Source: Calcarisporiella thermophila CBS 279.70 (taxonomy: Eukaryota; Fungi; Calcarisporiellomycota). From it: a stretch of 64,000 bases of DNA. The stretch is from the NCBI RefSeq assembly GCF_041956535.1, contig NW_027192192.1:7388-71387 (forward strand), in the 5' to 3' direction. Shown piece by piece: positions 1 to 64,000 of the stretch (positions are counted from its first letter, which is position 1; the number at the start of each line of letters is the position of its first letter). Both the position numbers and the translations under genes were made by a program. Below the pieces are notes generated by a model, which was not told the DNA's origin, did no database searches, and was given only the letters and a program-made list of their open reading frames with translations.

Positions 1-680
1 GTACGCTACATCGATGTGAGAAATGTGAAGAAGGAGGAAGCTCTCAATTACTTTGTCATGATACACATCCAATTGATCGAGAGAAGACAGTTTCGTAACA
101 CTTATGAAACGATTACGCACATTGAGTTGATGCTGTTTGTAATCAAGCTGGCGTGCTTACGTTGAAAATGCCGCCTCATCTTTCCCCAGTTATTCTGATC
201 AGCTGAAAAAGAAGAAAGAGATCCCGCTTGCATATAGGTATAAGAAATCAATAGATGATTAAGAGCACATAATAGTAGCGGTTTGGAATATATCTTTCGA
301 TCGCGTGCAAGAAATTCCACTTTTTTCTACTCGAATAAAACTCCACTTTTTGAGCATCAGTTTTTTGCGCTCGATCTATGCTCAAAGACACGTCCTTAAA
401 CAAAGCGCTGGAAGATATGAAGACGCTCAAGAGGCAATAGCGGTGTTAATTAATTTCTCCATTTTATCAACTACAGTTAACGAAACAGGCATCCACTAAA
501 AGGTATTAAATTTATTAAGGATGTATCTTCTCGCGTGTGAAAAAACTTATACTACAATTGAAGGGGAGCAAAAATAAATTGGGCGAGAAAGCTCTCCAAA
601 ATTCTCAATCGCGAGACACGAGGTATTAAGGTATATGATAACTGCGAGAGATTGTTTATGTGGGTACACCTACACATACC
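1..680 (+). pseudogene. Decayed NB-ARC (NLR) fragment of the NB-ARC-TPR family, 5' part outside the window
   Basis: Broken frames give YEDAQEAIAVLINFSILSTT and KINWARKLSKILNRET. These match FEDVRTAIAVLNKSSLVTIT and KINWARKLTKVLNLET of the 28.3-30.2 kb NLR. Multiple stops and frameshifts; boundaries approximate. Confidence 0.7.
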
Positions 681-1191
681 CTCGAATGCATAGATAAGTC
701 AAATAGACGAAGAAATTGAATGAACAAATAAAGAAAACGAATACTACATCAACTGAATCTTGAATATAGCTTAAATTATCCTTTTTCTAGTTCGCCTGTT
801 CCTTTATTTTTCTGTAGGTATACGTGATCTCTGTGTTTATGAGGACATCGGAAATATACAAATTATTAACTTCTATACCATTACATACCTACAAGTATTC
901 AAAAGTTTCCTATCATATCAGCCAGTTGCGCAAACCTATTTATAAAGACATCCACCGCTACATTGTTTAAATTCCCTTACACAATGTTATGAGTGAAATT
1001 TCAGACGAAATGAAAAGTCTTGCGAATTCACTAGCAAAAGGGACAGATACAAGAAATACTGTGTTTATTAAGTCATTCAGCAATCCAAAGTGGACCCTAA
1101 GATCCGTATAGCCTCAAATTATAAATTACGTCAATTTCAATTCAATAGATTTTGTAACAAATTTTAAGATGTGACCTAGAGTTATATGGTG

Positions 1192-1533
1192 CTACTTAGG
1201 TTTCAAGGTTTCAAGAGCATTGGGGCCACATCTGCATGTATCACTTCCAGCATTGCAAGGAAAAGTGCCACTTCCTTTCACTTGGATACAACGTTGTTGA
1301 TCGTAGGGCGGAAAACACGCCATTAGAGTACTTATAAGACCAGAGGGGGTACAACTGCACTGGTTGCAAAGATCATCACATGTAAATCCCTCTGTTCCAA
1401 ATGCAGCAATGCATTTCTGATAAGAATATGGACGATCATTAGAATATGGCCTATCGGCGCACCCCATAACTGTGCTCTGGGAAAGCACAGTGAAAAGTAC
1501 GAAAATATATACAGCGATGTTGAGTTTTTCCAT
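1192..1533 (-). CDS. Small secreted Cys-rich protein with a pacifastin-like serine-protease-inhibitor domain (113 aa)
   Basis: Hydrophobic signal peptide. Motif C..CDDLCNQCSCTPSGLISTLMAC resembles pacifastin C-N-x-C-x-C-x2-3-G-x3-6-C-T-x3-C. A degenerate second repeat follows. TATA-like element upstream (~1600). Confidence 0.8.
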   Translation of the reverse strand: MEKLNIAVYIFVLFTVLSQSTVMGCADRPYSNDRPYSYQKCIAAFGTEGFTCDDLCNQCSCTPSGLISTLMACFPPYDQQRCIQVKGSGTFPCNAGSDTCRCGPNALETLKPK

Positions 1534-3023
1534 AGGCAGATCTAGTTTTAAAATGTGAGAGTGAGTACTTTGATTTCGTTGAGGGCCGAAGGAAAGGATA
1601 TATAATCAGCTTACTCTATTAAAGTTCAGCCAAAAATCGATTTTGTTTTTTTTATAGCCAAAAACCTACTTTTACAACAAATATATAAGTTAGTAATACA
1701 TTTCCACTATAAAGTAAATAAAGTGTGCCGTGGAATCTTTACGAAATTTTCAGATATTACGGAAAGCAAAAACCTGGCGTAGGCTAGATTTTTCAATAAT
1801 TTATTATAAACTCTTTATACTGAGAAGCACAGAAAAAAGAAAGAAAAAAAATAAATGATGAACATCATGAAAAATAATTGAAAGCCGGAATATGTCGATC
1901 CTTGCAAGGGTCGAGAACTTACCAATTCTTTACAGGGAGTGGTTCTAGGTAATAAATTTATGTAAATTACCCTAATTGGAAAACGAGCGATCATTAGATA
2001 TATAAAAGGAATATGAGGTTTGGATATAGCGATGTTTTGCATTATGGATAAGCTACAGCATTACAGTATAAGAGGTAAGTACAGTTTTAAATAAACTAGC
2101 AACTAACTACATTCATCAGCAATAATGACCAATTTTGCTGCGAGACAAATCACTCGAGCCGTTCGATGGTAACCCAGGCTATTGAAATCTAAAACAGATC
2201 GAGGTTTAAAAGAACTGAATAAGATATATCATTTGCTAACTTTTCTTTCGTCTCGTCCCAAAGTTCTTGCGCTTCAGTTGTGTTTTTGCATACCCCCTGT
2301 TGTCTTACTTCGGTACAATCCGTTTACATCGCGGTAAAATAGCTTTCGCGGGTGCTTTTTTTGACAGATTGTTTGGACTATTCTCTTTATCCTGGCCTAT
2401 TATCGACACAGTCGTTCTGCTGTCCTAATAAAAATCTTAAGGAATTCGCATAAAAATCTTAGCCAAAATTTAAGGTTCCAAATAGAGACCAAAACAATTT
2501 CCCCAACTGGAGAGCTTCTGGCAACATCGTACCTCAAAGCCTACACAAATGCTCGATGTATACCTGGCAGAGACCCAAAAACACATCATTGGACTTGCAA
2601 GTCCCTCCTATTACTCCTCAAAAATCACAGATCGGAACAGGGAGAATTACTCAAAATGAACTCGATGTCACCCTCGAGAATACCATACACCTCATCCACA
2701 CGGCGGCAAAGATCAAAGAATTACAAAGGAGGTTAAACTTCCCCAGGGAATGGTACGAGATGTAAAAGCCGTATAATAAAAGTGTTCACTTCATCATTCA
2801 TTCAATTTTCCTTTATATGCAATATTTTGAGAAAATTTTCAGACGGATTGGAGTCTTGCGATATAACGATTAGAAGGCGCAAGTACGGGAAAAAATGTTT
2901 TTATTAATTCTGTCAAAGTGGATCGCTGCTATCTCAAACTATAATATTATATTTATACATTCCAAAAACTCATTGAATAGATTGCGCAACAAAATTAAGA
3001 GTATGGTCCAGATTTAAATTGAA

Positions 3024-3338
3024 CTACTCTATGCATTCAATTGCTTCGGGACCACATCGGCAACTAGCATTTCCAGCATTGCAAGGCCATGTGCCATGGC
3101 CTTTCACTTGGATACAACGTTGATAATTGTAGCTTGGGCACCCCTTCTTAGTACTGATAACGCCATGGAGGCTACAACTGCACGAGTTGCAAAGATCTTC
3201 ACATGTAAATCCTTTTGTTCCAAATGCTTTAATGCATATATCGTAATTATATGGACGATTGCTGCACTCAATAGCTGTGCACTGAAATGGTGCAGTGAAG
3301 AGCATGAAAATAGATAAAATGATGACGAGTTTTCCCAT
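3024..3338 (-). CDS. Paralogous small secreted pacifastin-like protein (104 aa)
   Basis: Signal peptide; CEDLCNSCSCSLHGVISTKKGC; co-linear with 1192..1533. Confidence 0.8.
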   Translation of the reverse strand: MGKLVIILSIFMLFTAPFQCTAIECSNRPYNYDICIKAFGTKGFTCEDLCNSCSCSLHGVISTKKGCPSYNYQRCIQVKGHGTWPCNAGNASCRCGPEAIECIE

Positions 3339-4041
3339 AAGCAGACCTGACTTTTAAACGTGAGAGTAAGCACTATGAAGGCCGAAGGCTGGGATTGCCT
3401 ATTATCATCTACATCAATGATATAAATTAGGGGTTGCGATCTCACAATAGAGTAATTTGTGAAGAGTAACCATTACGAGATTTTTAGAAATCACAGAAAG
3501 CAGAGGCCTGGCGTAGACAAACTTTTTCAATGACTTAATGTGAATTGGCTACGATAAGAAGCGTAGCAAGAAAAAAAGAGAAAAAAACGGAAAAAAAATA
3601 AAAGAACGAAAAATAATTGAATGGCGAGTGAGGTATTGTCAATCCCTACTTGCAAGGGTCGGGATTTGAAGCCGCAATTTTCTTCTGGAATGGAGTTGTA
3701 ACCCCACTTAAAAACGCACAAACCATTTCTTAAAGGGTAATACAGGTAATAGCCAGGGCTAAATTAGAGAATGTAAATCACTTGATTGGAAAAGTGAGCG
3801 ATCATTAGGTATATAAAAGGAATATGAGGATATGGATATATTCATATTTTTGCAATAAGTTACAGCATTACTGCATAGAGAGTAATAGTAGGTTAAATAA
3901 ACTAATGTCTAACCACATTCATCAGTAATAATTATCAATCTTGATGCGGGACCAATTACTCGAGCCATTCGATGGTAACCTAAGCAGATTATTAACAGCT
4001 AAAACAGATTGGGAATTATAAGAACTGAACAAGGTTAAATC

Positions 4042-4340
4042 TTAGTCTTGTAACCTTTTCATTGACGGTGTTTTTTGAAGAAGCCTTTCTTTCCGGACTT
4101 TTACAATAAAATCATTGCCGTGGAGTGTCCAACGAATGATTCTCACAGAAATACCCTGCTCTTTCGCCTCGTTCCTAGGTTCTTGCGTTTTGACTGTATT
4201 TTTGTATACTCCTGTTGCACTACTTCGGCACAATCTGTTTGAATCATGGTAAAAATAACTTTCGGGGGCGCATTTTTTTTTGACGAGACAATTGCATTAT
4301 ACTCTTTATCCTGTCGTATTATCGACACAGTAGTTCTGCT
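4042..4340 (-). mobile_element. Degenerate Tc1/mariner-type transposase fragment (HTH region); second shorter relic at ~2240-2420
   Basis: ISVRIIRWTLHGNDFIVKVRKERLLQKTPSMKRL resembles the Tc1/Tc3 HTH consensus SVxTIRRxLHxxGFxxxVxxKKPLLxxxxxxxRL. Frameshifted; no TIRs seen. Confidence 0.55.
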
Positions 4341-5670
4341 GATGTCCTCACGAGCGGCAATATCACGTGTGGAATACCCATCGAGGAGGACAGATATACG
4401 AGCACGTTGAATAGGTGTGATGCGACATATTATGCTTATATTGTAAGATAAGATAGAGAGAGGCTCTCAGGAACCATTAGATAACCTATGGGCCATATAT
4501 GCTTTTTGTTGTCTAGTTACCAGGGAATGAGTCTACCCTGTTTTAAAAGCAAAAAAAGCAAAAATACTCCTCAAAAACGTTTTCTATGAAATGCCCTGAA
4601 TTTTGAATGCTACTAACATAATACTCTCTTATGTACATGGTATGGAAAGTGGTATTGTAGAATTTTATAAAATATTTAATATTTTTTGTAATGATATTCC
4701 TACAGAGATACGGTCACGAAACGTTTGGAAAGCACTTTATAGAGTGCCCAAGAAGAAACTCTGTGTACTGGGAGGTTTTTAACAGGCTGCAGAACCATCT
4801 GAAAGAATGAATCCTCAATTCTATATTCAGTATATCTGATCAGATTGGAATCACCCATTTACGAAAAAAAAAATGAGAGGCAGCTTAAGCTCAATAAGCA
4901 TTGAATTTGAGCAAAAGCACTCCACTCAGGGCATATTACGAACTCATCTTCTGTTTAATTCCCTCTTTCATGCTCTTTCGACATGTGAAGTTGCCTCGTT
5001 GGGAGGTGACCACGATGCTTGTGGACACAATACGACCTCGGTCGGAAGTTGCTGACTCTTGCGGACGAATTGCTACGAGGGGCTCTCTAAGCTGACTTTC
5101 ATCCAACCCTCCGTGGCGACCACTCTGCCACACTCTGTTGTCATGGAAGCAAATAAAAAAATATAGTTGCACCCGAATTTTGATTAGAACTAGCCAGGAA
5201 AAAAAGGCTCAGAATCAAATGGGATGCAAAGATTGCGTGGGCTCTTCATGGCTCGTGATGAAATCGGATAAGACTACGAAAGCTCCAAGAGCCAAGAAAG
5301 AGCCTTCTTCCTTCCTGATCCGCTCGATTAGCTATTCAATTTCATTATTTGGGGAGGAACGGATGGCCACGGTGAGCTATCCCATAGGGAAGAAGCGCAC
5401 CAATAGAAGACTGGTTGGGAGTGTCAACTTCTAAGTCGGGGAGAAAAGGAGCGCCCCGAGCTGGGCATTTCGACTAAAGCGCCCTTCTTTGCTGCTCTCG
5501 AAAATTCCAAATGTCGGCCTTTCCTATTCACCAATGACGTCTCCATTTTCATATGTCAGCCGAGAAAAAAAAAATTAAATATAAAAATACGCCGAACGCG
5601 TCTTCTATTTCTCACTATAGCTTTCTTCTACAAGAGAAAAAAAAGTACCACCACACTAAACACATCCACC

Positions 5671-6516
5671 ATGACCAGCTGGAAAACCCAACTCCCTGAT
5701 AAGCCAACCCCCAACATCGTCGTGGTGACCAACATTTCGCCGTCTGCCTCGGAAAAGACGGTGAAGGATTTCTTCCTGTTCTGTGGGAAGATTAAGGAAT
5801 TTGAGTTGCAAAAGTAAGTTGAGAATAGAATGTCGGAGCCATGGTGATCATGGATTGACCATTTTCTTTCATTTTACAGAGACGAATCCGGCAAACAGAC
5901 TGCTCTCGTCTGGTTTGAGCGCGAAGCCGCCGCCAAAACCGCTTGCATGCTGAACAATGCCATGATCGTGGACACGAATTGCACCGTCAAGCCCTTCTTT
6001 GAGGGTGCGGCGCCTTCCTCCCCTGACGCCTCCTCCAGCTCCGGGGCCGAAGGCAACGATCAAGAGTCCAAGGCCAAGACCCACGTGATGGTCGACATTC
6101 TTGCCGCGGGCTACCAGCTCCAGGAGCAGATCGTGGCACGCGCCGTCGAGGTCGACCAGAAATACAGTGTCAGCACCCGGGTAGGCGCCTACTTCAAGAA
6201 GCTGCAGGAGATCGCCAAGAATCTCGACGACAAATACAAGGTCAGCGAGACGGTGCAACAACGCGCCACCCAGCTCGACGAGAAATACAAAGTGCAAGAC
6301 AAAGTGAAGCAGGGGCAGGAGCGCGTCCACCAGGTCCTGCAGACGCCCGCCGGCCAGACGGCCTCCTCCTTTGCCCAGTCCCTCTATACACAGTCCAGTG
6401 CTCTAGTGCAGGCGGTGTATCTAGAGGCCAAGAAGGTGGCGGAAGAGAAGAAGGCGCGACAGGCCCCCCCGCAGGAGGATTCCCAGGCCTCTTCCGCATC
6501 GGCCCCTCAGCAGTGA
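5671..6516 (+). CDS. RRM-domain protein, Vip1-like (2 exons; intron ~5814-5878)
   Basis: Exon 1 reads MTSWKTQLPDKPTPNIVVVTNISPSASEKTVKDFFLFCGKIKEFELQ. It splices to ..SGKQTALVWFEREAAAKTACMLNNAMI, followed by ILAAGY/DQKY/LDEKYKV helical repeats typical of Vip1-like proteins. Confidence 0.85.
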
Positions 6517-8383
6517 ACCCTGCCCAGCCCTTCTTCCCCTTCTTCCCTTGTGTAAAAAGCAGTTTATTTCTTCCTTTATTTTATTCTCTTTACCTACATT
6601 AGTCCTCTTTTTCTCTATGCATCATATCTTTCATTGGTTCATTGTGACAATAAAGGCAAGATCCTAATTATCCTGAAGCATGCTTCGATATCCTCTTTTT
6701 TTCTCTGCTGTGGGCGACCGACTTTACCTGGTATGAATATCCATTACATAACTCTGTCCTTCCTCCATGCAATAGCCTACGTGAGAATCCAGTCATTCTC
6801 TTAGCGGATAAGTCCCCGTGAAATCCGGCTGGGAATCCTCATTTCCAAGCCACGCACTTCAGGATCTCTTTGAGGATGTGTATCTGTCTAAAGATAGAGT
6901 TGAAGCCTCCATCCGCTGGCTCGGGCTAGGCCAAGGTAGAGCCGTCACGTTTTCTTGTCCAACCCTTTCCATAGGTGGAAGGGGCGGGAACAGGCCTTAA
7001 AACGAGTAGTCCATCTCTTAGGCTGGGCCGAACAGAGCTGTCTAACTCACTCTGCCCGCGGAATGAAATCGTTCTGGATGGCTTCATGAGGCTTATCCAA
7101 CATGATATCGATCAAAAGGCAAGCTTGAGCATCCAGTATGAGCCCCATTTCTTTGAGCCACGAACAGCCATGGCGAAGAGTCAGAGGGGCGAAGAGTCAG
7201 AGGGGCGAAGTGGAACGCGATAATCTTTTCCCAATGGGAGATCTAGTTTGTGGGCTGACGCAAAAAGGAAATTTTCTTCCTAAGTTATCAGCCATACTTA
7301 GATGATATCCGGTGCAACGTGGTCGTCAGCCTGCTTCCGCAAGCTCGCAAGATGAGCGCGAAGTCTTGCGAGGAGAAACATGGTCACAAATGAAATGTTT
7401 GTAGGAGGGACCCCTTGGTTGAGTTTGGAATGGGGGCTAGGCTAAGCAGTCTCCCGCCAGAGAGCCTAGGCCAAGATGGTGTCAACGCAGATTGGGGATT
7501 GGGTGCGAATTCTCCCGAAAGTGTCATTGTGGTGCATTTTTGCAAAGAGCCCATCGGATGCAAGGAGCGGCTATGAATAGCACAGGTGGGTACCCTCGCG
7601 GTGCCATTGGGTGGCTGCGCTCGAATCCAGCATCGTACGAAGAGATGAATCTAATCTCGCCCCTAGCCCGTAAATAGGGTGATAATCGTTTCCTATCAGA
7701 TCCCCTGGAAAAACGAATCTGCTAAGATCATCCCTTGCAGTTATCTCGTGCTCTCTGCATTGGTGACGAGGGGGGGATTCACTCTGAGTGATGGGAACTG
7801 GGCGTGGACGGGAGCCGAGTTGCAGGGGAGGCCGGGGGGCGGCTACCGGCGTCACGACCAGAGGGGAAGAGAGGGGGTGCTCCATTACAGACAATGAATA
7901 AGAATGAATCTGTATGATGGAAAGCAGGGGGAAAGGACCCTTCTCCGCAAGGGGAGAGCACCGATTTCAACAGCTGATGAGGGAATGGTATGATTTTGAG
8001 TTGCGGCCTTTGACTTGTGAGAGAGGCCGGGAGGAGCCTTAATACTAATGGCACAACGGCCCTTTTCTCAGCAACGCGAGCAAATCGCGTTGAGACAATT
8101 TCTGCGTGATTCAGAGTGCATTCTCGCAACATTCGAGCCAAAAATTAGACTCGCTCTGTGGCGAGCGGTTGGGGCCCATGCACCTTGCCCCCACATTTTC
8201 CGACGCCTATATAAGCCTTTGGCCGGCTTCTTTTTCCTGTTCTCCTTGAACTCTCTTGTCATCTTCTCCTTTGATACAAAGTGAGAAGACCATAGCCTTC
8301 GCAACTCCCCCGCAATCTTCATCCCTGCATTGGGCCGAGCCATTCTTAACGCCTTCCCCCTCTATACGCTATTCCCCTCTACT

Positions 8384-8862
8384 ATGGATACAAACTGGTG
8401 CCTCTGCGGTCGACAGATTCCCTATTCTACTGACACGGTACGCATTCCATTTATTACACAGTAGTAGCTTCCAATGGCCACTCATCCTGGTTGCTTTTTT
8501 TTTGCATTTCTAATGAACAGCTCTACTGCAGTCAAGAATGCGCACAGTATGATGCCCTGAGCGCAACTCTACCCGATGCCTCGCTAGCCTTTAATCGGTC
8601 TCCGTCGCCATTGTCACCCACTCTCTCCTCCCATTCCACTCATACCTCCACCTACATCACGCCCATACTGAATTCGCCGCCAACTTCTCCCTCCCTCACC
8701 CTTCCTCTCTTGACTCTTCGCTCCCCGCACCGTCTCTCTCCGCCTCCCCTCTCGCTTGGCCAGGCCCACCAGCCGTCGCCTCCCAAAGCGGGAGCCGCCA
8801 ACTACAGTATGACCACCATGAATAGGTCTAGCCTCCCCGGAAAGCGCCTTTTCTCCTTCTAA
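8384..8862 (+). CDS. Ecl1-family (chronological life-span regulator-like) small zinc-binding protein, ~131 aa (intron 8438-8520)
   Basis: Spliced N-terminus MDTNWCLCGRQIPYSTDT|LYCSQECAQYDAL fits the Ecl1-type C..C...YCS.EC..D motif. Ser/Pro-rich tail; TATA at ~8208. Confidence 0.7.
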
Positions 8863-10650
8863 AATCGATTCCCATGCCGCCGCCTTCTCTCCCCGACACC
8901 CTTGTCCTTTGTTTCCTAGTTTGTACATTGCTCCTGTTCTTTGTTTTTATTGTTTTACACAGAACGGAATTAGCTTTATTTTATGGCTTATCGTTTTCCT
9001 ATCTCTATTTATATGTTTATTGTATATATTATTCATCGCTAAACCCGATCAAAACCGGTGACGGTAGTAGTTGTTGTCCGCTTCTCGTCTTGGGAAGCTC
9101 TTCTTTTCATCTTGACTCTTCTTCTCTCCTCTTCCTCAATGCTTTTTTTGATTTGTAAATAAAAAAACATCTCTTTTGAATCTTTTCCCGTTCTGAGGTG
9201 AGAGGTTCACACACAAAAAAACACATTGCCAATCCTTGACGTTTTTGCATTTGCATTTGTTTTCGAGCGAAAAAACCTTATGTTTAAGGTTCAATCTAAT
9301 CACACGTAAGAGCTCCGCAGTTCGGGCAGTCACGGAGCCATGCAGCCCAACCGCCCGCGCTGGGAGCCCTAACGTGCTTCCCGCTCCCGCGGAATGGGAT
9401 CTTGTCCTCTCTCTCGCCCTCCCTCTAAGCTGAAATGGGCGTAGGCGCCGGCGGTCGATCAAATGATCAGCGATAGCCGCCTAGGTTCGGCCAACGAGAG
9501 GCCGCCCTATAGCTGAAACGCGCCTGCAACGTTCTACGGCCGCTTGGCCATATTAGGAGCTGGAGGAGCGTCTCTCGGAAAGATGTAGAGTTGAGATCTG
9601 TGGAAGGTGGCCATCCTCCCTAACATGGAGAGCTCAGCCTTCCAAGAATTTGGCCCTATGGGGGGCTTAAGGGGTGCTTAAGGCAAACTCTGCTCTAGGA
9701 GGGTTCTTCACAACGTGCGAACCGCTCCTACTTCGTTACCTTAAATACGATTAAGGCTCAAAGTAGGTTAAGTGGGCCATGTGCCTCTCGTTAAAAAAGA
9801 AAATTGCTTATTTTCTCTTGGAATGGCCTCATCCTACAAATTTCCTTCGTGACTACAGTATGTGGCCAAGCCTACAATTTATTTTATTTTAAGCAATTAT
9901 TTTAATAATTCAACATCAATACACTGTTAACACAATCTTAAGGTCAAAGAAGACTGCAAATAAAATAAACATACATGCATCTATGAATCTATGGTTCAGA
10001 TCTGCTCTCCAAAACGCATTACCAATAGAATAGAAAAAGGTCGTGAAACACCCAAATGGAATCTATTACTCAAAGAAAACTGTACACAGTGCCTTCTTCG
10101 GAGCTAGATTCCCCGAGCTGATTCTTAAACTAATACTGTATCCAGGAATTAAATCTTCCATTTACGAATAGAGATACCGCGAACACAGAATTGCATCATA
10201 ATAGTAACCATGGAATTTCAATAGAACATTGACTATATGATACAGCGTTTATCTCTTCCATCATGTGGATTAAACTTTATACTCCATGGACTCTTAGAGC
10301 AGTACATTTCATCGGTATGTCAGATTAATACAGACTCAGATGATTAACTCAGGAATTAGGAAACCAATCGAGAGGGCCTGAAGGGACACTTAAGGTCATA
10401 TTGATAGATTATTTTTTAATAATATGCCTTGAACCATATTTCAGCAATCTCTAGATGGTGCGAACCTAGGTTGTAGCAGGAAGAAATTTCCATCTTCCAC
10501 ATTAATCCACCTATCATTGTGTATTTATACGAAGTATACCTATCACCAATAGGTTATTTATAATCGTTGGATTAAAAGAAAGATGGAAACTCAACGCTAT
10601 AAAAGCACGCTTGCTCCTACAGAATAAACATACCGCATTTCAAAGACAAG

Positions 10651-11985
10651 ATGCGTTACGGCTCAATCATTAAGCACATCATCATCTTCATCGTTGCCTT
10701 ATCATTTTTAAACGACGGCGTGAAGGCGGCCAACCCTTATAAGAAATGGGTAATGGACAAGATCAAATCAAAGGCTAAAGACCAGATAAAACCTCGCCCA
10801 AAAGATAAAGAGGCAAATGAATTCTTCACGGCTGCTAGAGATATTGTTTCGGCCTTTAGAACACCGAAGCCTGGCATAGGTCAGCTTTATTCTAAGAAAT
10901 TCGCAGACGTACTTATAGGGTTAGACGAGCTCTGTCGGCAGAAACGCACTGATTTCTTTTGTAAAGCTCTTGCAACGGCACAGATGATTCCCGATAGAGG
11001 TTATCAGTGGCATACAGGTGTATCGTCGCAAGATATTGAGGAACGTCGCGTCATATCAGTTGAAAGTGATGTTTATCAAGAACAGCTTAGGGATTGTATA
11101 GTCAATCTGGAAGGAAGGACAGATAGGATGTGCCATGAAGCAATCTTAAGTAGAATATTCCTCCCTCGACTCTGTGTGGCCGACCGCTCGTACGTAAATA
11201 GCAAAGCTGTAGACGAATTTATCGATGACACGATTAACGAGTTAGCGGAATCGCCTTACTGCAATAATGGCCTTGGAATTTTCTCGCCTGATAAAAAGTC
11301 CTGTTTAAAGCTTCAAAAGTCAAAGGAGATCCTTATAGAAGTGTTCAACGCGATGGGTTTTTCTAGATTCGACTTATATTTAAACGCCACAGAGACTTCA
11401 TCAAGTATGATCGGTTATTATAACGAGTGCACGGATAAAGATTTGGACTGTTATTACGGCTACAGAAAATCCCGAGAGCATTATCCATATATGAACTCAA
11501 TAGGCGAATACAGATGGAAGTACGCCGCCGACGCTGTAAATGGGTTGGAGAGATGCTGGGGATTCCTCGACAACGACGGTAGACCGGTGAACGAGGAAAC
11601 ACTAGGAAACCTGTCAGAAAATGTCAAGCCTGAAGTATGTGGAGACAAATTCACCCATTATAGGAAAAATCAGTGCAGTACGAATTGGCCCTGTATTCCT
11701 CCTAAGTCGATGTGCAGCCATTGTAAAAAGGGGAAGAACTGTAGCCCTTTTAATCATAATGCAAAAGCCTGTCCGCGTAAATTCACCAATTTCACACCCA
11801 ATCAATGTAAAACTGCTTTCCCTTGTTCTTTAGGTAGAAAGCCATATTGCACAGCTTGCACCGATGATTGGGAACATTGCGATCCGTCACCAAATAGATC
11901 TGACTACTCTGTAAACGATGATGTGGCAAATGATGATAATGTTGAAATATTTGACACCTCTAACAGTACATCGGTCGGCAATTAA
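10651..11985 (+). CDS. Intronless secreted Cys-rich protein of unknown function (444 aa)
   Basis: Long ORF with signal peptide (IIIFIVALSFL..VKA), TATAAAA at ~10598, and two C-terminal six-Cys repeats. Confidence 0.8.
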   Translation: MRYGSIIKHIIIFIVALSFLNDGVKAANPYKKWVMDKIKSKAKDQIKPRPKDKEANEFFTAARDIVSAFRTPKPGIGQLYSKKFADVLIGLDELCRQKRTDFFCKALATAQMIPDRGYQWHTGVSSQDIEERRVISVESDVYQEQLRDCIVNLEGRTDRMCHEAILSRIFLPRLCVADRSYVNSKAVDEFIDDTINELAESPYCNNGLGIFSPDKKSCLKLQKSKEILIEVFNAMGFSRFDLYLNATETSSSMIGYYNECTDKDLDCYYGYRKSREHYPYMNSIGEYRWKYAADAVNGLERCWGFLDNDGRPVNEETLGNLSENVKPEVCGDKFTHYRKNQCSTNWPCIPPKSMCSHCKKGKNCSPFNHNAKACPRKFTNFTPNQCKTAFPCSLGRKPYCTACTDDWEHCDPSPNRSDYSVNDDVANDDNVEIFDTSNSTSVGN

Positions 11986-12796
11986 TATATCAATATCATA
12001 GTCTACTAATTAGAGATATTGAATTTCGATTATGTCGATTAGATTAGTAATAATTTTTTCGAGCCTATCTGACGCTATTGCCACCGTGACTATAAGCCAT
12101 GTAGTTTTTTTGAGAAAAAGTCAAAGCTATTAAATGAAGATAAATAAATATTGAGACGATATAACCAACATAGACTTATACGTTTCTAATTTTCTTCATC
12201 TTTAATTATATGCATAATTATCGCTTAGTCTACAAAAAGCTGCTAATTAAGCACCCTATATATACGCCTACAGCAACCCATCCAATCTCAACCATATCGG
12301 CAGCAATACCCACCCACTCCTTCTTCCTCATAAATTTCCACCTCTTCACAACATCTAACTCATTACTGTACATGGGTATATAACACATTATTTGGTTTTA
12401 GTTAGGCACGGTCCCTTGTTACAGTCAGCTCCTTCTAGGAAAGTGTTTTACAAATAAATATCTTACCGGAAATCTTTAGCAATAGTTAAGTAATATGAAA
12501 CTGCAAATCGCGAAACAATATTGACGCTGCTCTTTTTCTGGACTAACTATAAAGTGTTACAAAGATAACTCGAATAAAATTCTTTGCCAAGTCATTTCAA
12601 AGCATTTTGCAACTCGGAGTAGGATAAAATAGCTCGATTATTATACTACGCTTACTATGTTTACTGTTTACTATGATTTCTATTATAAAACCGTTTCACC
12701 CATAATTATTTATTTTTAAAAGTTTTTAACCTTTTACTTTGTTAACAAATGAGCGTAAATTATATAAATAAATCTAATTAACTAACTTAAGTCTAT

Positions 12797-14173
12797 CTAG
12801 TGATCTATGGGAGTATACTTTCCTCCAAACCAGCCATCTCCTGCTTGGGCTTTGATTAAATCATATTCCCCTCTCCATTTTTTGGTTATTATACGGCGTA
12901 CTTCATTGGATATGTTGGCATCTTTATGTGCTTGGAAATAGGACTGGGATTTGTCGATGAGATTATCCACGCCCAACCCGCCAATACCAAGAAGTTGCGC
13001 TGGAGTTTTGTCGTCAAGCAGTTGCATATTAAGAATCGTTTTTAGTGCACCACCGATATCACCCTTGAGAGCCGATGTAAATAGATCCAACCCACTCGCT
13101 AAAGCATTCACTATGAACTTATCCCACGCGATTGTGTTAGGGGGTTTATAGTTGGGGCAACTCTTATCTTCCCAGCTATAAAACTTGTAGAAATTGGATA
13201 GTTGCGCATCTTGGCGGAATTCTCCAGGGGGGAAGAAATCCTCCAGAGACCTTGGTGGTTTAATTTGCGGAAAGTTATTTCTGTCGTAGTTACATCCTGG
13301 AAAATCAAAGCAGTATGTTTTTCCCTTGCACGTGTCCGTCCGCGGCAACTTGTTCAGCTTGACTACGTTTTCTCTATAACACTTGACGTCGCTATCCGGA
13401 CAAGCCAATATGGCTGCCAGATTTACGGCCCACCCGTGCAGTCTCACAAATGCATTCGGATTGTTAAATTCAGACATATTCGATGGAAGCAACCCGTCGG
13501 CCATCAAGATACGCTTATATACTGCCTTTTGTTCTGCGGTCTTATAGTGCGTCAATATATCGAAGCCTGTCCCAGAATCCGGAAGCCAAAACTTTAACCA
13601 CGGGGAATCGGATTTAGGCAAGTTCAAGCTCAGCACCATCTTGCCGACAGGGTCTTCCGTATACGGGATATCCTGGTAATTAACAAGGCCCCATTTACCA
13701 TCCCAGACTACGATTCCTTTGCTACACGTGGCTTGAGGACAAAATGGAGAACCTTCCCTGCAGGATGCACTTGGCCTGTTGGAAGCAGTGATTTCGATCA
13801 AAATGTTCATCTCTTCTTTGGCTTTTGACTTGCTGTCCCAACCTCTTTCCGCACAAGAGTACCCCAATTCTTGCTCGTAATTAAAGGTCATTGGTACCGC
13901 TGGATAATAAAACTGGGGAGCATCGACATTTTCGACGGTATTATTATTCCTAGGGATTGCTTGGGTAGCCGTGGTAGAGGGAGCTTTCTTACTACGGTCG
14001 ATGGGAATGGAGGGTGTACTAGTCACTGTGCTCATAGAATTGCTGCCACGCGTATTGATGCTTGCCGTGGGGCTGCTAGTTGTGGCAGACCTTCCCCGTG
14101 TGTTGACGGTGGTGGGAGGAGCAGCAATAACAGAAGTGGTAAAGAGTGCAAGTAGTATTAGAGTTTTCATCAT
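12797..14173 (-). CDS. Intronless secreted protein of unknown function (458 aa) with Ser/Thr-rich N-terminus
   Basis: Signal peptide MMKTLILLALFTTSVIA, S/T-rich linker, Cys-containing core, Gly-rich amphipathic C-terminus. TATA-like element at ~14211-14217. Confidence 0.8.
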   Translation of the reverse strand: MMKTLILLALFTTSVIAAPPTTVNTRGRSATTSSPTASINTRGSNSMSTVTSTPSIPIDRSKKAPSTTATQAIPRNNNTVENVDAPQFYYPAVPMTFNYEQELGYSCAERGWDSKSKAKEEMNILIEITASNRPSASCREGSPFCPQATCSKGIVVWDGKWGLVNYQDIPYTEDPVGKMVLSLNLPKSDSPWLKFWLPDSGTGFDILTHYKTAEQKAVYKRILMADGLLPSNMSEFNNPNAFVRLHGWAVNLAAILACPDSDVKCYRENVVKLNKLPRTDTCKGKTYCFDFPGCNYDRNNFPQIKPPRSLEDFFPPGEFRQDAQLSNFYKFYSWEDKSCPNYKPPNTIAWDKFIVNALASGLDLFTSALKGDIGGALKTILNMQLLDDKTPAQLLGIGGLGVDNLIDKSQSYFQAHKDANISNEVRRIITKKWRGEYDLIKAQAGDGWFGGKYTPIDH

Positions 14174-15743
14174 TTTTGATGTGCAAACTCACGAATAACT
14201 GTAGAGGCCTTATATACTTTTTACTCATCAGATAAGAAAAGCTAGCAATGCCATTCAGTGGAATATGCAAGTACATCTTTGGTTATTGGTATAAGTAGCA
14301 TAAACCAATGCAAACAGGAGATCTTGCCACGTGTTGGCGGAGATGAGAAGAGTAGTAAGTACAGTGCTGGTAAAGAACTAGACTTCTAGCCATTTATGAT
14401 GTCCAACTTCTGCAAACACCCTTTCTTTAAATTCTCTTTCTTCATCTAATAATAAAGATTAGCAATGTCAAACAGTGGAATATAAATGTATGTCATTTTG
14501 CTATTAGTTTGAGTAGCGTAAACCATTTCAAAAAGAAAATAGTATCCTTTAAGTGTATTTAAAAGGGATTTACGTAGTAGAGATGGAATGCCAAGAAACT
14601 CTTTAATATATGACTATTGAGATTTGCCCCTGAATACCCTAAAATGGGTTTAAACTCCGAAGAGACCAATCATTTGGCTACTATTGTGTACTTTGGCCTG
14701 TGTCAAAGAAACTTCCCGGAATTCTTTAAATCCCACCATTAGAGCTTTATAAAAGATTTTGTGTTATTTTTTCCCCCCCAATGGTCTTTATATCCACATT
14801 GTAGGTGATATACACTACCCTTAACCTTACCATAACTAAAGTAGTTGTACAGCCTTGTCTTTTGAAAGACCGGTTATAAACCCAACATCGATAGCTAACA
14901 TCGTTAGTTAACATCGATAACTGTGTAGTTGGCTATCGTGATTGGTTTAGTCGAAGGAAAAGAACACAAATGGGTAAAAAGAGACCAATATGGTTGAAAA
15001 ATGACAGCTATTAAATGTTTGTTATTCTGTATTACTCGTAGCCCGCAAAACAGGGTTGCTAATTTCAATATCATCAATTCCTAAAATTTATCTAAACTGC
15101 TTGTAAAAGTGAATTACCCACCAGTCTTCGACAATTTTCTCTTCTTATTACTTTTATAAAATGAAGTTGACCTCAATCAGTATCTTGGCAGTTCGCTGCT
15201 AGCCTTTGACGATTCTAGTAGCGACATTAAACCCTGCATCATTTCAACTCAGTCATCCATAAGCGGATATTTGAACAAAATGAGAATCTGTCTAGAATTT
15301 AAGTGAACCGTCCATCTCAGGCGAGCCTTTTAATCCCGGAAATGCTATTTTAGTTAAAAGAGACGATGAAGCTTGTAAAGCCGCAAAGAAAGAACAAAAA
15401 ATTCGTTGAATAATATAGTAAGAGTATATAGGATGAATTTAGATCAAGCTGTCTTTGATACTTCCATCGACAACGAGGTGAAGAATTTTCGTGACAAATA
15501 CAGGGCCTTGCGAGTTCCTCAACCTACCTCGTTTTAATATATTATTATTACAAAATAGCCACAGGCCAATGGAGAAACACAATTAAAAAAAAAGAAGCAG
15601 AAATAAAAGAAAAAAAAGACCTAAAGAGAAGTTATCTAAGATGAAGCACTCTCCCCCCTCACCCCAGAATGACAAAGATGGCCAAGTGATATCTCATGGG
15701 ATTCAAATAAGAGTAAACGAGAACATCCTGAAGAGAAAGAAAA

Positions 15744-16647
15744 TTAGAGCTTCGCCTGTGCGCTCTTGAGCACATCGTTTAACTTTGTGGCCAACATGAT
15801 CTGGCCCTTGATCTTCAGCTTGCCAGCCATGAAAGCCTTTTGGCCGTTCAATTTCCCGGTGGCCATGTCCACAAAGTCTGAGTCGCTCACCGAAATCACA
15901 ATATCAGGCTTCTTGCCGGCGATGGTGCCCTTGACAAGCGAGCCATCGTTCTTGAGGTCCAGCGTCCAGGTCTGGGACTTCTGTCCGCTCTTGATGTCGA
16001 ACTGGAAGATGCCCTTCGCCTTGCTCATCTGGGCTTTCTTTTCGGCCGCGGGTGCACTCTTAAGGCCATCGGCAATTTGCTGGAACACATCTGAGGACGC
16101 GAAGCCTTCCTCGCGGATGTTGTCGGTTTGGGCCGAAGCGGCCTGAGCAGCAACGCCCTTGTTGGCGAGGGGGTTGATATCTCGGGTTTGCTTGAGAACG
16201 GTATCTATTCAATGAAAGATGAAAAAAATTATGTTAAATTAGTCCATCCGTCGGGGAGATGTCGTGGAAAAAAATAAAAGATGTGGGATCGTTACCAAGT
16301 TTGGTGGCCATCATGATTTGACCCTTCACCTTCAACTTCCCGGACATGAAGGCCTTTTGGCCGTTGAGGCGGCCGCTTCCGATCTCAACAAAGGTCTTGT
16401 CGTCGGTTTGGATCGTGATGTCCGGCTTCACTCCATCGAGTTTGCCACGCACCACGGTGCCAGCCTTTTTCATATCGGCGGTCCAGGTCTCGGTCTTGCC
16501 CTCGTTATTCTTCACGTCGAACTGGAACACGCCGTTCACCTGCTTGAGCAGCTGCTTTTTTTTATCCTCGGGGAGTGAGTCAAAGGTGCTCTTGATGGTG
16601 GAGAACACGGTGGAAGAGGCAAAGCCGGGGACGGTGATGTCAGACAT
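15744..16647 (-). CDS. Peroxisomal tandem SCP2 (sterol carrier protein 2) domain protein (intron 16205-16295)
   Basis: Two SCP2 domains (GVFQFDVK..LNGQKAFMSGKLKVKGQIMMATKL and GIFQFDIK..LNGQKAFMAGKLKIKG) joined by an in-frame splice. C-terminal AKL is a PTS1. Confidence 0.9.
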
Positions 16648-17117
16648 GGTTTCTTTGAGTATTGGAAAGAAATGTAGTGGGGAAGATAAAAGCCAAAGAG
16701 AAGAGAGTAAAAGTGTGGGGGAGAAGAAGGTGTGGTTAGGTAAGAAAATCAAACGAAAGAAGAAAAGAGAAAAATAGGAGTGTCGCCGTTCGGTTTATAA
16801 AGCAAGGGCGGGGGGTGGAAATTGACACAACCATGTGAACCTGAAAGCGGAAATTTTACACGTGAAGAAGGCCGCGGACTGGCGCAGCAATATCCATACT
16901 CTGCGAAATCCACTGTGGGGGTGGTACGCGGGGGAAATGCAGTCGGCGCTCATTTGAAGATGGGGACCTCAACGTGAAAAAAAGAGGCCCCGTTCTCAAT
17001 TTATACAAAACAACAAAAAAGAAGAGCACGTCCTTCTTCTATTTTATTTCTAACATGTGGAGTGGTATGTTATATTTGAAAATGGCTGGCAAAAATAAAA
17101 CTATCAAGAATGTGGAA

Positions 17118-18352
17118 TTAGAAGAACAACTCGCGCAGGATTCTTGCGGTATCGGTGGGGGAGGTGACTGAGTGTCCGATCACCTTAGGATGAGTGAAAA
17201 TCTCGTAATCGTTACCTCCCTAATATCGCAGGTAGGAAAAAAAAAGGCAAAACAATGGATTAATACTCTTCCATTCATGCCTACGCAAGGAGAGTGCCTA
17301 CTTACAGGGTAAGTCTTATCGCCGAAGAAATGTACTTCATCAAAGTTATCCGCCTCGATATGGCGCAAGCAGTAGGTCTTGTCCCATCCATTGGGAAATA
17401 CATCGAACGAAATCTGACCGCCTATCAAGAGAATATCAAATGCATCATTAGGCTCAGAGATCAAAAGTAAAATTAAGAAAGAGAGATAATACCAATGGAA
17501 TAGGTGAGCCCGAATTCGGGGAACTCGCTCTTGAGCGCCTCGACAAACTTCTTTCGGATTTCAAACTGCTTGTCATACTTTTCATATTCATCTCTTTCCG
17601 GTTGCCTACATAAACCATTATCATCAGTGTCCAGCTTTTCAATTATCGCATCAATATGGGGGTAGTGTACGAGCAGTTGCGACCAATGGGCGACACGTTA
17701 ATCATGCCCTTGCGGAACTCGATGAATGTGCCTCGCTTCTTGGGAATGTCAAGATCAGCGATGTATTTAAGGATAAAGTTGACCAATTTCTTGTATTTAT
17801 CTTCGCCAATAAAGTCGATGAAGCTCTGTTACCAGGTTGGAAGATCGATAACCAATGGAATTAGTGGGTTGTAAAGGCGCGTTGTGTAAATCTTCAACTT
17901 ACCATGGACGGAAGCTGTTTGCCAAGTCGGTAGGCAGTCAATCCATTCTCTGCAAACGCAAAGTCAAACAGGTTCACCACTATTATTCAGAACAACGAAT
18001 TATGTTAGAATAAACTGAATGGTCTGACACAAATGCTACAGTATAAGGTAGAGAAACATCTCACCATCGTTTCCAATCTGCTCCTGTTGCTTCACAAGAT
18101 CGGACCCTCCTACAAATCCAATGACCACCTTTTTCCGTAATTGGGAGAGGAGGAGCTGCATCTCCGCGGTAATGACCTACAACAAAGATAAAAATTAAAT
18201 ACTGAACAAAAGGAGAGGAAGGAGGGAGACAGAGCGGTCCTGCATTGGCATTAGAACGGGGAGACCATACTTACTCGACGGGCTGGAGTGAGAGTTCCAT
18301 CCACATCAAAAAGAACAAGAACATTAGGGCGTTCGCGATCAGAAAATGACAT
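17118..18352 (-). CDS. SEC53: Phosphomannomutase (HAD family), multi-exon
   Basis: [81 protein letters not shown]|GGNDYEIF. Confidence 0.95.
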
Positions 18353-18630
18353 TGTCGGTTGATTTATGCGATGATGGGAAAGAAGATCACTCGGCTTGAA
18401 AGGATGACGCTGAGATGAAAAAAAAAGAGCTGTTCAAACCAAAAATAACACTTCGACGTGTCGGTAATAAAAACGCGGTCTTTGAATGTCACGAAAATCC
18501 AAGCAGAGGGGATGTCGAGGGCAGTCAAGGTTGGGGAAAATTGTTTAAGACACAGGACCACCCGTGTTTATGCTTATATTAATAAAGTGCGAAGCCCAAC
18601 GCCTACTGATCCCCTTTACTTTGCTGCACC

Positions 18631-19711
18631 ATGATGGCTCTGTGCCGTCTACTTCCAGCATCCCAGGTGCGATTTCTGCGCCCCGCCCTCGGTGCACGTC
18701 TCGCTCTCTCGGCACGGTGGCACTCCTCGCTCCCGTCAAACAAAATGCAGGAAGGCGAGGACGAATGGGCCGTCAATGAATCGTTCCGGGCGCCCACGGG
18801 GACCCCTCCTCCTGATTCCGCCTCGACCGCGGAGAAAAAACTTGATCAGCGAACAGGCGCAGGTAGTGGCGATCGAAAGCGGTTGGATGTGAGCGAGAAT
18901 TTGTTAATCCAGCAAATGTTGTTTGAAACCAAGCCGGAGTCGAAAGGTAGGGTGTGAGTCTGCACTTACCAAGCTGCCCGCTTTATTTTTACTGATATAA
19001 TGGGCGCCTTTGTTTGTTTAAGATATAGGTCATGAGCACTCGAAGGAGGAAAATATCATTAAACCTTCAGAGGAGGAGAAACCTAGTGAGGAGGAAATTT
19101 TATCCCGTGTGGATATCAGAGTGGGGAAAATGATCCAAGTAGAAAAGCATCCGGAAGCCGACCTGCTATATGTAGAGCAAGGTGACATTGACATTCTATT
19201 CTGATTCCCCACAGGCCTACTGACTTTTTTTTTGGAAATTCCGCAGTGGATGTTGGCGAGGCGACTCCTAGAACCATCGTCAGTGGCCTGGCGAAATATA
19301 TCCCATTAGACGACCTCAAGGTGGGCGACCCAAAATCTTGGTTTGCTGGTGCTTTTATTTGACCTCGCTTGACTATAGGATCGACATGTCATTCTTGTGC
19401 GAAACATGAAGCCTTCCAAGTTCCGTGGCATACTTTCCCAAGGAATGCTGCTTTGTGCGTCCAAGGATGGGCGGGTGGAGCTACTAGAGCCGGCGGAGGG
19501 CAGCGTTGCGGGCGACAAGGTGTATGTGGAGGGCTTGCCTGTCGGAGGAGAGCCAGATGCGCAGCTGAATCCAAAAAAGAAGATTTTCGAACGCGTGGCG
19601 GAACACTTGCAAACAAACAGCGAGGGGGTGGCCCAATACAAAGGGCGAGCGCTAAGGACGGAGAGTGGGCTGGTGAAATGCCGTAGTATCCTGGGCGGGC
19701 GAATCTCCTAA
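18631..19711 (+). CDS. Arc1/EMAP-II-type tRNA-binding OB-fold protein with a mitochondrial-presequence-like N-terminus, multi-exon
   Basis: VDIRVGKMIQVEKHPEADLLYVEQ|VDVGEATPRTIVSGLAKY, NMKPSKFRGILSQGMLLCAS, LNPKKKIFERV. The N-terminus is Arg-rich and free of acidic residues. Confidence 0.85.
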
Positions 19712-20783
19712 TATTCCTTTTACTTCATCTTCGTACTTGTACCTTTTATTTTAGCTTCATGTTTCTTTTTTATATTTATAGCTATTCTTTATTGTCCTCC
19801 TAATTCTCTTCCTAATTTGACAATCATGTTGAATACGATATATTTATCTCTGCTTTTGGTTGCGACTTGTTGCGTCGTTATGAAATCATGGTTTAGCTTA
19901 TTGCCGAAGAGCAGGAGAGGCGAAGGGAAAGCTCTTAAATCGAGCCATTTTCAGCTGGTATGGAGCTTGGCTGGATTTTGCTTTGGCTTGCTTCTCTGCA
20001 TGCCTCCGGGCCAAGACTGGGTGGAAATGATGCACAGGGAATCGAATCAGAATCCGTGGAAAATTCCTGTGGCAAGCCTGCCAACGCCAAATCGGCTCCT
20101 CGCAGAGCTTAAGGGGAAGGAAAGGTAATCTATTAAATTCTGCATAAGATCGCGTTGGGACAGTCTACCAAGGCGTCGACCACGGGGGTGCCGTAATTGG
20201 CTAGGAGGGCTTCGAAAAGCCGGTCGCAATCCTCGGCAAGCACGCGCGCGCACGCAAACAATCCATAACCCTTGTTAGAGACACGGTGGATTTTTGGGGG
20301 AAGATGCTAACCGTGGGAACTGGAAGGGGGCGAAAATCGTGACTATTCTCGGCCGGAATCAAGGCCCTTGGGACCGCGCATTCCAATCGGCCTCTGCCTG
20401 CCCACGACCGCGCCCGCCCGTGGCCCACCGGAGGCTTCGGTTCGAGATAGAGCTCAGAGAACGCCCGCCAAGGTACTTTAGCTCATGGCTGCACAAGGTG
20501 GGACACGCGCCCACGATCAAATTGGAAACAAACGATCTGGTTAGGTAATGGAAAAAAGGAAATGAAAGATATGTGCGGAGTTGGAAATGGCGAGAAAAAG
20601 AGTTAGTGGTTTCTTAATTTTTTTCTTCGAGGGCGTTTCTCAAATTTTCTCGGTCAGGGTGTGCGAGCTCGGTTGGAAACCCATATAAAAAGAACGCGCA
20701 AGGCTTGCTTCCTGGTTGCAGTGTTCCAACTTCTTTTTTTTTTTCTCTTTATTCTCGCGTCGTAAAACTAAAACACAAGAGCT

Positions 20784-21424
20784 ATGTCTGGATTTCCCCA
20801 AGGTTACTTCTTTATCAAGTCCATCAAGACCGGCAAAGTGCTGGACGTGGAGGGCGCCTCGAATAAGCCCGGCGAGGACGTCGTGCTTTATCACATTCAC
20901 AAACTGAGGTCCGTCGACAATCAGCTGTGGTTCTATGAGAACGGCTACATCATCAACAAGAAGAGCAACCTCTGCCTGGACGTGAAGGGTATGTATCGTG
21001 ATAAGGCCCTCTTTCTATCACCCTTTTCTTATATGACCATTGTGCGAATAGGTGGCCACTTGAAGGAAGTCGCTAAGATCATCCAGTACCAGCGCAAGCT
21101 CGGCCAGGAGGCCAGCAACCAAATCTGGGAGTTCCAGAACGGGTTCATCTTCCCTCGCGCCAATCCGGATCTTGTGCTTGATATCCGCGGCGACAAAGAC
21201 AAAGATGCAAGTGTCTTTTTGGTCATATTCGCTACTGGATCTCGCGCTGACAATTTTTCTCCTATTTTAGGATGCTGAAATCATTCTTTACAAACGTAAG
21301 CAGACAGACAATCACAACCAGCTTTGGGAACTGGGTAAGTTGGCTGTTTATTTCCGCATATTCATGCAGAAGATGCTTACTCACTCCCCTCTTCTCCGTG
21401 ACCCTTGTAGTCCCCCACAACTAA
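20784..21424 (+). CDS. Ricin-B / CBM13 beta-trefoil lectin (cytoplasmic), multi-exon
   Basis: FPQGYFFIKS..GKVLDVEG; QxW repeats NQLW, NQIW, NQLW; LCLDVKG, LVLDIRG. No signal peptide. Confidence 0.9.
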
Positions 21425-21986
21425 ACCCCTCGTCCTGTAATCATTCATGTGCTTTCCGACTCTCTGTTGATATACTTTATGCTCTAAGCTTTCCAACCAA
21501 TAAAAACATGTTTATTAGTATGTAATATTGGATCATAAAGCGAAAAATCGATCAATCAAGCGTGATCTATAAGCACTGTAGCATATTTTGTTAAAACCAT
21601 GCCTATTTCTTTCCGATCCTGTAGAGAGGAGCCAATTTGGGCTACCGTAGGAGTCAACAAGAGTGGATGGCTATAGGTTGAATTGGAATGGGGGAAAAAG
21701 ATGGCAAAGAATCTTGGGAGTTTGCGCCATCCTGCTCTCTGTCCTACGCACCCGACTCCAAAGCGAGAAACAAACCCCAATGCAATAAAAAAAAGGCTCC
21801 ATTTTGTTCATGGCACCGGATGTGTGCCTATAGAAGAGGAGGGCCGTCTTGGTTCAATTCAAATAGGATTGCATTTTTTTATCGAACATAAAGGATCCAA
21901 ATTAAGTATGAATACAAATGGGTCAAATAAAAATAGATAAAAAGGAAGAGAAAAACAAAAAAACAATATTATTACAGAAACAGAAA

Positions 21987-24367
21987 TCATATTTCAATGG
22001 CTCCCGTTTGACCTCTCAGCCGTCTCCATAACCTCCGCCATGGTGCCGCAAATCGCGTCGCTATCCACGACAACGCCCTCTTCGAAGTCTGACCAAGCCT
22101 TGCACACACCCTACGCATCCCAGAACAACATCCAGGAGGCGCCGCCACCTGCACATTCCTTCGGAAATAGACTTTAGCTAGCTCTTCGACAAATCGCCGG
22201 TCATGCTTAGGGTCGAGCCCAAGATGAAGTAATTGTTCAGGCCGGATAATCACGCACGCCGACTCCTCGTCATAGCCGCCCTCGGCTAAGTAGTTGGCCG
22301 CCTCGGAAGTCTCGATAAGTACCTGCAGCTTGTGTAGAAGTTGCCCGGTCAAATGCCTAAAGTAGCGTACCAACTCAATCTCGAGCTCTCCATGCTCAGC
22401 TGGCTCCTCCTCAAGTTCGTGCTCAAACACACCCCCTCTTGTGCTCCCGCTTGGGCCAGCAATGCCAGAGCCGCTCACCAGACTCAGTAGTCCTCTCTGC
22501 TCCTCTTCTCCCTCCTCCACTCCCTTGTTGCTGGTAGTTTCACCGCTTGAATTTCGTCGGCTTTCGCCATCTTCTCGCCGATACCACCACCACCACCACC
22601 CGCCCACCACCATGTTTCTTGTGGTGTCGCCAAAGCTCTCTTCGCCCTCATCCTGGGGTCCCGCCATCCCTGTGCTCTCTCCGTCCCCCCACTTACTCAT
22701 CATGCTACGGAGCATCCGGTACCGTCGAATGTCAATCCTACCTATATGGGTGGTATTCAACTCTTTCGCGGTCGGACTCAACACAAATTCCGGTTTGCGC
22801 ACGCCACCCACGACGGGTGGGGGTGGCAGCGAAACATAGAGGTCATAAAGATGGGGCTTTGTGCTGTAGATTTTGTCCGTGGTGCCTAAATATCGCATGG
22901 AAGAGAGTCAGAGCACCTGTGGCAGACGCGAAAGAGCAAATTCTCTATAACTTACAAGCAACAAGTCCGTGCGGAATCGACGCTAGCATCTCGGCATCAT
23001 TGATGCTTATGGAAAAGAGCGGTTGGAGTTTCTCCTTGGGAGAAGGAAGGGAATAGCTGCTCGATGGCTGGGCTACTAAAAGACAAGAACCATATACTGG
23101 AATTCAAAATAAAAAATCAGTTTGTATGCTAAAGTCAGAATAGATGAAACTACAGATGCGTACCATAATAACATGCTTCCTCGACCGGTGGAGGCGCATA
23201 AAACAGCGTCTTTTTCCGTAGCAATGCCATCTTCCAAATGGTGAAGATGAAGGGTCCCATCGCACGCACGAACTTTCCAAAGTGGTGTGCAGGGTGATGA
23301 GGCTATTTGGCAGCATTTTTGTCAATCTAAAATATAATCATATATCCACTAAAGTTCCGCCTCTCGTTACCATAACAGAAAGTCGTTCTGAGATAGACAT
23401 GAGACTTTGAGCTCCAGATGAACTTTGCGACAGGCTTCGGTGACGATGGTCAAGATGGGTGCGAACAGACGTGATCGAAACCCCACGTCGCGCCTTGGTG
23501 TTCATGGGAGGGGAAGCAGGTGTAGTGCGGCGGAATTGATGAGCCTCAAGGTAGGCTTTGAGCCGATCGGTGTTTAACTGTTCCATTTCAATCATCTCAC
23601 TACCAAACCAAACCAATATCGTCAAGCTATCACTCGGGAAATACCTTACAAAGAGGCAACGTGAGCTGCATACCTAGCTTCGTATTTGAGAAAGTCGAGA
23701 TGTCTCCAGACTTGGCCACATTTGCCACTCTCTAGGGTCGGCACTACCAATAGGCCAACGGAACGCATACGCGCTCCGCGTTCCTCGGCAAAAGGGCGGT
23801 TTTCAAAAACACACAGGCCAATATAGGGCGGGTGGGAAAAGTAACTATACCAGAGGAAATCCCTTAAAAATCTTGACAACAAGCAAAAGATGGTCATGGC
23901 CAAGGTGACACTTACATGACATCTTTGCTGACGTTATGGATAGCGCTGGGTATTGCTTTAAATTCGACGCCCTCCAAATCAATATCTTTCAAGTTCGCAG
24001 AGTTAGCAGGAATAGTCATATGGGCAAGATCAAAAAGGCCCTACGAACCAGCTGGATATTGCCACTCTATGGTGTTTCCTTTGGTAATGTCGAATTTGGC
24101 GACAAAAACACCCACGACATTGGACTCGTATTGTTCCTCACAATCCTCCTGATCATCTTGTTCCACCTCCGATCTTGCGTCCCGAGCCACTACCCCATTG
24201 CCTTTGTCTTCATGGTCATTCGAGGGTATATTCTTGGAGACAATTTCAGCATAAGTTAGTGGCATATTAGAAGCAGTGCCATTGGTGATTGCCGTGGTTG
24301 CTTCTCCTGCAGACGACCCATCCCAGGCGACATGGTGGTTGCCGCCGGGTGTATGCTCGTCGTTCAT
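21987..24367 (-). CDS. DENN-domain protein, DENND11/LCHN/Anr2-like (DUF2347), multi-exon; start could extend to 24460
   Basis: VVGVFVAKFDITKGNTIEWQYP, LEGVEFKAIPSAIHNVSKDV, YIGLCVFENRP..RGARMRSVGLLV, GTTDKIYSTKPHLYDLYV. Confidence 0.8.
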
Positions 24368-24536
24368 TGGGGGAAAATGTTTAAGAAAGGTTGGGAGTGA
24401 GAGGCGGTCTATACCGAATTTTTCTTCTCCAAGTGAGAGAATCGATATCGCCGACGTCATAAACGCGAAATAAGATGCATTATCGTCGAAAAAGAAAAAG
24501 TGACTTTATCCTATCAAATAAGTTTATGCGACAATC

Positions 24537-25107
24537 ATGTCAACCATTCGTTTAACACCCTCAAGAGAGAAGCCTTCCACCGCGACTCTTCATCTTCTTC
24601 CTTGCTGCATTGAGCACACTGGGCCTTCCAAAGTGGACTCTTTCTTTATAGTCTCTCAAGACGAATCATGTAAACCCTTATTATTGTATGGTATCCCCTA
24701 TCGAATTGGTTTATTAACAGCTCGTTGCACCGATAGCTCCTCATCTTCAGTCCTGTTTCCGAGGCCGTCGGCTTGTCGGAGAATCCATAAGCATTCCAAG
24801 TGGTTACCAGGGCGTGGTATTTCAAGAGAACAAAAATGAGAATGGATACAAAAAATGGGCATCGAATGGGGTGGAGGAGGAGGAGGAGCGGATAAGAGAA
24901 TGGGGGCCCAAGGCTACATTTGAGAAAATGGTTGTATGGGATCACGATAAAGTGCCGGCAAACAAGTGGAAGCGAGTGGAGGAATGGGTTAGAATGGCAA
25001 ACATTGTAAGTTGTTATATCATATTAATTGTTCTACCTCGATTCGAACGTCAGGCACAGATATTAATTTGTTTTTCTTTGCGCTCTCGCTAGTTGCACGG
25101 TAAATAA
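24537..25107 (+). CDS. RNH203: Ribonuclease H2 subunit C (non-catalytic), 3 exons
   Basis: LHLLPCCIEHTGPSKVDSFF, FRGRRLVG, FEKMVVWDHDKVP, WVRMANI|LH. Confidence 0.88.
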
Positions 25108-25495
25108 TAGAGAGGCGGCAGAGTTTGTCTTTCCTTGCGTGGATGGAGGGTGAGCACAAGCCCTCGATATGGCGAGGATAGGTCATGGAATATCTCCCAA
25201 AATCATATTCAGATAATGCGCATAGATAAAATCACCCCAAAAGATAAAATATGAAAAGAAATTGCGTGAAAGTTTGGCTAGCCCTGCTCCTTATTGCTTT
25301 TGTATTGCTTCCTATCCGTTCTCTCTCGTTTGGGTTCTGCCGAAGCTCTCCGACCCATTGAGAGCAACAAGCCCTGATTTTAAACTCTGACTCCGTAAAT
25401 TGGTTCATACATTTTTTAACGCTATTGTTTTTCTACTTTTTTTCATCCCTAAATTGATCCATACTCCATGCTCATCACTTAACCCTTTCCCTTGA

Positions 25496-25988
25496 ATGAC
25501 CATTCCGCACGCAATGCAAACTCAAACTAATGGCCATTATTCAAATCACTTTCCGATCCATAACACAAAACCGAACAAGAGACGCTTGACAGAACGGCCC
25601 AAGCAGAGAGAAGGCCGAAAGCACCTGAGGCCGCCAGGGTTTTCAACTCAAATGGAATGCACTCATTGCGGTCATGTGGTCAGAACAGATATCAAGTACA
25701 AGGCGGGCGCATTTGCATGGCTGTCCGCCTTTGGGTTGTGAGTAAGCTAACACAGGCCAATATGAAATAAGTGTCTCTTTAATGCTAATCAACTTTCTTA
25801 GTCTGCTGTTTACGGTGGTGGGTGTTTGCATCCCTTTCTGCGTGGATGCCTTCAAAGGTAGTTTCGCGTTCCTCCTCTATGGCTATCACCGTAGAATAAT
25901 TTAATTTGTTTTTGGTATTATTTTGTTAGATGTAATACATGTATGCCCGAGGTGTAAGGGTGAAATCGGCCGTGTCTACAGAGTCTAA
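25496..25988 (+). CDS. LITAF-like zinc-ribbon protein, 3 exons
   Basis: MECTHCGHVVRTDIKYKAGAFAWL..CIPFCVDAFK|DVIHVCPRCKGEIG. Confidence 0.88.
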
Positions 25989-26836
25989 TGAAAAACAAAC
26001 ACACCCGGTGGAAATATTCTCTGAAGAACACTCTGGTCTACTTACAGTTTCCAAGGACGATTGGTACACGCCCCATTGACCTATTCTCAATATACTTTTG
26101 TTTTATTACTCTTTCCTTTTCATTTCATCCAGTTGTAACAACAGAATATCCTATTTGTTTGTTTCTCTACTCTATACCCCTTTGCCTTTGTTATTGTTTT
26201 AAGAACAGTTAATAAACACTAGGACCTATTCGGGCACCTTTTTTCCATTCCAAGGTGGTCCAGTCGGGCAAAGCGCTCTCCTGAATGCCCCGAGATGAGC
26301 ACATTTGAAACAGGAAGATTTTGGGGCGGGTGAAGCACGAAGACGCACTCGAGCAGCCAAACGATGCGGCGCGAGGGATGAGGCGAGTTGCAGGGAGAGT
26401 CGGGAAGAAAGCCTTGGAAGTTTGTCTCCAGCGTGCATTACTAAATATAGATTGATGAGTTATGATCCATGTGAAATTAATATACACATTTTGATTGGCT
26501 CATGAAAACAATTCCGATTGTGTTTCGATCGTGGTATAGTATAAAAAACAAGGAAGAGAAGAGCCTGCAATAGTACGGAAATAGGTGAAGTTTTATTTGG
26601 CAAATATATATACAAATATAATACAAAATGGATCATCATTAAAGAGAAGATGTAGTGAGTTCATGAGATACTAAGTAAAATCTAAGGAAATGCAATTAGA
26701 TATATAATAAATAATAGAGATAGGGTCTATGAGGGTGTGGGGACAAATATAGCTACTGCACTAAAAAATCGAGTTGCAGATTAAAAATTTACAAATCGAG
26801 GACCCATTCATGTTTTCCGGCTGACCTCTCTCTAAA

Positions 26837-27818
26837 TTATAGCTTACGGAATTCTTGTAATACTGGGAAGATTCGTTGGAATGCGGTATATATATCCTCC
26901 CGCAGCTTCGCCCCCGTTAAAACCACCTTGCCACTCACGAATATGAGTAGCACTACCTTGGGATTCATCATTCGGTAGACAAGTCCAGGAAAAAGCTCAG
27001 GCTCGTAGGAGCAGTACTGTCCGTGAGTAAGAGCAAATTCCTCGAGGCGAATCTGAAACTGGGCATCTTCATAGAAGTACGTAAGGTAAGATAAGCATAG
27101 CTGAGGCAAATTCCTTAGGGCTTAAGGCTACTTACCAGTAGTGGCGACTATATTTTGAATCTTGAAATCCATGAACTTGGCATCAAACCCAAGCTTTTGT
27201 ATAATCCTCACAAATTTTCTTGCCGCAAGTCGCGAATCTTCCTCTGATTTGGCACCCGTGACAACCATTTTACCACTGGTAAATATGAGCGCCGTTGTTT
27301 TTGGATCTCGAATTCGCATAATCACAGCAGCAAATCTCTAAAATCGAAACAAAATGAGAGCAGGATGTAAGCATTTAAGTGAGAAAAAAAAAATTGATCA
27401 AAAGCTGTACCTTTGGATTATATTCTGCATTGCGCGCATATAACGCAATGGCCTTGAGATCTAGAGAAGTTTGAAGATTCAGAGTAGCGACTAGATTTTG
27501 CAACGTAGGCATTGTTCTAGTGATGAGATTGGGCTGTTGGCCACCATTTCCGAATCCTCTATAAAATGCAATAAAATTCAATGTATGTTCCAAGGTTAAG
27601 TGTAGGTAATTATTAGATTATTATGATCCTATTTAAACAAAGTGAAAAATCAGATAATCAAGTGAAGATCCATACTCAAAAGAGTGTAGAGAGCTTGTGG
27701 TCTGATGATTCAAATGTGGAGTATTTATATTAGTCTGCTTCGCAGGAAGCACGAGATTGGCACTTGCTATTCCCGCAGGACAAGGAAGAGATGAAAGATC
27801 ATTGTAGATCGAAGGCAT
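26837..27818 (-). CDS. TBP: TATA-box-binding protein (divergent TBP / TBP paralog), multi-exon
   Basis: [76 protein letters not shown]. The N-terminal exon(s) are less certain. Confidence 0.9.
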
Positions 27819-28334
27819 ATTTGAGGAGCAGCAGATCGTTTGCGAATTGATTAAATTTTATTTAAAATGGATTGTAATTAAAAAGAGGGAGAAGATTGAA
27901 AGTTTCGAAGCTACTTAAATACTCGTTGATAATTGTCCTAAGCCACCATAGCCAATTAAAATAAGCTATTTTCCCGTAATTGGTGAATTGTTCAAATGAA
28001 AGAGTTGACTGCACGTTTAGATTCATTTGACCAGTGCAGGTCTACTTTTCATCCACGATGCTTAATTCCAGCCTATAACATACAAGGTGAAAAGTGAATC
28101 CACAACAAAGATAGCCGGATAAAGAATGTGTCTTATAATAACGAGAAAAGAAAAAGGAGCAATTAACATGATATAATTTACGATTCCAGTGCTAAAGATT
28201 TTGATTAAGGTCGTTCGCTTGTACACAATATCCACCCTCTCCAGTCAATCCGATCAAAAACTCAGTCCCATCTTATACAATGAAAATGATTCAGTTTGTG
28301 CTATCTTTAATGTAGCTCTTGTATATTGAGATAG

Positions 28335-30196
28335 TGCTTGGCTTGAAACGCGCTCAAAATGGCTACTTCTCTTGGACAACTTGGACAACAGAATCGCCAA
28401 ACAGCTATTTCAAATATTGCCTCACAAAGGTGGACATATCATTTTGACTACACGTGTTCCGATCCCATCTAGGTGTGCAACGATCATTAGTGTGGTAAAT
28501 ATGAAGGAAGAAGAGGCGCCCTTGGCACTGCTTGGTGAAGAGATGTATTCAATTGATAGGGGGGTACTCGGTTCCATAACGCGTACCAAATAGTTGCGCA
28601 GTTTGAGTTTATGCCACTTGCAATAGAAATTGCGCGCGCCTACATCGAAAACACCGCTTCTCTTTCCAGAGCTATCTTGATCAGTTGAAAAGGAATCGAG
28701 AAAAATTGCTTTCGTATAAGGATGAAGAGTCGCTAGGAAATTATCAGCACACAATAGCAACAGTTTGGAACATTTCTTTTGATCGTGTGCGAGAATTCCC
28801 GGCAACTGTGCCGATACTTGAAATTTGCACTTTTCTTCATCCAGATGAAATTCCAACACGTCTCTTTGAGCGTCAATTTGTTGCACTCGATCTTCACTCA
28901 AAGTCACAAACATTTTTAGACAAACTACTAGCATTTGAAGATGTCCGAACAGCAATAGCGGTATTGAACAAATCCTCGCTTGTCACAATTACAACTAATG
29001 AGGGCGACAGCAATAATAAGGAGATAGTATGAAATACATTAAAGATGCATCGACTCGTGCGTGAAGTGATCTATGCTAGAATTGAGGATGATAGAAAGAT
29101 AAATTGGGCACGGAAACTAACTAAAGTGCTCAATCTCGAGACAGAAGATCTAAATGGTTATAATACCAAAGACAGGCCAATTATGCAAATGTACCTTTCG
29201 CACATACGATATTTCGTGGAATTGCTCGAGAATCTCAGCGAAAGAGCTATGCATTGCAAAGACCTGGTTAAATTGTTGAATAGCACAGTATTATACCTGC
29301 GCGCAAATGGAATATACGATAGCATACGAAAGCTAGCTGAGCTTTCGGTAATCATCAGTGGAAATATTTATGGCCCTGAGCACCCCGACACAGCCTTATC
29401 GGTTCACAGTCTGGCCAGCCTCTACTGGAGTCAGGGCAAGTACGAACAGGCGGAGCCGCTGTACCAGCGAGTTCTCGCAATCCAGGAGAAGACGTTGGGA
29501 CCTGAGCACCCCAACATGGCCTTGCCGGTTAACAGTCTGGCCAGCCTCTACTCAGAACAGGGCAAGTATGAACAAGCGGAGCTTCTCTACCAGCGAGCTC
29601 TCGTCATCCAGGAGAAGACGTTGGGACCTGAGCACCCCAGCACGGCCTTGTCGGTTCACGGTCTGGCCATCCTCTACTCAGAACAGGGCAAGTACGAACT
29701 AGCAGAGTCGCTCTGCCAGCGAGCCCTCGCCATCCGGGAGAAGACGTTGGGATCTGAGCACCCCAACACGGCATCATCGGTTAATGGTCTGGCTAGCCTC
29801 TACTCAAAACAGGGCAAGTACGGACAGGCGGAGCCGCTGTACCAGCGAGCTCTCGCCATCCGGGAAAAGACGTTGGGACCTGAGCACCCCGACACGGCCT
29901 CATCGGTTCACAATCTGGCCAGCCTCTACTCAGAACAGGGCCAGTACGAACAAGCGGAGCCGCTGTACCAGCGAGCCCTCGCCATCCGGGAGAAGACGCT
30001 GGGACCTGAGCACCCCGACACGGCCTTGTCGGTTAACGGTCTGGCCAACCTCTACACAAATCAAGACAAATGTAAAGAGGCTAAATCATTGTTTCAACGA
30101 TCTTTGGAGATCCGGAAGAAAGCCCTTGGACCTGAGCATTCAGATACAATTGAATCTAGAAGCGCTCATACCCATTCGTTTTGTAATATATCCTAA
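28335..30196 (+). pseudogene. NB-ARC-TPR NLR pseudogene lacking the P-loop/N-terminus
   Basis: Walker-B WLLLLDNLD, IILTTR, FMPLAIEIARAYIE, VWNISF, MHRLV, then TPR repeats. Split over several frames (28372, 28685 and 29045 ORFs). Confidence 0.85.
29369..30124 (+). repeat. Six near-identical 126-bp (42-aa) TPR repeats
   Basis: LGPEHPxTAxSVxxLAxLYxxQGKYEQAEPLYQRALAIREKT units with very high mutual DNA identity. Confidence 0.95.
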
Positions 30197-31661
30197 TTCA
30201 GACCTACATTACTCTCACTATTCTTTCTCTTCCTTTCAAGGATTTCTTAATTCATCATCCACCAGAATATTTTCTCCCCCTTGAACTCTTTTATAAACCG
30301 AATGCAATTTATTTTTAATTATAGTATTCATAAAAATAAACCATTCGGCTGTAATTGCTTTAAATTTTATATACTCTTAACTGAATACTGCACACAGCAT
30401 TTTTTCTGAAACATGCTATTAAGGCCAACTCGTCGAAAATAACCATGATTTTCTGGTCACAGTTCAATTTCAGTCATAGCAAGACCATGATATCCTTCTA
30501 ATACCTCTATAAACTGGATGTAGTGAGCCACAGCGATCGCATAGTCGCACTGAGGACATTAGAATAATGCCCTCCCTCTCCTCTCCTACCAATATTATTC
30601 ACAAAGCGCAAGGGGTAAACCGCTTTGAAAGGAGCTTCATATCAGCACTATCTTCCTCTATCTCTTCGCCATATAATACTGGATCTCGCCTTTAACATTG
30701 TTATTGTCGACAGAAATTCTTATTAAAAGTATTCTCTCTTAGTATAATTTTCTAGCAATTTGTTAATAATTTTGCATTCAAATGGGGTTCAAGAGAATTT
30801 TCTATAACTGCAATACATTACAGAAATTCATTACAAGAGATTCTTAGTATATCGGAACAGGAGGTATAAAGATGGCATAGCCCTCTATGTACAGTATGGA
30901 TTACTAGATGGTTTTTCTCCCTCGTTTACTTCTCGCTACTTCATCTAGTTCTACAGGATTTTCGCGTCGTCTCCAGTTCAGTAAAGAAATCGCATGTATG
31001 CAGCCAACATCACCCATACTACCTCAGTAATATCAAGCAAACTTGAGAGTTGCTCTTTAGCAACCCTATCATATTATTCAGACACGTGTAAATTGGATTT
31101 TTACTCGCGTTCTGACTTCATTTTCCTCTGGATTTTTGGGAGCAAGCCAAGTCCGTGAGCCTTTGTTTTAAATTACTGTAGAATGCGAATCCGAGACTTT
31201 GAATAGTTAAAACTACAATCTATGAAGTAGCCATTTTGTTCCTTAGAAGTCCCCTTTCTTCGCAATATCCGAGTCTCTAGGCTATTCTTGTGAAATGGGA
31301 GTGCGATCCGGTGTAGCTGGGGTCTTCCCAACTTTAACGCATTTGCGGTCGAGCAACCGCATTTAACGGATCAGCGTTGGCGGCATTGCCGACCAATAAT
31401 ATGACTTGGCGTGTATATTGTCGGGAACCGTGTGAGAAGATTCAAATCAAATCTAAAATTCCTGTTTCGAACTCCGGGGGAAACCGTTTACGGCTCAATT
31501 TCGATCTATTAAAACTTAGCAGTATCGAATTGTATTCTCTTTTCTCAAAGTCCAATTCAAGTGATTTTATTTGCATCCTTTGTGAATTCGACCTCCTAAA
31601 CCCCTCCATTCTATTCGTCTCCCCGCAATCGCGAAATTTCTCATCCAGAAATCGGCTCTCC

Positions 31662-31823
31662 ATGCTTCCCATCGAACTGGTGCTTCCAAAGCAGTGCATC
31701 CAGCCTGATCAGAGTACGCACCTAGCGGAAGTCAGCGAGGAGATTATCTGCCCTGTTTGCGGAAAGCGCTTCAACAAGCATGTAGAGTTAGCAGCACACA
31801 TGCGCACTCACCCCGGCCACTAA
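31662..31823 (+). CDS. Small single C2H2 zinc-finger protein (start uncertain)
   Basis: CPVCGKRFNKHVELAAHMRTH at the end of ORF 31377..31823. ATG at 31662 chosen as the probable start. Confidence 0.55.
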   Translation: MLPIELVLPKQCIQPDQSTHLAEVSEEIICPVCGKRFNKHVELAAHMRTHPGH

Positions 31824-32263
31824 TCTCTCCCGTTTCTGTCCGGTAATGGGGATGATTAGCGCGTGGCCACCCTGGAATGTAAAAATTGTAAATTAGGCTT
31901 AGTCTAATATTTCACGTTGTGTTTCTACTCTTCTTTTTTTTTTTTCTTTTCTTCCTCTACTCCACCGTATGCTTTGGTACCACAGGCTTCCCCTCACCCT
32001 TATTGCTTACTCTTCTTAATGACCTCTGGCTACAATACTGTTGTAAAAAATATTATTCTTTAAACTAATCTAATTTTGAGGGAAAAATTGACTTTATTTT
32101 TAACATTCAAACCATAATCTTGAAAAATTAGAGATAGCACGATAAACTGATAAAGAAGTAGCCCTTTCCAAGAAGTAAATCCCAATATCCCCAGCATAGT
32201 CAAAAAAAACATAGGCAACCAATAAACCGATATCAGATCCAAATTGAGTTAGTCACTCTTCAT

Positions 32264-33515
32264 TCAAAATGCAGGTCCAAAACCGCGAGGCACCTCCCCT
32301 TGAGCGTCGCCCTCTGGTGTCTGTTAAATGCATCAGAGTTGAGATTTATTCCACTCGAGTAGTCAATGCAACTCTACTTACAACATAGGCTGCACAAAGC
32401 CCTCCGTCCACCTTGAAGTCCACTCCGGTGATATAGGAGGATTCGTTGGACGCCAAAAAGAGCGCCGCCCGAGCCTGCTCGATCGCTTCTCCAAACCGTC
32501 CCATAGGAACGTGGACAAGGCGTCTGTTCTTCTTCTCTGGAGTATCGAGGAAGTTCATGAGGAGTGGAGTGCGCAACGGGCCAGGGCAGAGGGCATTGAG
32601 ACGAATGTTTTCACGAGCGTGCACGATGGCGAGCTCACGGCTTTGAGAAAAAAAATTAGGACGTTAAAAAGTAGGCTACGGAACACCTTAAATGCAGCAC
32701 ACTCACGTCATGGCAAGCACAGCACCCTTCGAAGCAGTGTCTTTGAAAGTACCGTTATCGAGTTAGCGAGTGAGCTAGAAAAAGAAGGGGGCAGAGACTT
32801 ACATGCAAGCTGAGGGGTGGCCGCGCCCATTATTGCGACAAAGCTAGCCGTATTGATAATGCTTCCACCTTTCTCACCCTCGGGATTGGCGCGCATGGCC
32901 TGAATTGCATGTTTGCATCCATACCATACACCCTTCACGTTGATATTCATGGTCAAATCCCTATATAAAAGAAGGAATCAATTCATTGCGTTATTATCAG
33001 TGACAGCAACACGATATAGGATGTACCAGATTCTCTCAGAGGTGGTGATAGCATTATCATCTTCAGGATGCATAATTCCAGCATTATTGAACATGACATT
33101 CAGTTTTCCTAGATTCATGAAGCAACCAGTATAAATTAGTCGAGATGTGAAGAACTGGTAGAGGAATGGATCATTACCGAACTCCTTCACGGCAAATTCA
33201 ACCAAAGCCTTAACCTCCTCCTCTTTGCTCACATCTGCCTTGAAGACACGAGTGCGTTGCTTGGCCACATCAGAGCCAATAGCATTAGCAATGAGAGAAA
33301 CGGTGTTCTGGGCAGCTTCCACATTGATGTCTGCAAGCACTACACTGGCTCCTTCCTGTGCAAAGAGGCACGAGGACTCGAGACCAATGCCACTGGGTGT
33401 GAGAAAACAAGGTAGGATGATGAGCGAAGTAGGAACTCACCAAACACAAAGGCCAAATAGTTTACCTTCCGGCACCAGTGATAACGGCAACTTTTCCTTC
33501 AAGACGGCCAGGCAT
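32264..33515 (-). CDS. Classical short-chain dehydrogenase/reductase, multi-exon
   Basis: RLEGKVAVITGAG.GIG, MFNNAGIM, IINTASFVA, YTASKGAV, IRLNALCPGP, MGRFGEA, YITGVDFKVDGG. Confidence 0.92.
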
Positions 33516-33777
33516 GATTTCCGAGTGTCGCGATATATTAACAAGACAATGAAATGAATAAAAGGGGAGGAAAATGAACAAAATTATATTGAAAAAAAGC
33601 TTTGAACTTTTTAAAGGATGACACGTCGCCACCGAGGACACCCTGATTGCCCCCTCCCATTGGGTCATCTCAAATTTTGCTTTGACCGTGCCTTCAGATG
33701 ATCTTGTACAAAAAGATAAAAGTGCGAAGAAGAGCAGAGGAAAACAGCCGAGCGTAGAGTACAAGACGTCGCCTGGC

Positions 33778-34991
33778 CTAGGAAAACGCGCCCCTTTTTC
33801 CGTGCCCAAACCGACTCGACAAATCCGTCACGCTCTTCTGCACCATTGCTCGCCGCGTCCTGGAATCCACCACCTTCCGTGGAACATTGATATCCCGCTC
33901 GCGGTCCCACCCACGTGATGCTGGCTCTTCCTCCTTCTGCGACTTGGCCCGTTGATCACGGTGCATATCCATTAGACTGCGGGAGCGGTTTTGTAGCTAC
34001 ACATGGTGGCAGTTAGAAGGTGCGAGGATGGGAGAGTGGGAACTGTATCTGGCACTTACATTGTACTCTTCTATTTGGCGGGCGTACTCCAAGTCGCGCC
34101 GACTAAGCTGAGGTTCTGGCTCAGGTTCCTTGCGCTTAGAGCCACTTTGTGGATTCTCCTAAGATCAGATTGGAATACATAGATCCCATTTAACATCTCT
34201 CCTTTGTACAAAATTCCCATTAAGCATGCTCACTCTTAGTCGCTGCTCTCGTTCCTTTGGTGTCTCAAACCATTCTTGCGAAAGTTCAGCCTCTGTTGAT
34301 GTTTTGGCAAACTGCCGCGCCCGCATGGGCTGGCCGGCTACAGGAATTCCGCTAACTTTCTTCTCGGGGGCCATAGTCATCCATTCACCACGCTTTGGCT
34401 TAGAATCTTCCTCCGAAAATTTATCTGGCTGAGATAATCGATGTTAGTGGGGGGAAGTAGAAAGCAAACGTCAAGAGAGAAGTTTACTCTTTCGAGCTTC
34501 TGCTTCATACGAGCTGCACGCTCTTCGAACTCAGCAATACGCGTTTCCATATCCTAAATTGAGGAAGTAAGGTCAAAAGTCAAGTCTATTCTTCCAAATA
34601 TTAATGGAATTACATCTTTCTCTAGATTGGCTTCACTCGGAGGTGGCTTTGGACCTATAATGTCATCGTCGTCCTCCGCCGCATTCGCAATATAAGCTCT
34701 ATCCTCGTTGAGAGGAGGGGGCACAGCAGGGCCATACACCTTCCGGTCAGTCTTACTTTTTCGTTCTTCAATTAGATCTGGTGGTAGTTCAGGGCAGAAT
34801 GCAGCCTCATCGCTCTGCTCTTCGTCCTGCGTTCCAAATGGTTTGCTTTCATTTTCTGAAGAAGGCTTCAGGAAACCGGGAGGAAGCGCTGGACCGATGC
34901 CTACGTCTTCTTCCTCTTGAGCTGCTTCTTCGGGACTGTCTTCGCTCTTTCGGAGTAAATGTTCTGGGATCTGGGGTCCAATATTGGCCAT
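33778..34991 (-). CDS. GPALPP-motif / DUF3752 protein (GPALPP1-like), multi-exon
   Basis: IGPQIP, IGPALPP, GPAVPP and IGPKPP motifs; EWMTMAP, WFETP, WDRERDI, LSSRFGHG. Confidence 0.8.
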
Positions 34992-35602
34992 GATTAGCGA
35001 CGTTATCCTCCGGAAATAGTAGAAATGCGTTAATACAAATTAGTTTAGGCATACTTGTGTGGCTGCGCCACGGAAGAATGATTTGGACCTGTTTTGACCT
35101 TTTTGTGGTGCTTCAAAAATTATTTTTTTTTCCTCTTATTTACGAAATTATTTTATTTTGCCGATTAGTTTTATAAATTAAAAGATTCAAGAAAGAATCT
35201 TCGTTTTCCTTCTCCATAACCTTCTCACTTTTCTGAAATCTTCTCGTTTCCAAATTCATTGGCCCATCTCTCTCTAAAGGCTGTATACTTCCACCATCAA
35301 ATCCTACACGCAAGAGAAAGGGAAACAGAAGTTTGATCAAAAGAGGATATTGCTTGATTAACTTGCACATTCAGAAAAGGATAAAAAGTCAAGCAGGCAA
35401 GTGGGGTGACTCTCAAAGTGAAGCTTTAAAATCGACCTCGTAGGTATCCCTTCCCCCCCCCCCAACATCAAAGGGTTCAGAGCAAAAGAAAGGAATTCAA
35501 AAAGAATTGAAAGCGCGGGATACTCTGAATTTTTTTGGCCCAAAACGTCATTTGAAATTTTCCGATCCATTTTCAAAAAGAGAAATTCATACTGTCTCCG
35601 AG

Positions 35603-38332
35603 ATGGAACGCAGAGATCAGAAGCCTCTACGGCATCATCCATATTCTAACTACGACCCTGAACGCAGACGTGGCGGTGGATACCGCGGAAACGCAGGAGA
35701 CCGCTACATGCGGGATGATGGGTATGGTGGAGGAATGTATGGTGGTCGTGGAATGAAGCGTGGAGGTGGCCGGGGCCGTGGAGTTCGCGGCGGCCGTGGA
35801 AGAGGAAGAGGTGGGCATCGCCCCTATAATGAAGAAGAGCCGATGGAGGAGTGGAATGGTGCTGGCGGTGCAGAAGAGGAGTACTATCCAGAGGGTGCAG
35901 GATACGAGCATGGCTGGGAGCAGGGGCAAGAACATCTTCCCCAACAAGGAGCACCGGAAGATGGTGCATATAGAATTTTGTTTTTAAAAATGCTCTACCA
36001 ACACTCATCCCATCCTGTTTATATCTATCAAAATAGAATACGCACCTGGTGATGAAGATCCTGAAAAGAAACAGTTACCAGCCCATATTCAGTTCCGTAT
36101 TCAACGTGAGCGTCCTTGCCGGACGCTATTTGTACGAAATCTTCATGTAAATGATGCTTCTACTCTTGGGAAACTTTATAGGGTGACACAAGTCTGATCT
36201 TTGCGTTTTTTATTCTACAGCTATGGCAAGATGAAGAGGAAGTAGTTAATCTCTTCTCGCGATACGGTGAACTTAAAGACAAATTCAACCACATCAAGAA
36301 ACGGGGAATGATGTTCCTAGTCTATGTAAGTAATCCTGTGAAAATTAAATTTTTAAAGTCGTACACTTTCAAAAACTTGATTTGCACGAACCTCTTCTCG
36401 GGTGTGGACCCCTCCTTCAAAAATTGGCTCGCCTGATCATTTTTGAAGCTGAAAACTCACCTTTCACTGCATCTTGAGAAACAATTCCTAACACAAATAT
36501 CTCTCTCTTTTTCTCTTTTGCCTTGATTTTTTTTCACTCTGTTAAAAATTGGGGTTCATCCACATTACAGTATGACTTGCGGCATGCTGAGAAAGCGAAA
36601 GAAGAGTTACAGTCCTACGAATTGAACGGTCGAAAGGTAAAAAGCATAACTGAACAAAGCCTGAATGGGAAACACAAATACGAAATGATCTTTTTTCGCT
36701 AATATGCAAACCCATCTCAAATGACTAGTTGGATGTCCACTTTTCACTCCCGAAACAAAATGAACTTGAGAGCGTCAGGTGTGGACGGGACAAGAATCAG
36801 GGCACCCTCTTTCTCACATTACAGGACTCAAAGGAGCCTCTTGACAATGATGAACTGCACGAATTCTTCTCACAATTTGGAGACGTGAAGGTAGTACGAG
36901 AGTACAAAGACAGCCCCTAGTGAGTGTTGAAAAATGATTTTCTCTCTCGATGCTCCCCTCCCGTTGGGAACGTTGCCAAACCAAAGCAATCCAAACAATC
37001 TCATTCCTGTTTAAATTTATAGCCAACGATTCATTGAGTTCTATGATAGTCGAGGTTGCAATGCGGCATATGACGCAGTGCTAGGAAGAGAGTGGCATGG
37101 AGGAAAATTGGATGCCAAAATTACCTGGGATATATCCGCCAAGGACCGCGCTGAGCTGGCGGCAGCTCGACAGCGTGTCGAGGGCAAGTACCGGGAGCAG
37201 CGAGAAGGTGCGCGAGAGTGGGAGCGCTCTGATCGCGATCGATATGATGACCGAGAATGGGAACAGGGCGGTGGGCGTGGTTACGAGCGGGGGCGAGATT
37301 GGGAACGCGGTCCTGGGTACGAACGTGACGCACGGAGAGACTACTATGGGCGTGAAGAAGGCTACGACCGATATGGAGGCTATGACCGACGGGAAGGTGA
37401 GGCACAGGCGGGCACTAATTATGGTTGCAATCTAGTTAATTAATCTTGTATTATTGTTTTACAGATTTTGACCGACGTTATCCTCAAGGTGACCGGTATG
37501 GAGATCGTTATGGCTATGATGGTGTGTATTCCTTTTGACTTTTTATCCTAGTCCTTTACCAACCATTCGATCTTTTTTTATCATCCTTAGGCTCACAACG
37601 TTTCCCACCTCCAATGCAGCCTCCCAATCCGATGATGCCTCCTTACGCGCAGCCGCAACCACAGCAGCGGCCACCCGCCATCCCGGCAGCTGGTGCTGCA
37701 GCATTAAATATGACGGAGCAACAACGCCTTGAGCAGGCGCAAAAAGTCCAGCAGGTAAGAGTTCATTTTTCTCCCCCTCTCTCTCGAGAACCACCTCATA
37801 CTATTTCGATTTGTAGTTGCTTGCGGTGCTTGGTGGACAGGCCCAAAATCCTGCTCCCCCCAATACCCTTGCTACTCCTGGCCTCCCTGGATTCCCTGTC
37901 CCAGCGGCGCAACCGTACCCTGGGACAGCTCCTCTTCCAATGAATGCACAGCCACCCGTGAATCAGATAGCAGCTCAGACGCAGCAGCTGCTTCAGATGT
38001 TGGCATCGGCACAGCAGCAACAACAACAGCAGCAGCCCCAGCAGCCGACACCTCCTCAGCCTTCGGCCGCTCAACAGCTCCAACAGATGACCCCAGCACA
38101 ACTACAGAGCTTAGCACAGACACCCATGCAAGCCCTTTCACAGCATCCGCCCTCCTCAGCACAACCTCCACAGCAGTCCCTCACATCACAACCACAAGCA
38201 CCAGGCGCCACCGCCGCTGGAGCTCAAGTCGCGCAATTATTGCAATTAATACAACAGCAACAACAGCAGCAACAACGAACACAGCCGCCTCCAGGAGGCC
38301 AGAAACCACCCGTACTGGGGCCCCAAAAGTAA
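35603..38332 (+). CDS. RNA-binding protein with Mei2/AML-type RRM1-RRM2, RGG N-terminus, RD/RE-rich and Q/P-rich C-terminus, multi-exon
   Basis: PCRTLFVRNL, RGMMFLVY|YDLRHA, NGRK|LDVHFSLPK, KNQGTLF, RFIEFYDSR match Mei2-like RRM1/2. No RRM3 seen; polyQ tail. Confidence 0.8.
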
Positions 38333-38629
38333 CCAGATCATGTTGTTATCTCTCCACTTTATACACCCTTCACCTTTTGTATCATGCAATTTACTCCATG
38401 GAATTTATTTTTCTTTTTGTTTTCTTTGGTTGGGTATGGTGCCTTTCTTTTTTATCAAGGAGGTTTGGTCTTTTTTATAATTCTTTTCTTTTATTGAATT
38501 TCCTAATATATATACTTTATCAATGTTACTTTCTAGTAATAAACTCTTTTCAATTATGTACTCTTTTTTTTTGGCTCGTAGCAAAAAGATAAAAACTGTT
38601 TAAGTATATAAATGCATACAGTTTACTAG

Positions 38630-39796
38630 TCTCCAGTGGTTTGGCTAATGAAGCTTGTGATTTTGAACAAAGCTCGAGCGCAACGAATTGACGCTCAAAG
38701 AGACGCGCTGGAATATCGTCCGGGTGAAGAAAAGTGCAAACTTCGAGTATCGGCAATGCTTCCGGAATTTCTCGCACACGATCGAAAGATATATTCCAAA
38801 CGGTTGCTATTGTGTGATCATAGTCACCTAGTGATTCCTCACTCCTATACGAAAGCAGTTTCTCTTGATTTCTTTTAGCTGATCAAGATAGTTCTGGAAA
38901 GAGGAAGCTGTGTTTTCGATATACGCGCGCGCAAGCTCTATCGCAAGAGGCATAAACTCGAATTGCGCCACTATCTGGTAAGCGTGATGGAACCGAGCAC
39001 TCTCTCGATCAATTGTATGCATTTCTTGGCCAAGTAGTGCCAAGAGAGCTTCTTCTTCCTTCATAATTCCCACACTAATAACCGTAGCATACCTAAATGG
39101 GATCGGTCCGCGAGTAGTAAGGATGATATACCCACCTTCACGAGGTAACATTCTAAACATCTGTTTGGCAATTCTGTCGTCCAAGTTGTCCAAGAGAAGA
39201 AGGCACTTCGAGTGTGTTTCAAGCCAATCTCGAACCCATTTGATAATTGTATCCTCCGATTTTTCTTCTAATACCATTTCTGGTATACCAAGGTGTATTG
39301 CAAGACCGCGGAAAGAGTCGGCTGCCATGGTCCAACTGTCGACTTTGAGCCAGAATACGAAATCAAACTCTTTACGATGAGCATAGCAAAAATGCAACAT
39401 AAGTTGGGTCTTTCCCATCCCACCTAACCCACTGAGCGCTGCGATTTTGCAGCCTCCACTAGAACCTGTGAAAAGGGCATCTTCGATCTTTTTGGAAATA
39501 TCAGGACGCTCAACGAAGGCCTTATTTTCATGTGGAACGCCATAAACGGCGGTTTTGGCTTCTTTGTCCTGGTTCGTCATTTTTGCAAAGTTCCATGCCT
39601 CTGATTAATGCAAAAAAAAAAAAAATTAGTTTATTGACCTCTCCTTTTTAAATTACTATATACCTAAAAAAAGTTATAGTTATTGTTTCCAACGTTAATA
39701 TATGCTCCGGTTTCGCCGTGTACATTTCCCCTGATATTGGATGTTTGAGAGGAGATTTGGCCAAGTTTGGTCGGAATAATGGATTATAATAGCATT
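38630..39796 (-). pseudogene. Truncated NB-ARC NLR pseudogene (TPR family) with a damaged N-terminal amyloid-motif exon
   Basis: VPHENKAFVER, P-loop GLGGMGKT, LLLLDNLD, FMPLAIELA. It frameshifts near 38860 and ends before the TPRs. The upstream exon (~39664-39796) has an in-frame stop and needs +1 nt in a T-run. Confidence 0.8.
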
Positions 39797-40252
39797 GGTT
39801 TTTGATATTTTGTTGTTTGCTGATAATTAACATTATGAAAAAGTGCTCCAATTGCTCAGGTTATTGCAGTTTTTAGTTGGAAATAAGATTTCTGCATTAT
39901 AAGCCTCTTCGGTGCCACTAAACTGCAGCTTTCTATATGATTGTCTTTGAATATTGATGTTATAAAAAGGTTTTTCTAAAGCACCAAAAACTAGCTGCCA
40001 ATTATGTTTCAATCCTTGTTCCACTTTAAGATTGGCCTAGTCAGTTTACTGGACAAGAGGAGGATGGCCAGATACTAGTATGCTTTATTGTTCATTGGGA
40101 AAGGGTGATAAAAAAAACTATACAGGTACAATGAAAATAAAAAGAAGCATCTTCATGTTCTGCGTACAAAGTGAAATAGAAGAAGGGAAAAGGAGGAAAC
40201 AAGGAGGTAGGGAATAGATTAATAAGTAGAAAAAAAAAAGGTGAGCAGGAGA

Positions 40253-41854
40253 TCAAAAATACACTCGCATGGCTTGATTGGGAGTCGATTCAGAGGGACA
40301 GTAGGGGCACTTGAATCGCACGCTGTTCCCTCGGCTTAACCGCCCAAGACTTTCGCGACAGATAACATGACCGCACGTCAACATCATCGGCGGGTTTTCC
40401 TCTGTCCCTTGCTCTTTGCTGACAGGGCAGGCGAAGATGGAATGGAATCGAAGATCCTCCGCGAGGGGGATCTCCACCGGAAGCTCGTCGGCCTGACTCC
40501 ACTCGTTCTTTGTCTCGCGCATGATAGTGAACATCTTGATGATGGTAGGCAGGGCGGTGGTTCCCACGGTGACGGTGATGTAGAGAGGGGATTCGGCGGG
40601 GAGCCCCAGCAGGCGACAGAAATCGGTGGTGAAGGCGTGCTGAATATCCGACCAGTAGGAGGGCGAGAGAAGGTCGGCATAGGGCGAGCGGTCCAGACGG
40701 GAAAGGAAAAGCAACGAACACATGAGCCGTTGTATCTCTATTGAGCCCGGCAGAAAAAAAAAAGTCAGTTTAGAAGACCGTTATGAAAGCTATTGTTACA
40801 AAACTCGGCCAGCAGATAGGCAAATAGGACGCATACCGTGCATATGTGTCTCTGCAAACTGGCCGAAGCTGATCTTGGAGTAGGCCAGAGCCTCTTCACA
40901 TCCTACCGTAGTCACCAGCTGGATAAAGCGCAGTTTGTGCAGGTCAAACTCTAATGTGCTTCCGAGAGCTTGGAGCTGCTCGTGTTTTGATTTAGCCCAG
41001 CTATGAAACGGAGAGAAAATCTGGGTTCAACTAAAGTCTTGGAGGTTGTAACAGAAGGAGAGGGCATACGTACTTTAGAGCGGGTTCGAGGTTCTTGGCT
41101 TTGAGGGCGGCGAGGATATGATACATTTCCATGAACTGCTCTTGAAGTTCATTTGGTATATCTAGATGAGCCTCCTAAATACAACATTATATGCCACAGC
41201 ATTAATAACGCAGAAAATATTTATAAAAAAAATGCTCATTTCTCAAAAAAGGAAATGGCGTCGGAATCACATACTTGAATGAAAGAATTGGCAAGTTCAA
41301 ACTGGCCCTGCCGTATCAGGTGCATGGCCACAGTGCGATTCAAAATGTCTTCCTTGCCCCTAAATGCTTCGGGATTGTTACCCACTGCCAGCTCTTGCTT
41401 AAATTTCTACAAGATCCGGTTCGCCAGCATAAAGATTAGTTTATAAATAGAGTTATGGTGGAGAAGCGAGAGAAAAAACGAAGAGCATCTATGCACCTTA
41501 TCTATTGCCTTTCCATATTTGCTCAGTGCACTATGGAATTCTTTTTGATCATCTGTGATCTGTGCGGAGGTTTCCTTGATCGTCTTGGAGAGGTTAGCGA
41601 GCGACACAGCAGTCGATCCTGAGAGAATGAAATAGTGGTTGCGACGTTAGTATTCAATATCTGACTCGCAGACGGAGGAAATGTAATGAAGGCGATTGTT
41701 TCGTTTCCTAAAAATCATTACCTTCACCAGATAAAATTCTCTCCTTGGTACTTTCCAGAGCGGCAATCAACCCATCTAAACGGTCTTGATACAGTTTAGA
41801 TACGGATGTCTGTTTCTTTTGTACACGCTCAAATTCTTTTGTAAGAGCTTCCAT
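40253..41854 (-). CDS. RMD5: GID/CTLH complex E3 ligase subunit RMD5/GID2 (RMND5), multi-exon
   Basis: MEALTKEFERV.., LisH/CTLH region (TVAMHLIRQGQF, LEFDLHKLRF), DELPVEIPL..FHSIFACPVSKEQ..NPPMMLTCGHVI..FKCPYCP. Confidence 0.93.
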
Positions 41855-42269
41855 GGCACTGTCTATAATGGGAACTAAAAGTCGTTCTATCCGACTTGCG
41901 GCAAAAATCCTTGCAAAAGGACTCTCTTCCTGTGACTGCGCCGCGTGAATTCCGCGTGGTCTATTTTTTCATGTCACGACTGGGTGGCTCCTTCCTTTCC
42001 TTGTAGGATGGATTCTCATAAAAAGGCACCAAATACATATATACTTGTATTTTGTAGAGGGAAACAAGACATCAGAGTATATGTACACGATGGTGATAAA
42101 CTGTACATCAAGCAAAATAGGAAAAAAAGAAAAACATCACCACCACAAATAAAAACTGAAGCTCAAGAAATAATAAAAAGCAAGGGGTGCTCAAAATAGG
42201 TTCAGGGGAAAAGAAAATGCCAATGAAGAGGAAGATGAGATGACCACTGCAAGTGTTAAAAATAAGCAT

Positions 42270-43443
42270 CTAAACCAGGATAAGCTCGCTGTCTACTCCC
42301 TTTGAGGATTTAGGGATATCGCCTTTTTGCCCCTCTATGACTGCCCAGGATGAATAGCTGAGGGTTTCGGCCGCTCTGGTCGAAGGATAGGAATCAAAAG
42401 AGGAGGACGATGGAGATTCGCTCAAACAAGTATCGTCTGCAAAAGAGGGGGCATTGCAAGAGGATATTGGAGAAATCTCATAGGATATGGGAGAGCGGGT
42501 GAGCTTGGGGCATTCTCGAAAAGCCTTTCGCAGTTCATCAATCTGGATGCGCTTTTGTGGGTCAAGAGTGAAAATTCGCAGCAATAAATTAACGACATGG
42601 CTGCTCAACAAGAGCCGGGAGGAAAGGAATTGTGCCGGAGCGGCAAGGAAGGCGCAGAAGGCCGGATCCTTTGCGCTGGCGACTCTCCAGGGATTGCGAC
42701 CACAAATAAGGTTAATCAGGATCACCCCAAGAGACCAGATATCATTTGGAGCGGTGGCATAAGGTTTGCAGGTGGAAGTGTCGAAACCGCCAAGGCACTC
42801 TAAAAGTGGCAAGTTTTAAGAAGCGTTAGATGTCGTATCGTCTACAGGGACATGAAGCATGGGAGAAGAAGAGCAGGGACGGACACTCACCAGGGGAATA
42901 GTAGAACTGGCTTCCACAACCGAATTCCATGGACCATTCCTCGTCGGTGGCCAATCCAAAATCACCCAACTTGATGACATCGTCCTCGAACACCATAATA
43001 TTTTCAGTCTTCAAATCTCGGTGGTAAATACCCCGTGAATGGCAGTATGCAACAGCATTAATCAGCTGCTCGAACACTCTTCTGACCGCTTTTTCGTCGC
43101 CAATGAATCTCCCTCTTTCAGCAATGGCGGTAAACAAGTCCCCCTCAGGGGCGTACTCAAGCACAAGAAAGAGGCCAAGAGAAGTTTGAATGACCTTTTG
43201 AAGCGGAAGAATGTTGGGGTGATTTAAGCATCCATGGATCCGGACTTCGCGAGTGTGCAGATAATTCTGTCGTGGAGTGCCGACCATGGGCAGGTGTTTG
43301 ATAGCAACATACTCTTGGGTGAGGAGATTTCGCGCAAGATAGACGCATCCGTACGCACCCTCGCCCAAAATATCCATGAGCTCGAGAGTACCTGCGCCTA
43401 GCCGAACGCCGACTAGACTGCTCCTTGAAAGAGTTGGTGCCAT
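42270..43443 (-). CDS. Ran1/Pat1/Sks1-family Ser/Thr protein kinase (one intron ~42800-42889)
   Basis: LGEGAYG, VAIK, YHRDLKTENI, DFGLAT, EFGCGSQFYYSPEC, NDIWSLGVILINLICGRNPW..A...DPAF (family signature). Confidence 0.9.
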
Positions 43444-43552
43444 AGGTCCAGGATAATTCTGGGAATTACAGAGGGGGAAGGAGAAGGGGTTGGAGTTCCG
43501 CTAGTCAGTGTAAGCAGAGGAGAGAGGCCATAAGCCAGAAGTTAATGTTGGA

Positions 43553-43597
43553 TGGAGAAGAGGGAGAAGAGGGAGAAGAGGGAGAAGAGGAGGAGAA
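43553..43597. repeat. (GAGGGAGAA)n purine-rich tandem repeat upstream of the kinase
   Basis: About four to five 9-bp units are directly visible. Confidence 0.8.
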
Positions 43598-46500
43598 AAA
43601 AACAGGGGCGAGGAATGGGTTTTAACTAGCACTCTTCCTCGGGCGTGTATTTGTTTATAGATTAGATTTGGGCAACAACTCCCAATACAATGGGAGCATG
43701 AGGGGGGGAAAAACCCTTATTTATTTATCATTATTTCATTAAGTGCATTGGATTTAATACTACCAAATCCGGGGTTGCATAGACCTAACAGGTTTCGTTA
43801 TTTTCCAGGAGGCCACGACAGGAGAGGTTTGTGTGAAATGCGTTTTTCTCCAATGGCTCCAATGTGGCGGTCCGGGCTGATCCTTAACAAATTGTGCTAT
43901 CTCTCAGTTGGAAGAAACCCGGATGACACTGAGATCAATGCCAATCTCTTCTCTTCCGCAATTTTCCCGCCTCTTCCATCTGTTTCCATGGGCCTAATAG
44001 TACTGCGGTAGTACTGGATTTCTGATCGCGTAAGAAACCGGAACGGATCAAGGGTGCCCAACTCTCTTGATTATTGCCATCGAAACAACCGCTTAGCTGA
44101 GGTGGTCTTCTTAGGATGCTTGACACCACTGCAGAACCGGTCTTTCATTTCCTCCTACCCTCCGTTTCATTGTTAGTTTGTAAAACAAAAAATAGAAGAG
44201 TTTGCCCGGTCGCTTTTGACGTAATTCTCTACGGTCCCTTGCTTGCAATGCATCCACGGTAGGGCGATAATTGTTCTCGAAAAATTGCACTTGAGCGCCC
44301 AACTTATCGAAAAATGAAAGTAGGATAAATCCCGGGGAGCATGGCATCATCCCAACTGCGCATTTGTATAAAAATGGAAGTTATTAAATTTGGCCGTCCT
44401 GCAGTGGTCGTCGTCTGAATTTTTCCCAGATTCATCTCCAATTCAAAAAACCCTTCCTCAGCTCTCCATAAGAGCCATGAATTTAACTACTTCACCTTCC
44501 CTCTTCAAGACTAGTCCAGAACTGGTCGTTTTCATTACCTAGGATGTCATGCCGGCCATTACGACACGGTGCATGTGGAGGTGGAGGGGGCGAGATTTTA
44601 GGGGAAGAGCCGCACCACGAAAAATCAAGTGCAGTGCAAGTGTTTCGGGCTGAACCATTCTTGTCCCATGGCTTTCCATGCTATTCCATGCTCTTCTTTT
44701 TCCTTCCATAGACCAGTGACGTGAGAATGACAAGATCCAGCATCTAGGAATCTCCATACTGAAAGTTGGGCTTGGAAGGAGTGTGTGTATGTGTTCCAAC
44801 CGAGCCTCCTACACCGGGTGGAGGAACTGGGCAAATCGCGGCGGCCCGTCTTTTTTCACCCTCCCAATATTGCTCAGCGGCCTAGCCTCCTCCCACAGAT
44901 GAGGCCGGGAGAAGGTTTGGGAGCGGGAAAAGCGACAATATCGCTCAGTCAGCTTAGTGCTCGGCGGTGTCAGACCTCGCGTCCATCTCGTTCCGTTATG
45001 AATTAAGAAACGCTCCTCAAAAATAGATCACCTCAACCTTGAACAAATGGATGAGTGTAAATTTAGACTCATTTCTCATATCTCTGACCTCTTGTATCCG
45101 TCGGGCTATTAGTCATAGAAGGGGAAAGAAAAACACCAGAGATAGCACATATATAGCCATATAGAAGATTAAAACTGTAGAAGGGGCTAGTAGGTTGGAA
45201 GGGGGAGGCTGCGTTTCTTCTTAGAAATTCCAAGGTTTTGGAGTGCACGTCATGTTTATTGGGCCATAGATCGCTTTCCCGTTGTCTTCTGGCGGGGAGA
45301 GAATCTTCAGTGCCGCCAAGAGATGAAGGAAGTGGACGGTTATGCTGCGCCACCGCTTGTTCTTTTGGAGGAATAGCGAGTGTCGGCAGTACTCGAATAT
45401 AACTTGATTCGTGTACTACCCCTGTGTTCTCTAGATCACCCCGTTCCTCTGCCTTCCCTTCCTCCTCCGGTTCTTCTTCACTTGGGCCCTTCTACGGTCT
45501 CCCCTCGCCACCCCTCCTCCCCCCCTTTCTTCTCTCTCTCCCCTGCCTTCGTCCCCCTCCATTGCCCTTAATGAATAACCGCGGAAAAAAATAAGGCCTC
45601 CACCCATCCGTGCATCCGCTTTGAAGGCTCACGCGTTCCCTTGTGGTTCCCATCCAAGCTGCGGCTCATACGGGCGGAACAGAGTTTTATTATAAACTTT
45701 AAGAACTTCCTGTTTTCTTTGTGCCCAACTCTAATGGGCTGAATTTGACCCGCGTTAAATTGGCATCCCGAAGTCGACCAAAGTTACTTGCCGCTTGAGT
45801 TCGGGCGTGTACGCCCAGCTCGTCGCGACGTGCGACTCACCCATGGGCTACATCCATGGTAAATTCATTTAGGGTTGGAGCTTGAGATAATCCGTGGCCG
45901 GGTGTGCTCGAGGAGCATCGTGGCCCGCTTTGGCAGGCCTCGCGGGACACAAGCCTACTGGCCGGCCAGAATCACGCCGCCCGCCAGAACGCTTTGCCTG
46001 GGTCTGAGTGCGAAGCGACGGCGAGAGAGCCGGATGCGAGGCCTCGCCGGCTCGTTCTTGGCTGGCCGGAGGCCATTCTTGTTGTAGGCTGGTTTCCCGA
46101 AAGACACCTTCGTGTAATGAGATAGACCTGCTTATCGGCAGCTGACCTTGAACCTTAGGGGCCCATTGTTTGCTAACTTTTTCCTCAGATAACAAGGAGC
46201 TAACGCCAGCTTTACCTCTGTTGAACCTCCTCGCGTTCAGCCAGCTTGCCTAGGCTTCTGAGCCAGCCGAGATGGTGGGCCGCGGGGATGAGGGCGAACC
46301 TAAGGCCATCCTAAGTCTTATGAAGGAGGCGAAACCCACCCGCATCCGACTCCAGACGCATCTGTAATTACGGGGAGCTTGCTGATGGCCCACCCACATT
46401 GGCCCGATCTGGTGGCCTAGAGCCGGTGGCCTTGGTTCAACCAGCCTGTCCGCGAATAAATGAGGCTATGGCGTAAAAGTCTAAAGGGGAGTTTAAGGTT

Positions 46501-46825
46501 TGCCCAAGTAGCTATGAAATTTTGCTTTTTTTGAATTTTCTTTGAGTCACGCAGCACCTCGGTGTGTTTGCAAGAAAGTTACTTATATCCGGTGTAATAT
46601 ATGAAGGCTGCAGCCGCCCTCTCCTCCTCGGTGCTGGCCTGGTTTCCGGATTCCTCATCCTGCGAATCGTCTCTTGGCGTTATCGCATCCCTCTTGCGCA
46701 AAACAACTGAGAATATCCCTTCTCTCGGAGCCTATTGTGTCTTGCCTTATCTCGCGTGCTGCTCCTTGTTTGTTTAGAGATTGCGAGCCCCGTCTTTCCA
46801 TCTTGGAGAGAAAGAAAGAAAGAGA

Positions 46826-47761
46826 ATGGCCGATGCAATTCAACTTTCATCGCGGGTGAATCATAGCTGGCCGCGACACAGCGCCAATTTCATCAAGGAA
46901 CCTACCCATCCGGGCGGGTATAGTGAGCAATATACAAGTACTCTTTCTTCGGTGGCCAGGGTAAGCGATTGAACATCTATTTGCATGCGGTGTTATATTG
47001 GCTCTAAATATGCTATTTTGAATGGATAGCCTCTACATCGCAGTGAAGATATCCGTCTGGCTCCCTTGAATCCTTTGAATGCATACCAGAGCATTGATTC
47101 CTCTAGTCAGACCCAGTGGGGTTCTGCTCGGCCGCCAACATCCATATCTGAGGTTCAGAGTGGATTGATTGCACCTTCTGGGTTCCAAACCCAAGCTTGT
47201 CCACATCCCAATGCTTCTCTCTCCACACCTCCGCAGCTACAGCAGCCGACTCCTTCCCACCCCAATCCTAAGCACGCGACCTTATTTTACCATCTCTTCC
47301 GCTCGAGTCCGATTCCCCCGTCGCCAGAACCCAGACAGAACAAAATGTCTATCTTCTCTCTTCTGAACCATCCCCCACGGCCGTCGCGCGACCGTCGTGC
47401 TTCCAAAGTCAGTTCTGCCTCGGCATCCGATTCCAATTCCTCAGCCGCTGCCTCCACTTCCTCCTCTGAACCTGCTCTCACCACCTGTCGCTCTTGTAAA
47501 CTCTCGCTATTCCAAGCTCCTGCCAGGCGGAGAGGAGTCAGCGGACTCAAGGATGAGCTTTGTAACCGATGCGGACTAAGGCTCATCAAGTCGCGGCGCT
47601 TTTGTCCCGAATTGGAACGGTGTTACTTTATTCCGAGCAAGAGCGAGTACATTGAATTGATGAGGATTGCGGCATCCAAGGGGGTCGACGGCGTGATGTG
47701 CCCGGCTTGCAATGCAAAAGAGCTGGCAGTGTATTATCCTTCCGTGCACTTGGCACTGTGA
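46826..47761 (+). CDS. Ash1-like GATA-type zinc-finger transcription factor (intron 46961-47029)
   Basis: CRSC-x21-CNRCGLR followed by a second Cys cluster C..C.FIPSK.E..CPAC as in yeast Ash1. MSIFSLLN repressor-like motif; in-frame splice verified. Confidence 0.75.
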
Positions 47762-48270
47762 ACCTAGTAATTTTATTTCTTGTGTATGATATTTGTTTTC
47801 TTTTTCTTTATCCAAATTGGTTTTCCTGGTCCTTTTTTTTTTTCTATTGCTCACGCATTCATATTCCTCCCTCTCTGTGGAGTCTTTACGACATAAGATA
47901 CCAAAATCCCATCTGTGTATCCGTAATGCGATCTTGCCGCATATCAAAGTAGAATAGAATCCTGTATTACCCCCCCACCTGGTCTCAATTACCTCTCAAT
48001 CTGTATGAAACTCAAACTATATATTCAAAGGCACGCTCTCTGTACACGCGATCATGGCTACTCGGTGGCTCCGAGCTGAGTGATTTGAGTCTGATTAATT
48101 TATGTAGTTTCGTGGGGTATTTGAATGCAATATTTTATAAACTATTTATTTTTTTTTTAAAAAAAAATCAAAACAAAGAAAATAAAACACATCACATCGT
48201 TTACGCCTATGTAAAATGAGAGGTTAACCAGGCGTCAGTTAAATGCTAGTGTAGGGTTATCAAGAGGGGT

Positions 48271-49031
48271 CTAAATTACCTTAATAGCATACTTGCGAAG
48301 TGGGAAGTGCTGTTCCCGCTTCTGCTGGCGCACGGTCTTGAGCGATGACTCGTGCTTTGTGAGGCGGCGGCGGATAGCGCGGGTCTTCTTGGGGCGGAGA
48401 TCGAGAGGAAGATACTTCTTGCCCTTGTAGAAGAGACGGGTCTGTTCGCGCTGAGTCTGGCTGATGACGGTAAGCACACGAGCAATTGACTTGCGGACAG
48501 TGTTACTAGCGAGGAAAAACAGACCCATGCAAAAGGAAAATGAGCCACTCTATTGCATAGAAACCCAACGATGGAGCGGCGAATGCATTACTTACATCCG
48601 GGTGAGCTTGCTAGCAGCACCGCCAGCCACCTTCTGAACACGCAGGTTCAAGAGCTCCTGCTTCAGCTCCTCGAGTTGCTTCTCGAGCTCAGCCTTATTC
48701 TTGGTGCGAAGTTCGTAGGCCTTAACGGGTGCCTAATGTAATAGGGGAAGGTTAGCGATCAGACAGATCTAATCCATTTGTAGTAGGACAAATTGAATGG
48801 AATTGAAAAGAATGGGTGATGCGTTCAGAAAGAGAGAAAAAGAGGAGGTCGTGTTGATAAAATGTCACCATTTACAATTCAACGAGGATTGCGATTTGGA
48901 ATCGACTTCAAATTGCAATCTTCATTGTCACGTATATATGATAACTTCTCTCTCGCTAAATCACTTCAAGTAATGCTATGGACTGCATCCTTAGAAAGGC
49001 TGCATATGGATGGAGTTTGGATACATACCAT
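48271..49031 (-). CDS. RPL35: 60S ribosomal protein L35 (uL29); exon 1 is ATG only (49029-49031)
   Basis: [66 protein letters not shown]. Confidence 0.97.
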
Positions 49032-49618
49032 TTGCTAGACCAAAGACGATGGATGGATGTTTCTCAAAGGGATGGATTGAGAAGAGAGGGGGAATCTTAA
49101 TCTTACAGAGTGTCTAGGTTAAAAGTTCACAAAGTTAGATTGACTGCGCCACACTCGAGAGGACAAATTCCGAGTTTGGAGTTAATTTTAAGGGAATGCA
49201 ATTTTCGCTCAATAATTTTCTTAATGATAGAATAGTACCTTTTCTGTGGCAATCCAACTAAGTGAGATATAAAAGCGAATTGGCATAGAAAACTGGGTCT
49301 AGCCTTAGATGGTTCTACTGCTGATTACTTTTGCACATGTTGGGGAAGGTATTAGCAAAATTCTTGGCTAGAAAAATGTTTTGGTTCAGAACAATGGGAA
49401 TTTATGAAAGAAAACCAATGTAACTTCCGAAAAATCCCAAACACTAATTTCGCTCCTTTCCTCACAGTAGAGGCTGAATAAAAAGGAGGTTTTGATGGTC
49501 CACAGCTACAAGCTTAAAATAGGGTTTTAAAGCCATTTACGCACTATGAGAAAATTTCCTCTTGAATCAATTAATTTGTTATCATTCGAAGGACCAACAA
49601 CGAGAAGATATCTCCGTA

Positions 49619-52600
49619 ATGCAGTCTTCTAGTATCAATACGATTCGTGCCGATAAACAAGGGGTAGTTCTCGCGGGAATTACAAACGGAAACGTTAGTG
49701 TTACTGTTAATGGCAAGTAAAAATTAAAATCGTCAGGAACAAATGGCAACATTACTGCAGTTGAATAATTTTTGGATTCTTGGAATATTTAGCAAATAGC
49801 TCAAGTAACCCTACTCTTAGCTCTAGAGTCTTCAAAGTGCCTCCACGAAATACGCGATATGTTAACCGGTTTCAACTAATGAAGCATTTGGAAGATGTAA
49901 TTGAGATGATGAAAAAGAATCAAAACTATGAACCTATTGCGTTATGTGGACTTGGAGGAGTAGGAAAATCGCAAGTAGTGCTGGAGTATTGTTACCGTAA
50001 AAAAAGTGAGTTTCGGTATATCTTTTGGTTGGAAGCCGACAAAGAATCGACCTTGCAGAGTGCATTTGTTGACGCTGCGCGGAGGCTCAATTTAGTACCT
50101 ATTGGTTCGCATATCGTTAATCCTGGGGACGTTTTGTCTTATGTGATCGAATGGCTGCAAAATAATGACGGATGGTTAATTGTTTATGATAATGCGGATG
50201 ATTTTTCTCTTGGAAACACTTCGAATCCTTACTTTTTGCAGACAAACTATTTCCCACAAAATGGGAATGGAGTCATTTTGATGACGACTCGCCTCCGTAA
50301 CATCGTGCACCGAGCAGTGCCCATTGATATGGAAGATTATCCAATGGAGGACGAAGCTGCATTGAAACTGCTTGGAAAAGATGCAAGTGTACCATACGCT
50401 CTGGAGCTTATTAATGAGCTTGAATATCTGCCTCTCGCTATCGATTTAGCTGGTGCTTCTATGAAAATTGATAACCATCTGTCGCCTGAAAAATATCTCA
50501 TTAGCTATAGGAGTTCTGCAGTCAGATGTCTCAGACATTTGGATCTTCAGGAGATAGCAGAGCTAACCGGTTCCGCCTACGGAAAAACTGTACTGACTGT
50601 GTGGGTGGACACATTTCGCCGGATAAAACAAAGGAGTGCTTTAGCGGCGAGTCTCCTCCGGACAATTGCTTTGCTTTATCCTGACAATATCCCAGAAGAT
50701 TTATTATATAAACTCTCTCTGCTGGATCTTGGCTCCACTATTGAAGATGCTCGTAGAGATATTAACAAGGCCTTAAAACTATTAAAATCATTCGCGCTGT
50801 TACGGGAGACTCTAAGCGAAACTAACAATACGATGTTACATTCCAATCGATTTATGTCTATCCATCGGGTAGTTCAGAAGGTTACAATTTTGAAAATAGG
50901 AGAGGGGGAAAAAAGAGAACGGTACAAATGGGTTATTTTAGCACTGCGTCAAGTCATACCTGAGAGCTATGATGACTCTGACGAGCATTCGAGAAAAGCG
51001 TTGGAGATATATGCATCCCAGATCCGATATATTTGCCAGCAGTATGCACTATGTAAAGAGGAGCAGGAGAAACTCGAGGATTGCTCGAGCATACAGGAGG
51101 CGTTCGTATCTATACTCATTCCCACTGTTATATTCTTCGTAGGCAGGACTCTGTTTGAAGATGCCGAGTATCTTGCAAGGTTAGCAACCTCTGCCTCAGG
51201 AACATTAAAGGATTCAAATTATCTTGCTAGAGCCGAGAGCAGTCTATGCTACCTTTATTGGATGAAAGGAGATTTTGTGTTAGCGGAAAAACATTGCGAA
51301 AATTCGTTTGAAATTCGAGAAAAATTGTTAGGAATTGGTCATGAGCTTACAAGATCATCTCTGCACTACATGGGTTTCGTTAAGAGAAAACTGAATAAAT
51401 ATGGGACTGGGTTAAATAAATTATACCTAGCTGCCAGTGCACATTCGAATTTTCAAAAAGTGAAGTACGAATTTGGAAGAATCGATTTTACCCCTCTTCA
51501 TCGCGCTGTCCGGTATTATGATACCGAAAATATACGAAATATTGCCAATAAATATAGACATTATGTAGATACAAGCGATGCACAAGGAGCCACTCCTCTA
51601 CATCAGGCTACAAAACGGGGTAAAGAAGAAGTTGTGAGGATGTTGATTTCAGAGTTTGGAGCAGATGCAAATACTATAGACAGCAGTGGAAGAAGTCTAT
51701 TGCATTGGGCTGCAAAAGGAGGAAACGTTGAAGTTGTTAGGATGTTAGTGAAAGAGTTTGGTGCTGATCCGAAGAGAAGAGACGATCGGGAGTCAACTCC
51801 CCTGCACTTGGCTGCAGAACGAGGAAGAATAGCGGTCGTAAGGGAGCTAGTGGTTGAGTTTGGGGCAGATGTGAATAGTAAAGATATCCATGGTTATACC
51901 CCATTGCACAAGGCTGTTGAAAGAGGAAATGTAGAAGTTGTGACGGCGCTGGTTACCGAATTCGGGGCAAATGTGAATAGTAGAGCGAGTGAGGGAGAAA
52001 CTCCGTTGCATCGGGCCGTACAAAGTGAAAAAAACGAAATTGTGATGATGTTGGTGTCCGAGTTCAGAGCAGATATAAGAATTAAAGACAACGAGGGATG
52101 GACCCCATTGCATTGGGCCGCATTTCGATGCAACAGCAAAGCAGTGAAAGTGTTGGTAGCTGAGTTTGGGGCAGATGTGAATACAATAAATAGTAAGGGG
52201 AAAACTCCATTGCACTTGGCGGCAGGGTCCGGCAGTAATGAATTAGTTTTGATGCTGCTTACTGAACTTAAAGCGAGTGTGAATATTAAAGATAATGATG
52301 GAAATACTTCATTACACTTGGCTATAGAGAATGATGCTAAAGATGCTAACAACATAGTGAAGATATTGGTGACTGTGGGTAGAGCTGATTTGAATATTAA
52401 AAACAAGGCGGGAACAACTCCATTTCATTTGATAGTATCTAGTTGTTATGAAGACTTGAAAGTGTTAGTTACAGAGTTCGGAGCAGATGTGAATGTTATA
52501 GACTGCAATGGTAGAACTCTTTTGCATTGGGCTGCAATGCAGTTTTATAGTGGAGCTGTAGAAATGTTAGTTAAGGAGTTTGGTGCAGATGTGAATATTA

Positions 52601-53883
52601 GAGATAATAATGGAATCACTCCATTGCATTGGGCTGCACGCTACTCAAATATGGAAGTTGTGAGAATGTTGGTGGATAAGCATGGGGCAGATGTGAATAT
52701 TATAGATAACAATGGGAGCATTCCGCTATATTATGCTGCAGATAGTGGTAGAAATGAAGTTGTGAAAATGTTGGTGACTGAATTTGGGGCAAATGTAAAA
52801 ATCAAGGACAATAACGGGTGGACCCCGTTGCATAGGGCTGCAATTCGATGTAGCGGAGAAGTAGTGGGTATGTTGATAGCAGAGTCCGAGACAGGTGTGA
52901 ATATAATTGATAGCAAGGGATATTCACCATTGCATTGGGCTACAGTTTACGGAAATGATGAGGTTGTGAGGAGATTGGTGATAGAGTTCAAAGCAGACGT
53001 AAATATTCAAGACAACAATGGAGCAACCCCATTGCATTGGGCAGCACTTAGGTGTAGTGGCGAAGTCGTGAGGATATTAGTGACTAAGGGCAAAGGAGAT
53101 GTAAATTGTAAAGATATGAAAGGACGAACTCCATTGCATTGGGCTGCAACTTGTGATAAGACTGAGACTATGAGGGTATTAATTAAGGAGTTTGATGTAG
53201 ACGAGAATAGTGAGGATAAGAAGGGAAAAACTCCATTGCACTGGGCCGCAAAATATGATAGAATTGAAGCTGTGAGAGTTTTGGTCAAGGAATTTGGTGC
53301 AAAAGTGAATATTAAAGATAAGATTGGGAGAAATCCATTTTATCTGGCTACAAGATGGGGGAAAGAAGATGTTGCGGGGGTGTTGGTGACAGAGTTCGGA
53401 GCAGAAGTAAATATTAAAGATATCAAAGGCAGGACCCCATTGCATTGGGCAGCGTTGAAATGTGGTGACGATTTCTTAAAAATGTTGGTGATTGAGGGAA
53501 GGGTAGATGTTAATAGTAAAGACGATGAAGGAGCAACTCCGTTTTTGTGGGCAGTTTTTGGAAATAGAAGCGATGTTATAAGGATGCTTGTGAGAGAGTT
53601 TGGAGTAGATGTGGATAGTAGAGATAGGATGAGAAGAACTCCATTGCACTGGGCTGCAGCATGGGACAAGGCTGAAATTGCGAGGGTGTTGGTAAAGGAG
53701 TTTGGCGCAGGCGTGAATATTGAAGACAATGAAGGGAGAACTCCATTGTTCATTGCCGTAGAGAGGGGAAATAAAAAAGTAGTGGAGGTGTTCGTGACAG
53801 AGTTCGGGACAAATGTGAATGTGATAACCAACCATGGAGAAATATCGCTTTACGGAGTGCGGAATGAGGATGAAGCTAATTAA
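49619..53883 (+). CDS. Intact NLR: N-terminal amyloid-like motif exon (49619-49712) + NB-ARC + TPR-like helix pair + about 23 ankyrin repeats
   Basis: A phase-1 GC-AG intron (49713-49792) joins MQSSSINTIRADKQGVVLAGITNGNVSVTVN to ORF 49780..53883. P-loop GLGGVGKS, WLIVYDNAD, YLPLAI, IHRVVQ; 34-aa TPLH ankyrin repeats. Confidence 0.9.
51490..53860 (+). repeat. Ankyrin repeat array (102-bp period); related arrays at ~56070-57390 and ~60000-62420
   Basis: Recurrent TPLHxAAxxxxxxVVxxLVxEFGAxVNIKD units. Confidence 0.95.
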
Positions 53884-54194
53884 ACTTTGGAAGAAAGCAC
53901 ATAGTGATATTGAGGGCATACTTTATCCTTATTCTAATTAATATCAGAGATTATATTTTGCTTTGAACAAGTTTATAAAAGTTTCAGTGCGACATCAAAA
54001 GATTGTAAACATTTTAATATATTTAATATCTTGGTCTCATTTTTATCAAAGGATGAACAAAGGATTATGATAATGGATTAATATAACCCTAAAATAAAGT
54101 TTGTAAGCCATCTACTCACCAAAAGGCGAGAGAATTTCTATTTAACTGGCTTTGTTATTCCATGAGATACGTGAAGCGTAAAATTACCACTATA

Positions 54195-57100
54195 ATGCAA
54201 TCCTCCAGTATCGGCACGATTCATGCTGATAATCAAGGGGTAATCCTTGCTGGAAACACACGCGGGAACGTGAGCTTTTATCTGAATTGTAAGATGAAAA
54301 GTTCAAGTAATATAGATTTCAACATTAGAGCAGGTGCATAATTCCTGTATCCTTGTAACGTTTAGCAAATAGCTCAAGTGGCAATGTTAGTATTGGTGCT
54401 GGAGCTTTCAAGGTGCTTCCACGAAACTGGCGATTTGTTGACCGGCCTCAACTAATGAAGCGATTGGACGAAGAGGTTGAGATAATGAAGAAGAATCAAA
54501 AATATAAACCCATTGCATTATGTGGACTTGGTGGGGTAGGGAAGTCGCAGTTAGCACTAGAATATTGTTATCGTAAAAAGAATGAGTATCGTTATGTTTT
54601 TTGGCTGGAATCAGACAAAGAATCAATGCTACAGAGCGCTTTCCTTGACGTAGCCCGGAGACTAAAAATTGTACCTATTGGCTCGCATATAGTCAACCCT
54701 GAGGATATTTTACCTTGCGTGCTTGAATGGCTGCAATATAATGACGAGTGGCTACTTGTCTACGACAATGCTGACGACTATTCTTTAGGAAACCAATCAA
54801 ATCCCTTTTTTTTGCAGACAAAATACTTTCCGCAATATGGGAATGGAACCATTTTGGTGACAACTCGCCTCCGCTATCAGGGATACAGTATGGTACCCAT
54901 TTATTTTGAAGAATATCCGATGAGGGATGATGCAGCGTTAAGGCTACTCGGAAAGGATGAGGGCGTGCCTTACGCACTGGAACTCGTCAAAGAGCTCGAG
55001 TATTTACCTCTTGCTATAGACCTAGCCGGTGCTTCCATGAAAATGGATAGCATTCTCACACCCGAAAAATATCTTAGCAGCTATAGGAGCACTTCAGCTG
55101 AGTGTCTCAATTATTTGGATCTTCAGGAAATAGCAAAGTTAACCGACTCCAATTACGGAAAAACTGTACTGACCGTGTGGACAGACACATTCCATCGAAT
55201 AAAAAAGGGGAATCCCTTAGCCGCAAGTTTATTTCAATCCATTGTTTTACTTGATCCTGATAATATTCCTGTGGATCTATTTCATGATCAATATCAGATG
55301 GTCCTTGGTTCCAAGGACGAGAGAGACTCAAGGGAATTAAAAAGAGCTCTGATGCTCCTGCAAGATTATGGGTTGATACGAGAATCTCTATTCGAAGACA
55401 GAAATGCAGCTCTTTTCCCGAATGGATCGATATCCGTCCATCGAGTAGTTCAGAGAGTCACAGCTTTGGAAATAGAGGAAGTGGAAAAGAGAAAGCGTTA
55501 CGAACGGATAATCTTGGCATTGCGTCAAGTCGTCCCCGAGAACTATTATATATCTGATGATGGATCGAGAAAAATGATGGAGGTATATGCGCCTCATATT
55601 CTATACGTTGGCCAGCAATTTGCGCTCTGCAATGCAGTACCAGGAAATTTTGGGGAAAATTCAAACATTAAGGAAGAATTCGTATGCTTGCTTATTCCTA
55701 CTATAAGTTTCTTTGTTGGTAGGGCTCTGTTCGAAGAAGCCGAATATCTGGCCAAGCTTGCAGTTACTTCTTCGACCACCATAGAAGATCCACTTTATTT
55801 GGCTAAAGCTGAGAGCAGTCAGTGTTATCTTTTATCAATGAAAGGCGACTTCATCTCTGCAGAAAAGCACTGCAGAAACGCGTTGAAAATCCGAAAGAGC
55901 TTGTTAACAATCAAACACGAGCTCACACGATCCTCGATTCACTATCTGGACTTCATCTTGAAAAAGTTGGACGTACCTGATCCGAGTTTATCTTTTGAAC
56001 TTTGGATGGCCAAAGAAATTGCAAACTCCGTTGCGATAGAATATGAATACGGGAGAATTGATTTCACACCCCTTCATCGTTCAGTCGAGCACTTCGAATG
56101 CGAAGACATACGCAAGTTTGCCAAGCATTACAGGTCTTATGTGAATATAGGCGACAAAATAGGGGCAACTCCTTTGCATTGGGCAGCACGCTGGGGTAAA
56201 AATGAAGTTGTGAAGCTGTTAGTGACTGAGTTTGGTGCCACAGTAGATATTGAAGACGAGTGGAAAAGCACTCCGAGTTCGGTGCAAAAGTGAATATCAA
56301 AGACAATAAGGAAAGTATTCCTTTTCATCGGGCTGCATTAGAGGATAATGACGAAGTTTGTGGAGAAGTTGGTGATTGAGTGCGTCGCAAAGGTGTATAT
56401 CAGGGACAAAGTGAGAGGTACTACGTTACATTGGGTGGCAGAAAGGGATTATGTCAATGGATTTCCTGTGTATATTTTGGCCAATCAAGTTCACCGGCAG
56501 GAGCGGCCTGTCACAATTCATTGCAATTTATCAAGATCGAATGCTGGTAGAAGATCTCGGTGCAAAAATTTTTATCCGAGTCAACCATAGAAAAACCTCG
56601 TTGCATTGGGCAGCAAGAGAGGGTAGAGCTGAAGCTGTAAGGGTGTTAGCGACCGAGTTCGAAGCAGAAGTGAACATCAGAGACAGTGAGAGAACATCTC
56701 CATTACATTTGGCATCATGTAATTGTAGCGGTGAAATTGTGAAAATGCTGGTGACTGAATGTGGTGCAGAAGTGAATGTTAAGAACAGAGATGGAAGAGC
56801 TCCGTTGCATTTAGCAGCAAAAGGAGGGATGGACGGAGTTGTGATGATACTGGTGGCCGAATGCAGTGCAGAGGTGAATATCAAAGATAATGAGGGCAGA
56901 GCTCCACTGCATTTGGCAGCAGAGGCAGGTATGGACGGAGTTGTGAAAATATTGGTGAACGAATTTGGCGCAGAGGTGTATATCAAAGAAAAGTAGGGGA
57001 GGACTCCACTGTATTTGGCAGCACAGGTGGGTAAGGACGAAACTGAGAAGATGTTGGTAACCGTGTTCAATGCAAAAGTGAATATCAAAGACAATTGGAG

Positions 57101-57395
57101 AGGCACTCCGCTGCATTGGGCAGCGCATAAGTGTAATGGCGAAGTTGTGAAGGTGTTGGTAGCCGAGTTTGGTGCAGAGGTGAATACTAAAGATGAAGAG
57201 GGAAGAACCCCACTGCATTTGTCAGCAGAAAGGTGTAATTACAGAGTTGTGAAGATGTTGGTAACTGAGTTCGGTGCCGAAGTGAATATCCAAGACAGAT
57301 GGGGAGGGACACCAATGCATTTAGCAGCAGAAGGGGATAGGGACGAAATTGTGGAAATGACCGAGTTCGGTGCAGAGTTGCATATCGCAATCTAA
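54195..57395 (+). pseudogene. Paralogous amyloid-motif NB-ARC-ankyrin NLR, disrupted in the ankyrin region (may encode a truncated protein ending at 56293)
   Basis: Exon 1 is 54195-54288, intron 54289-54365, and the NB-ARC is intact. A deletion/frameshift lies near 56275, with further breaks and a TAG at 56994-56996. Confidence 0.85.
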
Positions 57396-58118
57396 CATAG
57401 AAATCCTTGGAAAAGCTTGGAAAACCATTACAAGCTATTAAGAACCGATTGCAATAAGAACGAGAACACTAGAATAAATATTTGCAGAGTTATTATCTCT
57501 CCAAGATTTACTATACTAGGGATTGATTTACCTATATGGTTTGACCGGCCAAATTTCACCTCTATGTTTCTGTCTGAATCTCCCAAATCTAGTGAAAAAA
57601 AAGTGAACTGGAATTTCTCCGAGGCATCTAGAATACTTTATGAATTCAGTATTTTTATTCATTATGTTGGTATTTATCTAGTATAAAATTTTGATGATTA
57701 AACGCTGAGATTCAAGAAGATTATGAGATTTATTACTCCGGACTCTGAACTTTATAGGAGATATTAAATCTGAAAGTATTCCAGAAAATTTGATTCTTTA
57801 TTTTACAAATTCAGTATGACTGATCAAGCTCGGAATCTCGCAAATGGTACAACCAGGGAATGAGAATTAGAGGGGATGGAGACTGCACTTGTGATAAATA
57901 TAAAGAACGCTGCTAAAATTGAACTGCTCTATACCGAATCGATACAAAAAGGTTATAGTTTGATTAGTACAAGTAATTCTACAAAAGTGTCGTACAGAAA
58001 TATTAACCAACCAAATGATGCATATTATTCTTTAGCTGAATCATCTCAATTGACGAAAATTTACTCGGTCTCTTCATAATTCAACGCAAATTGCCGAGAT
58101 TGTAAAAACATCTTCAAA

Positions 58119-61100
58119 ATGAAGGGCCATCTATTACAGTCCTCTAGTATTGGCACGGTTCACGCTGATATCCAAAGAGTTGTCCTCGCAGGGAACACAA
58201 GAGAGAACGTAAATGCTATTATGAATCGTAAGAAACCAGCTCGAATAAAATAATTTTAACATTTATGCAGCTCCATAATCCAAGAACCATTGTATCTTTA
58301 GCTAATAGTTTAAGTAATGATCTACTTGGTTCCGGAATTTTCAAGGTGCCTCCACGAGATGAGCGATATGTTGATAGACCAAGACTAATGAAGCACTTGG
58401 ATGATGTAATCGAAAATACGAAAAAGAATCAATCCTGTAATTCTATTACACTCTGTGGTCTTGAAGGCGTGGGAAAGTCGCAGTTAGCATTAGAGTATTG
58501 CTACCGTAAAATGAATGAGTTTCGATATATTTTTTGGATGCCATCGGAAAATGAACTCTCTCTGCAGAGTGCTTTTGTTGATGTAGCGCAGAGATTCAAC
58601 CTGGCGTCAAAAGGTGCACATATAGTCGATCCTGGGAGTATTTTGATGCGTGTAGTCGAATGGCTGCAAAATAATGACGATTGGCTACTTGTTTACGATA
58701 ACGCTGATGACTTTTCTCTGGGGAACACATCCAATCCTTTCTATTTACAGACTAAATACTTTCCACAATGTAGGAATGGAATCATTTTGGTGACGACTCG
58801 CTTCCGTGATAAAGCTCACATGACAATACCTATTTACTTGGAAAAATATTCAATGGATAACGAAGAAGCATTGAAGTTGCTTGGAAAAGATTCAAGTGCT
58901 CCCTATGCATTAGAACTCATTAAAGAGCTTGGTTATCTGCCTTTAGCTACTGATATAGCTGGTGCATCTATGAGAATGGATGAGGATCTGTCGCCTGAAA
59001 TATAACTCAAAAACTATAGCTCTTCTGCTGGATGTCACAATCATCTGGGTCTTCAGGAGATAGCAGAGCTGACCGGGTCCTCCTACGGAAAAATTTTGTT
59101 GACAGTGTGGACGGACGCATTTGGCCGGATAAAAAAACGAAACCCGTTGGCTGCTAACCTACTCCAGTTAATTGCCCTATTCTATCCTTATAATATCCCA
59201 ATAGAGTTCTTCTATAATCAACCCATGATGTTTCTTGGCCCCGATAGAGAGTATGGACGAGAAGAATTATCTAAAGCCCTTAAGCTATTGCAAGCTTTTG
59301 CGTTGATACGGCAGTCATTACAAGAAGAAGGCAGTGAAGAACCTTTCTCCCGAGGCATGGTGTCAATCCATCCCGTAGTTCAAAGGGTCACAGCATTGGA
59401 CATGGAAGAGATGGAAAAGCAAAAACGTTTCAAATGGATTATATCAGCTTTGCGAAAAGTCATCCCTGAAAGCTATGACGAATCTAATGAGCATTCAAGA
59501 AAAGTGATGGAAATATGCGCACCCCAAATTCGCTACATTTGCCAGCAATTTACTCTACGTAAAGTATCGGAAGAAGAACCTGAGGAAAATTCGAATATTA
59601 TTGAAGAATTCGTATCGTTGCTTATTCCTACTGTAATATTCTTGGTTAGAAGGGGTTTGTTTGAAGATGCTGAATATCTAGCCAAGCTGGCAGTTTCTGC
59701 TTCGAATGCCATAAAGCATCCACTCAATTTGGCCAGAGCTGAGAGCTGTCTATGCTACCTCTTTTTGATAAAGGGAGACTTCATTTCGGCGGAAGTGCAC
59801 TGCAGAAATGCTTTGGATATTCGCAAGAGAGTGTTAACTTTCGGACACAAGCTCACATGATCCTCTCTGCATTACTTGAAATTCATCTTGAAAAAGTTGA
59901 AAATAACTGATGGTGCAATATTTAAGGAAATGGAGAATCGCGATGGTATTTCACATTCGCCAACATTAGAGTACGAATTTGGTAGGGTTGATTTCACACC
60001 CCTTCATCGCTCCGTCCAGTACTATGAATGCGAGGACATACGTAAGTATGCCGAGAGATATAAGTGTTTTGTGGGTACTGGCGATGAAGAAGGAACAACT
60101 CCTTTGCATTTGGCAGCGCAACTGGGTAGAGTCGAAGTGGTGAGGATGTTGGTATCCGAGTTCGATGCAAAAGTGAATATCAGAGACGAAAATATAAGGA
60201 CTCCGTTGCATTTGGCAGCACAACAAGGTATGGGTGAAGCAGTGAGGGTGCTGGTGTCCGAGTTCGGTGCAGAAGTGAACATCAAAGACAAAAACGGTAG
60301 AACACCTTTGCATTTGGCAGCCGAAGAGGGTAAGGACGAAGTAGTGAGGATGTTAGTGACTGAATGCGGTGCATTGGTGAACATCAAAGACATCCTGAAT
60401 CAAACTCCATTGCATTTGGCAGCGCTAGGAGGTATGAACGGGGTTATGAAGACGTTGGTGACTGAGTTCGGTGCAATTGTGAATGTCAGAGACAGGTGCA
60501 ATAATATTCCACTGCATTACGCAGTGGATAAATGTAGTTGTGAAGTAGTGAGGATGTTGGTGACTGAATTGGGTAGAGAAGTGAATATCAAAGGCGAATG
60601 GGGAAAGACTCCACTGCATTTGGCAGCACAATGGGGTAAAGCCGAAATAGTGAGGATATTGGTGACCGAGTTCGATGCCAAAGTGAATATCAAAGATAAC
60701 ATAGGACGCACTCCGTTGCATTGGGCAGCACAAGAGGATAGGAGCGAAGTTGTAAAAAGGTTGGTGACCGAGTTCGGTGCCGAAGTGAATATTAAGGACG
60801 AGTCGGGAAGCACTCCATTGCATTTCGCAGCAGAAAGAGGTAGCGACGAAGTTGTAGAGTGGTTGGTGACCGAACTCGGCGCAGAGATGAATATCACAGA
60901 CGACGAAGGAAAAACTCCACTACATTGTGCAGCAAAAGGAGGTAGTAGCAAAGTTATGAAAATTTTGATGATCGAGTCCGGTGCAGATGTGAATATCAAA
61001 GACATGGAGGGAAACACTCCATTGCATTTCGCGGCAGAAGGAGGTATGGATGGAGTTGTGAAGATGTTAATAACCGAGTTCGGCGCAGATGTGAATATCA

Positions 61101-62442
61101 AAAACAATTGGGGAATTACTCCACTGTTTTTGGCGGCGAATAAATGGAACAGCGAAGTTGTGAAAATGTTGGTGACCGAGTTCGGTGCAGATGTGAATAT
61201 CAAAGACACAATGGGATCAACTCCATTGCATTTGGTTGCAGAAGGAGGGTTGGACGAAGCTGTTAAGATATTGGTGTCCAAAGGTGCAGAAGTGAATATA
61301 AAAGACTGGCATGGAATTACTCCACTACACTGGGCAGCCTATAATTGTAGCCGCGAAGTTGTGGAGAGGTTGGTGAGCGGGTCCGATTCAGACGTGAATA
61401 TCAAAGATAATAAATTGGGAAACACACCCCTGCATAACGCAGCACAATTGGGAAGGGACGATATTGTTAGGATATTAGTGAGCAAATTTGGTGCAGAAGT
61501 GAATATCAAAGACAACCAAGGAAGAACTCCGCTGCATTTGGCAGCACAGTTGGGTAGAGATGAGGTTGTGAAGATGTTGATATCCGAATTCGGTGCAGAA
61601 GTCAAAATCAAAGACGAAGATCGTGGATCTACTCCACTGCATTGTGCGGCGTATAATTGTAGTGGCGAAGTCGTGAGAATGTTGGTGAGCGAGTTCAGTG
61701 CAGAGGTGAATATCAAAGATGAAGAGGGGAGTACTCCGTTGCATACGCAGCACAGAGGGGTAGAGACGATATTGTGAAGATGCTAATGATCGAGTTCGGT
61801 GCAGAGGTGAATATCAAAGATAAAAAAGGAAGGACTCCGGTGCATTTGGCATCGGAGAATTGTAGGCGCGAGGTTGTGGAGATGTTGGTGAGCGAGTTTG
61901 GTTCAGAGGTGAATATCAAAGATAATGAGGGCAAAACTCCGTTGCACTTTGCAGCAGAATGGGGTAGGAGTGATATTGTTAGGGTATTGGTGAGCAAGTT
62001 TGGTGCAGAAGTGAATATCAAAGACAAACGGGGAAAAACTCCGTTGCATGTGGCAGCAGAGCTGGGTGGCATCGATGTTGTGAAGATGTTGGTGACCGAG
62101 TTCGGTGCAAAAGTCAATATCAAAGACGAAGATGGAGAAACTCTGTTACATATAGTAGCAGGGGGAGGGGGTAATGAGGATATTGTTAGGATGTTGGTGA
62201 CCGAGTACGGCGCAGAAGTGAATATCAAAGACAAAAGGTGGGGAAAAACTCCACTGCATTGGGCAGCAGAATTGGGCAGAGACGATATTGTTAGGATGTT
62301 GGTGACAGAGTTCCATGCTGAAGTCAATATCAAAGATGAAGGCGGAAAAACTCCATTACATTTGGCAGCACGGTGGGCGAACGACGATGTTATGAAGTTG
62401 TTGGTGTCTGAGTTCGATGAAGAGAAGGGTATCGACGACTAA
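58119..62442 (+). pseudogene. Third amyloid-motif NB-ARC-ankyrin NLR paralog, pseudogenised
   Basis: Exon 1 is 58119-58227, intron 58228-58301. P-loop altered to GLEGVGKS; stop at 59003-59005; TGA at 59858-59860 (CGA in paralog 2); frameshift at ~61745. Confidence 0.88.
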
Positions 62443-62689
62443 CATAGAAGATCTTTAATTAATTAGGGCGCAATATGAAAAAGGAGGAAACTAGAAATGG
62501 TGGCTGATTTCAATATAGCTATGCATAATGAATATTGTTTAAATATTTGAAATAGAATTTATTTCAATCAAATTGCTAAGTGGTTTCTAGCTATACCAAT
62601 ACAAGTAAATATATAGAAAAAAAGGAATTGAATATCCTCTGAATAATGCGAAGAGAAAGCTAATATTTCTCTTAGTCAACACGCTGGTT

Positions 62690-63566
62690 TGTTTACTTTT
62701 TTCAGTATTGAAGAATGAGGATTTTCGAGAAAAAACCGTAATTCATTTTTTATCATTTAACCTTAACTCCATTTAGATTTCTCGCCCGTGGTTATTCTTA
62801 TAGTAATAATCTTTGTTAGAGGGCCATTTGAAAGATGCTTAATATCTGTCTAGGTTGGGTTGTTTCTACATTATAAACCATTGAGGATCAGCTTTAATTG
62901 TCTGAAGTTGCGAGCAGCTTATGCTGTTTTTCTTCGATGAAAGGTGATATTCTTTTAGAGAAAATGCACTACGAGAGTATGCCGGAAATTCGAATGAGAA
63001 TATTAGGATTGGAACATAATCTCACACGATCCTCTCCATACTATAATAATTTATGAAAAATATCAAAATAAAGTTGAATGCAGCAGTTTATATATTTTTA
63101 GGGTATTTTGGGAAACCCAATGCATTTGCGAAATTTCTTTTAGAGTACGAATTTGGAAGAATTGATTTTACACCACTTCATTGCACAGCCCACTGTTGTG
63201 AACTCGCCAATATATGTAGGTATGCCGAAAATTACAGGAGTATTGTGGATACAGACGGCGAAGGAGGAACAACTCCGTTGCATCGGGTATTACGAAGGGA
63301 CGGGTTCGAAGTTGTGAAGACGTTGGTAACCGAGTTCGGTGCAGAAGTGAATATTAATAATAATAAGGGAATATCGCCTTTGCAATGATCAGCAGAAGGA
63401 GGTAGTTGTAATGTTGTGAATATGGTGGCCGAATGGAGGGCAGAAGTGAAAGTCAAAGACAATTAGGGGAGAACTCCGTTGTATTTGATAGCACGACGAG
63501 ATGTGGATGGAATTGTAAAATTGTTGGTAGCTGAGTTCGGTGCAGAGATGAATGGCAAAGGCTAAT
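62690..63566 (+). pseudogene. Heavily decayed fourth ankyrin-NLR remnant
   Basis: HNLTRSSPYY, LEYEFGRIDFTPLH and TTPLH..VTEFGAEVNI match the paralogs. Many stops; the NB-ARC is missing. Confidence 0.8.
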
Positions 63567-64000
63567 GAAACAGCCTAATTAAATCGGGGGGCAGGATAAA
63601 GGAAAGGAAGTATGAAGTTACGGCTGATTTCACTAGAGCTAGAGGAAAAATTCGTAAAGACAGTATTTTTGTTAAGTAGACATATGGTTAGAGTTAAATT
63701 TTGATGACTAAAAACTGAGAAATGCGGAGAGTTTTCAAAAATTATTACTCTAGATTTTAATCTCATTACAGGACATTATTAACACGACAATATCTCTGAA
63801 ACTTCGATTCTTCAATAATTGAAGAGTCTAGAAATAATTTCCAAATTCTACAAAGTTGATTTTACAGTCATGTTATGTCAGTTGAAATTCCCAAAAATAG
63901 AGCAATGCAGGAATGGAAATTTTGAATTTTGGTGAGTACATTTGAGATAAATGTAAAGAGTACAGCTCATCTGACATATAACTTATCAATACAAGGGACT

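Follow-up and report, generated by a model that had tools for sequence, protein, structure and literature searches.

A short N-terminal motif of NB-ARC receptors recurs on caspase-like proteases and a patatin lipase in Calcarisporiella thermophila: a candidate prion-like relay

The three NB-ARC genes arranged in tandem on the forward strand of the window (the whole 64-kb stretch of Calcarisporiella thermophila DNA analysed here) raise the question of whether the short open frames preceding them belong to the receptors and, if so, to what partners these receptors might signal. An earlier note on this DNA had proposed that each gene begins with a short ATG exon, joined in frame through a phase-1 intron of 74-80 nt to an NB-ARC open reading frame, and both the translations and the splice sites agree with this. 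In gene 1 the exon (49619..49712, + strand) begins at an ATG, comprises 31 codons plus 1 nt and encodes an HRAM-like motif, as indicated by translation, alignment, pN/pS and a profile match at E 2.7e-10. The phase-1 intron of 80 nt that follows it (49713..49792, +) is of the GC-AG type with donor GCAAGT and is placed by aligning this donor with the homologous ones of the other two genes; an alternative, canonical GT-AG intron at 49717-49799 is likewise in frame. The first exon of gene 2 (54162..54288, +) is given by its translation and by the deposited model VTP21DRAFT_4105, which starts at the in-frame ATG 54162, upstream of the motif ATG at 54195; the phase-1 intron of 77 nt (54289..54365, +; GTAAGA...TAG) has an identical junction in this model (P0031). 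In gene 3 the exon (58119..58227, +; 36 codons plus 1 nt) is defined by translation and carries the motif with a five-residue N-terminal extension, and the phase-1 intron of 74 nt with donor GTAAGA that the earlier note had drawn (58228..58301, +) is placed by aligning it with the introns of genes 1 and 2. The deposited model of this gene, VTP21DRAFT_4106 (P0163), contains the motif core and uses another splice, with the donor after 58207 and the acceptor AG at 58269-58270. The description of these exons as hidden has thus to be dropped, since the public models of genes 2 and 3 already include them; altogether the motif exon is spliced in by the deposited models of gene 2, gene 3, three TPR-type NLRs and a patatin.

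These first exons are under purifying selection. In the three window genes 17 of the 31 aligned positions are invariant and pN/pS is 0.28-0.35 at a pS of about 0.6, while the identity of the DNA upstream of exon 1 is merely 33-54%. The encoded peptides, 31-36 aa in length, directly precede the NB-ARC domain, that is, they occupy the place of an N-terminal motif of the NLR type replacing an effector domain.

What follows the exons is only partly in working order. The locus had been read as three tandem NB-ARC-ankyrin NLRs and Pfam finds the domains in all three, but genes 2 and 3 are broken by in-frame stops. Exon 2 of gene 1 (49793..53883, +) is intact, with its first in-frame stop at 53881, and the Pfam domains that it encodes, NB-ARC (PF00931), DUF7779 (PF25000; a winged helix in the window NLRs), TPR_12 and some 20 ankyrin repeats, are those of an NB-ARC STAND NLR. 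The body of gene 2 (54366..57395, +; Pfam, tblastn) consists of NB-ARC/DUF7779 and then ankyrin pieces, with in-frame stops at 56291 and 56339 followed by a frame change; this copy is either decaying or would require unusual introns. Gene 3 (58302..62442, +; NB-ARC/DUF7779/ankyrin by Pfam and tblastn), whose frame is cut short by stops at 59003 and 59858, is likely a pseudogene, and to judge by the reading frames gene 1 is likely the sole functional NLR of the three. A fourth, TPR/ankyrin-related fragment (62877..63559, +), detected by tblastn with the gene 1 protein, has neither exon 1 nor NB-ARC, and the search with the NLR-exon profile gave zero motif matches in it. On the opposite strand the window holds a remnant motif exon of a second, TPR-type NLR subfamily (39670..39765, -), with an open frame and no ATG, recognised by alignments and a profile match at E 4.4e-12; downstream of it lies a truncated NB-ARC open reading frame of 250 aa (38828..39580, -), a pseudogene of the NB-ARC-TPR subfamily.

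How closely the motif resembles known amyloid signalling motifs can be assessed column by column. The HRAM rule comprises an invariant G19, hydrophobic residues at positions 5, 8, 10, 16 and 18 and a large polar residue at position 20 (PMC4518210). In our alignment (A5) position 8 is I/V in 100% of sequences, position 10 is A in 92%, position 16 is I/V/A in 100%, position 18 is A/V/I/S/T, G19 is present in 93% and N20 in 79%; position 5 is weak, the hydrophobic residue having moved to position 4. The motif satisfies this positional rule, and it is at the level of the rule that the gapless fit to the HET-s repeat, claimed previously, holds. Its composition (N 15%, G 11%, V 9%, I 8%; K 1.8%, P 0.4%, L 2.5%; Q only 4%) shows the bias of amyloid signalling motifs, which are enriched in N/Q/G/V/I and depleted in K/P/L (Dyrka 2020, bioRxiv 10.1101/2020.01.06.895854). 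Other HRAM features are different. The preferred R/K at position 15 is replaced by V/F/Y/H/S, the motif-bearing effectors described below have a single repeat instead of two pseudo-repeats r1 and r2 with a flexible loop, and their domains are Peptidase_C14 and Patatin, not HeLo, HeLo-like or SesA. Ten motif peptides run through hmmscan against Pfam at E<=10 matched no family, HET-s included, a weak negative given that the HMMER filters drop most weak matches. As far as its sequence tells, the motif is not a canonical HRAM: it has a single repeat, lacks a HeLo partner and goes unmatched in Pfam.

The motif extends well beyond this locus. Genome-wide at least 13 NB-ARC loci are preceded by a motif exon of roughly 25-36 codons that opens with an ATG and abuts, without exception, a phase-1 intron, and these NLRs fall into two deeply diverged subfamilies, the ankyrin-type of this window and the TPR-type found elsewhere; gene 1 and a TPR-type paralogue are 31% identical across the NOD module. 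A refuting observation named in advance was the lack of any motif-bearing effector in the genome, but such effectors do exist. When a profile trained on NLR exons alone (A3) was searched against all six frames of the complete 28 Mb genome at E<=10, it gave 16 matches, namely the 12 training exons, one further NLR, the N-terminal exon of a stand-alone patatin phospholipase (E 1.1e-4) and the C-terminal tails of two caspase-like proteins (E 0.0046 and 0.044); beyond the NLR loci and these three carriers this search returned no further match. The real tails score 20-28 bits and the best of their shuffled versions 11.5 bits (2000 shuffles each, 0/2000 reaching the real scores), so the match depends on residue order and not on composition. 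Caspases, patatin and NLRs carry the motif in the same register. In the three effectors (P0001, P0002, P0153), each with one full repeat, it lies outside the domains assigned by Pfam (Peptidase_C14 at 29-281 and 7-260; Patatin at 62-256). The caspase-like proteins conserve the SGHG and NCC.AGG motifs, and Foldseek matches one of them to MALT1, metacaspases and caspase-9 at E ~1e-9. In its AlphaFold2 model the core has a pLDDT of 85-97 and tail residues 315-365 one of about 30, so that the motif is predicted to lie in a disordered tail following a protease domain whose fold is modelled with confidence.

These carriers are not neighbours of the receptors. As had been noted before, the window contains no effector domain and so no adjacent NLR/effector gene pair; contig C1 carries the caspases and C16 the patatin, in neither case with a motif-bearing NLR alongside. 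Profiling the motif to find effectors, as the earlier note had advised, succeeded with the family-wide profile, which retrieves all three, but failed with the three window exons alone, which are 26-29% identical to the effector motifs and retrieve none, so that for the ankyrin subfamily these effectors are candidate partners only. The only HeLo gene of the genome (C38, 180 bits) lacks the motif. Among homologues of these NLRs are 'all-in-one' proteins, P0114 (PF00656 + NB-ARC + TPR) and P0107 (PF01734 + NLR core), and on contig L054 caspase-domain exons lie directly upstream of a 38%-identical NLR homologue. The NB-ARC-TPR core has many bacterial relatives, and bacterial-type caspase homologues have G/N-rich tails too. 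Caspase tails from other species fail to match the C. thermophila motif profile, a result consistent with within-genome co-evolution of motif partners.

Taken together, the shared motif points to a putative prion-like relay from receptor to executioner in this early-diverging fungus, the placement of the host being as previously supposed. We think it probable, on balance, that the exons encode the motif through which effector-less NB-ARC NLRs signal at their N-terminus, that they belong to a genome-wide motif family and that caspase and patatin effectors are engaged through an amyloid relay. The suggestion of an effector-less amyloid-signalling NLR family gains support in this way, the motif being present on separate effectors and its amyloid nature putative. 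In such a relay ligand-driven oligomerisation of the NLR would gather the N-terminal motifs, which could then adopt a cross-beta, HET-s-like fold; this fold would serve as template for the corresponding motif of the caspase-like protease, of the patatin lipase or of both, and the effectors would polymerise and be activated by proximity, with proteolysis or hydrolysis of membrane lipids leading to cell death or defence. The wiring would run from many sensors to few executioners encoded by unlinked genes, and genes 2 and 3 would be decaying duplicates whose exon still shows past purifying selection. Several observations count against the relay: the patatin motif is N-terminal, unlike that of known effectors, NLR and effector genes are not adjacent, the effectors have one repeat where HRAM effectors have two, two of the three window genes are broken and the Pfam HET-s profile finds no match.

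The same wiring could be obtained if the motif were a homotypic adaptor, coupling NLRs to the caspase-like and patatin proteins by non-amyloid pairing of beta-strands or a small oligomer interface, with no prion-like templating. The silent HET-s profile and the single repeat per effector would fit such an arrangement, as would the fact that the sharing of the motif is established by sequence while its fold is only predicted; bacterial NLR-like systems moreover commonly use short effector-associated adaptor domains, and one bacterial caspase homologue has an EAD10 gene in its vicinity. Yet a length of about 25-35 residues, an N/G/V/I-rich and K/P/L-poor composition and an HRAM-like alternation ending in G-N are hallmarks of validated amyloid signalling motifs (PMC4518210; Dyrka 2020), and the caspase tail is predicted to be disordered and not a folded adaptor, so that we regard this arrangement as unlikely.

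The remaining explanations dispense with a present signalling link or with the peptide itself. Since the NLR copies and the patatin exon all end in a phase-1 donor, the exon could be a mobile, phase-1-bounded unit that multiplied across NLRs and was taken up by the patatin gene, a similar caspase tail having arisen besides; the unlinked genes and the many broken NLR copies would accord with such a relic of exon shuffling. But the caspase tails lie within a single intron-less open reading frame and thus were not gained as exons, the exon is under selection, and the motif has been kept across NB-ARC domains only 31% identical. That the tails match the NLR profile of their own genome, which orthologous tails of other species do not, is expected of co-evolving partners, and we give a mere relic little credence. 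It is very improbable that the short exons are upstream open reading frames or 5' leader outside the NLR proteins, the models that include them being prediction artefacts. The non-canonical GC donor of gene 1 and the discrepancy between the deposited splice of gene 3 and that suggested by its paralogues would be in keeping with this, but pN/pS is about 0.3 in the proposed frame, at least 12 diverged paralogues share the ATG, the frame and the phase-1 donor, five deposited models join the exon in frame, and the annotation pipeline, according to the genome paper, could draw on RNA-Seq where transcriptomes existed (PMC11393059).

If we return to the amyloid relay, it is quite possible, judging from sequence and put forward tentatively, that C. 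thermophila has an inflammasome-like system in which a single HET-s-like prion motif links a dozen or more NB-ARC sensors of the ankyrin and TPR types to a common set of executioners, a patatin lipase and two caspase-fold proteases, whose genes all lie elsewhere in the genome. Were this true, NLR amyloid signalling would for the first time be documented in eukaryotes other than Dikarya and, within fungi, with a caspase-like executioner; the patatin/NB-ARC-TPR association would likewise gain its first two-gene form, one described as unknown in 2017 (PMC5485727). The possible novelty for the lineage agrees with the literature searched, which places NLR amyloid signalling in Ascomycota, Agaricomycetes and bacteria and describes nothing similar for Mucoromycota-grade fungi.

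Comparison with known systems shows which elements would be held in common. With NWD2/HET-S of Podospora anserina and the HRAM families (Daskalov 2015, PMC4518210) the system shares an effector-less NLR with a single short N-terminal motif, a separate executioner with a matching terminal motif and the positional pattern of hydrophobic 8, 10, 16 and 18, G19 and N20; the cores V-[IV]-L-A-G-N (window genes) and [IV]-N-x-G-N (other NLRs) resemble V-L-I-G-N and V-Q-L-G-N of HET-s. It differs in having NB-ARC with ankyrin or TPR instead of NACHT-WD, caspase-like and patatin effectors with one repeat instead of HeLo/HELL with two, no R/K15, no Pfam HET-s match, unlinked genes and a lineage outside Dikarya. 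With PNT1/HELLP/SBP of Chaetomium and Podospora (PP motif; PMC5485727) it has in common one NLR motif family serving several effectors, one of them a lipase, and a single motif copy per effector; the three PP genes are clustered and include no caspase-like effector, and the PP signature, the G-x-Q-x-G pseudo-palindrome, is absent from the Calcarisporiella motif. In bacterial BASS systems with a CHAT metacaspase (Dyrka 2020, section 9, Fig. S5) the C-terminal motif of a caspase-fold protease likewise matches the N-terminus of an NB-ARC-TPR NLR, but these are adjacent bacterial gene pairs and CHAT (PF12770) takes the place of Peptidase_C14 (PF00656); the resemblance of the motif to BASS is a lead only. 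The Agaricomycete HRAM-like motifs on dozens of NLRs (Wojciechowski 2022, PMC9815663) show a similar excess of NLR-side over effector-side motifs per genome and an HRAM-like pattern ending in G-[DN], with MLKL/HeLo-like partners and in Basidiomycota; NLR/effector pairs that are not co-localised are considered there too. The logic would finally be that of the animal inflammasome (NLR - ASC/CARD polymer - caspase-1), in which NLRs, on oligomerising, seed a polymer that propagates itself and draws in a caspase-fold protease, to be activated there by proximity, except that the animal polymer is a death-fold filament and not a short amyloid motif; homology of the adaptors is not implied.

The three tandem ankyrin-type NB-ARC NLR genes of the window (genes 1, 2 and 3) each begin with a short exon on the forward strand (49619-49712, 54195-54288 and 58119-58227), the translation of which is identical to that given in the earlier note, starting with ATG and ending one base into a codon. 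The phase-1 introns of 74-80 nt, which had been proposed to join these exons in frame to the long ORFs, likewise have their sites in the sequence of each gene: the donor is GTAAGA in genes 2 and 3 and GCAAGT, a GC donor, at the homologous site of gene 1, and an acceptor AG lying 74-80 nt 3' of the donor brings back the frame of the long ORF, with a second in-frame option in gene 1 from a canonical GT (49717) to an AG (49799). The downstream ORFs, for which exon 1 and exon 2 were searched separately, carry the Pfam domains NB-ARC, DUF7779 (a winged-helix module) and TPR_12 together with numerous ankyrin repeats. Among the three copies exon 1 has a pN/pS of 0.28-0.35, with synonymous sites near saturation (pS ~0.6), and the DNA 5' of the ATG a mere 33-54% identity. 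Three lines, namely pN/pS, the deposited gene models and the recurrence of the exon in diverged paralogues, support the reading of exon 1 as coding and spliced.

In the published C. thermophila genome (JAZGQU; PMC11393059) the gene 2 model, VTP21DRAFT_4105, has exactly the intron of the earlier note, and the gene 3 model, VTP21DRAFT_4106 (274 aa), contains the motif core, with a donor and an acceptor that differ from those proposed. The intron of the latter model is phase-0 (58208-58270, as against the proposed 58228-58301) and differs from the conserved intron of genes 1 and 2; its splice trims the last part of the motif, and the model stops at the first premature stop. A deposited model of gene 1 was not among the matches returned by our searches. 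A motif-type exon also begins three TPR-type NLR models and the patatin model discussed below. The exons, which had been described as hidden, are indeed missed by a plain ORF list, but since the deposited models of genes 2 and 3 already include them, they are hidden from that list only. Because in-frame stops interrupt gene 2 at 56291 and 56339, after which the frame changes, and gene 3 at 59003 and 59858, and because a fourth copy is a fragment (62877-63559), the array is likely composed of one functional NLR, the uninterrupted ORF of gene 1, and decaying duplicates.

This exon is a recurrent feature of the genome. The 28 Mb assembly matches NB-ARC at 18 places, and at most of these a 5' ATG exon of 25-36 codons ends with a phase-1 GT donor; in the window itself a start-less remnant of the motif exon (39670-39765, minus strand) adjoins a truncated NB-ARC ORF. 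The carriers fall into two subfamilies, the ankyrin-type of this window and a TPR-type, the NOD modules of which are just 31% identical, such that the exon has been retained over a long divergence. The loose consensus has Q-[ST]-S close to the start, then G in HRAM position 6, [IV]-H-A from position 8 to 10, and a core with [IV]-x-x-G-N at its end. At two NB-ARC NLRs, at 911680 and 536472 on contig C1, the upstream short ATG exons are unmatched by the motif profile and may encode different or degenerate N-terminal motifs. Also in the window, a 383-aa ORF (29045-30196, forward strand) consists almost entirely of TPR_10/TPR_12 repeats; no NB-ARC match lies near it, and it may represent the sensor part of a TPR-type NLR, detached or decayed.

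The earlier note had found no partner effector in the window, and counted the lack of a motif-bearing effector in the whole genome as evidence against its reading. A profile of the three window exons, the search that it had suggested, returned those exons, one diverged NLR exon (E 0.25) and one antisense chance match. A profile built from twelve NLR exons only, used in a six-frame search of the whole genome at E<=10, returned 16 matches: the 12 training exons, one more NLR exon and three non-NLR sequences. Of these last, one (E 1.1e-4) is the N-terminal exon of a gene for a patatin, on contig C16; the other two (E 0.0046 and 0.044) are the final ~25 codons of a pair of caspase-like paralogues, both ORFs of contig C1. 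The effector termini score 20-28 bits, as against a maximum of 11.5 bits in 2000 composition-preserving shuffles of each, and the NLR and effector motifs align in register. Identity between the window NLR motifs and either caspase tail is 26-29%, the best-matching pairs being formed with other NLRs. A degenerate DNA pattern for the G-V-V-L-A-G-N-T core gave one extra match, antisense to a GPI8-like gene, which we took as chance.

The motif exon of the patatin gene (C16:694926-696360; protein P0153) ends in a phase-1 donor, as does every NLR motif exon, which suggests a mobile motif, carried as a phase-1 exon module. In the neighbourhoods inspected, no motif-bearing NLR adjoins the caspase genes, the patatin gene or the caspase gene of Jimgerdemannia flammicorona considered below. 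A third caspase-like locus (C39:19143-19796 and downstream), with an internal TGA, a degenerate G/S/N-rich tail and an adjoining transposase-like ORF, is probably a pseudogene. No HeLo effector with the motif was found in the genome; its single HeLo gene (C38:7175-7831, minus strand), a very strong match to PF14479 (180 bits), is motif-free.

In all three effectors the motif lies outside the Pfam domains, which are Peptidase_C14 at residues 29-281 of VTP21DRAFT_327 and 7-260 of VTP21DRAFT_383, and Patatin at 62-256 of VTP21DRAFT_3212. As modelled with AlphaFold2, the first caspase-like protein consists of a confident core (pLDDT 85-97) and a tail disordered from residue 315; the matches of the model in Foldseek are the MALT1 paracaspase, metacaspases of plants and yeast, and caspase-9, and the histidine and cysteine motifs are kept in the alignment of the caspase-like family.

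Outside this genome, some homologues of the NLR core are of 'all-in-one' type and carry an N-terminal caspase domain (P0114) or patatin domain (P0107). A contig from another, intron-bearing organism (ENA ERZ25039475 contig_12523; L054:2158-6042) has two Peptidase_C14 exons on the same strand as a 38%-identical NB-ARC/TPR/ankyrin homologue, the nearer exon ending ~130 nt 5' of that homologue. The locus represents either a caspase-NLR fusion or a tight pair of genes, and has no motif of the Calcarisporiella type. G/N-rich tails also end the caspase homologues of J. flammicorona and bacterial-type metagenome homologues. These tails are unmatched by the Calcarisporiella profile, which fits co-evolution of the partners genome by genome; the single Jimgerdemannia copy inspected has no NLR within 10 kb. 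One homologue of bacterial origin, the caspase P0009, which has a G/N-rich tail, lies near an EAD10 gene, encoding an effector-associated domain (L055:4374-4712), and a transposase; its contig stops just behind the caspase. When the profile of the family motifs was run against 1.84 billion representative proteins, full-length matches came only from proteins of C. thermophila and from two short ORFs of metagenomes, the remainder being multi-repeat G/N-rich proteins taken as low-complexity noise. The short environmental ORFs P0156 and P0161, on ENA contigs of 655 and 592 nt, contain a sequence closely related to the motif, behind which comes an apparent read-through donor, and hint at the same system in an unsampled relative.

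A motif family is common to many NLR N-termini and to the termini of three enzymatic proteins, where it sits on flexible extensions, and relatives have these enzyme domains joined to NLR cores in one protein. In the relay we propose, oligomerisation of the NLR would nucleate the cross-beta fold of its motif, which would in turn template the effector motif, leading by induced polymerisation to activation of the protease and/or the lipase. Such a relay would extend the amyloid-controlled effectors of fungi to a caspase-fold protease and a patatin lipase, would directly parallel in function the route from NLR through polymer to active caspase in animal inflammasomes, and would either place the mechanism near the base of the terrestrial fungi or show that a fungus has kept a system of bacterial type. 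Since the NLR and effector genes are unlinked, screens based on gene adjacency would miss systems of this kind. The C. thermophila genome offers a compact testable case, in which the peptides are short, the effectors are soluble enzymes and the organism is thermophilic.

In the HRAM rule (PMC4518210), position 19 is G, positions 5, 8, 10, 16 and 18 are hydrophobic, and positions 3 and 20 are polar. In 14 motifs anchored on the conserved G, positions 8 and 16 are I or V in all, position 10 is A in 92%, position 18 is small or hydrophobic, and G19 and N20 occur in 93% and 79%. The motif nevertheless differs from HRAM in lacking R/K at 15, and its effectors have neither two repeats nor a HeLo-type domain; no Pfam family, HET-s included, matched the motif peptides at E<=10. 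The HET-s/HRAM likeness claimed for the motif therefore holds for the positional pattern and not for these other features, and we assign it to a putative new HRAM-like family outside HRAM1-5. In composition it is rich in N, G, V and I and poor in K, P and L, the same bias reported for fungal and bacterial signalling amyloids. Templating of amyloid folds from NLR to executioner is established in Ascomycota, proposed in Agaricomycetes and found in multicellular bacteria; a BASS-CHAT metacaspase pair has been reported in bacteria. Amyloid signalling by NLRs has been described in Ascomycota, proposed in Agaricomycetes and found in bacteria (PMC9815663); in the literature searched, a large fungal survey and recent reviews mention neither caspase-type effectors nor Mucoromycota in this context, and early-diverging fungi are absent. 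For the association of patatin with NB-ARC-TPR, it was stated in 2017 that a two-gene form does not exist (PMC5485727). As judged wholly by sequence analysis, the C. thermophila system is a variation on known NLR amyloid-motif signalling.
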